In this document: piece after piece, positions 1 through 44,002 of the stretch
How positions within the stretch are numbered: position 1 is the stretch's first letter
Layout of the letters: the number at the start of each line of letters is the position of its first letter
DNA from: a virus
UHGV virus genome: UHGV-0243075
Length of the DNA: 44,002 bases
Direction: 5' to 3' (one strand)
Translations under genes and position numbers: made by a program
Notes under the pieces: generated by a model
What the model saw: the letters and a program-made list of their open reading frames with translations, nothing else
What the model was told of the DNA's origin: nothing
Database searches by the model: none

Positions 1-1776
1 ACAATTGGTGACATTGCTGCGCAGATATCAGTGCAGGGAGAAGCATACAGCCAGTATATATCTTTTATGATGGATAGATACTATGATGGCATTGATTTGA
101 TGGGAATGTCTATATGGATACACTATGAATTAAAAGATGGAAGCGGCAGCGAAGATAGTCCAGTGAATGTAATGTATAACGATAGTACTATCAGATTTAA
201 TTGGATTGTACCAGAAAAAGCAACGCAACAGTCAGGAGACATTAAGATTGGCGTATGGGTAAATGGTACAGCGCCGAATACCAAAGCGTATATATTAAAA
301 ACAGAAGAAAAGATATATACAATACATTCGGGGTTAATTCCAGGGTCTGGTATTACACAGCCAGACCAGAATTGGTTTGAAAATTTTGTTGAGCAAATGG
401 ATAGTAAGGTATCCACTGCCCAGGGCCATGCCAATGATGCCCAGGCCAGTAAGACAGCCGCCGCCGGTTCTGCCGCGGCGTCTGCCCAGTCAGCTACCGC
501 CGCCGCCAAAGCACTGGAGGATAACAAGGTATACGTGGAGAGCCAGAAGGCTGCTTTCGTAGGCTACAACAAGCGTGAGACGGACCTTAAATACGCCAAT
601 GCCCTTATCGGCTCGGCATCCGGCACCACGCAAGTCACAGTGGACGACGCGTGGGAGGCGCCGATACCCGGCCTGGAGATAGCCGGTAAGAGTGAGCAGG
701 GAGCAGACCCCAGCCCGGAATATCCACAGGAGATTGTGAGTACGGATGTCACGGCGGTGACAGTGACGGGAGCTAATCTGTTCGACGACACCACGTTAAT
801 GGCTTACGGAAATACGACTTTTGTACTTTCTGCTGATAGGAGACAAGTTACGATAACTGGTGATAAAAAATATGCTTGTGCGGAATCAGACACACCAGCA
901 CAATTGATTGCTGGAAAAAACGTCACAGTGTCGTGCAACATAAGTAATAAAAATTCAGAAGTACCTGTGGAATTTCAACTATATATCGAATTTCCGGATG
1001 GCACAAAAAATTATTTGCATCATAAGTCTTCGGGCAGTAAAACATTTTCAATTCCAGATAACATAACGAAAGCGACATTTAAATTATTTGTTAATCTCAA
1101 AAACGCAAATTTAGATTCCAAAAATACTGTTGTGTATTCAGATGTTATGGTTAACATTGGCACTACACCCCTTCCATGGGAACCCTACCAGTCCAAGACC
1201 GCATCCATCACCCTCACGAAGCCGTTACGAGGTATCGGGGATTACAGGGACGAAATAACCATGACCAATCGGATTGACCGGTGTATGGAACTGACATTTG
1301 ACGGAAGCGAGGGTTGGGGCGTCTACACTAGTGGTAGCCGCACAGGATTTTCGGCAATTAATGTCCTCCCGATATCAATGAATAATCGGAATGGAATATG
1401 TAATCAAGCACTAGTCGGAGGAAATGAAGAAGTTGAGCGGATTATTTTAGGGAGTAATAATCAAAATCTATATTATTTTTACTGTCCATTTTACGATGCT
1501 ACAGTAGCCGACAAGGGCCTCTCTGCCTGGAAAGCCCACCTTGCTGCCCATCCACTTAAGGTAGTCACTTACCTGGATACCCCGGTAGAGACAGACTTGG
1601 GGGCAGACACCATAGCAGCACTTGCGGAGTTGACCACCTACAAAGGACGGACAACCACCACAGTGACTGCGGAGGGGCCGGAGCCGGACGTGGCGGTGGA
1701 GTATGTACAAGATACAAATGTTGTGATTGCTGAATTAAAAAAACTAATAGAAGGAATACAGAATGTTGAGTCCTAA
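1..1776 (+). CDS. Phage structural fibre-like protein. The 5' end is truncated at the window edge, with frame 1 open from nt 1. Has an Ala/Ser/Gln-rich coiled segment and a beta-rich C-terminal part.
   Basis: The motif AQASKTAAAGSAAASAQSATAAAKALE is typical of Gram-positive phage fibre proteins. No stop in frame 1 between nt 1 and 30. Lies between portal and the minor capsid gene if the genome is circular. Confidence 0.5.
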   Translation, partial: TIGDIAAQISVQGEAYSQYISFMMDRYYDGIDLMGMSIWIHYELKDGSGSEDSPVNVMYNDSTIRFNWIVPEKATQQSGDIKIGVWVNGTAPNTKAYILKTEEKIYTIHSGLIPGSGITQPDQNWFENFVEQMDSKVSTAQGHANDAQASKTAAAGSAAASAQSATAAAKALEDNKVYVESQKAAFVGYNKRETDLKYANALIGSASGTTQVTVDDAWEAPIPGLEIAGKSEQGADPSPEYPQEIVSTDVTAVTVTGANLFDDTTLMAYGNTTFVLSADRRQVTITGDKKYACAESDTPAQLIAGKNVTVSCNISNKNSEVPVEFQLYIEFPDGTKNYLHHKSSGSKTFSIPDNITKATFKLFVNLKNANLDSKNTVVYSDVMVNIGTTPLPWEPYQSKTASITLTKPLRGIGDYRDEITMTNRIDRCMELTFDGSEGWGVYTSGSRTGFSAINVLPISMNNRNGICNQALVGGNEEVERIILGSNNQNLYYFYCPFYDATVADKGLSAWKAHLAAHPLKVVTYLDTPVETDLGADTIAALAELTTYKGRTTTTVTAEGPEPDVAVEYVQDTNVVIAELKKLIEGIQNVES

Positions 1777-2986
1777 TTATCTCCAGCATATAGCTGATGG
1801 TTCCGAAGAAATAGCCTCCCAGCTTCATACATACATTATCCGTCAGATAATAGACCGCATGATGATACGCATAGGCCGCGGCGATGATTACCTGCTCACC
1901 TCCTCTGACCGATGGCGAATACAGATATTGCAGGATGCAGGATATCTGCTGGAGGACATAACGGCAGAGTTATCCAAAATCACTAATCGACAGGAAAAAG
2001 AAATCAAGGCCGCAATGGAAGAAGCTGGAGTCAAGGCCCTGGAATACGACCATAAAATATATGAGGCTGCTGGTTTGTCTCCAACACCGCTTACACAATC
2101 TCCGCAGCTTATTAGGCTAATGGAACGAAACATGAATGCCACTATGGGGGAATGGGAAAACTATACCAGAACCACCGCAGAAGCCGCACAGAGGCTTTTT
2201 ATAAACGCATGTGATAATGCATACCACCTTGTATCTTCTGGGGCTGTATCGTACACACAGGCTGTCAAAGAGGCAGTTAATAATGTGGTATCGGGCGGAG
2301 TGATAGTACACTATCCTTCGGGCCATAAAGACACCATAGAAACTGCCACAGCGCGCGCAGTACGCACCGGAGTAGCCCAGGCCACGGGAGATATCTCTAT
2401 TAAGCGTATGGAAGAAATGGATTGGGATATCATACTGGTGTCGGCGCACATCGGGGCCAGAACCGGGGATGGAGGGCAGAATCCAGGAAATCATTTATGG
2501 TGGCAAGGGCAGTTTTACAGCAGGACTGGAAAGGATAAGCGCTTTCCTCCATTTTCCCAGACTGGATACGGAACTGGTGAAGGGTTATGTGGATGGAACT
2601 GCCGTCATTCCTTCGGAAGCGGTGATGGGGTAAACAATCCATACAAAGACATCCAAACCGCAGACAATTACAAGGTTGAGCAGCTGGAGAAGCGGCAGCG
2701 AACGCTTGAACGGCGCATCAGAAAGGCAAAACGCGAGGTCATGGGGATGCAGGAGGCCGTGGATAAATGCAAGGACGAATCAGTTAAATTTGATATGAAG
2801 TTAGACCTTGACCACAAGTCGTATCTGTTACAGCGGCAGAATAAGGCATATAACGAATTTTGCAAAGAGAACGACTTACGCACCCAGCAAGAACGGCTAC
2901 AGATTGCCAGATGGAACCGGGAGCAGGCGGCAAAGGCCAGGGGAGCAGCGCGGCGGTATCAGAATGCGAAAGGAAAAGAAGAATGA
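1763..2986 (+). CDS. Minor capsid / head morphogenesis protein (MuF / SPP1 gp7 / Phage_min_cap2-like).
   Basis: Conserved HLWWQGQFY...GWNCRHSF region. Coiled-coil, Lys/Arg/Glu-rich C-terminus. Sits in the head module before the scaffold gene. Confidence 0.6.
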   Translation: MLSPNYLQHIADGSEEIASQLHTYIIRQIIDRMMIRIGRGDDYLLTSSDRWRIQILQDAGYLLEDITAELSKITNRQEKEIKAAMEEAGVKALEYDHKIYEAAGLSPTPLTQSPQLIRLMERNMNATMGEWENYTRTTAEAAQRLFINACDNAYHLVSSGAVSYTQAVKEAVNNVVSGGVIVHYPSGHKDTIETATARAVRTGVAQATGDISIKRMEEMDWDIILVSAHIGARTGDGGQNPGNHLWWQGQFYSRTGKDKRFPPFSQTGYGTGEGLCGWNCRHSFGSGDGVNNPYKDIQTADNYKVEQLEKRQRTLERRIRKAKREVMGMQEAVDKCKDESVKFDMKLDLDHKSYLLQRQNKAYNEFCKENDLRTQQERLQIARWNREQAAKARGAARRYQNAKGKEE

Positions 2987-3363
2987 GCAGATGGAAATTA
3001 TTCAACCCTAATCCACGCAATCAGCGTGTGGGGGATTGCCCCATCCGGGCTATAACAAAAGCCCTTGACAGCGACTGGGAAACGGTATTTGCTGGTGTAA
3101 CTGTCTGCGCCTGTGCTTTATCTGATATGCCATCTGCAAACCATGTATGGGGGTCCTACCTACGTCAAAATGGGTTTAAACGGTACATAGTGGATGACCA
3201 CGGACAAGATGTATACACGGTCGAGGACTTTTGCCAGGATAATCCTATAGGAACGTACATCTTAGCAATTACAGGGCATGTGGTGTGTGTGCAGGATGGT
3301 TATTACTGGGATACATGGGACAGCGGTCAAGAAATACCAATATACTACTGGGAAAGGCGATAA
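2983..3363 (+). CDS. Papain-fold cysteine peptidase-like protein. The geometry is that of a C39 bacteriocin-processing peptidase. A transglutaminase-like fold is the alternative.
   Basis: ATG overlaps the upstream TGA (ATGA). Gln-x4-GDC(P) (Cys18), GHVVCV (His106) and downstream Asp have spacing like a C39 Cys/His/Asp triad. 126 aa. Confidence 0.4.
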   Translation: MSRWKLFNPNPRNQRVGDCPIRAITKALDSDWETVFAGVTVCACALSDMPSANHVWGSYLRQNGFKRYIVDDHGQDVYTVEDFCQDNPIGTYILAITGHVVCVQDGYYWDTWDSGQEIPIYYWERR

Positions 3364-3366
3364 TTT

Positions 3367-3660
3367 ATGGAAACATTAAACTCTATTATGGTTGTATGCG
3401 GTTGGCTTATTACTCTTGGAGGCGCAGGAGCCGTAATATACAAATTGTTGCATCCGGCATTTAAGCTAAAAAATCGAGTGGATAAATTAGAAATAAATGT
3501 GGAAAATGATTATAAATCTATCAAAGAAATAAGAGATATGCAATCTCTTTTATGCCAAGGAATGATAGCATTAATTGATAATCGTATAACCGGTAACAAC
3601 ATAGAGGGTTTAAAAAAAACCAAAGAAGCTATGATAAAGCATTTGTCAGAAGGTATTTAA
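3367..3660 (+). CDS. Membrane-anchored coiled-coil protein with an N-terminal TM helix.
   Basis: Hydrophobic stretch IMVVCGWLITLGGAGAVIY followed by a charged helical region. Tight spacing after the previous gene. Confidence 0.5.
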   Translation: METLNSIMVVCGWLITLGGAGAVIYKLLHPAFKLKNRVDKLEINVENDYKSIKEIRDMQSLLCQGMIALIDNRITGNNIEGLKKTKEAMIKHLSEGI

Positions 3661-3671
3661 GGAGCGTTGCG

Positions 3672-3872
3672 TTGAAGGTATATGACTTTACAGTGCCAGA
3701 ACTAAACTATTTTCGTACATATTGTAACTTTACGGATGAAGAACGGGCACTGTTTGAGTACCGGGCCAAGAACTATCCTTTGGAGTATTGCACTGAATTA
3801 ATGAATGTAAGTGTATCCACAGCAAAGAGATTGAGCAGAAAAGTAAACAACAAAATAATCCGAGTATGTTGA
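3672..3872 (+). CDS. Small sigma-70 region-4-like / ArpU-like HTH protein. Putative late transcription regulator.
   Basis: TTG start with an AAGGAG RBS 8 nt upstream. C-terminal ELMNVSVSTAKRLSRKVNNKI resembles a region-4 HTH. Confidence 0.4.
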   Translation: MKVYDFTVPELNYFRTYCNFTDEERALFEYRAKNYPLEYCTELMNVSVSTAKRLSRKVNNKIIRVC

Positions 3873-3964
3873 TACTTGCGTGATACTTTTATAAGTCTTT
3901 GACGACCTGTCAAGGGCTTATTTTTTATGGGATAATTGGATTATAAAAGAACGGAGGGGATATA

Positions 3965-4435
3965 ATGCCGCAACCATTTATCAATCCAAACTATCTGAAT
4001 ACATATCCAAACGCATACCCGTATCAACCGCAGATGCAACCACCTATGGACCGATTGCAGCAGCTACAGGCACCATACCAAATGCCGCAACAGACGCAGG
4101 TTTCACAGGTCCCGCAGACCAACCAGGGAATATTATGGGTGCAGGGTGAAGCCGGGGCAAAGTCGTATTTAGTAGCGCCAAGCACATCCATATTACTGAT
4201 GGATAGCGAAAATGAGTACTTTTATATTAAAACAACAGATGCAGCAGGTATGCCAACACTCCGCACTTTTGAATATAAAGAGATTGTTAATGGACGGAAA
4301 AAGGAATCTGCATCGGCTGAAAATCTGGATGAAAAGTATGTTACCAGAAATGAGTATCAGGATTTAAAGGCAAAATATGATGAATTATATGGACTTTTAG
4401 AAACCAGTACAGCACCAACAGGAAAGGGGAAGTAA
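3965..4435 (+). CDS. Hypothetical protein with a prion-like Pro/Gln/Tyr-rich N-terminus and a globular C-terminal domain.
   Basis: RBS GGAGGGG upstream. N-terminal 55 residues are P/Q/Y/N-rich. The C-terminal part is ILWVQGEAGAKSYLVAP... Confidence 0.55.
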   Translation: MPQPFINPNYLNTYPNAYPYQPQMQPPMDRLQQLQAPYQMPQQTQVSQVPQTNQGILWVQGEAGAKSYLVAPSTSILLMDSENEYFYIKTTDAAGMPTLRTFEYKEIVNGRKKESASAENLDEKYVTRNEYQDLKAKYDELYGLLETSTAPTGKGK

Positions 4436-4438
4436 TAT

Positions 4439-4597
4439 ATGAATCCATTATTTAACATGTTAGGTGGAATGGGTGGAGGTAGCCCAATGGGAGGAATGAT
4501 TCCTGGGATAGGCGGAGGAAACAACCCCATGCAGATGATACAGAAATTTATGGAGTTTAAAAACAATTTCAAGGGAAACCCTCAAGAAGAAGTATAG
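4439..4597 (+). CDS. Small Gly/Met-rich protein, 52 aa.
   Basis: ATG follows an AAAGGGGAAG RBS. Sequence MNPLFNMLGGMGGGSPMGGMIPGIGGGNNPMQ... Not in the ORF track because it is under 60 aa. Confidence 0.4.
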   Translation: MNPLFNMLGGMGGGSPMGGMIPGIGGGNNPMQMIQKFMEFKNNFKGNPQEEV

Positions 4598-4600
4598 AAG

Positions 4601-4696
4601 ATGCTACAGTCCGGCCAGATAACTCAGCGGCAATTAGACCAGGCCCAGCAAATGGCCCGGCAGTTTCAGCAGATGCTTAATGGCATGAAAAAATAG
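4601..4696 (+). CDS. Very small Gln-rich ORF (31 aa), speculative.
   Basis: ATG to TAG fills the gap between neighbouring genes. Weak RBS. Confidence 0.2.
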   Translation: MLQSGQITQRQLDQAQQMARQFQQMLNGMKK

Positions 4697-4750
4697 TACA
4701 TAAATCAATGCGCATGATTTTGTAAATATATTTTAAAGGAGTAGACAATT

Positions 4751-4963
4751 ATGGATTCAGGCTATAGTTTAGCAGACATTGCCGCCGCTACAGGAGGAAC
4801 AAACCGCAACAATGATGGCTTTGGAGATGGCGGCGCATGGTGGATTATTATACTGTTCTTATTTGTTTTCTGTGGCTGGGGCAATGGAAACGGCTTTGGA
4901 AACAATGGAGCAGGAGGTGCAGGATTGCAGGGATTAGCAACACGTGCAGACATCAATGAGTGA
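4751..4963 (+). CDS. Gly/Trp-rich membrane peptide with a double-glycine-type leader (MDSGYSLADIAAATGG), ending at an in-frame TGA.
   Basis: RBS AAAGGAG 9 nt upstream. The leader-like 16-mer ends in GG. A hydrophobic core WWIIILFLFVFCGW is followed by GNGNGFGNNGAGGAG. Confidence 0.5.
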   Translation: MDSGYSLADIAAATGGTNRNNDGFGDGGAWWIIILFLFVFCGWGNGNGFGNNGAGGAGLQGLATRADINE

Positions 4964-5467
4964 TTTGCCCTCAACGGAATCGAAAATGGTATAAGGGGTA
5001 TTCAGCAGGGCATTTGTGATAGCACGTATGCGCTGAACAACACCATTACCAGCGGTTTCAGCGGAGTGGACCGTAGCTTATGCCAGATGGGCTATCAGCT
5101 CCATGATTGCTGCTGCCAGACACAGCGCGCAATTGATGGTGTAAATTATAACCTGGCTACACAGTCATGCGATACCAGAAACACCATTCAGACCGCAACT
5201 AGGGATATTCTGGACAACAACAACAGCAATACAAGAGCTATTCTTGACTTCTTAACTCAGGATAAGATTTCTACCTTACAGGCGGAGAATCAAACCCTTA
5301 GATTCCAGGCAAGCCAGACTGCCCAGAACGGATTTATTGATGCAGTTGGTAACTCAATCGTTGCACAGCTTCGTCAGCCGCAGCCTGTACCGGCTTATAC
5401 GGTTCCAGCGCCATATCCATATGCCTCTAACTGTGGTTGTGGATGCAATACTGGATGCGGGTGCTAA
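4964..5467 (+). CDS. Cys-rich protein (C-terminal CGCGCNTGCGC) in the same frame as 4751..4960, directly after the TGA. Either an independent gene starting at an internal Met (5066) or a readthrough extension.
   Basis: No stop between 4964 and 5467 in the frame of the upstream ORF. Cys cluster HDCCCQ and a C-terminal Cys-Gly repeat. Confidence 0.4.
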   Translation, partial: FALNGIENGIRGIQQGICDSTYALNNTITSGFSGVDRSLCQMGYQLHDCCCQTQRAIDGVNYNLATQSCDTRNTIQTATRDILDNNNSNTRAILDFLTQDKISTLQAENQTLRFQASQTAQNGFIDAVGNSIVAQLRQPQPVPAYTVPAPYPYASNCGCGCNTGCGC

Positions 5468-5676
5468 TGAGAAACGAACAGTTTTACGATAATCTTGCTC
5501 TGTATGCAACTGCATTGCAAATGATAAATTTGCTTTTGATTGTTGGTGATGTGTCAAATAATGATATTATGGAAGTATTGCAACAGGAGAATAAGGAATA
5601 CATGGAAAAGATTATCGACCAAAACAACCGCATATTGCGTATCTTGTCCGAAAAGGACATGTCTACTGAACAGTAG
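5467..5676 (+). CDS. Hypothetical small protein, 69 aa.
   Basis: ATG overlaps the upstream TAA (TAATG). Hydrophobic helix then charged C-terminus. Confidence 0.4.
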   Translation: MRNEQFYDNLALYATALQMINLLLIVGDVSNNDIMEVLQQENKEYMEKIIDQNNRILRILSEKDMSTEQ

Positions 5677-5738
5677 TATTACACACACAGAAGGGTAGGC
5701 ATAAGCTTGCCCTTCTGTGCATATAAGGAGGATTTATT

Positions 5739-6137
5739 ATGGCAGATTTTGTAACTGCTGGGGCACAGACTGTTGCAGTCAATGCAAGCGTTCTGTTTGC
5801 TGCAAACAGGATATATTCTTGCAATTGTCCAAACATAAGGCATGAGGCACTCTCTGGTAGGGTAGTTTTGCTTCCTGGCCTGTACCGCGTAGGATTTAAC
5901 GGAAACTTTTCCGCAGCCGCAGCAGGTGACGTTATTTTTGAAGTACAGCAGGACGGCGAAGGCATTCCCGGTGCAAGAATCCAGAACACAGTTGCCGCCG
6001 GCGCAACAATCAATGGAGCGGCAACTGTAGAAGTAAGGGTGTGCAAACCATGTTGTGCTACCCTATCAGTAAAAAACGTTGGAGCCACAGCAGCGACAGT
6101 ATCAGACGCTAACCTTGTTGTTAGCAGAATAGGTTAA
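5739..6137 (+). CDS. BclA-C-terminal-domain / C1q-TNF-like protein (exosporium-protein-like fold). Tentative.
   Basis: RBS AAGGAGG upstream. GLYRVGFNGNFSAAAAGDVIFEVQQDGEGIPGARIQNTVAAGATINGAATVEVRV resembles BclA CTD beta-sandwich sequences as I recall them. Confidence 0.35.
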   Translation: MADFVTAGAQTVAVNASVLFAANRIYSCNCPNIRHEALSGRVVLLPGLYRVGFNGNFSAAAAGDVIFEVQQDGEGIPGARIQNTVAAGATINGAATVEVRVCKPCCATLSVKNVGATAATVSDANLVVSRIG

Positions 6138-6149
6138 GGGGGTAATGCT

Positions 6150-6689
6150 ATGAGCTATAAGATGATGCAGAATATCCATGAAGAACTGGATAAGATTGCG
6201 GAAAAGGGCCTGAACACTAGCAACCTTGAAACCGCATACAAACTGATAGACATGTGGAAAGACATGGAGAACGTGGAGTACTGGAAGTGCAAAAAAGAGT
6301 ACTACAATCAGGTAATGGACGAAATGGACGGTGGAGAATACAGCGAAGCGCGCCGCAAGCGCGACAGCATGGGACGTTATAGCCGTGCTGATGGAATGTC
6401 GCAGGACTATGATAATGACAGCTCCTATCGCGGCACACGTGGAAAACATTACGTTAGAGAACACTACAGCCGTGCGAACGGTCCGGCCTATGACGACTAC
6501 ATGAATCAGAAGCAGAGCTACAGAAGCGGCGGGAAAGATGAAGATTGCAAGCGGCGTATGCTTGCAGCTTTGGAAGAACATATGGACGAACTGACAGAAG
6601 AATTAGGCGAAATGTCCAAAGATGCCGACTGCCGGGAAGAAAGAGAAACCATGAAAAGGTATATTGAAAAGCTTCGTAATATGATGTAA
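6150..6689 (+). CDS. Tyr/Arg/Ser/Asp-rich low-complexity protein with a helical N-terminus.
   Basis: RBS AAGGGGG upstream. Repeated Y-S-R motifs (YSRADG, YRGTRGKHY, YSRANG, YRSGG). Confidence 0.55.
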   Translation: MSYKMMQNIHEELDKIAEKGLNTSNLETAYKLIDMWKDMENVEYWKCKKEYYNQVMDEMDGGEYSEARRKRDSMGRYSRADGMSQDYDNDSSYRGTRGKHYVREHYSRANGPAYDDYMNQKQSYRSGGKDEDCKRRMLAALEEHMDELTEELGEMSKDADCREERETMKRYIEKLRNMM

Positions 6690-6695
6690 TAAATT

Positions 6696-6721
6696 GGCGG
6701 TGGGTAAAACCTACCGCCTTT
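6696..6721 (+). terminator. Hairpin terminator preceding late-motif copy 1.
   Basis: ggcggtgggt-aaa-acctaccgcc (one G-U pair) followed by ttt. Confidence 0.45.
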
Positions 6722-6722
6722 A

Positions 6723-6763
6723 AAAAATGTGGGGACGATTATTTTTTTTGAATAAGGTAAAAT
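6723..6763 (+). promoter_or_regulatory. Conserved late-promoter-like motif, copy 1: AAAAATGTGGGGACGATT-N15-GGTAAAAT.
   Basis: Identical 18-mer to 38944-38961. Confidence 0.5.
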
Positions 6764-6794
6764 GGGAGTAGGAATAAGCAGAAAGGGTGAAAAC

Positions 6795-6980
6795 ATGGTA
6801 AAAGACGGTTGGGTGTACTGCCCTATATGTAACAATAAAACTCGGACTAAAATCCGGCCTGATACAGTAGCGAAAAACCTTCCAGTATTTTGCCCTGTAT
6901 GTAAGAATACATCCGTAATGAATATTGCAAAAGGTAAAGCAAGTGATTTAGATAAAAGTGGTTTATCACCTGCAACATAA
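6795..6980 (+). CDS. Cysteine-rich KTR-type zinc-ribbon mini-protein.
   Basis: CPICNNKTRTKIRPDT...FCPVCK matches the Cys_rich_KTR pattern as I recall it. Lies after a terminator and a late-promoter-like motif. Confidence 0.5.
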   Translation: MVKDGWVYCPICNNKTRTKIRPDTVAKNLPVFCPVCKNTSVMNIAKGKASDLDKSGLSPAT

Positions 6981-7005
6981 CTTTAGAGCCAGACGCCAGA
7001 CGCAG

Positions 7006-7046
7006 AGCCATACAAATTACAGCAATGTAGTTTGCATGGCTTTTTA
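7006..7046 (+). terminator. Rho-independent terminator preceded by a conserved 26-mer (6984-7009).
   Basis: agccatacaaa-ttacagcaatgtag-tttgcatggct followed by ttttt. Confidence 0.55.
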
Positions 7047-7249
7047 CTATATTTGAACCTCCCTCCTATAGCACATGTCCTTAATAGAAACAGGTCCTAG
7101 CTCATAGAGTAAACGGCCTGGAGGTTGAAAAGCGGATGCAATTTCCGGCATGTGCGTTTTGGGACACGCCAAGTCCTACAAAATGGCAAACCGTTGGTGG
7201 ACGGTTACACACCTACAAATAACCTAATAACGGAAAAGGAGAATCATCA

Positions 7250-7870
7250 ATGAAAACCGAAGAATTAAAAGCACAGGGATTGACAGAGGAACAGATATCT
7301 TTTGTCATGGCTGAAAATGGGAAAGACCTCAAAAAGTTGCAGAAAGAAAACGACAATCTGAGCGCGGACCGGGATACCTGGAAAGAAAAAGCAGAAGCGG
7401 CAGAAACAACGCTTAAAGGCTTTGAAGGGGTTGACCTGGAGACGATGCAGAAAGAGTTGTCTGACTGGAAACAGAAGGCTACAGAAGCCGAAAAAAAAGC
7501 CCAGGAACAGATTTATGAGCGTGATTTTGCGGACGCACTAAAAACAGAATTTGAAGGAATTAAATTTTCCAGTGAGGCAGCAAAACGGGCAATCATGGCA
7601 GAAGTGAAAGAGGCCGGATTGAAATTGAAAGATGGGAAAATATTGGGCTTAAATGACCTTATTTCTCAGATGAAAGAGAAAGATGCTTCGGCGTTTATTG
7701 ATGAGGGACAACAAAAAGCACAGCAGAATGCAGCGCGGTTTACACAGCCTTTCCAGAGGCAGAATCAGAGCGGAGGAATAACGAAAGACCAGATTATGGG
7801 GATTAAGGATGCCTCCGAGCGGCAGTCCGCTATTGCTGCGAACATTCATTTATTTGGTAAAGGAGAGTAA
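7250..7870 (+). CDS. Scaffolding protein.
   Basis: Strong RBS AAAGGAG. Highly charged coiled-coil protein immediately upstream of the major capsid gene. Confidence 0.7.
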   Translation: MKTEELKAQGLTEEQISFVMAENGKDLKKLQKENDNLSADRDTWKEKAEAAETTLKGFEGVDLETMQKELSDWKQKATEAEKKAQEQIYERDFADALKTEFEGIKFSSEAAKRAIMAEVKEAGLKLKDGKILGLNDLISQMKEKDASAFIDEGQQKAQQNAARFTQPFQRQNQSGGITKDQIMGIKDASERQSAIAANIHLFGKGE

Positions 7871-7872
7871 AA

Positions 7873-9045
7873 ATGTCAGCGAAAGCTAACTTGATTACAA
7901 CAGAAGATATTCATGTAACGGCTCGGGAATTGGATTTTGTTACCCGGTTTGAAAGAAACTGGCAGCACCTGCGGGATATTCTGGGCATTATGCGCCCGAT
8001 TAAAAAGCAACCCGGCGCTACGCTGAAAAGCAAGTACGCCGAGGGAACGCTGGAAAACGGAAAAGTAGGAGAAGGAGAGGACATCCCTTACAGCAAATTC
8101 GTAGTTAAGGAAAAGGAATACGCAGAAATGACTATCGAAAAATATGCGAAAGCCGTTTCCATCGAGGCAATCAAAGACCACGGATATGAAAATGCTGTGC
8201 AAATGACAGACGATGAATTTTTGTTTCAGCTTCAGTCGAATGTAACAGGGCGATTCTATACATATCTGAACACAGGCACACTTACTGGAACGGAAACTAC
8301 ATTCCAGATGGCCCTTGCTATGGCAAAAGGAATGGTAGAAAACAAATTCAAACAGATGCACCGTAATGTTACGGGGGTGGTTGGATTTGTGAATATTCTG
8401 GATGTATATCAGTACCTGGGTGCCGCTGAAATCACTGTGCAGAATCAGTTTGGTTTCCAGTATCTTAAGGATTTCATGGGATTCAATACAATATTTCTGC
8501 TATCTGATTCTGAAATAGAAAGTGGAAAAGTAATAGCTACACCAGTGGAAAACATTGTAATGTACTATGTTGACCCAAATGAAAGCGATTTTTCACGGGC
8601 TGGTCTGGTATATACTACTGGGGACGGAGAGACAAACCTTATCGGATTCCATACCCAGGGTAATTACAATACCGCTGTTTCCGAAGCATTTGCAATAATG
8701 GGACTTACCTTGTTTGCAGAATATATTGACGGAATCGCGGTTGTTGATATTACTGATAATCCCGTTCTTGGAACACTGACGGTAACTTCTTCGGCCGGAA
8801 GCACATCAGGAAACACAAAATTAACCATTGAACCTTCCCTCGAAACAGGACACATGTACAAGTACAAAGTGGCAGCTGATTCCGCTCCAGAAGTGAAATA
8901 TGGTCAGAATGTAAAGACGTGGACAGCATGGGACGGTAAATCTGATATCAAGGCAACGACCGGGAATCATATCACAGTAGTTGAGTGTGACAATACCTAT
9001 AAGGCGTTGAAATCTGGAAATGACGATGTAACGTCTCACTCTTAA
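7873..9045 (+). CDS. Major capsid protein.
   Basis: 390 aa directly after the scaffold gene, with a strong RBS. Composition and position are typical of siphovirus major capsid proteins. Confidence 0.75.
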   Translation: MSAKANLITTEDIHVTARELDFVTRFERNWQHLRDILGIMRPIKKQPGATLKSKYAEGTLENGKVGEGEDIPYSKFVVKEKEYAEMTIEKYAKAVSIEAIKDHGYENAVQMTDDEFLFQLQSNVTGRFYTYLNTGTLTGTETTFQMALAMAKGMVENKFKQMHRNVTGVVGFVNILDVYQYLGAAEITVQNQFGFQYLKDFMGFNTIFLLSDSEIESGKVIATPVENIVMYYVDPNESDFSRAGLVYTTGDGETNLIGFHTQGNYNTAVSEAFAIMGLTLFAEYIDGIAVVDITDNPVLGTLTVTSSAGSTSGNTKLTIEPSLETGHMYKYKVAADSAPEVKYGQNVKTWTAWDGKSDIKATTGNHITVVECDNTYKALKSGNDDVTSHS

Positions 9046-9062
9046 AGAAAGGAGAATCCGGC

Positions 9063-9557
9063 ATGGCATATGCAGACTATGAGTTTTACACAACAAAATA
9101 CTACGGCAGTTCCATACCGGATTCCCAATCATTTGATAAGCAGGCAGAACGGGCAAGCGACTTTCTTGACATTATAACATTTGAACGATTGGTTGACGGC
9201 CTCCCAGACAATGAACGAGCGCAAACCAAAATCAAGAAAGCCGTATGTGCCTTAGCTGATAAGCTGTATGGTTTGGAACTGGCAGAAAAACAGGCGCTAT
9301 CTGCCGCCGCTGGAAGTATAACCAGCGGGACCGGCGGCGCAACCACAGGTGTTATCACGTCAAAGTCATCCGGTTCCGAATCAATCAGCTATGCATCCCC
9401 GTCTGAAATAGCTAACGGAGCTAAAGCCTGGAGTACTGTATACTCTGCGGCAGGAGATGAACAGGCAACCAATAAACTCCTGTATGATACTGCAAAGGTG
9501 TATCTGATGGGAGTAAGAGATAACGAAGGGACACCGCTTTTATATGCAGGATTGTAA
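9063..9557 (+). CDS. Head-tail connector / DNA-packaging adaptor (gp6-like).
   Basis: N-terminal YADYEFYTTKYYGSSIPD... is typical of head-tail connector family proteins. Position is right after the capsid gene. Confidence 0.55.
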   Translation: MAYADYEFYTTKYYGSSIPDSQSFDKQAERASDFLDIITFERLVDGLPDNERAQTKIKKAVCALADKLYGLELAEKQALSAAAGSITSGTGGATTGVITSKSSGSESISYASPSEIANGAKAWSTVYSAAGDEQATNKLLYDTAKVYLMGVRDNEGTPLLYAGL

Positions 9558-9894
9558 AGTGAACATTCTGGGGACAGAATGGGAAATAAAGTTCGGCGAT
9601 GAAAGTCAATACCCAAACCTAGAAGGAATTGACGGCTATTGCGATTCATCCATAAAAGAAATAGTTGTGAATGACATGAAGAAAAGCGAAGGAAGAACTT
9701 GGGCAAAAGAAAATCTGAAAGAATATCAAAGAATCTGTCTCCGGCATGAGATTATCCATGCGTTTATGGAAGAATCTGGGCTGTCTGGCAATTTTGAGCA
9801 TAAGTCAATAGGGATTGAAGAAACCACGGTTGACTGGTTTGCCATTCAGTTTCCTAAGATTTTCAAAGTATTCAAGGAATTGAATTTACTCTGA
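9544..9894 (+). CDS. Hypothetical head-tail region protein carrying an HExxH motif (LRHEIIHAF).
   Basis: Overlaps the upstream gene. An alternative GTG start at 9559 is possible. Zinc-metallopeptidase-like motif. Confidence 0.45.
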   Translation: MQDCKVNILGTEWEIKFGDESQYPNLEGIDGYCDSSIKEIVVNDMKKSEGRTWAKENLKEYQRICLRHEIIHAFMEESGLSGNFEHKSIGIEETTVDWFAIQFPKIFKVFKELNLL

Positions 9895-9912
9895 TTCCAG
9901 AAAGGATAAGAA

Positions 9913-10176
9913 ATGGATATTACAACATTGGGAACATGTGTAGCTATTGTGGCTCTGAGCTATGTGGTTGGTCTTGGATGCAAGGCTGCAAAGAAAATAC
10001 CGGACGAATGGATTCCGGTTATTATGGCTGTTGTGGGTGGTGTTCTTGGCGCGCTTGGTATGGGAACTATACCAGACTTCCCGGCATCGGACTACATCAC
10101 GGCCGTAGCAGTTGGAGCTATGTCTGGCCTTACGGCTACGGGAATTAACCAGATGTATAAGCAGGCTAAGAAATGA
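9913..10176 (+). CDS. Small 2-3 TM membrane protein, holin-like, in an unusual position.
   Basis: RBS AAAGGATAAG upstream. Three hydrophobic segments and a charged C-terminus (MYKQAKK). Confidence 0.45.
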   Translation: MDITTLGTCVAIVALSYVVGLGCKAAKKIPDEWIPVIMAVVGGVLGALGMGTIPDFPASDYITAVAVGAMSGLTATGINQMYKQAKK

Positions 10177-10442
10177 GTAACTACCGAAACCGCAGAAATT
10201 ATGAAAATCTGGAGCGCCAGATATTTGACGGCGTGGGAAAATACGGAATACCGCAGATAGAACCAGTAACCTACGAGAAAGGCTGTGAATGGATTGGTTT
10301 CAACTATGCCAAGACTTGTAAAGAGCCTGAAAAGAAAGGTGTACATTTCTTCCTTGATGATTACCAATTCAATAGGTTATGGACGGATGTTGACCGATAC
10401 ATACATCGAACAAAGAAAAAAGAAACGCTAATAGGTGATTAA
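10173..10442 (+). CDS. Hypothetical protein.
   Basis: ATGA overlap with the upstream gene. Fills the interval between neighbours. Confidence 0.5.
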   Translation: MSNYRNRRNYENLERQIFDGVGKYGIPQIEPVTYEKGCEWIGFNYAKTCKEPEKKGVHFFLDDYQFNRLWTDVDRYIHRTKKKETLIGD

Positions 10443-10911
10443 TATGTACAATGATACAGTAACAGTATTTAACTACTATGAATCATCCACAACTGGTGTT
10501 GGTATCTGGTATCCCCATGTATTATCTGGCGTTGACCTTAATACTGACAAAGGCGCAATACTAAAAAAGTATGGGCCAGACAGCACGGATAATGCCGAAT
10601 TACACATAGTTTACGAATTACAAGACGGTAAACAGATAATCCGCAATGTAGACGGTAAAGAATTGCCGTGGCTCCCTCCGAAGAAATGGAGGCGGCAGGT
10701 AAATGATTTGTTGGACGATACCATTACCTTTGATGCATCGGATGATTGTTTTTTCTGGGAAGGGGTATGGGATAGTGGTTCGGTAAACGATGAAGATTAT
10801 CGTGGCGGGTTTTATGCCTATATGAATAATCAGTATGACTTCGTATATTTGGTATCCTCTGTTGGAGGTCCATACTCTGTGATTCCTCACTTTGAGATAT
10901 TGGGGAAATAA
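10435..10911 (+). CDS. Head-tail joining / minor capsid-type protein.
   Basis: Position and size in the head-completion module. An alternative start at 10444 is possible. Confidence 0.5.
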   Translation: MINMYNDTVTVFNYYESSTTGVGIWYPHVLSGVDLNTDKGAILKKYGPDSTDNAELHIVYELQDGKQIIRNVDGKELPWLPPKKWRRQVNDLLDDTITFDASDDCFFWEGVWDSGSVNDEDYRGGFYAYMNNQYDFVYLVSSVGGPYSVIPHFEILGK

Positions 10912-10912
10912 T

Positions 10913-11404
10913 ATGGCAAGCAAAACAACACATTTTAAAGGCTTTTCCGTTGTTGATGGAGAGATAAAGATTACGCTCAAATTATCCCGGTTTGATAAAC
11001 AATTTCAGCATGCTCAATATGAGCTTGACGGAAATGTAATGAATAGTATGGTTCCTTTCATGCCTATGATTACAGGCGATTTTGTGGATGTTACCAGGGC
11101 CGCAAGTGCTGCAATACAAGGGATTGGAAAAGTGTATGCTGCCTATGGACCTGCTGGTCGTTTTTTATATCAGGGTAAAACTATGGTTAGCGCTGTTACT
11201 GGTAGTACCTGGGCTACAAAGGGTACTAAAAAGGTATTAGTAAGCCAATATGGAGGAAAAACCAAAGCAAAAGAGGATTTACAGTATACAAAAACAGCGC
11301 ATCCTAAGGCGCAGGCTAAATGGTTTGATGCAGCCAAAAAAGCAGACGGTAAATCATGGATAAAGCAAGCCAAGAAAACGGCTGGAGGTGGAAAGCGTGG
11401 ATGA
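10913..11404 (+). CDS. Head-tail adaptor / tail completion protein.
   Basis: Lys-rich C-terminus. Tight operon packing. The likely start is MASKTTHF. Confidence 0.45.
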   Translation: MASKTTHFKGFSVVDGEIKITLKLSRFDKQFQHAQYELDGNVMNSMVPFMPMITGDFVDVTRAASAAIQGIGKVYAAYGPAGRFLYQGKTMVSAVTGSTWATKGTKKVLVSQYGGKTKAKEDLQYTKTAHPKAQAKWFDAAKKADGKSWIKQAKKTAGGGKRG

Positions 11405-11903
11405 TGAACGAAAACCAATCGGAAAAGATGCAAGCGGTTATGATGTATTAACGACCGCGGTAAAGGCTTTGCTTAATCAATTTCCAGGTTTATATGAATA
11501 TGAAGCTGTTAAATTTGAAGAACTAGAAAAAGATTACGGAATTGCATTTTCGGCAGATAACGGAGCTTTAATCTTTTCTGAAACAGAGGACGTGATTGGA
11601 GGAGTTCACCAGACCTGCCAGTATCCTTTCTATATTATATACCGTACATCATCCACAAAAGAGCGCCAGAAAATGAGCATACAGGAATTTCTTGATACAT
11701 TTGGAAAGTGGTTATGCCGGGAGCCGGTTGTGATTGATGGGAGTGAGCAACGATTATCAAATTATCCCACATTATCCCAGGGAAGGAAGATAACCAAAGT
11801 TACCCGTGATAACTCTTATGGCCTGGAACCGCAGGAAAGTGGTGTGCAGGATTGGATACTTCCAGTATCGATAGAATATAAATATGATTTTGAAAGATGG
11901 TAG
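11388..11903 (+). CDS. Tail terminator / minor capsid-type protein.
   Basis: GTG starts at 11388 or 11397, with a GGAGGTG RBS. Position is just before the major tail gene. Confidence 0.5.
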   Translation: MESVDDERKPIGKDASGYDVLTTAVKALLNQFPGLYEYEAVKFEELEKDYGIAFSADNGALIFSETEDVIGGVHQTCQYPFYIIYRTSSTKERQKMSIQEFLDTFGKWLCREPVVIDGSEQRLSNYPTLSQGRKITKVTRDNSYGLEPQESGVQDWILPVSIEYKYDFERW

Positions 11904-11921
11904 AGCCAGACGCTAAGACGC

Positions 11922-11950
11922 AGAGCCTTGTGTGATGGCTCTATTTTTAT
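11922..11950 (+). terminator. Rho-independent terminator preceded by a conserved 27-mer (11901-11927) that is also found at 6984-7009.
   Basis: Hairpin agagcc-ttgtgtgat-ggctct followed by atttttat. Confidence 0.5.
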
Positions 11951-11967
11951 TTGAAAGGAGAAAGACA

Positions 11968-12495
11968 GTGGCAACATGGACTTATGCCGATGGAGAGGCA
12001 AAAAGAAAAGACTTTATGGTCTTTTGGATAACTGATGGAAGTACCACAAATATCACAAAAGATAAACTTGAGATTATTGGAAAAGGCGTTGAAGATATGC
12101 CGATTTCGATGAATCCAGAGACGGAAGAAAGCCAGGATGTGCTTGGAAATAATAACTATGACATCACCGGCTATGCAGAAAGCATGACAGTGGACCCAAC
12201 CAATGTATCTGGAGAAAGTAAATACGCTCAGAAGATAGATACGCTCATGGAAGAAAGGGCAACTCTGTCAGATTTGAGATTGAAATATCTCTGTGTAAAG
12301 CGATACAAAACCGATAGTACCGGAAATATGCGTGCATGGGTGCAGGAGGGTGTTGTTGAGTTGGGAGACTTTGCAGGAGGCCTGAAAGGTGTTTCTGCAA
12401 CGCATACGGTGCACTATGTAGGTGATAGGACTCTTGGCGCTGTAAACCCTACAACGATGACTTTTACGGCTGATGGAGCTTCTTTGTCAGAGTAA
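11968..12495 (+). CDS. Major tail protein.
   Basis: GTG start 6 nt after an AAAGGAG RBS. About 176 aa. Sits after a terminator/promoter break, typical for a highly expressed major tail protein. Confidence 0.65.
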   Translation: MATWTYADGEAKRKDFMVFWITDGSTTNITKDKLEIIGKGVEDMPISMNPETEESQDVLGNNNYDITGYAESMTVDPTNVSGESKYAQKIDTLMEERATLSDLRLKYLCVKRYKTDSTGNMRAWVQEGVVELGDFAGGLKGVSATHTVHYVGDRTLGAVNPTTMTFTADGASLSE

Positions 12496-12508
12496 AGGAG
12501 GATAAATT

Positions 12509-12979
12509 ATGCCTAATATTCCAATAAATATTGAAAGCCCAGTTAAATACTATGATTTTACGGACCAGCATGGAGATGTGCTGGCAACTTTCAAATTTGT
12601 TCCAACCGACCTTGACATATTCGAGCGGCAGCAGAATGTGTATAAAGCATTCGAGGATATGTGGATGGAATTAAAAACAACTCTTGATAACAAGAAGAAG
12701 GAAGAAATGTCGTTAGAGATAATTAATAAATATGCAAAGTCGCTTCAGGAAAAATTTGATTATCTATTTAACGCAGACACTTCTGGCTTCTTCAAAATCG
12801 CCAGTCCATTTACCCCTATGGAAAATGGCGACCCTTGGGCGCTGGTGATACTTGAGAGCGTTAAAAAAATTATAGAGCAGGAAACGGGTAAAAATTTCAC
12901 GGAAATGGAAAGTAAAGCCGGGAAATATACACAACAGTATAATGCTGGTCCTGGAAAATATCCATTTCCTGTTAAATGA
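12509..12979 (+). CDS. Tail assembly chaperone (gpG-like).
   Basis: First of two ORFs between the major tail gene and the tape measure gene. Strong RBS AAAGGAGG. Confidence 0.6.
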   Translation: MPNIPINIESPVKYYDFTDQHGDVLATFKFVPTDLDIFERQQNVYKAFEDMWMELKTTLDNKKKEEMSLEIINKYAKSLQEKFDYLFNADTSGFFKIASPFTPMENGDPWALVILESVKKIIEQETGKNFTEMESKAGKYTQQYNAGPGKYPFPVK

Positions 12980-13533
12980 GTGCAGCGTGGTCCCTCCCAT
13001 ATTCTCTCTCTGTTAATGGGGTAAATTATGAAATTCGTGAGGACTTCCGGGCAATATTAGATATTTTATCAGCCTTTGCGGATGAAGAATTGTCTGACCC
13101 AGAGAAAACACAAGCAATGCTTGAAATTCTTTACTGGCCCGTTATCCCGCCTCCGCAGGATTTAACAGAAGCGGCAGAAAAAGCATTATGGTTTATCGAC
13201 TGTGGTGTGGTGCATGAAGATACTCCATCACCGCGCGTAATTGACTGGGAACAGGACGCAGGAATTATTTTCCCGGCGGTTAACAGGATTGCAGGGTTTG
13301 AAACACGCGGATGCCAGATAATCCATTGGTGGACTTTCTACGGATGGTTCATGGAAATTGGGGACGGATTGTTTTCTCAGGTTCTTTCTATCCGGCAGAA
13401 ACTGTCAAAAGGGAAGCGCTTAGAAAAGTGGGAGCAGGAGTTTTTACAGAACAATAAAAAGCTATGTGAACTTGAAAAATCCACTGACAAATCTAAAGAA
13501 GAATTTGATTATTTTGCAGAGTTGCTAAAGTGA
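12976..13533 (+). CDS. Tail assembly protein (second chaperone ORF, gpT-like position).
   Basis: ATGA overlap with the upstream chaperone ORF. Position immediately upstream of the tape measure gene. Confidence 0.55.
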   Translation: MSAAWSLPYSLSVNGVNYEIREDFRAILDILSAFADEELSDPEKTQAMLEILYWPVIPPPQDLTEAAEKALWFIDCGVVHEDTPSPRVIDWEQDAGIIFPAVNRIAGFETRGCQIIHWWTFYGWFMEIGDGLFSQVLSIRQKLSKGKRLEKWEQEFLQNNKKLCELEKSTDKSKEEFDYFAELLK

Positions 13534-13534
13534 G

Positions 13535-15967
13535 GTGATATCTTTGCAACCTGATGGAACTGTATTAATAGATACTAAAATCAAAACGGATGGTGCAAAA
13601 ACAGGAAGCGAAGATATCAAAAGGACGCTATCCGGCACAATGGATTATATAAAATTGCTACCTCAGGCTTTTAAGGATATTCCGGGCATTATGAAACATA
13701 CATTTTCATCTGCTTCTAAATCCATACAAAGTCTTGCTCCAAGTGTACGCAATTTGCAAGATGAGGTGGACCAATATAAAGATGCATTGTATTACGCTGA
13801 AAAGGCTGGTTATGGACTTGGCGATGCGCCATATGACAAGGCATTAGCAGGATTGCAGCGGGCTAAAAAAGCAATGCAGGATTACAAGAAAAAGTTGCTC
13901 GGTGTTGATAATGAACAAAAGAAGGCAAGCAAAAGTGGAAGTAAGCTCAATAAATCATTAAAAGGTACTGAGAAAGCATCCCGTGGCGCACGAATTGGAT
14001 TGGGCCGAATGCTTGCAACATCTATCTTATTTAGCACTGTATTCCGTGCCATTTCCGCAGTAACGGGCGGACTTAAAGAGGGAATGGATAATCTGGCCCA
14101 GTATTCTGATGATACCAATAAAGCGTTATCCATATTGATGTCCAGTATGACCCAGCTTAAAAATTCTTTTGCTACAGCCTTTTCCCCATTGGTTGAGTAC
14201 GCGGCCCCGGCCCTGGCACAGTTCATCAATTTGCTATCCCAGGCAGTCACCTGGACAGCGCAACTGCTGGCAGCATTAACCGGAAAGGATACATTTGTTA
14301 AAGCGGTTAAGGTACAGCAAGATTATGCTGATAGCCTGGACAAGACGAAGGATGAAACCAAAGATGCAGCCAAAGAAACAGAAAAAGCATTAGCGCCATT
14401 TGATAAGCTGATACAGATTACAACTGGAAAGAAAAAAAGCGAAGATAAGAACGAGCTTAAACCAGAGGATATGTTTACCACGGAAGAAGTATCCAATGAT
14501 ATTAAGCTACAGGCAGAGGCTATAAAGAATACGCTTGGGAAACTGTTCGACCCGCTTAAAGAATCATGGCTTGAAAATGGCCCACAGGTAATGAGTTCGT
14601 TGCAAAATACATTTTCTGCTATTAAACAGCTTGCAAGTGATGTAGGCTCATCGTTTATGCAGGTGTGGAATGTAGAAGGATATGGGAAAGCAATCACGGA
14701 TGATTTACTAATTACTTTTGCAAATCTGGTTGATACAGTTGGTAATCTAGTTACAAACTTTGATAAGGCGTGGGTATCTGGAGATACTGGAACAAACATT
14801 TTAAGGCACCTTGGGGATATTATTCTTGAAATAACAGGATTTTTCCGTCAAGCATCAGAAAGTTTAAAAGAATGGTCTGCGGATTTGGATTTTTCACCTT
14901 TGCTGGAAAGCTTTGACAGGATTTTGATTGCTGTAAAACCTATTGTATCAGATGTTGGAAACTTGATATTGTGGTTTCTTAACAATGTACTACTTCCAAT
15001 CGCAAAATGGGGAGTAGAGCAAGCGTTGCCAACTGTATTTGATTTAATTGCAGCAGCCCTGAAAGCAATACATAGTGTGATTGATGCACTGAAGCCATTG
15101 GGAATATGGTTATGGGAAGAATTTTTACAGCCATTAGGAGAGTGGACCGGAGCAGTTATCATAGCTGCATTAGAAAAAGTTGTTGAATGGTTGACTAAAT
15201 TTTCGGATTGGGTAAGTCAAAACCAGACATTGGTGGAAAATATTACACTTGCAGTGCTGGCATTTTTTGCGGCGTGGAAAGTCACGACATTAGTAATGAA
15301 TATCTCATCAATGATTAGTAGCATAATGAATTTAATTACAATAGCATTAAATCCGCTTAATTTAATATTTTTAGCTATTGTAGCAGTAATTGCAGCGGTT
15401 ATATATATAGCAGCACAAGTAGCTAAAGCATGGGATAAAATGACACCAGGAGAACAATTGGCAGCCAAAATTATTGCAGTTGCTGGAGCTATTGCTTTAG
15501 TAGTAGCCGCGATTGGAGCGTTTTTACATGACCCATCAATGCTATTAATTGCAGGAGCAATTGCGGCGATAGCTGGATTTACAGAATTAGGGATTGCATC
15601 ATCTGCAATGAAGCGTGGCAATTCACATTCTGGTGGAGGTAGGCCATTTAATTCAATGTCTGCCTATGCAGCAGTTCCATATAGAATGCCAATGCTTGCA
15701 ACTGGTACAGTAGTGCCACCACGGGCCGGAATGTTTGCTGCTATCCTGGGAGATAACAACCGTGAAACGGAAGTAGTGTCTCCGCTATCAACTATGAAGC
15801 AAGCTCTTAAGGAAGCACTGGCAGAAAGCAATATATCAAGCGGAAACCAGATTGCTAAAGCAGAGCTAATACTTGATGGTACAAGATTTGGTCAGCTTGT
15901 AGTCAAATTCGGAAACAACGAAAAGAATCGTGTAGGTGTAAGAATGGTGACGGAGGGCAGCGTATAA
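13535..15967 (+). CDS. Tail tape measure protein.
   Basis: 810 aa. Coiled-coil N-terminal half and a hydrophobic TM-like cluster in the C-terminal third. Canonical position. Confidence 0.85.
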   Translation: MISLQPDGTVLIDTKIKTDGAKTGSEDIKRTLSGTMDYIKLLPQAFKDIPGIMKHTFSSASKSIQSLAPSVRNLQDEVDQYKDALYYAEKAGYGLGDAPYDKALAGLQRAKKAMQDYKKKLLGVDNEQKKASKSGSKLNKSLKGTEKASRGARIGLGRMLATSILFSTVFRAISAVTGGLKEGMDNLAQYSDDTNKALSILMSSMTQLKNSFATAFSPLVEYAAPALAQFINLLSQAVTWTAQLLAALTGKDTFVKAVKVQQDYADSLDKTKDETKDAAKETEKALAPFDKLIQITTGKKKSEDKNELKPEDMFTTEEVSNDIKLQAEAIKNTLGKLFDPLKESWLENGPQVMSSLQNTFSAIKQLASDVGSSFMQVWNVEGYGKAITDDLLITFANLVDTVGNLVTNFDKAWVSGDTGTNILRHLGDIILEITGFFRQASESLKEWSADLDFSPLLESFDRILIAVKPIVSDVGNLILWFLNNVLLPIAKWGVEQALPTVFDLIAAALKAIHSVIDALKPLGIWLWEEFLQPLGEWTGAVIIAALEKVVEWLTKFSDWVSQNQTLVENITLAVLAFFAAWKVTTLVMNISSMISSIMNLITIALNPLNLIFLAIVAVIAAVIYIAAQVAKAWDKMTPGEQLAAKIIAVAGAIALVVAAIGAFLHDPSMLLIAGAIAAIAGFTELGIASSAMKRGNSHSGGGRPFNSMSAYAAVPYRMPMLATGTVVPPRAGMFAAILGDNNRETEVVSPLSTMKQALKEALAESNISSGNQIAKAELILDGTRFGQLVVKFGNNEKNRVGVRMVTEGSV

Positions 15968-16377
15968 TGGCACGGAATGGAAACGGAGTATTTACCATAG
16001 ACGGAGTTAATCTCCGCCTATGGGTAAAATCCTTAAAGCGAAATTTTTCAGTCGCAGATAGTGAAAATTCTGGACGTTTGCAGTCTTACCGGATGCACCG
16101 TGATATCATTGGTACATTTTATAATTACACCCTCGATATTGATGCAGAAAGAAGTAACCCAGCTGACTATGATACATTTTATGAAATTATCTCCGCTCCG
16201 GTCGAGTCTCATAATATGGTATTCCCATACGGTCAAGTTACCAAAGAGTTTGAAGCATACATAACAAGCGGGGATGATGATTTAAAAATCAACAAGAACG
16301 GAAAAGAAGGTGAGCGTAACCATTGGACTGGGTTATCCATTACCTTTACCGCTATGGAGCCGCAGAGGAGGCCGTGA
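15967..16377 (+). CDS. Distal tail protein-like small tail component.
   Basis: Start overlaps the tape measure gene stop. Position where Dit is expected, but small (136 aa). Confidence 0.45.
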   Translation: MARNGNGVFTIDGVNLRLWVKSLKRNFSVADSENSGRLQSYRMHRDIIGTFYNYTLDIDAERSNPADYDTFYEIISAPVESHNMVFPYGQVTKEFEAYITSGDDDLKINKNGKEGERNHWTGLSITFTAMEPQRRP

Positions 16378-16378
16378 T

Positions 16379-18172
16379 GTGTTTTTAAAGCAATCCATAT
16401 TATCTGACGCAGAACAGAATACTGAGGGATTAAAGATTGTTTATGACGACTTGGCCCCTTATGCCAAAGAAAATAGTACAGCATCCATTACAAGGCCTGG
16501 ATTAAGACCGAGAATAGGGCTTCATCCAGGCCCTGGTTTACATCCGCATGGGACAATAATAGAGCAGGAATTTCCAGAATTAAAGCGAGATGATATTTCT
16601 TATCCCGGATATGCTCTATGCTTTCCACGGTTTTCTCTGCTTAATGGAAAGTATATCAATTTTCCAGATAATCCACTTCCGTATGGATATATAAGTCCAG
16701 AAGTATCAAATGAACAAGGATTGTTCGGATATGTTAAGCAAAGCCAAGGACTTAAGCCCCAAATAGGTTTGCATCCAGGAATGTTTTTATATCCTAAATC
16801 AACAACTGAAAAGATAATTGAATCCCCCATGCTTACAGTAACCTTTAATCAAAAATTCACCAGTGTAGGATTGCTCTTTACTTTTAATATGATGTCTGGA
16901 GATTATTGTACACGAATGAGAGTAAAGTGGTACGCGGATAATAACCTCTTGTCAGATATGGAGTTTTCCCCGGATTCAGTTAGATATTTTTGTAATAATT
17001 ATGTGAGAGGATATAACAAACTGGAAATCACGTTTTTGCAGACATCAAAACCCATAAGGCCAGTATTTGTTACCAGAATAGATTATGGTATATACCGTGA
17101 TTTTCTAGATAACGAATTATTGGAAAAAAACTGTTTGCAAGAAATCAATGCAATATCAGAAAGCATAAGTATTAACACATTAAATTTCACGGTCAGGACA
17201 ACATCCAATATACCGTTTGATTTACAGAAAAAGCAGAAACTTACTTTATATTTCAACGGTGAGCTTATAGGAAATTTTTATCTTAAAAACGGTGCCAGGA
17301 AAAACAAAACGGATTACCATATGGACGCGCATGATGCAGTGGGCGTATTGGATGGCAATGAATTCGCTGGAGGAATATATACAGGCCAGCCGGTTTCTGA
17401 AGTATTAGAGAAAATATTTGAGAATGAAGATTTTAATTATTTGTTGGATGAATCATTTTCAGATATTCCTCTTTATGGATACATACCATATACCACAAAA
17501 AGAAACGCATTAGTATACATATGCTTTGCTATTGGAGCTATTGCAGATACAAGCAATTACGATGGAATTGTTATCTATCCGCAAGAAAATGCTTTGAGTG
17601 GTGAATTTTTGAATGATGAAGTATTTTCTGGGGTTACATTGGAGCATTCTGATATTGTCACTGGAATCCGGCTAACAGTTCATACATATCAAAAATCGGA
17701 TGAGGCACAAGAACTATATAATGATACTTTGAATGGAACAGCAGAGGTTATTTTTAGTGAGCCTTATCATAGTCTGGAGATAACTGGCGGAACCATTGGT
17801 CAGTTTGGTGATAACTATGCTTACATAACCGGAACCGGTGTAAATGTAATACTAACCGGAAAGAAATACAACCATCTTACCACATCAATACTTAAAGAGA
17901 ATCCCGATATTGTGTTTAACAAAAATATTCGCGAAGTAACAGATGCAACGTTGGTGAACAATGGTAATGCTCAGCAAGTGCTTGAACGTGTATATGCATA
18001 TTATCAGCGAGCAGAAAATGTTGTGGGAGATGTACTTATTGGAAACAAAAAATTGGGACAGAAAGTTAAGATTGATACAGATTACGATGGATACCGCACC
18101 GGTATCATTGAGAGCTACAATTATAGTTTTTCTCCAAACGAAATTAAGGCAGAGGTAAAAATACATGAGTAA
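16379..18172 (+). CDS. Tail tip / tail-associated (Tal-like) protein.
   Basis: GTG at 16379 just after the upstream TGA, with an AGAGGAGG RBS. About 597 aa. Internal repeated motif GL(R/K)P(R/Q)IGLHPG. Confidence 0.6.
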   Translation: MFLKQSILSDAEQNTEGLKIVYDDLAPYAKENSTASITRPGLRPRIGLHPGPGLHPHGTIIEQEFPELKRDDISYPGYALCFPRFSLLNGKYINFPDNPLPYGYISPEVSNEQGLFGYVKQSQGLKPQIGLHPGMFLYPKSTTEKIIESPMLTVTFNQKFTSVGLLFTFNMMSGDYCTRMRVKWYADNNLLSDMEFSPDSVRYFCNNYVRGYNKLEITFLQTSKPIRPVFVTRIDYGIYRDFLDNELLEKNCLQEINAISESISINTLNFTVRTTSNIPFDLQKKQKLTLYFNGELIGNFYLKNGARKNKTDYHMDAHDAVGVLDGNEFAGGIYTGQPVSEVLEKIFENEDFNYLLDESFSDIPLYGYIPYTTKRNALVYICFAIGAIADTSNYDGIVIYPQENALSGEFLNDEVFSGVTLEHSDIVTGIRLTVHTYQKSDEAQELYNDTLNGTAEVIFSEPYHSLEITGGTIGQFGDNYAYITGTGVNVILTGKKYNHLTTSILKENPDIVFNKNIREVTDATLVNNGNAQQVLERVYAYYQRAENVVGDVLIGNKKLGQKVKIDTDYDGYRTGIIESYNYSFSPNEIKAEVKIHE

Positions 18173-18605
18173 GTATTTAGAATCCCTTATTTTTGACCGT
18201 ACACAGACAGACATAATAAAATTGACCGACAAAGCCTACATTGATTATAAAGACCTCAACCGAATCGAACAGGCGATTAAATGGGTATCTTATGTTTTAA
18301 ACCAGTATGGATATAGAAATATAACAAACAACAAGCTAAATTGGAAACCGGAGGACCATAGGACGGATAAAGAAATGGAACGTCTAAGAAAAAATATAGT
18401 TGCAATAAGAAACGCGTACTATACAGGTGATAGCACTCCCCTTACCCCAGATAAGATAACATACACATCAATTTATCAGGCCAATGCCATAGAAAAAATC
18501 ATTTATGATTTAGGTAATTTGATTGAAAAGTCCTATCCGGGTCCTCAATATTTGTCGTTTAAATTGGGAACCAAAGTTATAGGAAACAGAGGTATTAATC
18601 TATGA
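18165..18605 (+). CDS. Tail/baseplate-associated protein.
   Basis: Overlapping start in the tail operon. Confidence 0.5.
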   Translation: MSKYLESLIFDRTQTDIIKLTDKAYIDYKDLNRIEQAIKWVSYVLNQYGYRNITNNKLNWKPEDHRTDKEMERLRKNIVAIRNAYYTGDSTPLTPDKITYTSIYQANAIEKIIYDLGNLIEKSYPGPQYLSFKLGTKVIGNRGINL

Positions 18606-19078
18606 ATTTAAAAACAAATTTTAAAAATGACAAATTTTCTGGATTACGAAAATATAAGATGACCACAGATGCGTCAACCGGCCTAACAACGCTTGAAGAT
18701 AAAACAGAGTATCAAGAAATAGGAGACATTTTTTCGGCTGCTGATATTAACGAAACCAATAAGGCTGTATTACAAAACAACTCAGAAATCCAAGATATCA
18801 AAGGTATAAAAAGGATTATGGTCCCTTCGGCAAATTGGAGCACCTCTGTCCCATATTATCAGACAGTGGGTGTTCCGGGAGCAAAAGAGAACATAGGGCT
18901 TATTATTGGTGGTCCATATTTAGGGGATAAACCAAGCGCAAGCGTAGCCAGAGAGAGAAAAAAGGCTTTTGGATATGTCGATAGTGCTGAGAGTGGAAAT
19001 GGAATTGTCACACTATATTGCTATGGCTCTAAACCATCAACTGATTTTCAAATTCTTGTAAAAGGGGCAGGAAACTAG
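18602..19078 (+). CDS. Tail fibre-associated protein.
   Basis: ATGA overlap with the upstream gene. Position in the tail module. Confidence 0.5.
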   Translation: MNLKTNFKNDKFSGLRKYKMTTDASTGLTTLEDKTEYQEIGDIFSAADINETNKAVLQNNSEIQDIKGIKRIMVPSANWSTSVPYYQTVGVPGAKENIGLIIGGPYLGDKPSASVARERKKAFGYVDSAESGNGIVTLYCYGSKPSTDFQILVKGAGN

Positions 19079-19079
19079 T

Positions 19080-19484
19080 ATGGCAGAATGTATACTATAT
19101 AACGGCGGTATGTTTAACAACGATTATCTTACTGCGAAACCAGAAGATGTCAAATATGGACAGACTTTTATTGGTGCAGGAACAGAAAATACACAAGAAG
19201 GAACTATGCCTACTTATTACAATGTGGAACATGATTTTCCCATTAACGGAAAGTTTTCTATTCCAGAAGGGTATTTTGTTTCAATAACATTAAAACAAGA
19301 TATTCCAACATTGGGAGCACAATACGTTGACCCTTCCATCAATGGAACAACGGCTGGAGTTAAAGGAACATATATGACTGGAAATGTTTTTGTTGGTGGG
19401 ATATCGGGGATTTCAAGCGCTGTGATAAAAAAGGGAGTTAAAATAGGTCCATATATTGGGACATTTGAGGGATGGGTTGATTAA
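19080..19484 (+). CDS. Receptor-binding / fibre protein paralog A (short).
   Basis: N-terminal domain is homologous to the next ORF (MA-C-I..G...VK-G..F-G-G....GTMP...IPTLG-QYV-PS...G-YM-G-VFV). Confidence 0.55.
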   Translation: MAECILYNGGMFNNDYLTAKPEDVKYGQTFIGAGTENTQEGTMPTYYNVEHDFPINGKFSIPEGYFVSITLKQDIPTLGAQYVDPSINGTTAGVKGTYMTGNVFVGGISGISSAVIKKGVKIGPYIGTFEGWVD

Positions 19485-19486
19485 AA

Positions 19487-20422
19487 ATGGCTGATTGCAT
19501 AATTAAAAAAAATGGAGCTAATGCAGATACAAGTGATTTAACTTCTCTTCCATCGAGCGTAAAAAAAGGAAAAATATTCTTAGGCCGTGGAAGTGATGAT
19601 GAACAAATCGGAACAATGCCAATTATACACCCTGAAAAGCATGAACTACAATTAAATCAGACTCTGTCTTTGGGAGAAGGGTTTTATGAAGCGGGTAGCA
19701 CAGTAACACAAAATATACCTACACTAGGTAATCAGTACGTTGTTCCAAGCGCGGATTTGCAAACAGTAGAAACAACTGGTAAATATATGGCAGGCGACGT
19801 TTTTGTTGAAAGCCTCCCAAATCTTATTGCATCAAATATAAAAAAGAATGTAGTCATTAGGGTAGGAGACACAACTATTGTAGGAACTTACGAAGGATAT
19901 GAAAATGACGACCCATATACGCCATATTACAATGGTGTGTTTGCTCCTGGACAATCAATAAGCTCTTTTCCTTCCTTTGGGCGCAAAGGAGGACCGTACT
20001 ATAAAGGGGACGTAACCTTTGGACGGGATAACATCCATATCGAAAACCCTCTTAGCACAGATTATGTAACAACGGCAATTGTATTTAATGTTCCTCTTAA
20101 CTTTGATAATATCAACCGAATAACGTTAAAATATTCCCTCGCCAACGCATCTGGTGGGTGTGAAATGATTCTGGCTACTGGATATGTTAGTGATTACATA
20201 TATATGCGAGCTTCCAGCGGTTCTGGAAAAGATTATAATACTGGACTGGGAGATTATTGGAGAAGAGAGATACCAAATACATCGGGCAATTTAAAAACGA
20301 ATAGTTTTGATGTATCCAATATTACCGGAACACGATTTATATATATATCGCTATTTATGCGGACCACAGCAAGTACATCAGTTGTCAATATGACATTAAG
20401 GGAATTAAAATGCAGCATATAG
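19487..20422 (+). CDS. Receptor-binding / fibre protein paralog B (long, divergent C-terminus).
   Basis: Shares the N-terminal domain with 19080..19484 and has a longer C-terminal domain. Confidence 0.55.
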   Translation: MADCIIKKNGANADTSDLTSLPSSVKKGKIFLGRGSDDEQIGTMPIIHPEKHELQLNQTLSLGEGFYEAGSTVTQNIPTLGNQYVVPSADLQTVETTGKYMAGDVFVESLPNLIASNIKKNVVIRVGDTTIVGTYEGYENDDPYTPYYNGVFAPGQSISSFPSFGRKGGPYYKGDVTFGRDNIHIENPLSTDYVTTAIVFNVPLNFDNINRITLKYSLANASGGCEMILATGYVSDYIYMRASSGSGKDYNTGLGDYWRREIPNTSGNLKTNSFDVSNITGTRFIYISLFMRTTASTSVVNMTLRELKCSI

Positions 20423-20431
20423 GAGGAGAGC

Positions 20432-20920
20432 ATGGCAATAAATGATTTAGAAAAAATGGACAACTATAATCCAACTAATTATGTAAATAATTCTGAACCG
20501 GATATTGATGCTGAACATCTTAATAAAACAGAAAATAAACTGGAAGAAACTGTTGAAAAAGCTAATGAAATAATTGATACACTAAAAGCATTAATTTCAA
20601 CCGTTCAAACAAATTCACAAACCACAGTTCCGTCATCCTCGCTGGTCTATTCGATGCAGCAAGCAATCACAAAAAATACGGATGATATTGCTACTGCAAA
20701 TAGCAATTTAGCAAAAACTAATGCAAAGGTGACTTTAAACGGCGTCAAGAACATTAATGGTTTTACAGCCGTGTATTCTGACCGAACTGACCGGGCATTC
20801 CAGCTATATTATGATAACGGTGAGATTGCGTCAATCGCATTTAACAACACCGGTATCTGGTATGATTTTTATGACGGACGAAACTGGAAGCAGGTTTGGA
20901 AATTTAATAAGCCATCATAA
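20432..20920 (+). CDS. Tail fibre-like protein with an N-terminal coiled coil.
   Basis: RBS GGAGGAG upstream. Coiled-coil N-terminus, Ser/Thr-rich middle, beta-rich C-terminus. Confidence 0.5.
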   Translation: MAINDLEKMDNYNPTNYVNNSEPDIDAEHLNKTENKLEETVEKANEIIDTLKALISTVQTNSQTTVPSSSLVYSMQQAITKNTDDIATANSNLAKTNAKVTLNGVKNINGFTAVYSDRTDRAFQLYYDNGEIASIAFNNTGIWYDFYDGRNWKQVWKFNKPS

Positions 20921-20923
20921 TAA

Positions 20924-21346
20924 TCATTTTGTGCTGAAGGCATATAGGTTCGTAAGGTTTGGAACTTGACTGTTATAACCAATAAATCGTACGGTATCAC
21001 CTTTACGCACAGAAAACCATATAGGCATTGACGAATTGACTGTGACATCATTATTGACCCAAAAAATATTTATCCCATTTATAAGTACATTACAACCCTG
21101 AGCTGAGATGTTAAAACCAATGGAACCACAAACTATACAATCCTCTGTAGCTGCCCAACTTGTACCGTTAGCAAACCCATCTTTAATTTTTTTGCTGGTG
21201 TCTATGTATGGTAAATTGCTATTTGCTATATAAAAAACATACCCATGAAAGGAGTAAAATGAACCAATTAAAACTATTAAACAATACAAAATACGAATTA
21301 ATAACAAACGGGGTGGAAGAATCCGGCGATTACCTGACACTATCAT
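20924..21346 (-). CDS. Possible reverse-oriented moron encoding a signal-anchored secreted or membrane protein.
   Basis: Only ORF covering a 340-bp + strand coding gap. N-terminus NRRILPPRLLLIRILYCLIVLIGSF looks like a signal anchor. Weak RBS, and the start lies inside the next + strand gene. Confidence 0.35.
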   Translation of the reverse strand: MIVSGNRRILPPRLLLIRILYCLIVLIGSFYSFHGYVFYIANSNLPYIDTSKKIKDGFANGTSWAATEDCIVCGSIGFNISAQGCNVLINGINIFWVNNDVTVNSSMPIWFSVRKGDTVRFIGYNSQVPNLTNLYAFSTK

Positions 21347-21672
21347 TTCTTCCCGGATTAGACAGTTTTGAAACTGTAGAAGCCGAATTTAATCCGACAA
21401 ACACAGAAAGAATCTACATACTTGGTTTGGACAGTCAGCCGATAGAAGTAAAAACCGGATTTACTCAGCTGGTGGAGATGCATAAGAAAATGAATTATGT
21501 CATATCCTCTGAAACAGTAAATACCGGAACCGAGGAAGAGCCAAATTACGAAACCAATGAAGTGAAGGAAACCATTATGATTGCAAAGCTTCGGAGGCCG
21601 GATATTAGAGATACAGTACAGACCTTGCAAGATACAGTGGATGCAATGATTTTAAGTCAACTGGAGGTGTAA
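21259..21672 (+). CDS. Hypothetical tail/lysis-proximal protein (XkdW-like position).
   Basis: RBS AAAGGAG upstream. Confidence 0.5.
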   Translation: MNQLKLLNNTKYELITNGVEESGDYLTLSFLPGLDSFETVEAEFNPTNTERIYILGLDSQPIEVKTGFTQLVEMHKKMNYVISSETVNTGTEEEPNYETNEVKETIMIAKLRRPDIRDTVQTLQDTVDAMILSQLEV

Positions 21673-21673
21673 T

Positions 21674-21799
21674 ATGTATACAACATTAAAAAGGTTATAT
21701 AACAATGGAAAAGGGCCATTAACCGTTGATGAGCTTAACCGGGCTGTATTACTTGGATGGATTACAGAGCAGCAGAAAAACAGTATAATTGGAGGATGA
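21674..21799 (+). CDS. XkdX-family small protein, 41 aa.
   Basis: MYTTLKRLYNNGKGPLTVDELNRAVLLGWITEQQKNSIIGG matches the XkdX pattern (W..L...AV..G.IT). Confidence 0.55.
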   Translation: MYTTLKRLYNNGKGPLTVDELNRAVLLGWITEQQKNSIIGG

Positions 21800-21801
21800 T
21801 T

Positions 21802-22542
21802 ATGAGAGACATCACATTGTGTCATCCACGCTTGCAGCTTTTAGCAGGTCAGTTGGTGGACGAATGTAATAAACAGGGATTAAAAATTAAGATAGGAGAG
21901 ACACTGCGGACTGTGGCAGAGCAGGATGCTTTATATGCTCAGGGCAGGACTAAACCGGGCAACATTGTAACTAATGCGCCTGGTAGTAGTTATAGCTCCT
22001 ATCATCAGTGGGGAACAGCTTTTGATATATTTCGTAATGACGGCACTGGTGCTTATAATGAAATTGGTGGATTTTTTAACCGTGTAGGTGCTATCGGTGT
22101 ATCTTTGGGACTTGAATGGGGTGGAAATTGGAAGTCTCCTGTAGACAAGCCACATTTCCAATTGCCTGATTGGGGAAGTAGCACATCTGGAATCAAAAAA
22201 CTATATCGCACCCCGGATGAATTTATGAAAACCTGGGTGACAGAGGGACGCACTGGCTGGATTAAGGATAATAACGGCTGGTGGTATCGCAGACCAGATG
22301 GAACTTACCCGGCTAATAAGTGGTGTGTCATAAATCACCATTGGTATCTATTTAATAAGGATGGATATGCTTGCACCAGCTGGCACCGCTGGAATGGTAG
22401 TGTATGTGACCCGGATGATGGTTCGGGGGATTGGTATTACTTTGACCCTACACCAAACGGTCCATTGGAGGGGGCGTGCTGGCATAGTCAGGATAATGGG
22501 GCGCAGAATATCTGGTACATAGAGGACTCTAATTCAATATAA
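21802..22542 (+). CDS. Endolysin. N-terminal peptidase M15 (VanY / L-Ala-D-Glu peptidase-like) domain plus C-terminal cell-wall-binding repeats.
   Basis: GGAGG RBS 6 nt upstream. The VanY-like region includes TVAEQDALYAQGRT and SYHQWGTAFD. W/Y-rich repeats follow (GWWYRRPDGTYP, HHWYLFNKDGY, GDWYYFDP). Confidence 0.75.
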   Translation: MRDITLCHPRLQLLAGQLVDECNKQGLKIKIGETLRTVAEQDALYAQGRTKPGNIVTNAPGSSYSSYHQWGTAFDIFRNDGTGAYNEIGGFFNRVGAIGVSLGLEWGGNWKSPVDKPHFQLPDWGSSTSGIKKLYRTPDEFMKTWVTEGRTGWIKDNNGWWYRRPDGTYPANKWCVINHHWYLFNKDGYACTSWHRWNGSVCDPDDGSGDWYYFDPTPNGPLEGACWHSQDNGAQNIWYIEDSNSI

Positions 22543-22593
22543 AAGCGCCAGATTTTTACACTGACGCTTCTATAAATATTATACCATCTTCGG

Positions 22594-22831
22594 AAATATG
22601 CAACACGAAATGCAACACGGAGCCTATAAACCGCATAAAACCGTTATATTTTACGGGTCCGATTCCCGTCAGCAGCTCTTCCATAAAACCTTGTAGATAC
22701 GGGAAAAACAACGTATTTACAAGGTTTTTTCGTGTTTTGATACAGCACTTCCTACGCCTACCACGGTGGAAAATATGCTATTTTTTATTATATATGCAAC
22801 ACGATGCAACACGAAAAATATGCTATTTTAT
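22594..22831. repeat. attP-like repeat cluster abutting the integrase 3' end. Direct repeats of ATGCAACACGA occur in two pairs, AAATATGCTATTTT occurs twice, and there is an inverted copy of ACACGAAAAA.
   Basis: 22594-22620 reads aaatatgcaacacgaaatgcaacacgg. 22769-22831 reads gaaaatatgctatttttt...atatgcaacacgatgcaacacgaaaaatatgctatttta. An inverted copy lies at 22718-22735. Confidence 0.5.
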
Positions 22832-23922
22832 TACATGCTGTTTAATTTTTCAAAGTGCTTATTAATTTTTTTATTCTGCCGGACGCTTTCCAAGTCAATT
22901 ACATTTCTGTATACTGCTTTCATGATATTGTCGCTGGCCCATCCTCCCCGCTGCAAAATATATTGGTCCGGTATGCCTATGGCGTGCATAATGGATGCAG
23001 CATAATGCCGGAGGTCGTGAAAGCGGAAATGGGGTATATCAATCTTTTTGAGTACTCGTCCGAATCGGTGTGTGATGTAATCCGGGTTCATATCAACCAA
23101 CTTTCCTTTTTTTTCAGATATCCGGTCAATTACAAATGCGGGCATTTCTACATCCCTTGTACTATCATCCGTTTTAGGCTGTTTGATGTACCATTGATTG
23201 TCTGGCCCCTTGACCATATTGTCTCTTACATGGATAATACGACCCTCTACATTTTTATCAGTAAGGGCGCTTATCTCTCCGCGTCTGAGTGGTCCAAAGG
23301 CTGCTAGTAAAACAGCTATTTCTAAATCAGTACCTTTGATTGCCTCCAGCAGCTTTTTAATATCATTGTCATTGGGGCAATATAATTCAGGACGTTTTTT
23401 CTGAGGAAGTTTAACTTTTAGAGTTAAATCCGGTGCAAACATCTCCAGGGATGCAGATAACAGGCCATAGGCATTTCGGACTGTCTTTGGAGAGAGTTGT
23501 TTAGAGGCCAAATCACTTATCCATATCTGTACAGATGGATTCGTTAGTTCTGAGAGCCGTTTACGCCCAAATGCTCCGCCGAAATACTGTCTTTGCATAC
23601 CTGTGTACCCTCTAAGCGTGGAAGGGCTTAAAACGCCTTTCTTGACGTTTAAATAACGTTCAATAGCTTGGTTCACTGTTATATCTTCGTCCTCGTCCTC
23701 ATCCGGTTCATTGTATTGCTCTATGGGCTTATCTTTCATATCTAATTTCCATCGAGTAGCCATTTCCTTTGCTTCCTTGCGTGATGGAGCAACAAAGCTT
23801 TTGTAATGCCGCTTGCCTTTATCATCTGTATACAGATACACTTGCACTCGGACATTTCCAGACGGCAGTTCTCCTTTTTTCTTTTTCGGGGCTTTCTTTG
23901 TCATTTCTCTTTCCTCCTTCAA
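22831..23922 (-). CDS. int: Tyrosine integrase (site-specific recombinase, phage integrase family).
   Basis: C-terminal catalytic region ...HDLRHYAASIMHAIGIP...GGWASDNIMKAVYRNV has the R...H-x-x-R...Y pattern. Basic N-terminal arm-binding domain. Confidence 0.85.
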   Translation of the reverse strand: MKEEREMTKKAPKKKKGELPSGNVRVQVYLYTDDKGKRHYKSFVAPSRKEAKEMATRWKLDMKDKPIEQYNEPDEDEDEDITVNQAIERYLNVKKGVLSPSTLRGYTGMQRQYFGGAFGRKRLSELTNPSVQIWISDLASKQLSPKTVRNAYGLLSASLEMFAPDLTLKVKLPQKKRPELYCPNDNDIKKLLEAIKGTDLEIAVLLAAFGPLRRGEISALTDKNVEGRIIHVRDNMVKGPDNQWYIKQPKTDDSTRDVEMPAFVIDRISEKKGKLVDMNPDYITHRFGRVLKKIDIPHFRFHDLRHYAASIMHAIGIPDQYILQRGGWASDNIMKAVYRNVIDLESVRQNKKINKHFEKLNSM

Positions 23923-24034
23923 TTGATTTCCCTAAAAATAGGTATAAAAAATACAGCTCCGCAAATATCTTGCAAAGCCGCCCCGAAGATGGTACAATAT
24001 AGGTGCGATTATAGTGCATATCTTCGGGTATGTG

Positions 24035-24076
24035 GGCCGGTTCCTGTTGGTGCAGGGGCCGGCTGATTTTGTTGTT
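24035..24076 (+). terminator. Hairpin terminator-like element, copy 1 of a duplicated GC hairpin.
   Basis: ggccggttcctgttggtgcaggggccggc followed by tgattttgttgtt. Confidence 0.4.
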
Positions 24077-24103
24077 GAAAATTTTCTATGTTTGATATAT
24101 AAT
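24075..24103 (+). promoter_or_regulatory. Sigma-A-type promoter (TTGAAA-17-TATAAT) driving a short transcript.
   Basis: -35 at 24075-24080 and -10 at 24098-24103. Confidence 0.45.
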
Positions 24104-24109
24104 ATACTT

Positions 24110-24201
24110 AACAAGAGAACCGATGACTAGCTGAAACCTAGCCACCCCGGTATATGTAAAAAATAACGCCTTACTTTACCAGAGCGAGGGCGTTATTTTT
24201 T
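24110..24201 (+). ncRNA. Candidate roughly 90-nt small RNA between the promoter and a bidirectional terminator.
   Basis: Promoter at 24075-24103. Terminator hairpin aataacgcc...ggcgttatt flanked by A6 and T6 (24157-24201). No ORF. Segment 24132-24146 (ctagccacc) is complementary to 24300-24310 (ggtggctag). Confidence 0.25.
24157..24201. terminator. Bidirectional rho-independent terminator.
   Basis: aaaaaa-taacgcc-ttactttaccagagcgag-ggcgtta-tttttt. Confidence 0.55.
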
Positions 24202-24358
24202 ATGCTTAACAAGAGTTATGACTGCTACGAGCATGATAACAAATGTAAATAAGTCATTAAAAGTAACGTACATAAGCACCAGCCCCTTTCTCTTAAGAGT
24301 AGGTGGCTAGAATAGCGCCCCATCGGTTCCCAGGGTAAGTATATTATATTGTCAAGGT

Positions 24359-24394
24359 GGGGCCCCTGTTGGCGCAGGGGCCGGTTTTGTTTTA
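24359..24394 (+). terminator. Hairpin terminator, copy 2 of the duplicated GC hairpin.
   Basis: ggcccctg-ttggcg-caggggcc followed by ggttttgtttt. Confidence 0.5.
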
Positions 24395-25300
24395 CATATT
24401 TAAAATCTGTTTCTTCTTTTCATCAAACTCTTCTTGTGTTAATGCTCCAATGTCAAGTAATTCTTTTAAGGCCTTAATCCCTTCTAAATTTTGCTTCACA
24501 TCATTAATTATTATCGCTTTATCAGGAATTTTAGAGAAATCAAAACATCGTATTTTTGAATCAATTTCTCTAGTACATTTGAATGACAATTTGAAAATTT
24601 TTTTGCTATCTTGATTTCTGAAAGTAATAGTAGCATTGGTAGACTTTTCAATATTAGATGATAGTTCTGTAGAATTCGAAACTACATTCCCTATAGTTTT
24701 TGATAATCCCTTATTTTTTCCATTTATTCCACCAAGCATTATGTTACCTACAACTGCTCCTAATCCAATGTTAGATGTTTTTTCCTTTGATTTTGTCTTG
24801 CTCTCTTCTGTAGTAGTTCCTGAAGAAGTTGTTAAAGTTGAAAACTCTGGTCCATCCCATTCATATTCAATTAAATCGTAGAATGTAGACTTATCTTTAT
24901 TTAAAAATATTTTTCCAGAAGGTTCTTGAGTAATAATTATGTATCCTGTTTTCAATCCCAATTCTTTATATCCAAAAATAGCCTGTATTTTTATTGAACG
25001 GTTCTTTTTTTCATCGTCTAAATGATATTCTATCATTTCTAAATTAGGAGCATATTCATGAATAAAGTCAACAGTTTTTTGAATCAATTCATTTGCATTA
25101 TTAGAAAAATTAAAATTTTCTATAATGTTTGTTTGCGTTACAAAATTCATATACCCTTTTTTGCTGGTCGCATAACAATAATCAATTCTTTTCATTTGTT
25201 CATATGTAAGGGATACTTTATTCCCCATAAATGTAATCAAATTAACTCCTGTTTTACCGATATATAATTCCTTAGTCGTTCCTTTAATACTCATGAGCAT
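24392..25300 (-). CDS. AT-rich moron protein with a C-terminal SHOCT domain. Candidate superinfection-exclusion / abortive-infection / defence gene.
   Basis: Roughly 30 percent GC against roughly 45 percent in flanks. C-terminal IKALKELLDIGALTQEEFDEKKKQILNM fits the SHOCT pattern. Ser/Thr-rich linker and a GAVVGNIMLGG glycine-zipper segment. Lies in the int/repressor hotspot. Confidence 0.55.
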   Translation of the reverse strand: MLMSIKGTTKELYIGKTGVNLITFMGNKVSLTYEQMKRIDYCYATSKKGYMNFVTQTNIIENFNFSNNANELIQKTVDFIHEYAPNLEMIEYHLDDEKKNRSIKIQAIFGYKELGLKTGYIIITQEPSGKIFLNKDKSTFYDLIEYEWDGPEFSTLTTSSGTTTEESKTKSKEKTSNIGLGAVVGNIMLGGINGKNKGLSKTIGNVVSNSTELSSNIEKSTNATITFRNQDSKKIFKLSFKCTREIDSKIRCFDFSKIPDKAIIINDVKQNLEGIKALKELLDIGALTQEEFDEKKKQILNM

Positions 25301-25518
25301 CCTCCATAATGTGCATCATATTCAATGTTCTGTACATCATCTTTTTCAAAATCATTTCCTTCTAAATGCCTCATAACATGCCAGAACCTCTGTCTTTGAG
25401 ATTCCCTGGTTGCATTTTTATCTAAAAATATAGTAACGGTTCCATCCTCATTAGGCGTTACGGCTTCATGTATTTTTCCAGATGGAAAGCTAATCAATTG
25501 GACATGGTAGTCAATCAA
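25291..25518 (-). CDS. Small protein co-transcribed downstream of the repressor (overlaps it by 8 nt). Function unknown.
   Basis: 75 aa containing ESQRQRFWHVMRHLEGNDFEKDD. Operonic with the XRE repressor. Confidence 0.45.
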   Translation of the reverse strand: MIDYHVQLISFPSGKIHEAVTPNEDGTVTIFLDKNATRESQRQRFWHVMRHLEGNDFEKDDVQNIEYDAHYGGCS

Positions 25519-25891
25519 TATTACCCCGTTCCTTTCTCTTTAAAGCAAGCAACATATCGTGTGTAGTTTTCAAATCATCTGGCTCTGCGTCTCTGGCGGC
25601 ATCGAATAGCAGACGTAATTCTTTGTTTTCGAAAATGTCTTGTGCTATGGCCGCAGTTTCTGAATTGATATAGTAGCTATCAACTTCTGCCTTCTCGTTT
25701 CCGGGCATTAAATCATTTACCGACACTCCAAAATAGTCAGCTATTTGCTGGAGTTTTTTTATTGTCGGACTTGTGCCTCTGGTCTTGAACTTACCAATAT
25801 ACCCCCTTCCAAATCCCAATTCCTTTTCTAAGGCCGTAATCGCAATTCCACGTTGTTTGCAAAGGTCAGAAATTATATCGTATGTTGTCAT
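25511..25891 (-). CDS. XRE-family HTH repressor (CI-like lysogeny repressor).
   Basis: N-terminal HTH LCKQRGIAITALEKELGFGRGYIGKFKTRGTSPTIKKLQQIADYFGVSVNDL. CAGGAGG RBS. Divergent from the cro-like gene. Confidence 0.8.
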   Translation of the reverse strand: MTTYDIISDLCKQRGIAITALEKELGFGRGYIGKFKTRGTSPTIKKLQQIADYFGVSVNDLMPGNEKAEVDSYYINSETAAIAQDIFENKELRLLFDAARDAEPDDLKTTHDMLLALKRKERGNID

Positions 25892-25909
25892 GGTGGCCTC
25901 CTGATAAAA

Positions 25910-26094
25910 GTAGAAAAAAGTCTACAAAAACTATTGACAACATAGAATATAGTCTGTATAATACAAATATACGAGGTAGAAAAAAGTCTACTAAATGTAA
26001 AATACAGATTTTGATGTTGTCTATGATTTTGCTGGTAACTTGATTATAGAATAAAATCTACATCATGTCAATATATAAGGTAGAATTTTTTCTA
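25910..26094. promoter_or_regulatory. Immunity-region operator and promoter cluster. Two exact 16-bp sites GTAGAAAAAAGTCTAC (25910-25925, 25976-25991) flank a consensus TTGACA-17-TATAAT promoter (25934-25962). A third, degenerate site lies at 26080-26094.
   Basis: Direct reading. GTAGA/TCTAC half-sites. The promoter has TGTATAAT. Confidence 0.6.
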
Positions 26095-26549
26095 AATAAA
26101 GAAGGGAGGGAAAACAAAGAAACCGCCAGAAGGCTATTTCTGACGGTTCAATGCTAAATTTATTTACCCTATGTACTTTGCAGGTTTTCACCGCGCTTTA
26201 TAGCCCAAACGCTTCTTTAAGTACCCTGTCACTTATGCAGTTTTAGTTCTGCGGAGTGTGCGCCCATTAGCTGACAGGTTATAAGGAGTACATAATACGG
26301 TGGGATATTATAGGATATCAACCATGAGTTTTTGCCTCTTCTCTGAGGAACTCCGCCGTATTTGCCACTACATTTGACCAGTTTAAAGTGCTTTGGTTCC
26401 ACTATTGCGACCTTATATTAAGGGAACAGGGCAAGACAGTTTTTTTATAAGCATAGAAACCTCCTTGCCCAAGTATGGGTCGAATATATTCTAACATGGT
26501 TCATAGGAAAAATCAAAGAAAATTTTCTATATTTTAAGGGGGTGATATA

Positions 26550-26735
26550 TTGCTTATTTATGACAAAATCAAGGCCATCTGTGAAGAAAAAAGTTTGAGT
26601 ATTAGACAGGTAGAGGTGGCAGCTGGACTTAAAAACGGTGCTATTAGCAAATGGAATGATTCGAGTCCGACAGTAAAGAGCCTTAAAGCGGTTGCAGATG
26701 TTTTAAAAGTCAAAGTGGACAAGCTTATTTCTTAG
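26550..26735 (+). CDS. Cro-like small XRE HTH protein.
   Basis: TTG start after a GGGGGTGA RBS. HTH SLSIRQVEVAAGLKNGAISKWNDSS. Confidence 0.6.
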   Translation: MLIYDKIKAICEEKSLSIRQVEVAAGLKNGAISKWNDSSPTVKSLKAVADVLKVKVDKLIS

Positions 26736-26751
26736 AGTAGGAGGTGAAGCG

Positions 26752-26958
26752 GTGGAGAATTTAAAAAAGGTAGAATTTATTGCAATGCAAATCATTGCTG
26801 TTGCAGCCAAAAACGGAATAACGATAGCAGAACTTGAATTAGCAGCAGATATGGCGAAAGAAATTTCAAAAAAGACTGTAGTTGAAAAATCAATTGTGGA
26901 TAAATTTGATTTTCTTTCAAGCCATATCTGTACTGGGAATAATGAATTATTTTTCTAA
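26752..26958 (+). CDS. Hypothetical early protein.
   Basis: GTG start 5 nt after a GGAGGTG RBS. Confidence 0.45.
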   Translation: MENLKKVEFIAMQIIAVAAKNGITIAELELAADMAKEISKKTVVEKSIVDKFDFLSSHICTGNNELFF

Positions 26959-27126
26959 CTCTTTTTCTTTCTTTTTTTGCTCAAAATCATAAGTTGCTTT
27001 TTGGGCAAGAACATTTATGGAGCAACATCCCTTCCAGTATAAAGCACATGTATCCATACACGGAACTGTTTTGCTTTTCAAATCTGATGGGTCTGCATTC
27101 ATAAACGGGCAAAACTTTGTAACCAT
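26947..27126 (-). CDS. Small Cys-rich protein (59 aa), convergent with the upstream + gene.
   Basis: ATG with AAAGGAAT upstream on the minus strand. Sequence MVTKFCPFMNADPSDLKSKTVPCMDTCALYWKGCC... Not in the ORF track because it is under 60 aa. Confidence 0.35.
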   Translation of the reverse strand: MVTKFCPFMNADPSDLKSKTVPCMDTCALYWKGCCSINVLAQKATYDFEQKKKEKELEK

Positions 27127-27222
27127 ATGTTTTTAATTCCTTTCTTATGTACTCGGCGCGGCAACGCCTGTACTTAAATTATAAAGGAGAGGGGTAGGAA
27201 TGACAAGATTAAAGGAGGAAAC

Positions 27223-27867
27223 ATGGAAGAAATAATAAAATCGTATAAAGGTTTTAATAAGGATATGACCTGCAAAAATAAACAATATGAAGTGGGAAAG
27301 GATTACGAGGAAGATAAAGCCGTTGCTTGTGAGTGCGGAATGCATGCATGCGAATACCCACTTGATTGTTTTAAATATTATCCACCATCAAAATCTGTGT
27401 ATTATGAGGTAGAGCAGAGTGGAGACATAAGCAGACACGATGATGATAGTAAAATTGCATCAACAAAGATGCACATTGGTGCGCAGTTGAGTATTGCTGG
27501 AATTGTAAATGCGGCCATCAAATATACCAAGGAAAAGATTGAAACAACTTGTATAGAATCTAAGGCAGCAACAGCCGGGGACTACGGAGCAGCAACAGCC
27601 TGGGACTGCGGAGCAACAACAGCCGGGTACCACGGAGTAGCAACAAGTCGGGGAAAATCATCAACAGGCGAAAATGGATTATCTGTTGCAAGAGGAAATA
27701 GGGTAAAAACAAAAGGAGGGCTAGGTTCAATTTTGGTTATTGCAGAAGAAGAACAAAATAGCCATAAAATTTCCAGCTGGAAAGCGGTAGTTGTTGATGG
27801 AGTAAACATCAAAGCAGATACATGGTACACGTTCAAAGATGGAGAACTCGTAGAAACAGAAGATTAG
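27223..27867 (+). CDS. Hypothetical early protein with four tandem 8-aa repeats (AATAGDYG / AATAWDCG / ATTAGYHG / VATSRGKS) and an N-terminal Cys-rich segment.
   Basis: RBS AAAGGAGG upstream. A 4 x 24-nt tandem DNA repeat sits at 27565-27660. Confidence 0.6.
   Translation: MEEIIKSYKGFNKDMTCKNKQYEVGKDYEEDKAVACECGMHACEYPLDCFKYYPPSKSVYYEVEQSGDISRHDDDSKIASTKMHIGAQLSIAGIVNAAIKYTKEKIETTCIESKAATAGDYGAATAWDCGATTAGYHGVATSRGKSSTGENGLSVARGNRVKTKGGLGSILVIAEEEQNSHKISSWKAVVVDGVNIKADTWYTFKDGELVETED
27565..27660 (+). repeat. 4 x 24-nt in-frame tandem repeat inside CDS 27223..27867.
   Basis: gcagcaacagccggggactacgga / gcagcaacagcctgggactgcgga / gcaacaacagccgggtaccacgga / gtagcaacaagtcggggaaaatca. Confidence 0.8.
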
Positions 27868-27956
27868 ATTTATAAAATGCCCCGGCGGTGCAGGAACACC
27901 AACCGGAGCCGTAACCACATTACCCAAACTAATGCGGATACAGGAATATTTTACCA

Positions 27957-27989
27957 TTTTCTCCTGTATTACGCAAGCACAGGAGGAAA
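27957..27989 (+). promoter_or_regulatory. SD-sequestering hairpin upstream of gene 27996. The anti-SD tttTCTCCTGT pairs with ACAGGAGGaaa.
   Basis: 11-bp stem (one G-U pair), 11-nt loop. The 3' arm is the AGGAGG RBS of the downstream ORF. Confidence 0.5.
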
Positions 27990-27995
27990 ATATTT

Positions 27996-28262
27996 ATGAA
28001 CATTGAAAAACAGAAGGACAAGCTAACATGGGAAGGGCTGGAACAGTATTTTGCTGTAGAGGTAATAGAGCAAAGCAAGAGGAATGCAAAGCATTGGTTT
28101 ATAGCGTTCCTGGTAACGCTGGCAGCGCTGATAGGAACCAATGCCGCATGGCTTTATACTGCCGGCACATATGATTATGTTTCCCAGGATGGCACCGGAC
28201 TGAACAACATCAACACAGGAACACAAGGAGATTTAGAGAATGGGACAGAGAGCCAGGATTAA
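27996..28262 (+). CDS. Single-TM membrane protein.
   Basis: TM segment HWFIAFLVTLAALIGTNAAWLY. The RBS lies inside the hairpin. Confidence 0.55.
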   Translation: MNIEKQKDKLTWEGLEQYFAVEVIEQSKRNAKHWFIAFLVTLAALIGTNAAWLYTAGTYDYVSQDGTGLNNINTGTQGDLENGTESQD

Positions 28263-28311
28263 GAAGAACGGAAAGAGCCGGGGAATCAAGAGAAAGAGAA
28301 GGAGATAAACG

Positions 28312-28416
28312 ATGTACATTAATCCGTTTGTAGCAGGAGTTATTTGCACTATTTTAGGAGAGATGTTAGCTGTTATAGCAGCTGCGGTTTATCAGTATTT
28401 TAAAAAGAGGAGGTAA
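28312..28416 (+). CDS. Very small hydrophobic peptide (34 aa), speculative.
   Basis: ATG after a GAAGGAG RBS. Sequence MYINPFVAGVICTILGEMLAVIAAAVYQYFKKRR. Confidence 0.3.
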   Translation: MYINPFVAGVICTILGEMLAVIAAAVYQYFKKRR

Positions 28417-28420
28417 GGTC

Positions 28421-28633
28421 GTGAAGCTTAGTAGAGATAAAATTGATATTGCTTTAGCTAGAAATTCCTTAACCATAACAAATCTTTCTAAACGTTATGG
28501 AGTGAGCAGGTCGCGTATGAATATTATTTTAAATATGCGGGAAGTTACCCCGGTGTGTGCCGGACGCATGGCAAATGCTCTTGGCGTGGATGTAAAAGAG
28601 ATAATAGAAGATAATTTATCCTGTAATGTATAG
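28421..28633 (+). CDS. Small HTH DNA-binding protein.
   Basis: GTG start in the context AGGAGGTAAGGTCGTGAA. HTH-like LTITNLSKRYGVSRSRMNIIL. Confidence 0.5.
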   Translation: MKLSRDKIDIALARNSLTITNLSKRYGVSRSRMNIILNMREVTPVCAGRMANALGVDVKEIIEDNLSCNV

Positions 28634-28651
28634 ATGAAAGGAAGTGAGGTC

Positions 28652-28879
28652 GTGAAAACTAAGAAGCCGTCAGAGTGGCAAAAGGACAGCATTAGGTTAC
28701 TGATAGAAGAAGCCAAAATAAGAAATAACTTTGATGATGATGAATTAGCGCAGTACTTAGGGTTTTGTACAAGCTCATTTAGAGAGCGAAAGGCTAACCC
28801 GTGTAAACTGACGATAGAAAAGCTACAGATACTTTTGGAGTTGACGAGGAAGGAGATGAAATTCGTTGAAACAGCTTGA
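28652..28879 (+). CDS. Small protein, paralogous arrangement to 28421 (same GTG start context).
   Basis: GTG within GGAAGTGAGGTCGTGAA, which repeats the upstream gene's start context. An ATG at 28634 is the alternative start. Confidence 0.45.
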   Translation: MKTKKPSEWQKDSIRLLIEEAKIRNNFDDDELAQYLGFCTSSFRERKANPCKLTIEKLQILLELTRKEMKFVETA

Positions 28880-28984
28880 ATACATACCTGTTGGAAAAAC
28901 ACATTTAAGCCCACGGCAGAAAGACCGTATGATTATTCGTGGCTTAACCGCTGTGGTGATGGTCTTAAGCGGATTGTTGGTGAT

Positions 28985-29191
28985 ATGTCTGGCGGTGATA
29001 TTATGAGCCGCCGCCGGAATGGCACCAACCGGGCCGGAGCAATGGTGAATGCCAGCCGGTACACTGGATATGGTAAGCCAATAAAAAAGGTCGTCAGCTT
29101 GACAGAGCTAAACGACCGAATACAAAAAACAATTCAGTCTGATTATATCAGAAATTATGGAGGTTTGCAAGATGGAAGAAAGAACAGTTGA
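28985..29191 (+). CDS. Hypothetical basic protein. An alternative start at 29003 is possible.
   Basis: Arg-rich N-terminus MSRRRNGTNRAG. Confidence 0.4.
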   Translation: MSGGDIMSRRRNGTNRAGAMVNASRYTGYGKPIKKVVSLTELNDRIQKTIQSDYIRNYGGLQDGRKNS

Positions 29192-29351
29192 AATAAATAT
29201 TAGCGAATATAAAAATCTTATAGAGCTTAAAGGGCGTGTAAAGTCAGCGTTGATTTTTATAGATGCGGACCAGTATGCATCTATAGCTGTGATGAGGTCA
29301 ATTTTAGAAGGAAGAACATACGAGAATATAGAGGGTAAAAAGGATGAATAA
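29172..29351 (+). CDS. Hypothetical small protein.
   Basis: GGAGG RBS 8 nt upstream of the ATG. Confidence 0.45.
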   Translation: MEERTVEINISEYKNLIELKGRVKSALIFIDADQYASIAVMRSILEGRTYENIEGKKDE

Positions 29352-29535
29352 TTATCGTTGTGATTTTTGCGGCTGTTATCTTGACCCAGGAGAAGGGCAT
29401 ATATGTGATGAGTGCCAGAAACGGGAAACAGAGCGCAGGGATTGTAGGAGGTCTTTGCAGGATTCCATCCACTCAATGAATGGGTTTCAATATGAATTAA
29501 ATTTAAAGGGAGGATATTTGTATGGAGAACATTAA
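29344..29535 (+). CDS. Zinc-ribbon mini-protein (CDFCGC...CDEC).
   Basis: Two CxxC pairs. Confidence 0.45.
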   Translation: MNNYRCDFCGCYLDPGEGHICDECQKRETERRDCRRSLQDSIHSMNGFQYELNLKGGYLYGEH

Positions 29536-30121
29536 GAATAGAACCGAGGAATTATTATTATCAACTGGCAGACAGGGCATTGCTGGACTGCTGGTGGAAA
29601 TGGATGAGATGGGATTTTATACAGCGCCATGCAGCACACAGTACCATCTGGCCTACTCTGGAGGACTGGCTGAACACAGCCTGAATGTATATGAACTGAT
29701 GGACAAGCTTTCCAGCATCCTGCATCCAGAAGTAGATAAGAGCAGTGTCATCATATGTGCATTGCTTCATGACCTTGGTAAGGCTGGACAGTTTGGGAAA
29801 CCGAACTATATTATCAACATGCTCAAGGGGCGCGGTAAGAATGCAGAACCATATCAGTCCCCCACGAAACCTTATATCGGAAATCCAGAACTTCTGTACA
29901 TTGACCATGAAGTACGTTCCATACAGATTGCAGGCCGTCACATTAATCTGACAGAGGATGAGAACTGGGCAATACTGATGCACAATGGTATGTACGGCAA
30001 CTTTAAATATCAGATACAGGGTAAGGAGACACCATTGTACCTGCTTTTACATATGGCTGACATGTGGGCCAGCCGGGTGACTGAAAAGGAGTGTGGAATG
30101 GATGGGGAATGCGAAGTTTGA
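29522..30121 (+). CDS. HD-domain phosphohydrolase.
   Basis: H...HD...H...D pattern: YHLAYSGGLAEHS, ALLHDLGK, IDHEV, LLLHMADMW. Confidence 0.7.
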   Translation: MENIKNRTEELLLSTGRQGIAGLLVEMDEMGFYTAPCSTQYHLAYSGGLAEHSLNVYELMDKLSSILHPEVDKSSVIICALLHDLGKAGQFGKPNYIINMLKGRGKNAEPYQSPTKPYIGNPELLYIDHEVRSIQIAGRHINLTEDENWAILMHNGMYGNFKYQIQGKETPLYLLLHMADMWASRVTEKECGMDGECEV

Positions 30122-30896
30122 ATTTCGGCTGCTTAAAAAGGATGAGATAGACTGCCGCATTGCAACGGTATCCCAAAATGGCTTATCTCTGTTGTTGTAC
30201 AAGGATGCCAGAGTGGACCAGAATATACTTGACGAGACTGTAGGCCCAATGGGATGGCAGCGGAGACATTGCAGGGATAACGCAAACTGCATCGTATCAA
30301 TATGGGATGATGGTAAGAAGCAATGGATTGATAAAGAAGATACCGGTGCGGAAAGTAATACAGAAAAGGAGAAAGGGCTTGCCTCTGACAGCTTCAAGCG
30401 AGCTTGTTTTAACTGGGGTATTGGACGTGAGCTATATACTGCCCCTTTTATATGGATTGGAGAAGATGCCTGTAAAATCTATGAGAACGGTAAAGACCGC
30501 AACGGCAAGGTAAAATATAGTTGCTACGACCGATTTTATGTATCACATATCGGATATGATGATAACCGCAACATTAATGCGCTTGAAATCAAGAGTTGCA
30601 AGAGCAAAAAGGTGGTGTATAAACTGGGCGAGTCTGAGAATCAGCCAGTGGAACCACAAAAGGATTGCGTGACAGAAGTACACATTAATACGATTTTTGT
30701 GGAACTCAAGCGTACCGGAATAGGTTTGAATCAGATTCTTGCTGCATATAACCTGTCAGATATCCATGACATGACAATGGACCAGTTTAGGGATGCTATG
30801 GAAATCTTTAACAAGAAACCGGACAAGGAAAGGGCGACCACGCCACCGGATGACATACAGGATGGCGACCTACCGTGGAATGACCCCAAGAGGTAA
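30102..30896 (+). CDS. Rad52/Sak-family single-strand annealing protein.
   Basis: KGLASDSFKRACFNWGIGRELY matches the Rad52-family signature (K..ASDA.KRA...FGIG..LY). AAAGGAG RBS. Confidence 0.7.
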   Translation: MGNAKFEFRLLKKDEIDCRIATVSQNGLSLLLYKDARVDQNILDETVGPMGWQRRHCRDNANCIVSIWDDGKKQWIDKEDTGAESNTEKEKGLASDSFKRACFNWGIGRELYTAPFIWIGEDACKIYENGKDRNGKVKYSCYDRFYVSHIGYDDNRNINALEIKSCKSKKVVYKLGESENQPVEPQKDCVTEVHINTIFVELKRTGIGLNQILAAYNLSDIHDMTMDQFRDAMEIFNKKPDKERATTPPDDIQDGDLPWNDPKR

Positions 30897-30900
30897 TTAT

Positions 30901-31527
30901 ATGCATGAGGCAGCAGACATAATAGCATACAAGCTTGTTCCAGAGGGAACGTATCTAAAGATATTTATTCCTGGAAAAAATCTTATGGAACCAATCGTTG
31001 ATAAGCACATGAATAGATGCAGCGTATGGCTTGACGATGGTAGGCATATCAGTTCCGACCAGCGCCGAAAGATTTACGCCACAGTCAATGACATATCTGC
31101 CTATTCTGGGAACGTGCCGGAGGTTGAGAAAGAATGGCTTAAGTATTTACATATCAACCGGACCGGATGCGGATATTTTTCACTGTCTGATTGCTCTATG
31201 GATACGGCCAGGGAATTTATCAATACCATGCTGGATTATGCGCTGGAACAGGGGATACCGCTGCTGGATTTTGCCCTTAACCGTACCGATGATATAGGAC
31301 ATTACCTATATGCATGTTTAAAGCTACGGAAGTGTGCCATATGTGGCCGGGATGGGGAGATACACCATGTAGATACTATCGGAATGGGCAATGACCGAAT
31401 GAAAGTTGATGATTCTGAGTACCGGAAAATATGCTTATGCCGGCAGCACCATACAGAAGCGCATAGCATTGGTATGACAGCGTTTGAGGACAGATATAAG
31501 GTGTACGGAATCAAGTTTGATAACTGA
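30901..31527 (+). CDS. HNH-motif nuclease-domain protein with an N-terminal domain of unknown function.
   Basis: C-terminal CAICGRDGEIHHVD...NDRMKVDDSEYRKICLCRQHHTEAH (CxxC, HH, N, CxC, HH). RBS AGAGGTAA. Confidence 0.5.
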   Translation: MHEAADIIAYKLVPEGTYLKIFIPGKNLMEPIVDKHMNRCSVWLDDGRHISSDQRRKIYATVNDISAYSGNVPEVEKEWLKYLHINRTGCGYFSLSDCSMDTAREFINTMLDYALEQGIPLLDFALNRTDDIGHYLYACLKLRKCAICGRDGEIHHVDTIGMGNDRMKVDDSEYRKICLCRQHHTEAHSIGMTAFEDRYKVYGIKFDN

Positions 31528-31564
31528 TAATCAGTAATATTAAGATTTTTAAAAGGAGTAAACT

Positions 31565-31729
31565 ATGGATTTTTATAATTGTCCTTATGTCGATGTTATT
31601 CCATTTCGCAATGGAAACGAATATGACGAAGCTTATAGATGTGCAGTGACAAGGAAAAGTTGTCAGGGATGTGCTTGTAAATTATCAACAGAAGAGTGCG
31701 AACGGTTAGTTCGTGAGCAGAAGAATTAA
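31565..31729 (+). CDS. Cys-rich mini-protein, 54 aa.
   Basis: RBS AAAAGGAG. Contains seven Cys (CPY, RCAV, SCQGCAC, EEC). Confidence 0.45.
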   Translation: MDFYNCPYVDVIPFRNGNEYDEAYRCAVTRKSCQGCACKLSTEECERLVREQKN

Positions 31730-31746
31730 AATTTGGAGGAAAAGCA

Positions 31747-31950
31747 ATGAATAAGGTTATAAATGATATTGGAGATTTGCAGACGAATTATCAGGTTTTA
31801 ATTGATGAAAAACGGTTATCTAAAAAGGCAATGTGTGACTTGGTGATACCATTTAGGGATAAGTACGGACTTACCGATTTGCAGGCATTACAGATTGCAA
31901 GGAACGAACTGACAATCGCAGAGATTAACTTACTTATTCTACAAAACTGA
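31747..31950 (+). CDS. Hypothetical protein.
   Basis: GGAGG RBS upstream. Confidence 0.5.
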   Translation: MNKVINDIGDLQTNYQVLIDEKRLSKKAMCDLVIPFRDKYGLTDLQALQIARNELTIAEINLLILQN

Positions 31951-32044
31951 CATTTTGGTATCTATTCCCCTTGCGGGATGATACATACAACGGTAATGAT
32001 TACTGGTCAGATTGCTAATATGTCACGACATACTTTCTGACCCT

Positions 32045-32088
32045 GGGACGGGACCTATCAAACCTCCTTTACCCGTCCCGAAAGGAGG
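32045..32088 (+). promoter_or_regulatory. Alternative-hairpin translational control element. Stem GGGACGGG/CCCGTCCC (32045-52 with 32072-79) competes with the anti-SD/SD stem CCTCCTTT/AAAGGAGG (32063-70 with 32081-88).
   Basis: Both 8-bp helices are perfect and mutually exclusive. The second sequesters the RBS of the ORF starting at 32095 (TTG). Confidence 0.5.
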
Positions 32089-32094
32089 GATTAT

Positions 32095-32478
32095 TTGAAG
32101 AATAAGCGAACTGTTAGTGAAGAAGTTAAAGCAAGAGTATATAATGCGCTCCTTGTAGGAAAAGAGAATGCATTGAACCGGGATGAATTAGTATCCAAGA
32201 CAGGAGAAAAGGACAGAGATGTAAGAACCGCGGTAGAGATGTTAAGGCATAATAAAGTGATTCTTGCCTTGCCAACAGGCAAAGGTTACTATGTACCCCG
32301 TGACGATGCACAGGGACGGCAAGAAGCCTATAAATGGCTGGAAAGCCAGAATAGCCGGATAGAGAGCATAAAGGCGGCAGAACGTGGCGCACAGCTATTT
32401 TTAGGACGAAATAAGAAGAACAAAAGAAAGAATACCGAAATCCCTGGACAACTGAGTATGTTTGGTACTGGATTATGA
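32095..32478 (+). CDS. Winged-helix-like DNA-binding protein (replication-module accessory).
   Basis: TTG start 6 nt after AAAGGAGG. Lys/Arg-rich C-terminus. Confidence 0.5.
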   Translation: MKNKRTVSEEVKARVYNALLVGKENALNRDELVSKTGEKDRDVRTAVEMLRHNKVILALPTGKGYYVPRDDAQGRQEAYKWLESQNSRIESIKAAERGAQLFLGRNKKNKRKNTEIPGQLSMFGTGL

Positions 32479-33134
32479 GAGATAGTGTTGTATTTTATCG
32501 CAGCTTCTGGGAAGCCATTAAGCAGCTGCCGGAAAAAGAAAGATTGGAATCTCTTACAGCAATCTTAGAATATGGACTTGATGAAATAGAACCTAAATCA
32601 GCAGGTGTTGCATCAGCAATGTTTTTAATGGCAAAACCACAAATTGATGCAAATAATCGTAGATACCAAAACGGAACCAAGGGTGGTAGGCCAGCAACCA
32701 AAACAGAACCAAACCATAACCTAGAATCCAATTATAATAAACCAAGTGATAACCAAACCATAACCAAAGCAAAACCTAAGGAAAAGGATAATGTAAAGGA
32801 AAAGGATAATGTAAATGATAATAATAAAAAAACATTTACTCCACCTTCGGTGTCGGATGTGTCCGATTATTGCAATTTGAATGGATATGGCATTGACCCA
32901 GAGAGTTTTGTTGATTTTTATGCATCAAAGGGATGGATGGTTGGTAAAAACAAAATGAAGGACTGGAAAGCCTCGGTAAGGACCTGGGTGAGAAGCCAGC
33001 GGCAGGAATTGACCGCCAAAGGCAGTAAAAACCAGTTTCACAATTTTGACCAACGAGACACCGATTATGATGCATTGATGCTAAAACAGGTACAGGACTG
33101 GGTAGGGGAGAAACAGGATGAAGGAAATACATAA
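32475..33134 (+). CDS. Phage replisome organiser / DnaD-like replication initiation protein.
   Basis: N-terminal VVFYRSFWEAIKQLPEKERLE and C-terminal F.DFY.SKGW..GKNKMKDWKASVRTW, typical of Firmicutes phage replication organiser proteins. Confidence 0.6.
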   Translation: MRDSVVFYRSFWEAIKQLPEKERLESLTAILEYGLDEIEPKSAGVASAMFLMAKPQIDANNRRYQNGTKGGRPATKTEPNHNLESNYNKPSDNQTITKAKPKEKDNVKEKDNVNDNNKKTFTPPSVSDVSDYCNLNGYGIDPESFVDFYASKGWMVGKNKMKDWKASVRTWVRSQRQELTAKGSKNQFHNFDQRDTDYDALMLKQVQDWVGEKQDEGNT

Positions 33135-33378
33135 AAAAATACTGATGTTTGCAAAGCAATATATGCTGGAGCATGATTATCCACCCACAACCAGGGAAAT
33201 AGGAGAGGGCGTTGGATATACGTCAAGCTCTACAATTTGGGGGTATTTGCGTGATATGAGGGACATTGGCCTGATTAATTACACAGAAGAATGCCCTAGA
33301 ACTATAACAATTCCAGGGATGCATTATACGGATACGCAAGATAACATCACAGAAAGGGGAAAGCAAAATGCCGGATAA
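33118..33378 (+). CDS. LexA N-terminal DNA-binding-domain-only protein (no S24 peptidase domain).
   Basis: KKILMFAKQYMLEHDYPPTTREIGEGVGYTSSSTIWGYLRDMRDIGLI parallels the LexA winged HTH (ENGYPPSxREIGEAVGLxSTSTVHxHL). 86 aa. Confidence 0.6.
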   Translation: MKEIHKKILMFAKQYMLEHDYPPTTREIGEGVGYTSSSTIWGYLRDMRDIGLINYTEECPRTITIPGMHYTDTQDNITERGKQNAG

Positions 33379-33583
33379 TAAAATAAAGAGCCAATATTTG
33401 GAAAACTCAGAGCGTCAGAGAATGGCTGCCATCAAGGATATGGAGCGTAATCCATCCCCTATGACAAAAGCATTTTTAAGACCCGCTTATGATAGAACTG
33501 AGGCGTGTCCAATTTGCTGTAGACGGCCTAGTATGGCAAACACACATTTATGGAGGGGAGAAGATGAAGCACTTAAGCAATAG
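33368..33583 (+). CDS. Hypothetical small protein with CPICC.
   Basis: Overlapping start in the operon. Confidence 0.4.
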   Translation: MPDNKIKSQYLENSERQRMAAIKDMERNPSPMTKAFLRPAYDRTEACPICCRRPSMANTHLWRGEDEALKQ

Positions 33584-33773
33584 ATATGCAAAGGTAATGG
33601 AATACAAAGGCATGGATATCTGCACCTTGAGGGTAGCAACCCCATCCGATGGCGATGAACTGGGGTACCGGATTGATGATATCTTGTATGACGGTATGGT
33701 GTTTGATGGTATTGGGGAGGCTATGGAGGCGATTGAATCTTTAGGCTCGCATTCAGAGGAGGCAGAGGAATGA
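33564..33773 (+). CDS. Hypothetical small acidic protein.
   Basis: GGAGGGGAG RBS before the ATG. Confidence 0.45.
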   Translation: MKHLSNRYAKVMEYKGMDICTLRVATPSDGDELGYRIDDILYDGMVFDGIGEAMEAIESLGSHSEEAEE

Positions 33774-34147
33774 TAAAGATAGCAAAACTGGCTACAGCTC
33801 ACATGTTTGACGAAAATAATCCAGAAGATTCCGACTATGAGTTATGGAAAAGTATAGCTGAATATATGGACGGAGAGAATGCCTATGTTGTCGAAAGTAT
33901 AGCCATGGAAGGAGAATATGTTTTCCTTGGCCTGTGTGATAGAAGCAAGGATAAAGAACTTGCCTACATGATGGAGCAAGATAGTATGACAGGGGTATTT
34001 ATTGACGACCGGGAAGAATTTGAAGCGGCCTGGGAATCAAATGAATATGAACACGAAGGATGTTTTTGTATAGAGCCCAAATGGATAGAAGCATTCACGC
34101 ATTTAGCGGAGGAAGGAGTAGGTCATGGTAAAACCGATATTATTTAA
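33770..34147 (+). CDS. Highly acidic protein (possible DNA-mimic / anti-restriction type). Speculative function.
   Basis: ATGA overlap with the upstream gene. Asp/Glu-rich throughout. Confidence 0.5.
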   Translation: MIKIAKLATAHMFDENNPEDSDYELWKSIAEYMDGENAYVVESIAMEGEYVFLGLCDRSKDKELAYMMEQDSMTGVFIDDREEFEAAWESNEYEHEGCFCIEPKWIEAFTHLAEEGVGHGKTDII

Positions 34148-34754
34148 CAGCGACATGGTTCGGGCAATCCTGGAAGGGCGCAAGACAGTTACCAGGAGAG
34201 TAATTAAGAACACAGACGATTCAATGTATGCAGGTTTGTGCGGGTTTGGTCCTGGATTATTCAGCGAAAAAACTGGGCTTAGAGTAAAAGAACCTTATTA
34301 TAGACTGGGCGATATCCTGTATGTTCGGGAAACATGGAATCAACTCGCAAGAGTAGACGAAAATGGTTATACACATTATAACGATTTATTCTATGTCTAT
34401 AAAGCGGATAAAAACCAGCCTGATTTATATGATGATAATGGATTTTATCTTGACGATACCGCACGAAAGTGGCGCCCATCTATCCATATGCCAAAGGAGG
34501 TCGCCAGAATCTGGTTGCAGGTGACGGATGTACGGGCGGAGCGGCTGCATAATTTGACCAACAGAGATGCAAAAAAAGAGGGTATCACTGTAGAGACGGA
34601 CAATAGTGGAATAGCACATAGAGACGCTTTTATAAGATTTTGGGATACCACTATAAAAAAATCTGACATAGGTACATATGGATGGAATACCAACCCGTGG
34701 GTATGGGTGATAGAATTTGAGCGGTGCGAGAAACCGGAGGAGGCAGAGGGATGA
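34125..34754 (+). CDS. ASCH/PUA-like domain protein.
   Basis: N-terminal MVKPILFNSDMVRAILEGRKTVTRR pattern is typical of ASCH-fold phage proteins, as recalled. Confidence 0.45.
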   Translation: MVKPILFNSDMVRAILEGRKTVTRRVIKNTDDSMYAGLCGFGPGLFSEKTGLRVKEPYYRLGDILYVRETWNQLARVDENGYTHYNDLFYVYKADKNQPDLYDDNGFYLDDTARKWRPSIHMPKEVARIWLQVTDVRAERLHNLTNRDAKKEGITVETDNSGIAHRDAFIRFWDTTIKKSDIGTYGWNTNPWVWVIEFERCEKPEEAEG

Positions 34755-35086
34755 AGTATGACAAAGAAAGATTTGAATGGTTGTCGTACGATAAAAAGAT
34801 GGGTTTGATAGAGCGGGAGTTAAGTCTGGAAACTCATAATGCGACAACTAGAGCGGATTTGCTCATGCTTTTGGATTGGGCATACAAAAAGATAAAGACA
34901 GATAAAAAAAGGATTGAAGATGGGATTGCTCATTGCTATATGACCAAATTTGAATATCCAGGAATGGAAGAAGGCTTATGTGCCGGATTAAGAACCATGG
35001 ATGGAGATGGAGAACCTTACGAAACCTGCAAAGAGTGTCGTTTACAGTACCAATACAACGATATGCATCAGGAGGTAGAGGAATGA
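34751..35086 (+). CDS. Hypothetical protein with a C-terminal Cys pair.
   Basis: GGAGG..GGG RBS before the ATG. Confidence 0.45.
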   Translation: MKYDKERFEWLSYDKKMGLIERELSLETHNATTRADLLMLLDWAYKKIKTDKKRIEDGIAHCYMTKFEYPGMEEGLCAGLRTMDGDGEPYETCKECRLQYQYNDMHQEVEE

Positions 35087-35349
35087 TAGATAGACAGGGA
35101 GCAATTGCGATATTGCAGGAACACATTAATACATACCGCTACCAAACCACAGATAAGGGATGGGAGCAAATGGTACGCGCCGGAATTATCGAAAACACGA
35201 TACCTGACAAGATAGGTTTTATAGCAGAGACGGAGAAGCAGATACAGGCTTACGAGATGGCTATTAAGGCCCTGGAGAGCGGAGCGGAAGAGGCATTTGT
35301 GGACCGGTGTTACCTTGGCAGCCCATGTCCATACCAGATGCGGGTATGA
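35083..35349 (+). CDS. Hypothetical protein.
   Basis: GGAGGTAGAGG RBS before the ATG. Confidence 0.45.
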   Translation: MIDRQGAIAILQEHINTYRYQTTDKGWEQMVRAGIIENTIPDKIGFIAETEKQIQAYEMAIKALESGAEEAFVDRCYLGSPCPYQMRV

Positions 35350-35512
35350 TAAAAGCGGGCTTTAGGGATGTAGTATTTAGCCGGGGCCGTTAATTGGACC
35401 AAAGCCAAAGCCGGGAGCCAGTACCGGCAATTATTCAAAATCGAAATTTGAGTGATTAAGGAAGGAGGCCGGAGCCGCGCGCGCAAAAAGGATATCCAGG
35501 CTCCTTTAAAAA

Positions 35513-36490
35513 ATGGGATTAGAAGTTTTTGATAATTATGAATGTGATAACCAGATGGAAATAAATTTGGATGACACAGGAATGACATACCAGATGGATT
35601 TGTTTAAGGGTGCGCCAGATGATGAAGCAATTAAAATGATTCAGTATTATGAGATGCTGGCCGTAGAGAACGACCCAAGGGGTTATTGTGTTTGTACTTC
35701 CGAGGGAAAAGATAGCCGCGTTCTGGGGCATTTGTTCCGTAGGGCCGGAGTGAAGCATTTTTATATGCATAGCATTACCGGAATAGACCCCCCGGAATTA
35801 ATATACTTTCAGAGGAAAAATTTCCAAGAATATAAAGATACAGGATATCTCACATATGATGTGCGATACAGGATATCAATGTGGAATCTTATGATTAAGC
35901 GTAGGATTCCGCCGTTAAGAAATGCAAGATATTGCTGTGAAGAGCTGAAAGAACGTAGGGTTGAGGAACAGGGAAATGCAATACTCTCATTTGGGGTGAG
36001 GAAACATGAGAGCCGAAAACGAGCGAAAAATAGAGATGAATTAGAAATAGCAACCCCAAAAGGGAAAAGAAACATAATTATGCCATTTGACGATGATGAT
36101 AACCGCAGGACGTTTGAAGTATGTTATGCCAATTTAGAAAAAAGACTAAATCCCATTGTTGATTGGTATGGTGAAAATATATGGGATTATAGTCATTATT
36201 GGAAGTTGGAGCAGTGTTGCCTATATTGTGAAGGATTTGACCGCCTGGGGTGTATAGGTTGCCCGATGGCAAGGAAAGCAGGACGTGAAAGGGATTTTGC
36301 ACGATGGCCGAAGTATAAAGAGCAGTATATAAGAACATTTGGAAGGATGATAGAGGCAAGGGAAGCTGCTGGATTAAGGATTTTTAATTTTGGGAAGACC
36401 GCCCAGGAATGGTTTTACTGGTGGATGTCTGATAAGCCTGTTGGAGATAAAGACGAGGCACAATTGGAACTGGAATTGACTGAGTATTAA
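35513..36490 (+). CDS. PAPS-reductase / DndC-like ATP-pyrophosphatase family protein with a C-terminal Cys cluster.
   Basis: YCVCTSEGKDSRVLGHL matches the SGGKDS PP-loop. C-terminal CCLYCEGFDRLGCIGCP is a possible Fe-S site. Confidence 0.65.
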   Translation: MGLEVFDNYECDNQMEINLDDTGMTYQMDLFKGAPDDEAIKMIQYYEMLAVENDPRGYCVCTSEGKDSRVLGHLFRRAGVKHFYMHSITGIDPPELIYFQRKNFQEYKDTGYLTYDVRYRISMWNLMIKRRIPPLRNARYCCEELKERRVEEQGNAILSFGVRKHESRKRAKNRDELEIATPKGKRNIIMPFDDDDNRRTFEVCYANLEKRLNPIVDWYGENIWDYSHYWKLEQCCLYCEGFDRLGCIGCPMARKAGRERDFARWPKYKEQYIRTFGRMIEAREAAGLRIFNFGKTAQEWFYWWMSDKPVGDKDEAQLELELTEY

Positions 36491-36520
36491 TAAGCAAAAT
36501 TAACATTTTGGGAGGTATGT

Positions 36521-36673
36521 ATGGATAAAGATTTTTCAGAAGGATTTATGCATGATATAGCAGATTTGTTGGAATATTGTGCAGAAAATAATACAGATAA
36601 TGTCGATTTGATTTTTACTTTTGGAGATAAGGAATTGAGCGTGAATATCGTATTTTCAGCTAAACAAAACTGA
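36521..36673 (+). CDS. Small acidic protein, 50 aa.
   Basis: GGAGG RBS 5 nt upstream. Confidence 0.35.
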   Translation: MDKDFSEGFMHDIADLLEYCAENNTDNVDLIFTFGDKELSVNIVFSAKQN

Positions 36674-36804
36674 CATTATTAGAATTTGATGGAGGCGTAA
36701 GATGGAGATAAGCATTTTTGAGCGAAATGGGAAGACATGGACAAGATTTAAAGTCAAAGTAACAAGTTTTTATCATCTAAAACAGTGAAATTTGGGTTTG
36801 CACA

Positions 36805-36834
36805 TTGACAACAATATATTGGTTAGTGGATAAT
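36805..36834 (+). promoter_or_regulatory. Promoter TTGACA-18-GATAAT carrying the motif AATATTGRTTAGTGGAWATAA.
   Basis: Direct reading. Homologous to 37355-37390. Confidence 0.45.
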
Positions 36835-36853
36835 AAGTTTTGGAGGTGATACC

Positions 36854-37027
36854 TTGAGATTGATTGATGCAGACTCATTAATGATACGGCTCGAAAAACA
36901 TTACAAAGAATGCGAAAGCAGTTACGAAAAAACGCAAGGTGATGCTTGGCTATATATGATGCAAGCATATTCCAAGGCAGTAAAAGAAGTCAATGAAAGT
37001 GAGACTGTAAGAACCACTGACCAATAA
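36854..37027 (+). CDS. Small protein, 57 aa, TTG start.
   Basis: GGAGGTGA RBS 5 nt before the TTG. Confidence 0.35.
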   Translation: MRLIDADSLMIRLEKHYKECESSYEKTQGDAWLYMMQAYSKAVKEVNESETVRTTDQ

Positions 37028-37354
37028 CGGTTGGTGGTTTTTATTTTGAAAAACTGAAATAAATTGTGATTGAGGTAGAAAACGAAAGTTAAGCTAATGA
37101 TATAGCGGCAACGATGGACGGGGAAGACATTGCAGAGAATGACCCGCATGAGTATGCTATATGGAATGTAACCCCATTAACTTAAAACTTTTGGGAATAA
37201 AAAAGAGCCTTGCGGCCCTGCCCGACGTTTTACAAAGGTGAGGAATTGCAACCTCACAAGGGTCTACTGGCGGCTTTGCGTTCCCTATTATTTAAATTGA
37301 TTATAGCATTTTTTTGAGAATTACACAATAGCAATATTAGAATTTAAACGTACA

Positions 37355-37418
37355 TTGAAAATTTAATATTGATTAGTGGAAATAAAATGTTGACATTGGG
37401 TGTACCCTATGTTATAAT
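37355..37418 (+). promoter_or_regulatory. Tandem promoters. A homolog of the 36805 promoter (TTGAAA...GAAATA, carrying the same 21-nt motif) is followed by a consensus TTGACA-17-TATAAT at 37390-37418.
   Basis: Direct reading. Motif copy at 37366-37390. Confidence 0.5.
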
Positions 37419-37481
37419 AAAGACAGTTAGGAAACATATTATAAAAAGAATTTATAAAATTAAGAAAAAGGGGTAAACACT

Positions 37482-37772
37482 ATGACAACAATCAAAGGAT
37501 TCGCAAATTACGGAGTATTGGCACATGAGAAGCAGATAATCTTCACTGTTTCGGGAAAACACCCACATGCAACTGTGAGTGAAGAAATTGAAATCACATT
37601 GCCAGACAAATGGGAAGTATCCCGGAATGAATTTGAGGAGCTGCTTATTGATACGCCGGAGGGTAAGACCTATATGGCTGACGAAATCATATCAAGTTGG
37701 GAAGATGAACCGGTATTAAGCTGGTATGATGAAGAAAATCATAGGATTACACTTGAATGGAAAACAATATGA
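37482..37772 (+). CDS. Hypothetical acidic protein.
   Basis: RBS AAAAGGGG. Lies downstream of the strong promoter. Confidence 0.55.
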   Translation: MTTIKGFANYGVLAHEKQIIFTVSGKHPHATVSEEIEITLPDKWEVSRNEFEELLIDTPEGKTYMADEIISSWEDEPVLSWYDEENHRITLEWKTI

Positions 37773-37931
37773 AGGGGAACGCCGCAAGAAAGATGGCAGA
37801 AAAAAGCCGGATTAATTAGCAAGTCCTATAAGCTTAATAAAACGCTTGTAGAGGATTTTGCAAAAGCTTGTGAAGCGGCAGGAACAACGCAAGCCAAACA
37901 ATTATCAAAAATGATGAAAGAATTTATTGAA

Positions 37932-37962
37932 GCCACTAATCAGTATTAGATTAGTGGCTTTT
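37932..37962 (+). terminator. Rho-independent terminator.
   Basis: gccactaat-cagtattag-attagtggc followed by tttt. Confidence 0.55.
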
Positions 37963-38002
37963 ACGTACTATCTGAGCAGCGATGTAATGGAAATGATGGA
38001 AA

Positions 38003-38227
38003 GTGCTAACAAAGAACTTGGTAGACGTAGTGATTGAACGAATCAATACGCTGCCAATGGAAATGAAAGACAGCATAGACAATCAGAACGGATACATATT
38101 GCAACTCTTCTTATCCGGGAGTTACGGAGCGGTATTATGCACAGTCTACGCCACATACCATTCGTTCGGCAAGAGAAAGTGTATGTATAGAAAGGAAAGC
38201 CATGAGGACCAGGGACAAGAATTATAG
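38003..38227 (+). CDS. Hypothetical protein.
   Basis: ORF after the terminator. Confidence 0.4.
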   Translation: MLTKNLVDVVIERINTLPMEMKDSIDNQNGYILQLFLSGSYGAVLCTVYATYHSFGKRKCMYRKESHEDQGQEL

Positions 38228-38504
38228 TGACTATGGTATTACTGATGATGAAGCCAAGCGCATAAAAGAATACTGCCAGACCGCTAGCGTAGAAGATAAG
38301 CTTACATTGTTCCAGTGCGCCATATCCTCCGCTCCTGGCTTGGAAGTTGAGATATATGAGAGCCTTGTAGGTAATATCGGATATGACAAGCTGAGTAAAA
38401 GGAAGAACATACCAATTAAGCGGGATGATTTCTATGGGTATCAAAGAAAGACGCTCGATGAATACAGGCGGTTAATGACATTGTTTGGGAGGTGGAAAGG
38501 ATGA
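38202..38504 (+). CDS. Hypothetical protein.
   Basis: Overlapping operon member. Confidence 0.45.
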   Translation: MRTRDKNYSDYGITDDEAKRIKEYCQTASVEDKLTLFQCAISSAPGLEVEIYESLVGNIGYDKLSKRKNIPIKRDDFYGYQRKTLDEYRRLMTLFGRWKG

Positions 38505-38935
38505 CAATTAGTCACATAAAGGCAAGCGAGTTATTAAGAATTGGTGATAGCATCCGTATCCTAAGAAAAAATAAGGGTTGGACGCAAAAAAAGCTTGCTA
38601 GCGAAAGTGGCATTCACGAAGTACAGATTCGTAGATATGAAAATAATCAATCACTTCCCAGAGATGAACAATTGCAAAAACTTGCTAGTGCTTTAGGAAT
38701 ATCAATTAATCAATTAAAATTTAGGAGGTGCAGAATGAAAGACTATTCGCAATTGCACGATAATGCACTGGATTATGAGAGGAATATAGAGATAGGGGCA
38801 GAACAGCTTTGTGAGTTGAGGTTAAAAATGTACCGTGAGAAAGACGCAGACATTTTGAAAGAGATTACTCCTGTGCTAAACGCAATTATTCACGATGCGG
38901 AACGGTATAGGAATTGGATTCAGGCACAGAATTAA
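38501..38935 (+). CDS. XRE-type HTH regulator upstream of the packaging genes (candidate late-gene regulator).
   Basis: HTH IRILRKNKGWTQKKLASESGIHEVQIRRYENNQSLP. GGGAGGTGG RBS. Confidence 0.6.
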   Translation: MTISHIKASELLRIGDSIRILRKNKGWTQKKLASESGIHEVQIRRYENNQSLPRDEQLQKLASALGISINQLKFRRCRMKDYSQLHDNALDYERNIEIGAEQLCELRLKMYREKDADILKEITPVLNAIIHDAERYRNWIQAQN

Positions 38936-38943
38936 AATTATAT

Positions 38944-38985
38944 AAAAATGTGGGGACGATTTACATTACATACGCATGGTAAGAT
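38944..38985 (+). promoter_or_regulatory. Conserved late-promoter-like motif, copy 2: AAAAATGTGGGGACGATT-N16-GGTAAGAT.
   Basis: 18-mer identical to 6723-6740. Both copies are followed at 15-16 nt by GGTAARAT. Confidence 0.5.
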
Positions 38986-39021
38986 TAGTATAGGATTATT
39001 ATACCATATATGGGGGATTGT

Positions 39022-39288
39022 ATGAATCTCAATACGATTATGAAAAAGCTCCAGCGCGCCATATTGCAGACCAGACTTGTAATCAAGATATCCACCAGCC
39101 AATTCTACAGCGAGGAACAGGGGCGCATGATAACCATATGGATATTAAGCACCCCTGTACTACAACAGGATAAGCATGGGGAGTGGAAAACCAGGGATTA
39201 TGAGATACTGCGGAGTGCATCGGGGATTGAGATTGTGAAGTGCTTGCAGGAGATATGGGAGCAGACGAAAGGATGGAAGAATGATTAG
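39022..39288 (+). CDS. Hypothetical protein.
   Basis: GGGGGA RBS before the ATG. Confidence 0.45.
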   Translation: MNLNTIMKKLQRAILQTRLVIKISTSQFYSEEQGRMITIWILSTPVLQQDKHGEWKTRDYEILRSASGIEIVKCLQEIWEQTKGWKND

Positions 39289-39436
39289 AGAAATGATACC
39301 GTGGTATCTTACCGTGGCCTGCATAATAGAGGCGTTCTTATTTGGGATGACAATCAATGTACGAAGCGATGCTGCGAAAAAATGCGTGCAGTCGTTGATT
39401 ATTATATGCGCTATCTTTGTGATGTGTATTGCATAA
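39281..39436 (+). CDS. Small membrane protein, 51 aa.
   Basis: Overlapping start. Two hydrophobic segments. Not in the ORF track because it is under 60 aa. Confidence 0.35.
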   Translation: MIREMIPWYLTVACIIEAFLFGMTINVRSDAAKKCVQSLIIICAIFVMCIA

Positions 39437-39487
39437 ATGAAAAGGCAGGATGGATTTTTCCCGATGATTAAGAAGGAATGAATTTCT

Positions 39488-39886
39488 ATGAGTTTGACAC
39501 CGAAGCAAAAGGCGTTTGCGGATTATTACATAGAGTGCGGGAATGCGGCAGAAGCTGCGAGAAAGGCTGGTTATAGCTTACGGACAGCAGACGCAATAGG
39601 ACGTGAAAACTTACGGAAGCCTACGGTTGCTGCATATATCTCTGAACGGCAGAAACAAATTGATGATTGCCGCATAGCTGATGCTGCTGAAATATTACAA
39701 TATCTTACCTCCGTAATGCGTGGAGAGGTCAAGGACCAATTCGGACTTGATGCTCCACTGGCAGAGAGAACCAAAGCGGCGGTGGAGCTAGCAAAGCGTA
39801 AGATAGATACAGATAAGAAGCAGGAGGGGGGCGGGATTACCATTGTCAACAACATACCAAGACCAGACAACAATAAATCTGACTGA
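39488..39886 (+). CDS. terS: Terminase small subunit (P27 / Terminase_2 type).
   Basis: MSLTPKQKAFADYYIECGNAAEAARKAGYS is the canonical small terminase N-terminus. Confidence 0.85.
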   Translation: MSLTPKQKAFADYYIECGNAAEAARKAGYSLRTADAIGRENLRKPTVAAYISERQKQIDDCRIADAAEILQYLTSVMRGEVKDQFGLDAPLAERTKAAVELAKRKIDTDKKQEGGGITIVNNIPRPDNNKSD

Positions 39887-40319
39887 CGTAATCGCCCCTT
39901 CTTTCTATGATGTTCATTGGGATATACTCGAAGGTAATCATACATATTATGACCTGTACGGTGGGCGAGGTTCCACGAAGTCCTCTTTCATATCTGTGGA
40001 GATTGTTTTGGGTATGATGGATGACCCAGAGGCTAATGCGGTAGTGTTTCGTAAATATGCGGTGACCATCGGAGAATCAGTCTTTGAGCAGATACAGTGG
40101 GCCATAGATGCATTAGGGGTAACTGATTTATGGGAATCACGTACAAGCCCATACCGATTCGTTTATAAGCCAACAGGGCAAAAGATAATATTCCGTGGAC
40201 TTGACAAGGCGAAGAAAACAAAGTCAATTAAAGCTAGTAAGGGATACTTCAAATATTTGTGGTTAAACACTTCTGACCACGTTAAACCCATTAAATTCAG
40301 GGAAACTCCTACAAAATAG
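39843..40319 (+). CDS. terL: Terminase large subunit, 5' part (ATPase, Walker A), interrupted.
   Basis: Walker A YGGRGSTKS. The ORF ends shortly after KYLWL, where a Walker B DE is expected. Confidence 0.75.
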   Translation: MSTTYQDQTTINLTDVIAPSFYDVHWDILEGNHTYYDLYGGRGSTKSSFISVEIVLGMMDDPEANAVVFRKYAVTIGESVFEQIQWAIDALGVTDLWESRTSPYRFVYKPTGQKIIFRGLDKAKKTKSIKASKGYFKYLWLNTSDHVKPIKFRETPTK

Positions 40320-41170
40320 GACAATCCTGAGCAAAGATTATTCGACATAATATTTAATAAATTCATCTTTTGTGGTATAATATAATAAACGAATTTAAGG
40401 AGAAAATACCATGAAAGAAATTTGGAGAATTATTAAAGGGTTTGAGGACTATGAGATTAGCAATACAGGAAGGGTAAAAAGCCATAAGCATGGCCGAGAA
40501 GTCATTTTAAAGCAAAGAGTATCGCATGATGGTTATGTATGGTACAACTTGTGCATGAATGGCAAACAGTACACAAAGCGAGCAAATAGGCTTGTGGCTG
40601 AGGCTTTTGTTAATAACCCAGAAAATAAACCTACAGTTAATCACATTGATGGAGATAAATCCAATAACAACGCAGAAAATTTAGAATGGGCTACCCGCGA
40701 GGAGCAAATGCAGCATGCTTATGCAAATGGCTTAAAAAAGCCAGTTCGAGGATATTTACAAGGGAATCATGTTTTGAGCGAAGATGAAGTGAGAGAAATT
40801 CGCAGAATTTATAAGGGACATAATAAAAAGTTTGGAATGAACGCTCTAGCAAAAAAATATAATGTAAGTCCTTCTGTAATTGATAAATGCGTAAGAAGAA
40901 AAAGCTATAAGAATGTCGAATAATAATGTGCAACGACTATCGAAAGGTATGTTATAGAGAAATCTATAACTGAGAACGAGTAGAGTAAGCCTCAAGTGAG
41001 GTTGAAAAAGTGGGGTGAGTGGAATTGGTAACAGATTCCATTTACATGATATAGTCTGAACACCATAGTAATATGGTGAGTGTATACGGAAACGGTATAT
41101 GCGTAACAAAATTGTGAAGAACTGGACGAATTTGCAGGACCGGAAGAAATACGAACTGTTGAACAATCAG
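40270..41170 (+). mobile_element. Intervening sequence in terL carrying a free-standing HNH homing endonuclease gene (likely a group I intron). Boundaries approximate.
   Basis: The terL reading frame breaks after roughly aa 140 and resumes at about 41107-41173 in another frame. An HNH ORF lies between. Confidence 0.55.
40411..40923 (+). CDS. HNH homing endonuclease (HNH_3 with an AP2-like DNA-binding region).
   Basis: NHIDGDKSNNNAENLEWATREEQMQHA. Strong RBS AAGGAG. Confidence 0.75.
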   Translation: MKEIWRIIKGFEDYEISNTGRVKSHKHGREVILKQRVSHDGYVWYNLCMNGKQYTKRANRLVAEAFVNNPENKPTVNHIDGDKSNNNAENLEWATREEQMQHAYANGLKKPVRGYLQGNHVLSEDEVREIRRIYKGHNKKFGMNALAKKYNVSPSVIDKCVRRKSYKNVE

Positions 41171-41952
41171 TGTTGCGCGGTGGAAGCAAGTTTGTTGTGT
41201 TTAAATCCTTCAACCCGCCTATCAGTCAAAGCAACTGGGCTAATCAGTATGTAAACACGCCGGATGATAGTGCATATAGACATAAAAGCGATTACCGTTC
41301 TGTGCCGGTTGAATGGCTGGGGGAAATGTTTATTGAGCGCGCTGAACATCTTAAAGCCACCAATGAGCGGGCATACAACCACGAGTATTTAGGCTTGCCG
41401 GTTGGACTTGGTACAAATATATTTGATATGCTGGATGTACGGACAATCACAGACGAGGAAATTCAGAAATACCAAAGCATATACCAGGGGCAAGACTGGG
41501 GCTGGTTCCCGGACCCCAAAGCATTTATCCGGGCCGCTTACATACCAAACAAAGAATTGGTTGTGTTGCTTGATGAAATGGGTGGCTGTAAAATTCGTAA
41601 CAGCAAGATGGCTGAGGATATACAGACGGCTGGGTACGATGATTATACAATCTATTGCGGTGTGGATGAAGAAGAAAGCATTATAGACTTCCGTGACGCT
41701 GGTTTACCGGCACGTAAAGCCATTGTAACACCAGGAAGCAGGAAATATACCTTTGAGTGGTTGCAGTGCCGTACAATCGTTATAGACCCGGCCCGCACGC
41801 CACGAGCATACAAGGAAATAATAGAGTATGAGCATGAGGTAGACGGAAACGGAGAAGTAATAGCGGATTACCCAGATGGAAATGACCACTGGATTGATGC
41901 TCTCCGTTATGCTACAAGCCCGCTATCAATGAGGAGAGGAAACAGCGCATGA
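41170..41952 (+). CDS. terL: Terminase large subunit, 3' part (nuclease domain).
   Basis: Continuation with terminase nuclease-domain-like segments (...VLLDEMGG..., DHWIDALRYA). The frame is open from 41107. Confidence 0.7.
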   Translation: MLRGGSKFVVFKSFNPPISQSNWANQYVNTPDDSAYRHKSDYRSVPVEWLGEMFIERAEHLKATNERAYNHEYLGLPVGLGTNIFDMLDVRTITDEEIQKYQSIYQGQDWGWFPDPKAFIRAAYIPNKELVVLLDEMGGCKIRNSKMAEDIQTAGYDDYTIYCGVDEEESIIDFRDAGLPARKAIVTPGSRKYTFEWLQCRTIVIDPARTPRAYKEIIEYEHEVDGNGEVIADYPDGNDHWIDALRYATSPLSMRRGNSA

Positions 41953-42137
41953 TTTATATATTGATTATAATTTATTTGTTAATTGGCACTATTGTTTCTG
42001 GGGCCATGCAAGTAAATGGAAAGCCTTCTTTGCTTCTATTGTTCTTCTGGCCGTTGACACTATTTTTTCTTCTAATCTTTGGCGCATTTAATCTTGCGTT
42101 TTTGATAGGCGAAAAAATAGCAGAAAAAATTGGGTGA
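41949..42137 (+). CDS. Small 2-TM membrane protein between terL and portal.
   Basis: ATGA overlap. Hydrophobic segments. Confidence 0.35.
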   Translation: MIYILIIIYLLIGTIVSGAMQVNGKPSLLLLFFWPLTLFFLLIFGAFNLAFLIGEKIAEKIG

Positions 42138-42141
42138 TTAA

Positions 42142-43569
42142 ATGGGACTAATAACATGGGCTAAAAAGGTGATAGGAATGATATTCAAGAGACAGGCAGA
42201 AGAAGATTTCAACGTTGAATCAGTGGTATCCCCGGAGATGGAAAGCAAGATTGCAGAGTGCGCCAATATCTACCGGGGTATTCCCTATTGGGTGAATGCT
42301 GACGATAACGTTAAGACAATCAATTTTGCAAAGGCCATATGCTCAGAGACGGCCCGACTTGCTACCCTGGCAATTGGAATACAGATTGATGGGAGCGCGC
42401 GGGCGGCATGGCTCCAGGAGCAGATTGACAAGATATATTTCCAGATTCGTCACTGGGTAGAGTATGGTATGGCCTACGGCACAATCATCCTTAAGCCCAA
42501 TGGAAAAGGACTGGACATATTTACACCGATGGACTTTATCATTACAGATTGTGATAATGAGGGTATCTATGGAATCGTATTCAAGGATAGCTACAGTGAA
42601 AATGATAAGTATTATACCCGGTTTGAGTATCATCGGTTTGTTGAGGTCAAGGATGGGGAGAACACCTATTACCCATATTACATATCCAATAGAGCTTATG
42701 TGTCTCACTCTGCAAAAAGTGTGGGGGACCCGATAGCATTAAACAGGACTAAATGGTCTGACTTACTTCCAGAGACACCACCTATACTTAAAGCAAATAA
42801 TGAGAAAATCGATGGTCCCATGTTTGGCATACTACGCACTCCACAGGCTAATAATTTGGATATTTCATCACCTTTAGGATTGCCAATATATGCCGAGGCC
42901 ATAGAGGAATTAAAGGACCTTGATGTAGCATATAGTCGGAATGTGGGTGAAATATTTGACAGTGAGAAAATTATATTAATTGATGACCAATTAATGCTTG
43001 GTGATGGAAGAAATTTAAAACGCCCAGGAGTAAATAAAGTTAAATTACCCCATTATGTAAGAAATGTATTTGGAAATAGTAATGGAGAATTTTACCATGA
43101 GATTAATCCATCGTTAAATACTGATATAAGACTTACTGGAATTAATAATATTCTTTCATTTATTGGATTCAAGTGCGGATACTCCAACGGGTACTTTGTA
43201 CTTGACGAAAAAACAGGTATGGTCACAGCCACACAGGTAGAAGCTGATGACCGCCGCACTATCCAGTTAATCAAGGATGTGCGCGACAAATTGGAAAGTT
43301 GCCTTGACGGGGCAATATATGCGCTTAATGTATATGCGGACCTGTACGGAATGGCACCAGCCGGAAACTACGAAATAACATATGATTTTGGGGACATTAC
43401 ATATAACCGTGAAGAGGACCGGGCAAGATGGTGGCAGTATGTTGTGCAGGGGAAAGTGCCGGCCTGGATGTATTTTCAGAAGTTTGAGGGATTGTCTGAA
43501 GAAGATGCAAAGGCTATGGTACAGGAAGCACAGCCGAAGGAAGGTCCAATGCTATTTGGGGAGGAATAA
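42142..43569 (+). CDS. Portal protein.
   Basis: 475 aa immediately after terL. Confidence 0.65.
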   Translation: MGLITWAKKVIGMIFKRQAEEDFNVESVVSPEMESKIAECANIYRGIPYWVNADDNVKTINFAKAICSETARLATLAIGIQIDGSARAAWLQEQIDKIYFQIRHWVEYGMAYGTIILKPNGKGLDIFTPMDFIITDCDNEGIYGIVFKDSYSENDKYYTRFEYHRFVEVKDGENTYYPYYISNRAYVSHSAKSVGDPIALNRTKWSDLLPETPPILKANNEKIDGPMFGILRTPQANNLDISSPLGLPIYAEAIEELKDLDVAYSRNVGEIFDSEKIILIDDQLMLGDGRNLKRPGVNKVKLPHYVRNVFGNSNGEFYHEINPSLNTDIRLTGINNILSFIGFKCGYSNGYFVLDEKTGMVTATQVEADDRRTIQLIKDVRDKLESCLDGAIYALNVYADLYGMAPAGNYEITYDFGDITYNREEDRARWWQYVVQGKVPAWMYFQKFEGLSEEDAKAMVQEAQPKEGPMLFGEE

Positions 43570-43571
43570 TA

Positions 43572-43862
43572 TGGAAACATTAAAATTCAATGTAGATAAA
43601 CAGCATATCGTAAATACTTCTCCGCATCCATATCTTGTAGCAGGAACACAAAACTACCTCGAATGTGATTTCCAATTCGATGCATCATGGGTTGGATATA
43701 ACAAGGTAGCTGTGTTTGAACAGAAGTACTATGTTCCTATATTTGGTAATCGATGTCGCGTCCCGGATGATGTGGCACGGTTAAAAAGATTCTCCGTAAG
43801 GATAGTTGGGGAAAAGAAGGATGTAAGGATTGTAACGGATTTCGCAGTAATAGACCAGAGGT
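43572..43862 (+). CDS. Hypothetical head-module protein.
   Basis: GGGGAGGAATAAT RBS. Confidence 0.5.
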
Positions 43863-43870
43863 GAAAATAC

Positions 43871-44002
43871 ATGTATGCTAATAATTTGGATGATGCGTTT
43901 TCCGTATTTGCATCAGGCACAACAGAAGAATGGGTAAAAAGTGATAAATACATGGATTATCCAAAATATCACGATGAAGATTATACCTACATCGAAGGAC
44001 GT
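43871..44002 (+). CDS. 5' part of a CDS truncated by the window end (44 codons). Possibly continuous with the ORF at 1..1776.
   Basis: ATG at 43871. Open through the last base with complete codon phase. Joins frame 1 of the window start. Confidence 0.4.
   Translation, partial: MYANNLDDAFSVFASGTTEEWVKSDKYMDYPKYHDEDYTYIEGR

What the first reader, a model, noticed from the sequence alone, without database searches (positions are those of the whole stretch)
2983..6980. Cargo cassette of about 12 small genes between the minor capsid and scaffold genes, with spore-coat/exosporium-like composition
Siphoviruses normally go straight from the MuF/min_cap2 gene to the scaffold. Here about 4 kb of small ORFs intervene. 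They encode a papain-fold peptidase, a sigma-r4-like HTH, a prion-like P/Q/Y-rich protein, Gly/Met-rich and Gly/Trp-rich peptides, a protein ending CGCGCNTGCGC, a BclA-CTD/C1q-like protein, a Tyr/Arg/Ser/Asp-rich protein and a Cys-rich KTR zinc ribbon. Low-complexity P/Q-, Gly-, Tyr- and Cys-rich small proteins plus a BclA-like domain and a possible cross-linking enzyme are characteristic of spore coat and exosporium repertoires. Phage-borne sporulation regulators are established knowledge. A phage-borne coat-like structural cassette would be new. The alternative is that these are virion decoration or ejection proteins.
Basis: partly seen in the sequence, partly recalled or inferred. Interest (0 to 1): 0.8.

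Follow-up and report, generated by a model that had tools for sequence, protein, structure and literature searches.

The report
Relocatable accessory gene module in Clostridia phages
The 4 kb between the minor-capsid and scaffold genes is a real ten-gene copy of a very widespread but uncharacterised phage module that sits at different genome positions in different phages, so it is cargo rather than head machinery, and the idea that it builds spore coat is not supported.

Summary
The block is real and coding. It holds ten genes (A-J), not about twelve. The "Gly/Met peptide", the "Gly/Trp peptide" and the "protein ending CGCGC" are fragments of two genes, E and F. Each is cut by a nonsense codon found only in this window.

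Comparative genomics changes the interpretation. The core order is membrane/coiled-coil protein, HTH, D, E, F, then a small beta protein. It recurs in at least 90 loci, and the F family has at least 8000 clusters. The module occupies at least four genome positions, most often just after the lysis genes. So it is a self-contained relocatable module, not part of head morphogenesis.

All ten genes are under purifying selection. Even so, this lineage has lost module function three independent times.

The spore-coat reading is weakened by four results:
- An intact copy lies in a prophage of Vescimonas, a genus reported as non-spore-forming.
- The core lies in C. perfringens phages that have no annotated integrase.
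- No coat family other than BclA_C matches any of the proteins.
- No sigE or sigK promoter consensus is present.

My best guess is a membrane-anchored, cytoplasm-facing complex made late in infection and linked to XhlA/holin genes. The function is unproven.

The parts
2983..3363 (+). Gene A, 126 aa: standalone papain-fold cysteine peptidase-like protein. Its start overlaps the MuF stop (ATGA).
3367..3660 (+). Gene B, 97 aa: N-terminal transmembrane helix plus coiled coil. It occupies the slot that an XhlA-family gene fills in most other phages.
   Evidence: Maximum 19-residue hydropathy 1.98 at residue 6. No Pfam or PHROG hit. Position equivalence. The XhlA-family proteins in that slot hit phrog_937/1193 'hemolysin'.
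3672..3872 (+). Gene C, 66 aa (TTG start): standalone sigma-70 region 4 / LuxR-GerE-type HTH. It is not a full sigma factor.
   Evidence: phrog_1190 'RNA polymerase sigma factor', positions 110-155 of 167, E 8e-5. The family profile hits LuxR/NarL/GerE and sigma r4 chains in the PDB at 1.7e-6 to 1e-4. Present in 84 loci, always directly upstream of D or of S59-A-D.
3891..3936 (+). Terminator-like hairpin followed by U6, then an extended -10-like promoter element (TGgGATAAT) in front of D.
   Evidence: -15.5 kcal/mol, z -4.7. The same layout of hairpin, T-run and a TGnGAnAAT-like element follows the HTH gene in most related loci. In post-lysis loci Rfam RAGATH-31 lies there.
3965..4435 (+). Gene D, 156 aa: P/Q/Y-rich N-terminus, small beta-rich core, C-terminal coiled coil.
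   Evidence: phrog_21718, E 8e-48. Composition. Family alignment. No PDB relative by profile search. Possible A-D fusion proteins exist.
4439..4696 (+). Gene E, 85 codons: Gly/Met-rich N-terminus and a Q-rich helical C-terminus. It is interrupted by a private TAG at 4595-4597.
   Evidence: phrog_22984 covers residues 1-85, E 7e-20. 43 of 43 relatives have CAG or CAA here. No tRNA gene in the window.
4751..5467 (+). Gene F, 238 codons: single Gly/Trp-rich transmembrane helix, a long N/Q/T-rich helical region with an invariant CCC, and a Pro-rich then Cys-rich C-terminus. It is interrupted by a private TGA at 4961-4963.
   Evidence: phrog_16490 covers residues 1-238, E 2e-62. 42 of 42 relatives have GGN here. 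The family has at least 8000 90 %-identity clusters. Invariant W43, G44, T64, C120-122. No PDB relative.
5467..5676 (+). Gene G, 69 aa: small helical protein. An optional member, also present in C. perfringens phages.
   Evidence: dN/dS 0.10. Homologue in vB_CpeS-17DYC.
5686..5719 (+). Very stable stem-loop between G and H, with no U-run after it.
   Evidence: -27.1 kcal/mol, z -7.05.
5739..6137 (+). Gene H, 132 aa: standalone BclA-C-terminal-domain / TNF-C1q-like jelly-roll with conserved Cys residues.
   Evidence: Pfam BclA_C hits in 9 of 16 close homologues, best 1.5e-7, but not in the window copy itself. AF2 pLDDT 89. Foldseek top hits are F-BclA CTD (1.5e-8), BclA, BxpB and ExsFA, followed by phage fibre tips and TNF/C1q. 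Replaced by an unrelated Cys-flanked beta protein ('altH') in 62 loci.
6150..6689 (+). Gene I, 179 aa: helical ends flanking an R/Y/S/D/G-rich centre with the conserved motif HYVR(G/E)HYSR.
   Evidence: phrog_28802, E 1e-70. Composition. dN/dS 0.03.
6696..6718 (+). Hairpin after gene I. In many relatives this is the junction where opposite-strand cargo genes are inserted.
   Evidence: -18.5 kcal/mol. Inserts of 1.2-1.8 kb in relatives.
6795..6980 (+). Gene J, 61 aa: Cys_rich_KTR zinc ribbon. It is not part of the conserved module and is found only in window-type phages.
   Evidence: PF14205, E 7e-19, 67.7 bits against a 25.5 cut-off. Distribution.
7004..7048 (+). Terminator-like hairpin followed by U5, after gene J.
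   Evidence: -19.9 kcal/mol, z -5.75.
7070..7226 (+). Two known structured-RNA motifs in the leader of the scaffold gene: RAGATH-21 (7070-7156) and GP20-b (7162-7226).
   Evidence: Rfam gathering-score hits of 83.8 and 39.4 bits. RAGATH-21 lies at the same place in L002 and L126.

Best explanation
SHOWN. The stretch is one copy of a self-contained, relocatable phage gene module. It is not part of the head-assembly pathway. The core order is: bitopic membrane/coiled-coil protein (B here; an XhlA-family protein in most phages), a small GerE/sigma-r4-type HTH (C), D, E, F, then a small beta-rich Cys-containing protein (H here). The optional partners here are the papain-fold peptidase A, G and the R/Y-rich protein I. 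J is a separate add-on. In this window the module has been inserted between MuF and the scaffold gene. Hairpins partition it into A-B-C | D-E-F-G | H-I | J. Two of its genes (E and F) carry nonsense codons found in no relative.

INFERRED. None of the proteins has a signal peptide. F has one transmembrane helix with an acidic N-terminal stub, which suggests N-out and C-in. Genes overlap or abut. I therefore infer that the products assemble into a complex on the cytoplasmic face of the cell membrane, anchored by F and by B or XhlA. A would act on or with D, H or I. Expression would be gated by C through the hairpin/promoter (or RAGATH-31) leader that always follows the C gene.

GUESS (about 0.3). 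The module is co-directional with late genes everywhere. It travels with an XhlA-family gene and usually abuts the holin and endolysin genes. My most likely guess is that the complex serves the terminal, membrane and envelope stage of the lytic cycle, meaning lysis timing or egress. It appears conditionally dispensable.
For: - Conserved order in 47 close loci and about 90 diverse loci.
- Four positions: MuF|scaffold; endolysin/holin|integrase; connector|neck; after the lysis genes in C. perfringens phages.
- The D-I block is 95-100 % identical between phages whose MuF and A are only about 70 % identical.
- dN/dS is 0.02-0.14.
- XhlA-family identity of the upstream gene.
- Holin and endolysin adjacency.
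- Transmembrane and charge data.
- A co-occurs only with H and I, and possible A-D fusions exist.
- Hairpin plus promoter-like leader after the HTH gene, and RAGATH-31 in that leader in other loci.
- Dispensability: private nonsense codons, and independent deletions in L014 and L049.
Against: - No protein of the module other than the upstream XhlA-family gene resembles a known lysis factor.
- B itself has no XhlA hit.
- In the 50-85 kb phages the module is not next to an endolysin.
- The terminator-promoter layout would equally suit expression in lysogens.
- The topology of F and the existence of a complex are inferred, not computed. Structure-prediction quota prevented a multimer model.
- The A-D fusions could be gene-calling artefacts.
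- There are no expression or proteomic data.
Confidence: 0.45

Rival explanations
1. The module is phage-borne spore-coat or exosporium cargo. It would be expressed in the mother cell of a sporulating lysogen, where H (BclA/ExsF-like), Cys-rich F, Q-rich D and Tyr-rich I join or remodel the spore surface. A would process or cross-link them, and C would act like GerE.
For: - The best structural matches of H are all Bacillus exosporium proteins: F-BclA, BclA, BxpB and ExsFA. Pfam BclA_C hits close homologues.
- There are no signal peptides, which fits assembly in the mother-cell cytoplasm.
- C is a standalone HTH of GerE size and class.
- The composition resembles coat proteins.
- Hosts identified for this phage group (Enterocloster) and for the distant carriers (C. 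perfringens) are spore formers (sporulation status from general knowledge).
- The terminator-promoter layout allows autonomous expression.
Against: - An intact full module, including H and I, lies in a prophage of Vescimonas fastidiosa. That genus is reported and predicted to be non-spore-forming (PMC11334427).
- The core is carried by C. perfringens phages with no annotated integrase.
- H is replaced by an unrelated protein in most loci.
- No coat family matches A-G or I.
- No transglutaminase appears among A's fold neighbours.
- No sigE or sigK consensus is present in 2900-7300.
- The module is always embedded co-directionally in late operons.
- The BclA_C-like fold also matched phage fibre tips in the same search.
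Confidence: 0.08
2. Virion-associated proteins such as capsid decoration, internal head or ejection proteins. In this phage they would be encoded in the head module because they are packaged or attached during head assembly.
For: - In two arrangement types the module lies inside the structural cluster.
- TNF/C1q-like jelly-rolls occur in phage fibres and spikes.
- MuF-adjacent genes can encode packaged cargo (general knowledge).
Against: - Most loci place the module after the lysis genes, outside the structural cluster.
- F and B are integral membrane proteins, and tailed virions have no membrane.
- Nonsense codons in E and F, and deletions of D-H or D-I, occur in otherwise conserved relatives.
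- The module carries its own HTH regulator and internal terminators.
Confidence: 0.1
3. A lysogen-expressed membrane function such as superinfection exclusion, defence or another lysogenic-conversion trait. It would be driven from the promoter downstream of the C-gene terminator.
For: - The commonest position, between lysis genes and integrase/att, is the classical conversion site.
- The units are moron-like, each bounded by a terminator and a promoter.
- The membrane anchor F.
- Recurrent loss in some lineages, as expected of conditionally useful cargo.
Against: - No PADLOC hit.
- In post-lysis loci the truly variable cargo (serpin, ACPS, aminotransferase) lies downstream of the module, so the module behaves as the conserved part.
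- It is present in C. perfringens phages with no annotated integrase.
- Deep conservation of order over F identities down to about 30 % is unusual for conversion genes.
Confidence: 0.17
4. A bacteriocin-like export system. The C39-like peptidase A would cleave double-glycine leaders from the Gly-rich proteins E and F, which would act as membrane-active peptides.
For: - The nearest folds to A are C39 double-glycine peptidase domains.
- In some relatives the F N-terminus (...SASDVAVLTGG) resembles a double-glycine leader.
Against: - The leader-like motif is not conserved across the F family. GN is commoner than GG, and several subgroups have unrelated N-termini.
- A is absent from most module copies.
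- There is no ABC transporter or immunity gene nearby.
- No Pfam C39 match.
- F is 238 aa long with a large conserved C-terminal domain.
Confidence: 0.04

Closest known systems
BclA C-terminal domain / ExsFA-BxpB (Bacillus exosporium TNF-like jelly-roll proteins)
   Same: H has the same fold (Foldseek E 1.5e-8 to 1e-6, TM 0.74-0.78). Close homologues pass as Pfam BclA_C. Like ExsFA/BxpB, it is a standalone domain of about 130-170 aa.
   Different: - It has no collagen-like repeats and no exosporium-targeting N-terminus.
- It is encoded in phages, including a prophage in a host genus reported as non-spore-forming.
- It is interchangeable with an unrelated protein at the same position.
PBSX/SPbeta-type lysis cassettes with XhlA (xhlA-xhlB-xlyA)
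   Same: In most phages the module begins with an XhlA-family gene (phrog_937/1193). It abuts holin and amidase genes and is co-directional with late genes.
   Different: - HTH-D-E-F-H has no counterpart in known lysis cassettes.
- In this window XhlA is replaced by B, which has the reverse topology.
- The holin (9913-10176) and the endolysin (21757-22542) lie elsewhere.
Phage morons / lysogenic-conversion cassettes
   Same: It is an insertion between conserved structural genes, bounded by hairpin terminators with a promoter-like element. Its position varies between phages, and it is occasionally lost.
   Different: - It comprises ten genes with deeply conserved order and purifying selection.
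- Its families are far more widespread than typical morons (F at least 8000 clusters; A 2819 representatives at 50 % identity).
Peptidase C39 (double-glycine leader peptidase domains of PCAT/ComA transporters) and Josephin-type cysteine peptidases
   Different: - No sequence-profile match.
- It is a standalone 126-aa protein with no transporter.
- No conserved GG-leader substrate was identified.
GerE / LuxR-type and sigma-70 region 4 HTH proteins
   Same: C is a standalone HTH of 66 aa. Its family profile matches LuxR/NarL/GerE and sigma r4 chains.
   Different: - No sigma region 2, so it is not a sigma factor.
- The window copy has no Pfam GerE hit.
- Its targets are unknown.

Membership tests
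BclA_C (PF18573) / C1q-TNF jelly-roll (gene H) | Sequence match to the family HMM | tested here: inconclusive
   The window copy has no hit at E<=1. Nine of 16 homologues at 63-95 % identity do hit, best 1.5e-7. Precomputed PF18573 hits on P0016 and P0017.
BclA_C (PF18573) / C1q-TNF jelly-roll (gene H) | Ten-stranded TNF-like jelly-roll fold | tested here: met
   AF2 pLDDT 89, all-beta. Foldseek top hits are 9h38, 1wck, 8d02 and 7r1m, E 1.5e-8 to 2e-6, TM 0.71-0.78.
BclA-type exosporium glycoprotein | Collagen-like GXX repeat stalk and an N-terminal exosporium-targeting region | tested here: not met
   H is 132 aa. The jelly-roll spans nearly the whole protein and there are no GXX repeats.
Known spore coat/exosporium families (CotY/Z-ExsY, CdeC, GerQ, CotG/CotH substrates, CotJ) | Profile match of A-G, I or J to any such family | tested here: not met
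   Pfam-A and NCBIfam scans of all ten proteins gave no such hit at E<=1 and E<=0.1. Profile-versus-PDB searches for D and F were negative.
Spore-coat cargo (functional class) | The host forms endospores wherever the module is maintained | tested here: not met
   An intact module lies in a Vescimonas fastidiosa MM35 prophage. Vescimonas is reported and predicted to be non-spore-forming (PMC11334427). Only one such host could be checked.
Spore-coat cargo (functional class) | Mother-cell (sigE/sigK) promoters upstream of the genes | tested here: not met
   Regex scan of 2900-7300 with B. subtilis-type consensus sequences gave 0 sigE and 0 sigK sites. This is a weak test because the consensus for Lachnospiraceae is not established.
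Transglutaminase Tgl-like cross-linking enzyme (gene A) | Fold neighbourhood or sequence match to transglutaminases | tested here: not met
Peptidase C39 | Papain-like fold with a catalytic Cys/His(/Asp) | tested here: met
Peptidase C39 | HMM match, association with an ABC transporter, and double-glycine leader substrates | tested here: not met
   No Pfam C39 hit. No transporter in any locus. The GG-leader-like motif in F is not conserved.
Sigma-70 family sigma factor (gene C) | Region 2 (-10 recognition and core binding) in addition to region 4 | tested here: not met
   C is 66 aa. Only the region-4/LuxR-type HTH matches.
Cys_rich_KTR (PF14205) (gene J) | HMM match above the gathering score | tested here: met
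   67.7 bits against a 25.5 cut-off, E 7.4e-19.
XhlA family (gene B) | Profile match; coiled coil followed by a C-terminal transmembrane anchor | tested here: not met
   B has an N-terminal transmembrane helix and no PHROG or Pfam hit. The genes at the equivalent position in other phages do match phrog_937/1193.
Programmed stop-codon recoding (TAG->Gln, TGA->Gly) | In-frame stops recurring in relatives or other genes, and a suppressor tRNA | tested here: not met
   Both stops are private to the window (0 of 43 and 0 of 42 relatives). No tRNA gene is present. The other long ORFs are intact.
MuF-associated polymorphic toxin cargo (gene A) | Obligate linkage of the downstream domain to MuF | tested here: not met
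   In post-lysis loci A lies between S59 and D, far from MuF.
Known anti-phage defence systems | Match to PADLOC models | tested here: not met
   No hit apart from a marginal 0.0077 for G.

The most novel reading that the evidence does not exclude
The HTH-D-E-F-jelly-roll module, with its XhlA-type partner, could be a previously unrecognised, widespread multi-protein system of Clostridia phages. It would build a proteinaceous, partly cross-linked (Cys/Tyr/Gln-rich) layer or scaffold on the cytoplasmic face of a host membrane. If so, this would be a new class of phage-encoded intracellular architecture, distinct from virion, lysis or defence proteins.
Probability: 0.12. Interest if true: 0.85.

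Novelty: new variant of a known kind. Interest (0 to 1): 0.55.

Why it matters
The families in this block are among the commonest uncharacterised genes of human-gut Clostridia phages. F has at least 8000 clusters at 90 % identity, and A has 2819 representatives at 50 % identity. This analysis shows that they form one coherent, mobile, selectively maintained module with its own regulator and leader RNA. It also gives a defined core, two variants, natural knock-outs, and cultured carriers in which it can be tested: Enterocloster and Vescimonas lysogens and C. perfringens phages. Learning what it does would annotate thousands of phage genomes. It could also reveal a new late-stage or host-modifying function specific to phages of Clostridia. 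For the scan itself, composition-based resemblance to spore coat proteins was not a reliable guide here.

Tried and rejected
- **Stop-codon recoding or selenocysteine** for the in-frame TAG and TGA. Rejected: both are private point changes (CAG->TAG, GGA->TGA) and there is no tRNA gene.
- **Double-glycine leader processing of F or E by A.** The motif is not conserved and A is absent from most modules.
- **Homology between H and the alternative protein at the same slot (altH), between I and DUF7841, and between B and XhlA.** hhalign probabilities were 2.7 % or lower.
- **Pfam DUF3992/CotZ-type identity for altH.** No hit.
- **Defence system.** PADLOC was negative.
- **Sequence searches of A, H, D and F against the PDB.** Only the HTH profile gave significant hits.
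- **Domain fusions of A as functional clues.** Only tandem A-A and possible A-D fusions were found, and none has a Pfam domain.
- **Literature.** Nothing was found on these families, on RAGATH-21/31 function, or on phage-borne coat genes. The CP39O/CP26F virion-proteome paper is not held.
- **Host survey.** The genome-collection scan with protein I returned only two close loci and could not be repeated, so host range rests on a few named hosts.

Full report
**1. What is in the window**

Between the MuF-like minor-capsid gene (1763-2986) and the scaffold gene (7250-7870) lie about 4.2 kb of small ORFs on the + strand. I resolve them into ten genes:

| Gene | Coordinates | Size | Description |
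|---|---|---|---|
| A | 2983-3363 | 126 aa | papain-fold peptidase-like |
| B | 3367-3660 | 97 aa | N-terminal transmembrane helix plus coiled coil |
| C | 3672-3872 | 66 aa | HTH |
| D | 3965-4435 | 156 aa | P/Q/Y-rich N-terminus |
| E | 4439-4696 | 85 codons | Gly/Met-rich N-terminus |
| F | 4751-5467 | 238 codons | transmembrane helix, Cys-rich |
| G | 5467-5676 | 69 aa | small helical protein |
| H | 5739-6137 | 132 aa | jelly-roll |
| I | 6150-6689 | 179 aa | R/Y/S/D-rich centre |
| J | 6795-6980 | 61 aa | zinc ribbon |

E carries a TAG at 4595-4597 and F carries a TGA at 4961-4963. The PHROG profiles phrog_22984 and phrog_16490 run across these stops.

In every aligned relative these codons are CAG/CAA (43 of 43) and GGA/GGC/GGT (42 of 42). 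The window has no tRNA gene. These are therefore private nonsense mutations or sequencing errors, not recoding.

**2. Are they genes?**

Yes.
- Six have strong PHROG matches, all of unknown function.
- The whole set recurs in the same order in 47 IMG/VR contigs, in Dulem virus 35 and in MT835739.
- Pairwise dN/dS is 0.02-0.14 for all ten. MuF is 0.12, scaffold 0.125 and the major capsid protein 0.078.

The composition statements are accurate.

**3. What the individual proteins are**

- **C.** It is a standalone sigma-r4/LuxR-GerE-type HTH (phrog_1190; profile against the PDB at 1.7e-6 to 1e-4, including GerE and sigma factors). It is far too short to be a sigma factor.
- **H.** It is a TNF/C1q-like jelly-roll. 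Its best matches are the Bacillus exosporium proteins F-BclA, BclA, BxpB and ExsFA (E 1.5e-8 to 2e-6). Phage fibre or spike tips and TNF/C1q proteins follow. Pfam BclA_C hits 9 of 16 close homologues but not the window copy.
- **J.** It is Cys_rich_KTR.
- **B, D, E, F, G, I.** None has a Pfam, NCBIfam, PADLOC or PDB relative.

The host of this phage group is Enterocloster. A is 100 % identical to proteins of E. clostridioformis, E. bolteae and E. aldenensis, and a related locus lies in E. hominis.

**4. The decisive comparative result**

The F family is very large, with at least 8000 clusters at 90 % identity. I collected 80 diverse F-encoding viral loci and classified their neighbours with iterated profiles.

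*Invariant core.* A bitopic membrane/coiled-coil gene comes first, then the HTH, D, E, F and a small Cys-containing beta protein. The first gene is either an XhlA-family gene (phrog_937/1193 "hemolysin") or a B-like gene.

*Two variants.*
- Variant 1, as in the window: [S59] [A] D E F H I [X129/DUF7841].
- Variant 2: D E F altH [DUF7841]. altH is not detectably related to H.

A occurs only together with H and I.

*At least four genome positions, always co-directional with late genes.*
- (i) Between MuF and scaffold (window type).
- (ii) Between endolysin/holin and the integrase. This is the commonest position.
- (iii) Inside the structural cluster, after the capsid and connector genes, in 50-85 kb phages.
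- (iv) After the lysis genes and before the recombination and replication genes in C. perfringens phages vB_CpeS-17DYC, PMQ04 and XP41-N3. The full vB_CpeS-17DYC record and the PMQ04 region I examined carry no annotated integrase; XP41-N3 was not checked.

Within the window's own lineage, the D-I block is 95-100 % identical between phages whose MuF and A are only about 70 % identical. That indicates modular exchange. The block is therefore a relocatable module, not a step in head assembly.

**5. Internal organisation**

In the window, strong hairpins follow four genes:
- after C: -15.5 kcal/mol, followed by U6
- after G: -27.1 kcal/mol
- after I: -18.5 kcal/mol
- after J: -19.9 kcal/mol, followed by U5

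An extended -10-like element (TGgGATAAT) follows the first hairpin. The same layout follows the HTH gene in most loci: a hairpin, a T-run, then a TGnGAnAAT-like box. In the post-lysis arrangement this leader contains the Rfam motif RAGATH-31. The scaffold leader in the window carries RAGATH-21 and GP20-b.

Genes D/E, F/G and MuF/A overlap or abut. Database proteins that look like A-D fusions exist (P0359, P0399, P0421). I treat these with caution because they could be gene-calling artefacts.

**6. Dispensability**

Eight positions in the first 12 kb of the window differ from all relatives. Six of these fall in the 4-kb cassette, and all six change the protein. Two are the nonsense codons. By my own calculation the binomial p is about 0.02.

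Two relatives carry independent deletions. L014 lacks D-G and half of H. L049 has a clean junction from mid-D to the end of I.

Loss of function has therefore occurred three times among about 48 close genomes, against a background of strong purifying selection. That pattern suits a conditionally useful accessory function. It does not suit an essential virion component.

**7. Testing the spore-coat idea**

In favour:
- the fold of H
- the absence of signal peptides
- the GerE-class HTH
- the composition
- spore-forming hosts (Enterocloster and C. perfringens; sporulation status from general knowledge)

Against:
- (a) A complete, intact variant-1 module lies at the end of a prophage in Vescimonas fastidiosa MM35. 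It comprises a B-like gene, holin, amidase, HTH, S59, A, D, E, F, H, I and X129. [quoted passage not shown]
- (b) The core is carried by C. perfringens phages with no annotated integrase.
- (c) H is replaced by an unrelated protein in most copies.
- (d) Nothing else matches a coat family.
- (e) A groups with peptidases, and no transglutaminase is listed.
- (f) No sigE or sigK consensus occurs in 2900-7300. This is a weak test.
- (g) The module is always embedded in late operons.
- (h) The paper on sporulation genes in gut phages that I checked mentions no coat or exosporium genes. The idea would indeed be new, but the evidence here points away from it.

I put it at about 0.08.

**8. Testing the virion idea**

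F and B are membrane proteins. The module usually lies outside the structural cluster. It has its own regulator and terminators. It tolerates nonsense codons and deletions. I put it at about 0.1.

**9. Most likely mechanism**

*Shown.* This is a relocatable, regulated, selectively maintained module. It includes two membrane-anchored proteins and several cytoplasmic low-complexity or beta-rich partners, with optional peptidase A.

*Inferred.*
- The products form a complex on the cytoplasmic face of the membrane. F has a net -3 N-terminal stub before its single helix, which suggests N-out and C-in.
- C gates expression through the leader.
- A acts with D, H or I.

*Guess, about 0.3.* The module travels with an XhlA-family gene and usually abuts the holin and endolysin genes. 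I therefore guess that it serves the terminal membrane and envelope stage of infection, meaning lysis timing or egress. A lysogen-expressed membrane function such as exclusion or conversion is the main alternative (about 0.17). A bacteriocin-like reading is unlikely (about 0.04).

**10. Novelty and verdict**

The families are catalogued in PHROGs only as "unknown function". I found no literature on them.

Three results are new here. The families are recognised as one coherent mobile module with a defined core and two variants. Known RNA motifs sit in its leaders. Natural knock-outs and cultured carriers exist.

The window's own copy is partly broken. Interest is moderate: the object is common and unexplained, but the striking spore-coat interpretation is not supported.

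Noticed in passing
window 4595-4597 and 4961-4963: Two in-frame stop codons split genes E and F: TAG where relatives have CAG/CAA, and TGA where relatives have GGN. Both are private to this window. Six of the eight private substitutions in the first 12 kb fall in the cassette, and all six change the protein.
   Followed up: yes
window 7070-7156 and 7162-7226: Rfam RAGATH-21 (83.8 bits) and GP20-b (39.4 bits) lie in the 270-nt leader of the scaffold gene. RAGATH-21 is at the same place in Dulem virus 35 (L002 8678-8754) and in L126.
   Followed up: partly
window 26117-26278 (- strand): Strong Rfam hit to FuFi-1 RNA (135.7 bits) in the lysogeny/early region.
   Followed up: no
L057 7965-8018; L070 2174-2227; L078 1247-1299; L099 7325-7379: Rfam RAGATH-31 lies between the HTH gene and the S59/D genes in the post-lysis version of the module. 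It is a candidate leader or attenuator of the module. Spurious ORFs translated from it contaminated my 'S59' family.
   Followed up: partly
window 9913-10176: A Phage_holin_5_2 gene (E 2.8e-21) sits among the head-tail connector genes, 11.6 kb upstream of the endolysin (21757-22542, M15/VanY plus choline-binding repeats). The same odd placement recurs in window-type phages and in 50-85 kb phages.
   Followed up: partly
window 31-1776: A 581-aa ORF directly upstream of MuF has no Pfam hit. It has an Ala-rich central stretch and a beta-rich C-terminal half. Dulem virus 35 has a 497-aa hypothetical gene between portal and MuF at the equivalent place.
   Followed up: no
L006, L008, L019, L022, L034, about 8550-9850 (between I and J): Many close relatives carry 1.2-1.8 kb of variable genes on the opposite strand at the I|J junction. 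These include an XRE-type HTH, a conserved 109-113 aa protein, and 160-343 aa Cys-rich proteins that I read, without a search, as AP2/HNH-like. The window lacks this insert.
   Followed up: partly
L014 7485-7791; L049 2529/2530: Natural deletions remove D-G plus half of H (L014) or mid-D to the end of I (L049) in otherwise closely related phages.
   Followed up: yes
L052 4976-5527 (- strand), Dulem virus 33: A gene annotated as an endonuclease (HNH-type by my reading) is inserted on the opposite strand between E and F. An Rfam int-alpA RNA hit lies next to it (5548-5614, - strand).
   Followed up: no
proteins P0268, P0272 (97 aa, = gene B, window 3367-3660): Public records name the 97-aa B protein 'CTP synthase' (Enterocloster bolteae, E. 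aldenensis). This is almost certainly a mis-annotation. It is also placed in the same 90 % cluster as protein A.
   Followed up: no
proteins P0359, P0399, P0421; P0337, P0370: Database proteins that look like A-D fusions, and tandem A-A duplications, one with an N-terminal hydrophobic segment. They may be real fusions or gene-calling artefacts.
   Followed up: partly
L126 12395-12469 and 17010-17093: A tRNA gene and a 'skipping-rope' RNA (63 bits) in a window-type relative. Neither is present in the window.
   Followed up: no

What the first reader, a model, noticed from the sequence alone, without database searches (positions are those of the whole stretch)
33118..33378. Phage-encoded LexA DNA-binding domain without the autoprotease domain
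An 86-aa protein reproduces the LexA N-terminal winged HTH (PPTTREIGE.VGY.SSSTIWGYL) but stops before any S24 peptidase or dimerisation domain. It could occupy host SOS boxes non-cleavably and so dampen or rewire the SOS response. Alternatively it could act as the phage's own SOS-independent regulator inside the replication module.
Basis: partly seen in the sequence, partly recalled or inferred. Interest (0 to 1): 0.6.

Follow-up and report, generated by a model that had tools for sequence, protein, structure and literature searches.

The report
Phage truncated LexA-like DNA-binding protein
A gut-bacterial prophage encodes a small, intact protein that is just the DNA-binding head of the SOS repressor LexA; this is a common, already-annotated phage protein type whose one studied relative (GIL01 gp6) switches on late phage genes rather than mimicking LexA, so the finding is real but fairly ordinary.

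Summary
ORF 33118-33378 (+) encodes an 86-aa protein that is a LexA-type winged helix (Pfam PF01726, 41.3 bits against a cutoff of 23.7). Its model superposes on LexA N-domains at 1.1-1.4 Å. No S24 peptidase remnant exists anywhere in the window.

It is not a pseudogene. All 19 close homologues are 50-101 aa, dN/dS is about 0.06, and the exact protein occurs on 212 contigs. Standalone LexA-DBD proteins form a very large group: 109 of the top 150 representative clusters are under 140 aa and only 3 carry an S24 motif.

In the Lachnospiraceae prophages examined, every locus with readable upstream sequence (59) places the gene at the 3' edge of the replication-initiation cassette. It either overlaps the organizer gene or follows a DnaC-like loader.

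The closest characterised relative is GIL01 gp6, which shares the same best PHROG (phrog_3502). gp6 is a truncated LexA homologue that binds its own palindrome and activates the late promoter.

I found no SOS boxes in this phage and could not identify an operator. The SOS-mimic idea is untested and less likely, but not excluded: 4 of 5 base-contact positions match Firmicute LexA.

Verdict: new member of a known kind, of modest interest.

The parts
33118..33378 (+). Gene for the 86-aa standalone LexA-type winged-helix DNA-binding protein (stop codon included).
   Evidence: ORF. Pfam PF01726 at 41.3 bits against GA 23.7. Fold matches LexA N-domains. dN/dS about 0.06.
33105..33110 (+). Shine-Dalgarno-like GGGGAG, 7 nt upstream of the ATG, inside the 3' end of the upstream gene.
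   Evidence: Read directly from the sequence.
33223..33249 (+). Codons for the recognition helix SSSTIWGYL (residues 36-44). These are equivalent to E. coli LexA Ser39-Leu47.
   Evidence: Alignments. Contact residues from PMC3091678.
33277..33327 (+). Codons for the wing beta-hairpin (residues 54-64) and the family-specific post-wing motif IPGMHY (residues 65-70).
   Evidence: DSSP on the model. Invariant P66 and Y70 and nearly invariant G67 in A2. Motif present in 45 of 150 representative clusters and absent from true LexA.
32475..33134 (+). Upstream gene for a DUF6291 replication-organizer-like protein (219 aa). Its stop overlaps the LexA-DBD gene by 17 nt, suggesting translational coupling.
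   Evidence: Pfam DUF6291 at 8.1e-20. In class-B loci the DUF6291 protein precedes a DnaC-like loader. The equivalent upstream genes in other loci hit PHROG replication-initiation, replisome-organizer and DnaD-like families.
33027..33131 (+). Codons for the conserved C-terminal organizer tail KNQFHNFDQRDTDYDALMLKQVQDWVGE... This tail is shared by otherwise unrelated organizer proteins.
   Evidence: BLASTP 86% and 63% identity over 35 aa while the rest of the proteins is unrelated. Present in 39 of 39 class-A loci.
32095..32478 (+). First gene of the conserved cassette: 127-aa protein (phrog_2113, function unknown), TTG start.
   Evidence: Conserved upstream of the organizer in WGY-type loci.
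33368..33583 (+). Downstream small ORF (71 aa, MPDNKIKSQYLENSERQRMA...). It overlaps the 3' end of the LexA-DBD gene by 11 nt and is conserved next to almost all parsed WGY-type copies.
   Evidence: No Pfam or PHROG hit. No similarity to GIL01 gp7.

Best explanation
The gene encodes a functional, non-cleavable, DBD-only LexA homologue of the GIL01 gp6 type, acting as a phage transcription factor rather than an SOS repressor. It is transcribed and translationally coupled with the replication-initiation genes in the rightward early lytic operon, so it accumulates only after infection or induction. Using the LexA-type recognition helix (SSSTIWGYL) and wing, it most likely binds a phage-specific operator as a dimer or higher oligomer. 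Oligomerisation may run through the conserved post-wing IPGxHY segment. By analogy with gp6, it would then time downstream (middle or late) phage transcription independently of RecA and LexA cleavage.

Shown: gene integrity, fold, absence of the protease domain, purifying selection, position in the early/replication operon, shared best PHROG with gp6, and lack of SOS boxes in the phage.

Inferred: DNA binding, oligomeric state, the target site, and the sign of regulation (activation or repression).
For: - Domain and fold.
- Not a decayed LexA: all 19 close homologues are 50-101 aa with PF01726 only. There is no S24 remnant and dN/dS is about 0.06. The exact protein is seen on 212 contigs.
- Operon position: the gene overlaps the organizer gene by 17 or 29 nt in 39 of 39 class-A loci. 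It lies 10 nt after a DnaC/DnaI-like loader in 15 class-B loci. The same position holds for the 50%-identical P0017 and for P0010. No promoter-like site lies between it and the upstream genes.
- Precedent: GIL01 gp6 (66 aa) hits phrog_3502 at 1.8e-21. That is the same best PHROG as the window protein (8e-11). gp6 also lies directly after the replication gene in the early operon.
- gp6 function: it is a truncated LexA homologue that binds GaCACAC GTGTGaC at -43.5 of promoter P3, not a LexA box, and activates late genes (PMC6182141).
- Base-reading positions vary between the two subtypes (W-G versus F-N) and are hypervariable over the standalone family, with 100 distinct helix 9-mers. This fits diversified, element-specific operators.
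- Tandem 2x to 4x DBD proteins exist in the family. This suggests the domain normally works on two or more half-sites.
- No ArpU, RinA or sigma-type late activator was detected among the early-region and pre-terminase ORFs scanned, so that role is unfilled. An HTH_3 protein upstream of TerS is an alternative candidate.
Against: - No operator could be identified. No palindrome family recurs in the window.
- Palindromes shared between related phages were either absent from the window (TGTGTG-N-CACACA) or lie inside a conserved RNA-like leader hairpin (TATGTC-NN-GACATA).
- The two best promoter-like sites before the late region (36805 and 37390) already have near-consensus -35 and -10 elements and would not obviously need an activator.
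- Identity to gp6 is only 29% over 51 aa, and gp6's essential Lys38 is Ser here.
- Several more genes separate this gene from the packaging genes.
- The invariant linkage to replication initiators could instead indicate a replication role.
Confidence: 0.5

Rival explanations
1. Replication accessory. The small winged helix is a subunit of the phage replication-initiation machinery. It could be an origin or iteron-binding specificity factor, or an adaptor working with the organizer, loader or host helicase. On this reading it is not a transcription factor.
For: - All 59 loci with readable upstream sequence (39 class A, 15 class B, plus L062-L065) place the gene immediately after replication-initiation genes. 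This holds across at least three non-homologous organizer N-domains (DUF6291, Lin1244_N, HTH_36/DnaD-like) and two cassette architectures.
- It overlaps the organizer stop codon, which implies stoichiometric co-expression.
- The organizer's conserved C-terminal tail and the small gene are inherited as one block while organizer N-domains are swapped.
- An iteron-like repeat cluster lies 300-450 nt upstream, inside the organizer gene (32665-32813).
- Distant standalone homologues give weak PHROG hits to replication-initiation proteins.
Against: - The organizers already carry their own N-terminal DNA-binding domains.
- The gene stays in place when a loader is interposed and the organizer tail is absent (class B), so it is not tied to the tail.
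- More distant family members sit in non-replication contexts: between an integrase or recombinase and the lysis genes in Bacillus phages 11143 and Wrath, and upstream of dinB/yolD in PVJ1.
- The one characterised relative, gp6, is also encoded just after a replication gene yet is a transcription activator. Position next to replication genes is therefore not diagnostic.
Confidence: 0.25
2. SOS mimic. The protein recognises the host GAAC-N4-GTTC LexA boxes. Because it lacks the cleavage site and the S24 domain, it would keep or restore repression of SOS genes during lytic growth.
For: - It is 37-45% identical to the DBDs of genuine full-length Clostridia/Bacillus-type LexA proteins.
- Four of the five positions equivalent to E. 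coli LexA contact residues Ser39, Asn41, Ala42, Glu44 and Glu45 (PMC3091678) are identical to Firmicute LexA: S, S, T, G. It is closer to LexA there than gp6 is.
- The phage genome has no SOS boxes of its own, so any such activity would be directed at the host.
- No protease domain is present.
Against: - The Glu44-equivalent is Trp (Phe in the sister subtype) instead of His. The two subtypes, from phages of the same host family, differ at both the Glu44- and Glu45-equivalents.
- These positions are hypervariable across standalone homologues. A single conserved host box would not predict that.
- At 44% identity to its host's LexA, gp6 recognises a different palindrome (PMC6182141).
- There is no LexA dimerisation domain. 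From established knowledge, isolated LexA N-domains bind operators much more weakly than the dimer.
- The gene sits in the lytic early operon, so it is not expected to be expressed in the lysogen.
- No paper describing such a mimic was found.
Confidence: 0.12
3. Decayed remnant. The ORF is the leftover N-terminus of a full-length LexA/CI-like S24 repressor and has no function of its own.
For: Only the superficial resemblance to the first 70 residues of LexA. TIGR00498 matches positions 8-89 of 203 only.
Against: - All 19 close homologues and 109 of the top 150 representative clusters are short.
- There is no S24-like sequence in any frame of the window.
- dN/dS is about 0.06, and dN=0 with dS=0.35 in one pair.
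- The start, RBS and overlaps with both neighbours are conserved.
- The phage's actual immunity repressor is a separate HTH_3 protein at 25511-25891.
Confidence: 0.01

Closest known systems
GIL01/Bam35 gp6 (ORF6, 66 aa; Fornelos et al. 2018, NAR 46:9432, PMC6182141)
   Same: It is a DBD-only truncated LexA homologue encoded by a temperate Firmicute phage. It shares the same best PHROG, phrog_3502. It has the same three helices plus wing. It is encoded in the early operon immediately after a replication gene and followed by small ORFs. It has a similar level of identity to host-type LexA DBDs (44% for gp6, 37-45% here).
   Different: Pairwise identity is only 29%. gp6's essential Lys38 is Ser here, and the recognition helix differs (SHKTAHRY versus SSSTIWGY). 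gp6 ends at the wing, whereas this family adds a conserved IPGxHY motif and a variable tail. The host phage is a tectivirus with protein-primed replication rather than a tailed Lachnospiraceae prophage. GIL01 carries LexA boxes and a gp7 co-repressor; this phage has neither. No gp6-like operator was found here.
Canonical LexA SOS repressor (TIGR00498; PDB 3jso, 1jhh, 3k2z)
   Same: The N-terminal winged-helix fold superposes at rmsd 1.1-1.4 Å. Four of five base-contact positions equal those of Firmicute LexA.
   Different: There is no linker cleavage site, no S24 Ser/Lys peptidase or dimerisation domain. It scores 41.9 bits against the 110.95 equivalog cutoff. It is phage-borne, sits in a lytic operon, and is not autoregulated by an SOS box.
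Annotated standalone 'LexA DNA-binding domain' proteins of Bacillales phages (Bacillus phage 11143 ADA84983.1, phage Wrath ANY29989.1, Psychrobacillus phage PVJ1 UAW07781.1) and PHROGs 3502, 362 and 24920
   Same: They share the DBD-only architecture at about 40% identity and the same PHROG families.
   Different: They sit in other genomic contexts: between an integrase or recombinase and the lysis genes, or heading a dinB-yolD operon. They are not at the end of the replication-initiation cassette. None has been characterised experimentally as far as I could find.
Other minimal single-domain phage or plasmid wHTH regulators (GIL01 gp1 and BldC; PefI/PapI)
   Same: They are 58-70 aa proteins that are essentially a bare wHTH and act by oligomerising on DNA (PMC11511902). 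PefI appears among the fold hits (rank 10).
   Different: They belong to different wHTH families (MerR-like, PapI-like), not LexA_DNA_bind. They serve only as a mechanistic analogy for how a domain without a dimerisation module can still work.

Membership tests
Pfam PF01726 LexA_DNA_bind (domain family) | Score above the curated gathering threshold over most of the model. | tested here: met
   41.3 bits against 23.7; profile positions 9-65 of 65.
Pfam PF01726 LexA_DNA_bind (domain family) | Three-helix winged-HTH fold superposable on LexA N-domain structures. | tested here: met
   The AF2 model (pLDDT about 85 in the domain) has LexA entries 3k2z, 1jhh, 3jso and 1lea as top Foldseek hits, at rmsd 1.1-1.4 Å over 65 columns.
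Canonical LexA SOS repressor (NCBIfam TIGR00498 equivalog) | Whole-protein score above the equivalog cutoff. | tested here: not met
   41.9 bits against a cutoff of 110.95; only model positions 8-89 of 203 are matched.
Canonical LexA SOS repressor (NCBIfam TIGR00498 equivalog) | C-terminal S24 peptidase/dimerisation domain with Ser-Lys dyad and an Ala-Gly cleavage site in the linker. | tested here: not met
   The protein ends at residue 86. tblastn with S24 domains finds nothing in the window (all E>0.9). There is no Pfam S24 hit.
Canonical LexA SOS repressor (NCBIfam TIGR00498 equivalog) | Binds the host SOS box (GAAC-N4-GTTC in Firmicutes) and is usually autoregulated through such a box. | tested here: inconclusive
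   The window has no perfect box and no excess of near-boxes. Four of five contact positions are LexA-like but the Glu44-equivalent is Trp. Actual binding is not testable with these tools.
gp6-type truncated LexA homologues of phages (phrog_3502; GIL01 gp6) | Sequence membership in the same phage protein family as gp6. | tested here: met
   Window protein phrog_3502 at 8e-11 (best PHROG). gp6 phrog_3502 at 1.8e-21. Direct BLASTP E=2e-6, 29% identity.
gp6-type truncated LexA homologues of phages (phrog_3502; GIL01 gp6) | DBD-only architecture, encoded in the early operon next to replication genes. | tested here: met
   Synteny in all 59 loci with readable upstream sequence.
gp6-type truncated LexA homologues of phages (phrog_3502; GIL01 gp6) | Lys38 in the recognition helix, essential for gp6 DNA binding and conserved among tectiviral gp6 homologues. 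| tested here: not met
   The aligned residue is Ser38. This implies a different DNA specificity, not necessarily a different mode of action.
gp6-type truncated LexA homologues of phages (phrog_3502; GIL01 gp6) | A dedicated palindromic site overlapping the -35 of the late promoter, with transcription activation. | tested here: inconclusive
   No convincing conserved palindrome was found at promoter-like sites. Activation is not testable here.
Phage replication initiator / replisome organizer (DnaD-like, O-like) | Significant match to organizer or initiator families. | tested here: not met
   The window protein has no PHROG or Pfam hit to initiator families. Only distant homologues give weak hits at E about 1e-4. 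The neighbouring gene is the organizer.

The most novel reading that the evidence does not exclude
The protein keeps enough LexA-like specificity (4 of 5 contact residues) to sit on host SOS boxes as an uncleavable repressor during lytic growth. In that case the phage would actively shut the SOS regulon down again after using it for induction. Possible targets include competing SOS-inducible prophages, SOS-induced defences, and repair functions. A widespread class of gut prophages would then carry an anti-SOS factor.
Probability: 0.1. Interest if true: 0.7.

Novelty: new member of a known kind. Interest (0 to 1): 0.3.

Why it matters
If the gp6-like reading is right, this family would extend the "truncated LexA homologue as phage timing regulator" design. 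That design is so far known from one tectivirus of Bacillus. The extension would be to abundant tailed prophages of human-gut Lachnospiraceae (Dorea, Enterocloster); the exact protein alone is seen on 212 contigs.

It would also give a concrete candidate for the still-unknown early-to-late switch of these phages.

There is a practical annotation point too. Some public records call these 86-aa proteins "SOS-response transcriptional repressor LexA", which is wrong and could inflate counts of LexA or SOS regulators in gut genomes.

The strict positional coupling to replication-initiation genes is a new but modest observation that would help guide experiments.

Tried and rejected
- **Pseudogene or decayed LexA.** Rejected: no S24 remnant, dN/dS about 0.06, and all homologues are short.
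- **Organizer tail as a specific docking partner.** I considered that the small protein docks onto the organizer's conserved NQFHNFDQR..DYDAL tail. This is weakened because 15 class-B loci keep the gene after a DnaC-like loader while their organizers lack the tail.
- **Tail in annotated phages.** tblastn of the tail against the phage collection found nothing.
- **Fusion with the organizer by +1 frameshift, or natural organizer-DBD fusions.** No tail-like motif occurs in any of the 150 representative homologues.
- **Rosetta-stone link via P0020.** I tested whether P0020 (DBD plus a Zn-ribbon-like tail) links the DBD to the downstream small ORF. There is no significant similarity.
- **Downstream small ORF as a gp7 analogue.** No similarity.
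- **Operator hunting.**
  - Full and core Cheo/SOS boxes are at or below chance.
  - No perfect 6-7-nt-arm palindrome family recurs in the window.
  - TGTGTG-N-CACACA is shared by five WGY-type loci but is absent from the window.
  - TATGTC-NN-GACATA lies inside a conserved leader stem and is better explained as RNA structure.
  - The repeats and the 40-bp palindrome around the 36805 and 37390 promoter-like sites are not conserved across divergent phages with the same DBD subtype.
- **Close relatives among annotated phages.** Megablast of 18 kb of the window found none.
- **Rfam match for the leader.** None, even at E<=1.
Full report
**1. Observation**

A GGGGAG Shine-Dalgarno sequence lies 7 nt upstream.

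The protein matches Pfam LexA_DNA_bind (PF01726) at 41.3 bits against a gathering score of 23.7, over essentially the whole model. Its best PDB sequence match is a LexA N-domain. An AlphaFold2 model built from 15 family members has pLDDT about 85 for residues 1-60 and below 50 for the tail (71-76 and 81-86). It shows three helices and a beta-hairpin wing. The top Foldseek hits in the PDB are LexA proteins from Thermotoga and E. coli, at rmsd 1.1-1.4 Å over 65 columns.

There is no protease domain. The protein stops at residue 86, the next ORFs have no Pfam hits, and tblastn with the S24 halves of two genuine LexA proteins finds only noise anywhere in the window. NCBI's LexA equivalog model scores 41.9 bits against a cutoff of 110.95 and aligns only positions 8-89 of 203.

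**2. It is a real gene, not a broken LexA**

All 19 homologues found among 5.8 billion proteins are 50-101 aa and carry PF01726 only. Codon comparison over the first 70 codons gives dN/dS of about 0.06 (window versus L019; L004 versus L043). One pair has dN=0 with dS=0.35. The exact protein is recorded on 212 contigs.

A profile search of 1.84 billion cluster representatives finds 9,443 clusters at E<=1e-3. Among the best 150, the median length is 99.5 aa. 109 are shorter than 140 aa, and about 30 are 140-195 aa, many with two tandem DBDs (one protein has four). Only 3 contain an S24 G[DE]SM motif.

**3. Genomic setting**

The window is a temperate siphovirus-like prophage:
- integrase at 22831-23922 (-)
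- HTH_3 immunity repressor at 25511-25891 (-)
- a rightward early operon with an HD hydrolase, an Erf/Rad52-like annealing protein and an HNHc_6 nuclease
- the cassette 127-aa protein (phrog_2113) - DUF6291 protein - LexA-DBD protein
- ASCH, PAPS-reductase and small genes
- terminase and structural genes

Hosts are Lachnospiraceae. A 99%-identical copy lies on a 44.4-kb contig of an uncultured Dorea sp. genome assembly. Relatives are in Enterocloster aldenensis and [Clostridium] clostridioforme. No similar annotated phage exists in the phage collection at the nucleotide level.

**4. Synteny**

I collected 47 IMG/VR loci plus metagenomic and genomic loci and parsed them.

- **Class A** (39 of 39 resolvable loci, including the window). 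The gene's start overlaps, by 17 or 29 nt, the stop of a 219-383 aa gene. That gene's N-terminal domain varies: DUF6291, Lin1244_N, or an HTH_36/DnaD-like type. PHROGs name the Lin1244_N and HTH_36-like partners replication initiation protein, replisome organizer, or DnaD-like helicase loader. All of these proteins end in the same roughly 35-aa tail, NQFHNF[DE]QR..DYDAL.L..V..W.GE.
- **Class B** (15 loci). The DUF6291-type organizer lacks that tail. It is followed by a DnaC/DnaI/IstB-like ATPase. After a 10-nt gap comes the LexA-DBD gene with a TTG start.
- Even the 50%-identical P0017 follows a Lin1244_N organizer with an overlap.

The small wHTH gene is therefore the constant element at the 3' edge of the replication-initiation cassette. 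It is co-transcribed and probably translationally coupled with it. It is not specifically tied to the organizer tail.

More distant relatives (about 40% identity) in Bacillales phages lie elsewhere. In phages 11143 and Wrath they sit between an integrase or recombinase and the lysis genes. In PVJ1 the gene heads a dinB-yolD operon.

**5. What it most likely does**

The literature holds a direct precedent. GIL01 gp6 is "a truncated homologue of LexA", 44% identical to B. thuringiensis LexA in the DBD. It binds the palindrome GaCACAC GTGTGaC centred at -43.5 of the late promoter P3, can bind together with LexA, and activates late transcription. Lys38 in its recognition helix is essential (PMC6182141).

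gp6 (66 aa) is encoded directly after the DNA polymerase gene in the early operon. It falls in phrog_3502 (E=1.8e-21), which is also the best PHROG for the window protein (8e-11). Direct identity is modest, 29% over 51 aa at E=2e-6.

By architecture, family and operon position, the window protein is best read as a gp6-type phage transcription factor. It would be SOS-independent because it is uncleavable, and it would be made together with the replication proteins. I put 0.5 on "phage-specific transcription regulator". The specific sub-claim "late activator" is weaker, perhaps 0.3.

I could not find its operator. No palindrome family recurs in the window. Candidates shared among related phages were either absent from the window or embedded in an RNA-like leader. 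The two strong promoter-like sites at 36805 and 37390 have near-consensus hexamers.

How a lone DBD binds is inferred. The family has an invariant or nearly invariant extension right after the wing: P66 and Y70 are invariant and G67 nearly so (IPGxHY). This motif occurs in 45 of the top 150 clusters and in none of the true LexAs. Tandem multi-DBD relatives also exist. Both observations suggest action on two or more half-sites.

**6. The SOS-mimic idea**

E. coli LexA contacts DNA through Ser39, Asn41, Ala42, Glu44 and Glu45 of helix III (PMC3091678). In the alignments these correspond to S36, S38, T39, W41 and G42. Firmicute-type LexA DBDs in my hit set have S, S, T, H, G (P0030, P0159). Four of five positions therefore agree, which is closer than gp6 (S, K, T, H, R). 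That keeps the idea alive.

Several points count against it:
- The deviating position is the Glu44-equivalent.
- The sister subtype (STSTIFNH) differs at both the Glu44- and Glu45-equivalents although its phages infect the same bacterial family.
- These two positions are hypervariable across standalone homologues.
- gp6 shows that 44% identity to LexA does not preserve box specificity.
- The protein lacks LexA's dimerisation domain.
- The gene lies in the lytic operon.

The phage itself is not wired to LexA. It has 0 perfect GAAC-N4-GTTC boxes and 7 one-mismatch sites against 11 expected. The related loci have 4 perfect boxes in 557 kb against 6.8 expected, while the same scan recovers GIL01's dinBoxes. 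I could not retrieve the host LexA or host SOS promoters, so host binding remains untested. I give this reading about 0.1.

**7. The replication-accessory rival**

The invariant position next to initiators, the coupling, the co-inheritance with the organizer tail and the nearby iteron-like repeats support a replication role at about 0.25. Against it:
- The organizers have their own DNA-binding domains.
- The gene persists when the tail is absent.
- Distant relatives are not replication-linked.
- gp6 has the same kind of position yet regulates transcription.

**8. Comparison and novelty**

The protein is a member of Pfam PF01726 and of phrog_3502. It is not a LexA: the equivalog cutoff, the S24 domain and the cleavage site are all not met. 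It works most like gp6, but it fails gp6's Lys38 criterion and has an extra post-wing motif, so I would call it a distinct subfamily of the same kind.

Public records already label it "LexA DNA binding domain [Caudoviricetes sp.]" or, wrongly, "SOS-response transcriptional repressor LexA". The finding is therefore a new member of a known kind. The new elements are the strict placement at the end of the replication-initiation cassette in Lachnospiraceae prophages and the two recognition-helix subtypes. Interest is about 0.3.

The most novel reading still open, an uncleavable anti-SOS factor, would deserve about 0.7 if true, but I rate it at about 0.1.

Noticed in passing
window 31945-32094: A conserved, apparently structured leader of about 130-150 nt lies upstream of the TTG-start 127-aa gene that opens the cassette (127 aa - organizer - LexA-DBD). 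It is nearly identical in more than 25 loci. It forms three hairpins, one with a compensatory change (GGGACGGG/CCCGTCCC versus GGGCCGGG/CCCGGCCC). The apical sequences of the first hairpin vary but all can form hairpins. A CCTCC anti-SD sits in a loop opposite the AAAGGAGGG SD. It has no Rfam match even at E<=1. RNAalifold gives -32 kcal/mol but only 1 fully compensatory pair.
   Followed up: partly
window 37186-37346 (also L008 9004-9164, L012 4565-4675, L013 8863-9020, L027 9100-9265): A conserved non-coding block occurs in several related phages. In L012 it sits at a different position (upstream of the replication cassette) and has an internal deletion. It contains the hairpin GAGCC-TTGC-GGC(C/T)C and the hairpin GGTGAGG-AATTGCAA-CCTCAC. 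The second hairpin has a compensatory GGTGTGG/CCACAC change in L027. It could be a small RNA, a terminator or a mobile regulatory element.
   Followed up: partly
window 26117-26278 (-), 7070-7156 (+), 7162-7226 (+): Three Rfam gathering-level hits: FuFi-1 RNA (135.7 bits) next to the immunity region, RAGATH-21 (83.8 bits), and GP20-b (39.4 bits), the last two lying just upstream of the ORF at 7250.
   Followed up: no
window 39843-41952: The large terminase gene appears split. The Terminase_3 N-part is at 39843-40319 and the C-part plus Terminase_3C at 41170-41952. A NUMOD4/HNH_3 homing-endonuclease ORF at 40411-40923 separates them, which suggests an intron or homing-endonuclease insertion. 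A similarly split terminase is seen in L009.
   Followed up: no
window 32665-32813: An iteron-like direct-repeat cluster lies inside the linker-coding part of the DUF6291 organizer gene. It includes ACCAAAAC(G/A)GAACCAA, AACCAAACCATAACC and a perfect 18-nt tandem AAGGAAAAGGATAATGTA x2. This is a plausible internal origin of replication, as in lambda O.
   Followed up: no
window 33027-33131; L004, L008, L043, L047 and others: Organizer proteins with unrelated N-domains share a nearly identical C-terminal tail, NQFHNF[DE]QR..DYDAL. The tail is present in all 39 loci without a phage-encoded loader. It is absent from the organizers of all class-B loci in which the organizer could be read (13 of 15), all of which encode a DnaC-like loader. 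This suggests the tail recruits the host loader or helicase.
   Followed up: partly
window 36802-36842 and 37332-37418: Two strong sigma-70-like promoters are present: 36805 (11/12) and 37390 (12/12 with an extended -10). Each is associated with one copy of a 41-nt direct repeat. A 40-bp imperfect palindrome (CAATATTA...TAATATTG) is centred at 37351/2, just upstream of the second promoter.
   Followed up: partly
proteins P0047, P0056, P0077, P0115; P0023, P0027, P0028, P0030; P0034, P0055, P0083: The LexA DBD is reused modularly. Some proteins fuse it to a conserved non-S24 C-terminal domain of about 100 aa (VFVLHGHW...YITEH). Others carry it in tandem arrays of 2-4 DBDs, or pair it with N-terminal Zn-ribbon-like segments.
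   Followed up: no
L002 6001-7802 (Psychrobacillus phage PVJ1): A 67-aa standalone LexA-DBD gene heads an operon with a dinB/Pol V-like polymerase and a YolD-like protein. This looks like a phage-borne translesion cassette with its own uncleavable LexA-like regulator.
   Followed up: no
window 25900-26100: The divergent immunity region contains several copies of (G)TAGAAAAAAGTCTAC in direct and inverted orientation. These are probably the operators of the HTH_3 repressor. No LexA box is present there.
   Followed up: no
public annotation of the protein cluster: Some sources (JGI/IMG and NCBI records) name these 86-aa proteins 'SOS-response transcriptional repressor LexA' or 'LexA repressor'. 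This is a misannotation, because the protease/dimerisation half is absent.
   Followed up: yes
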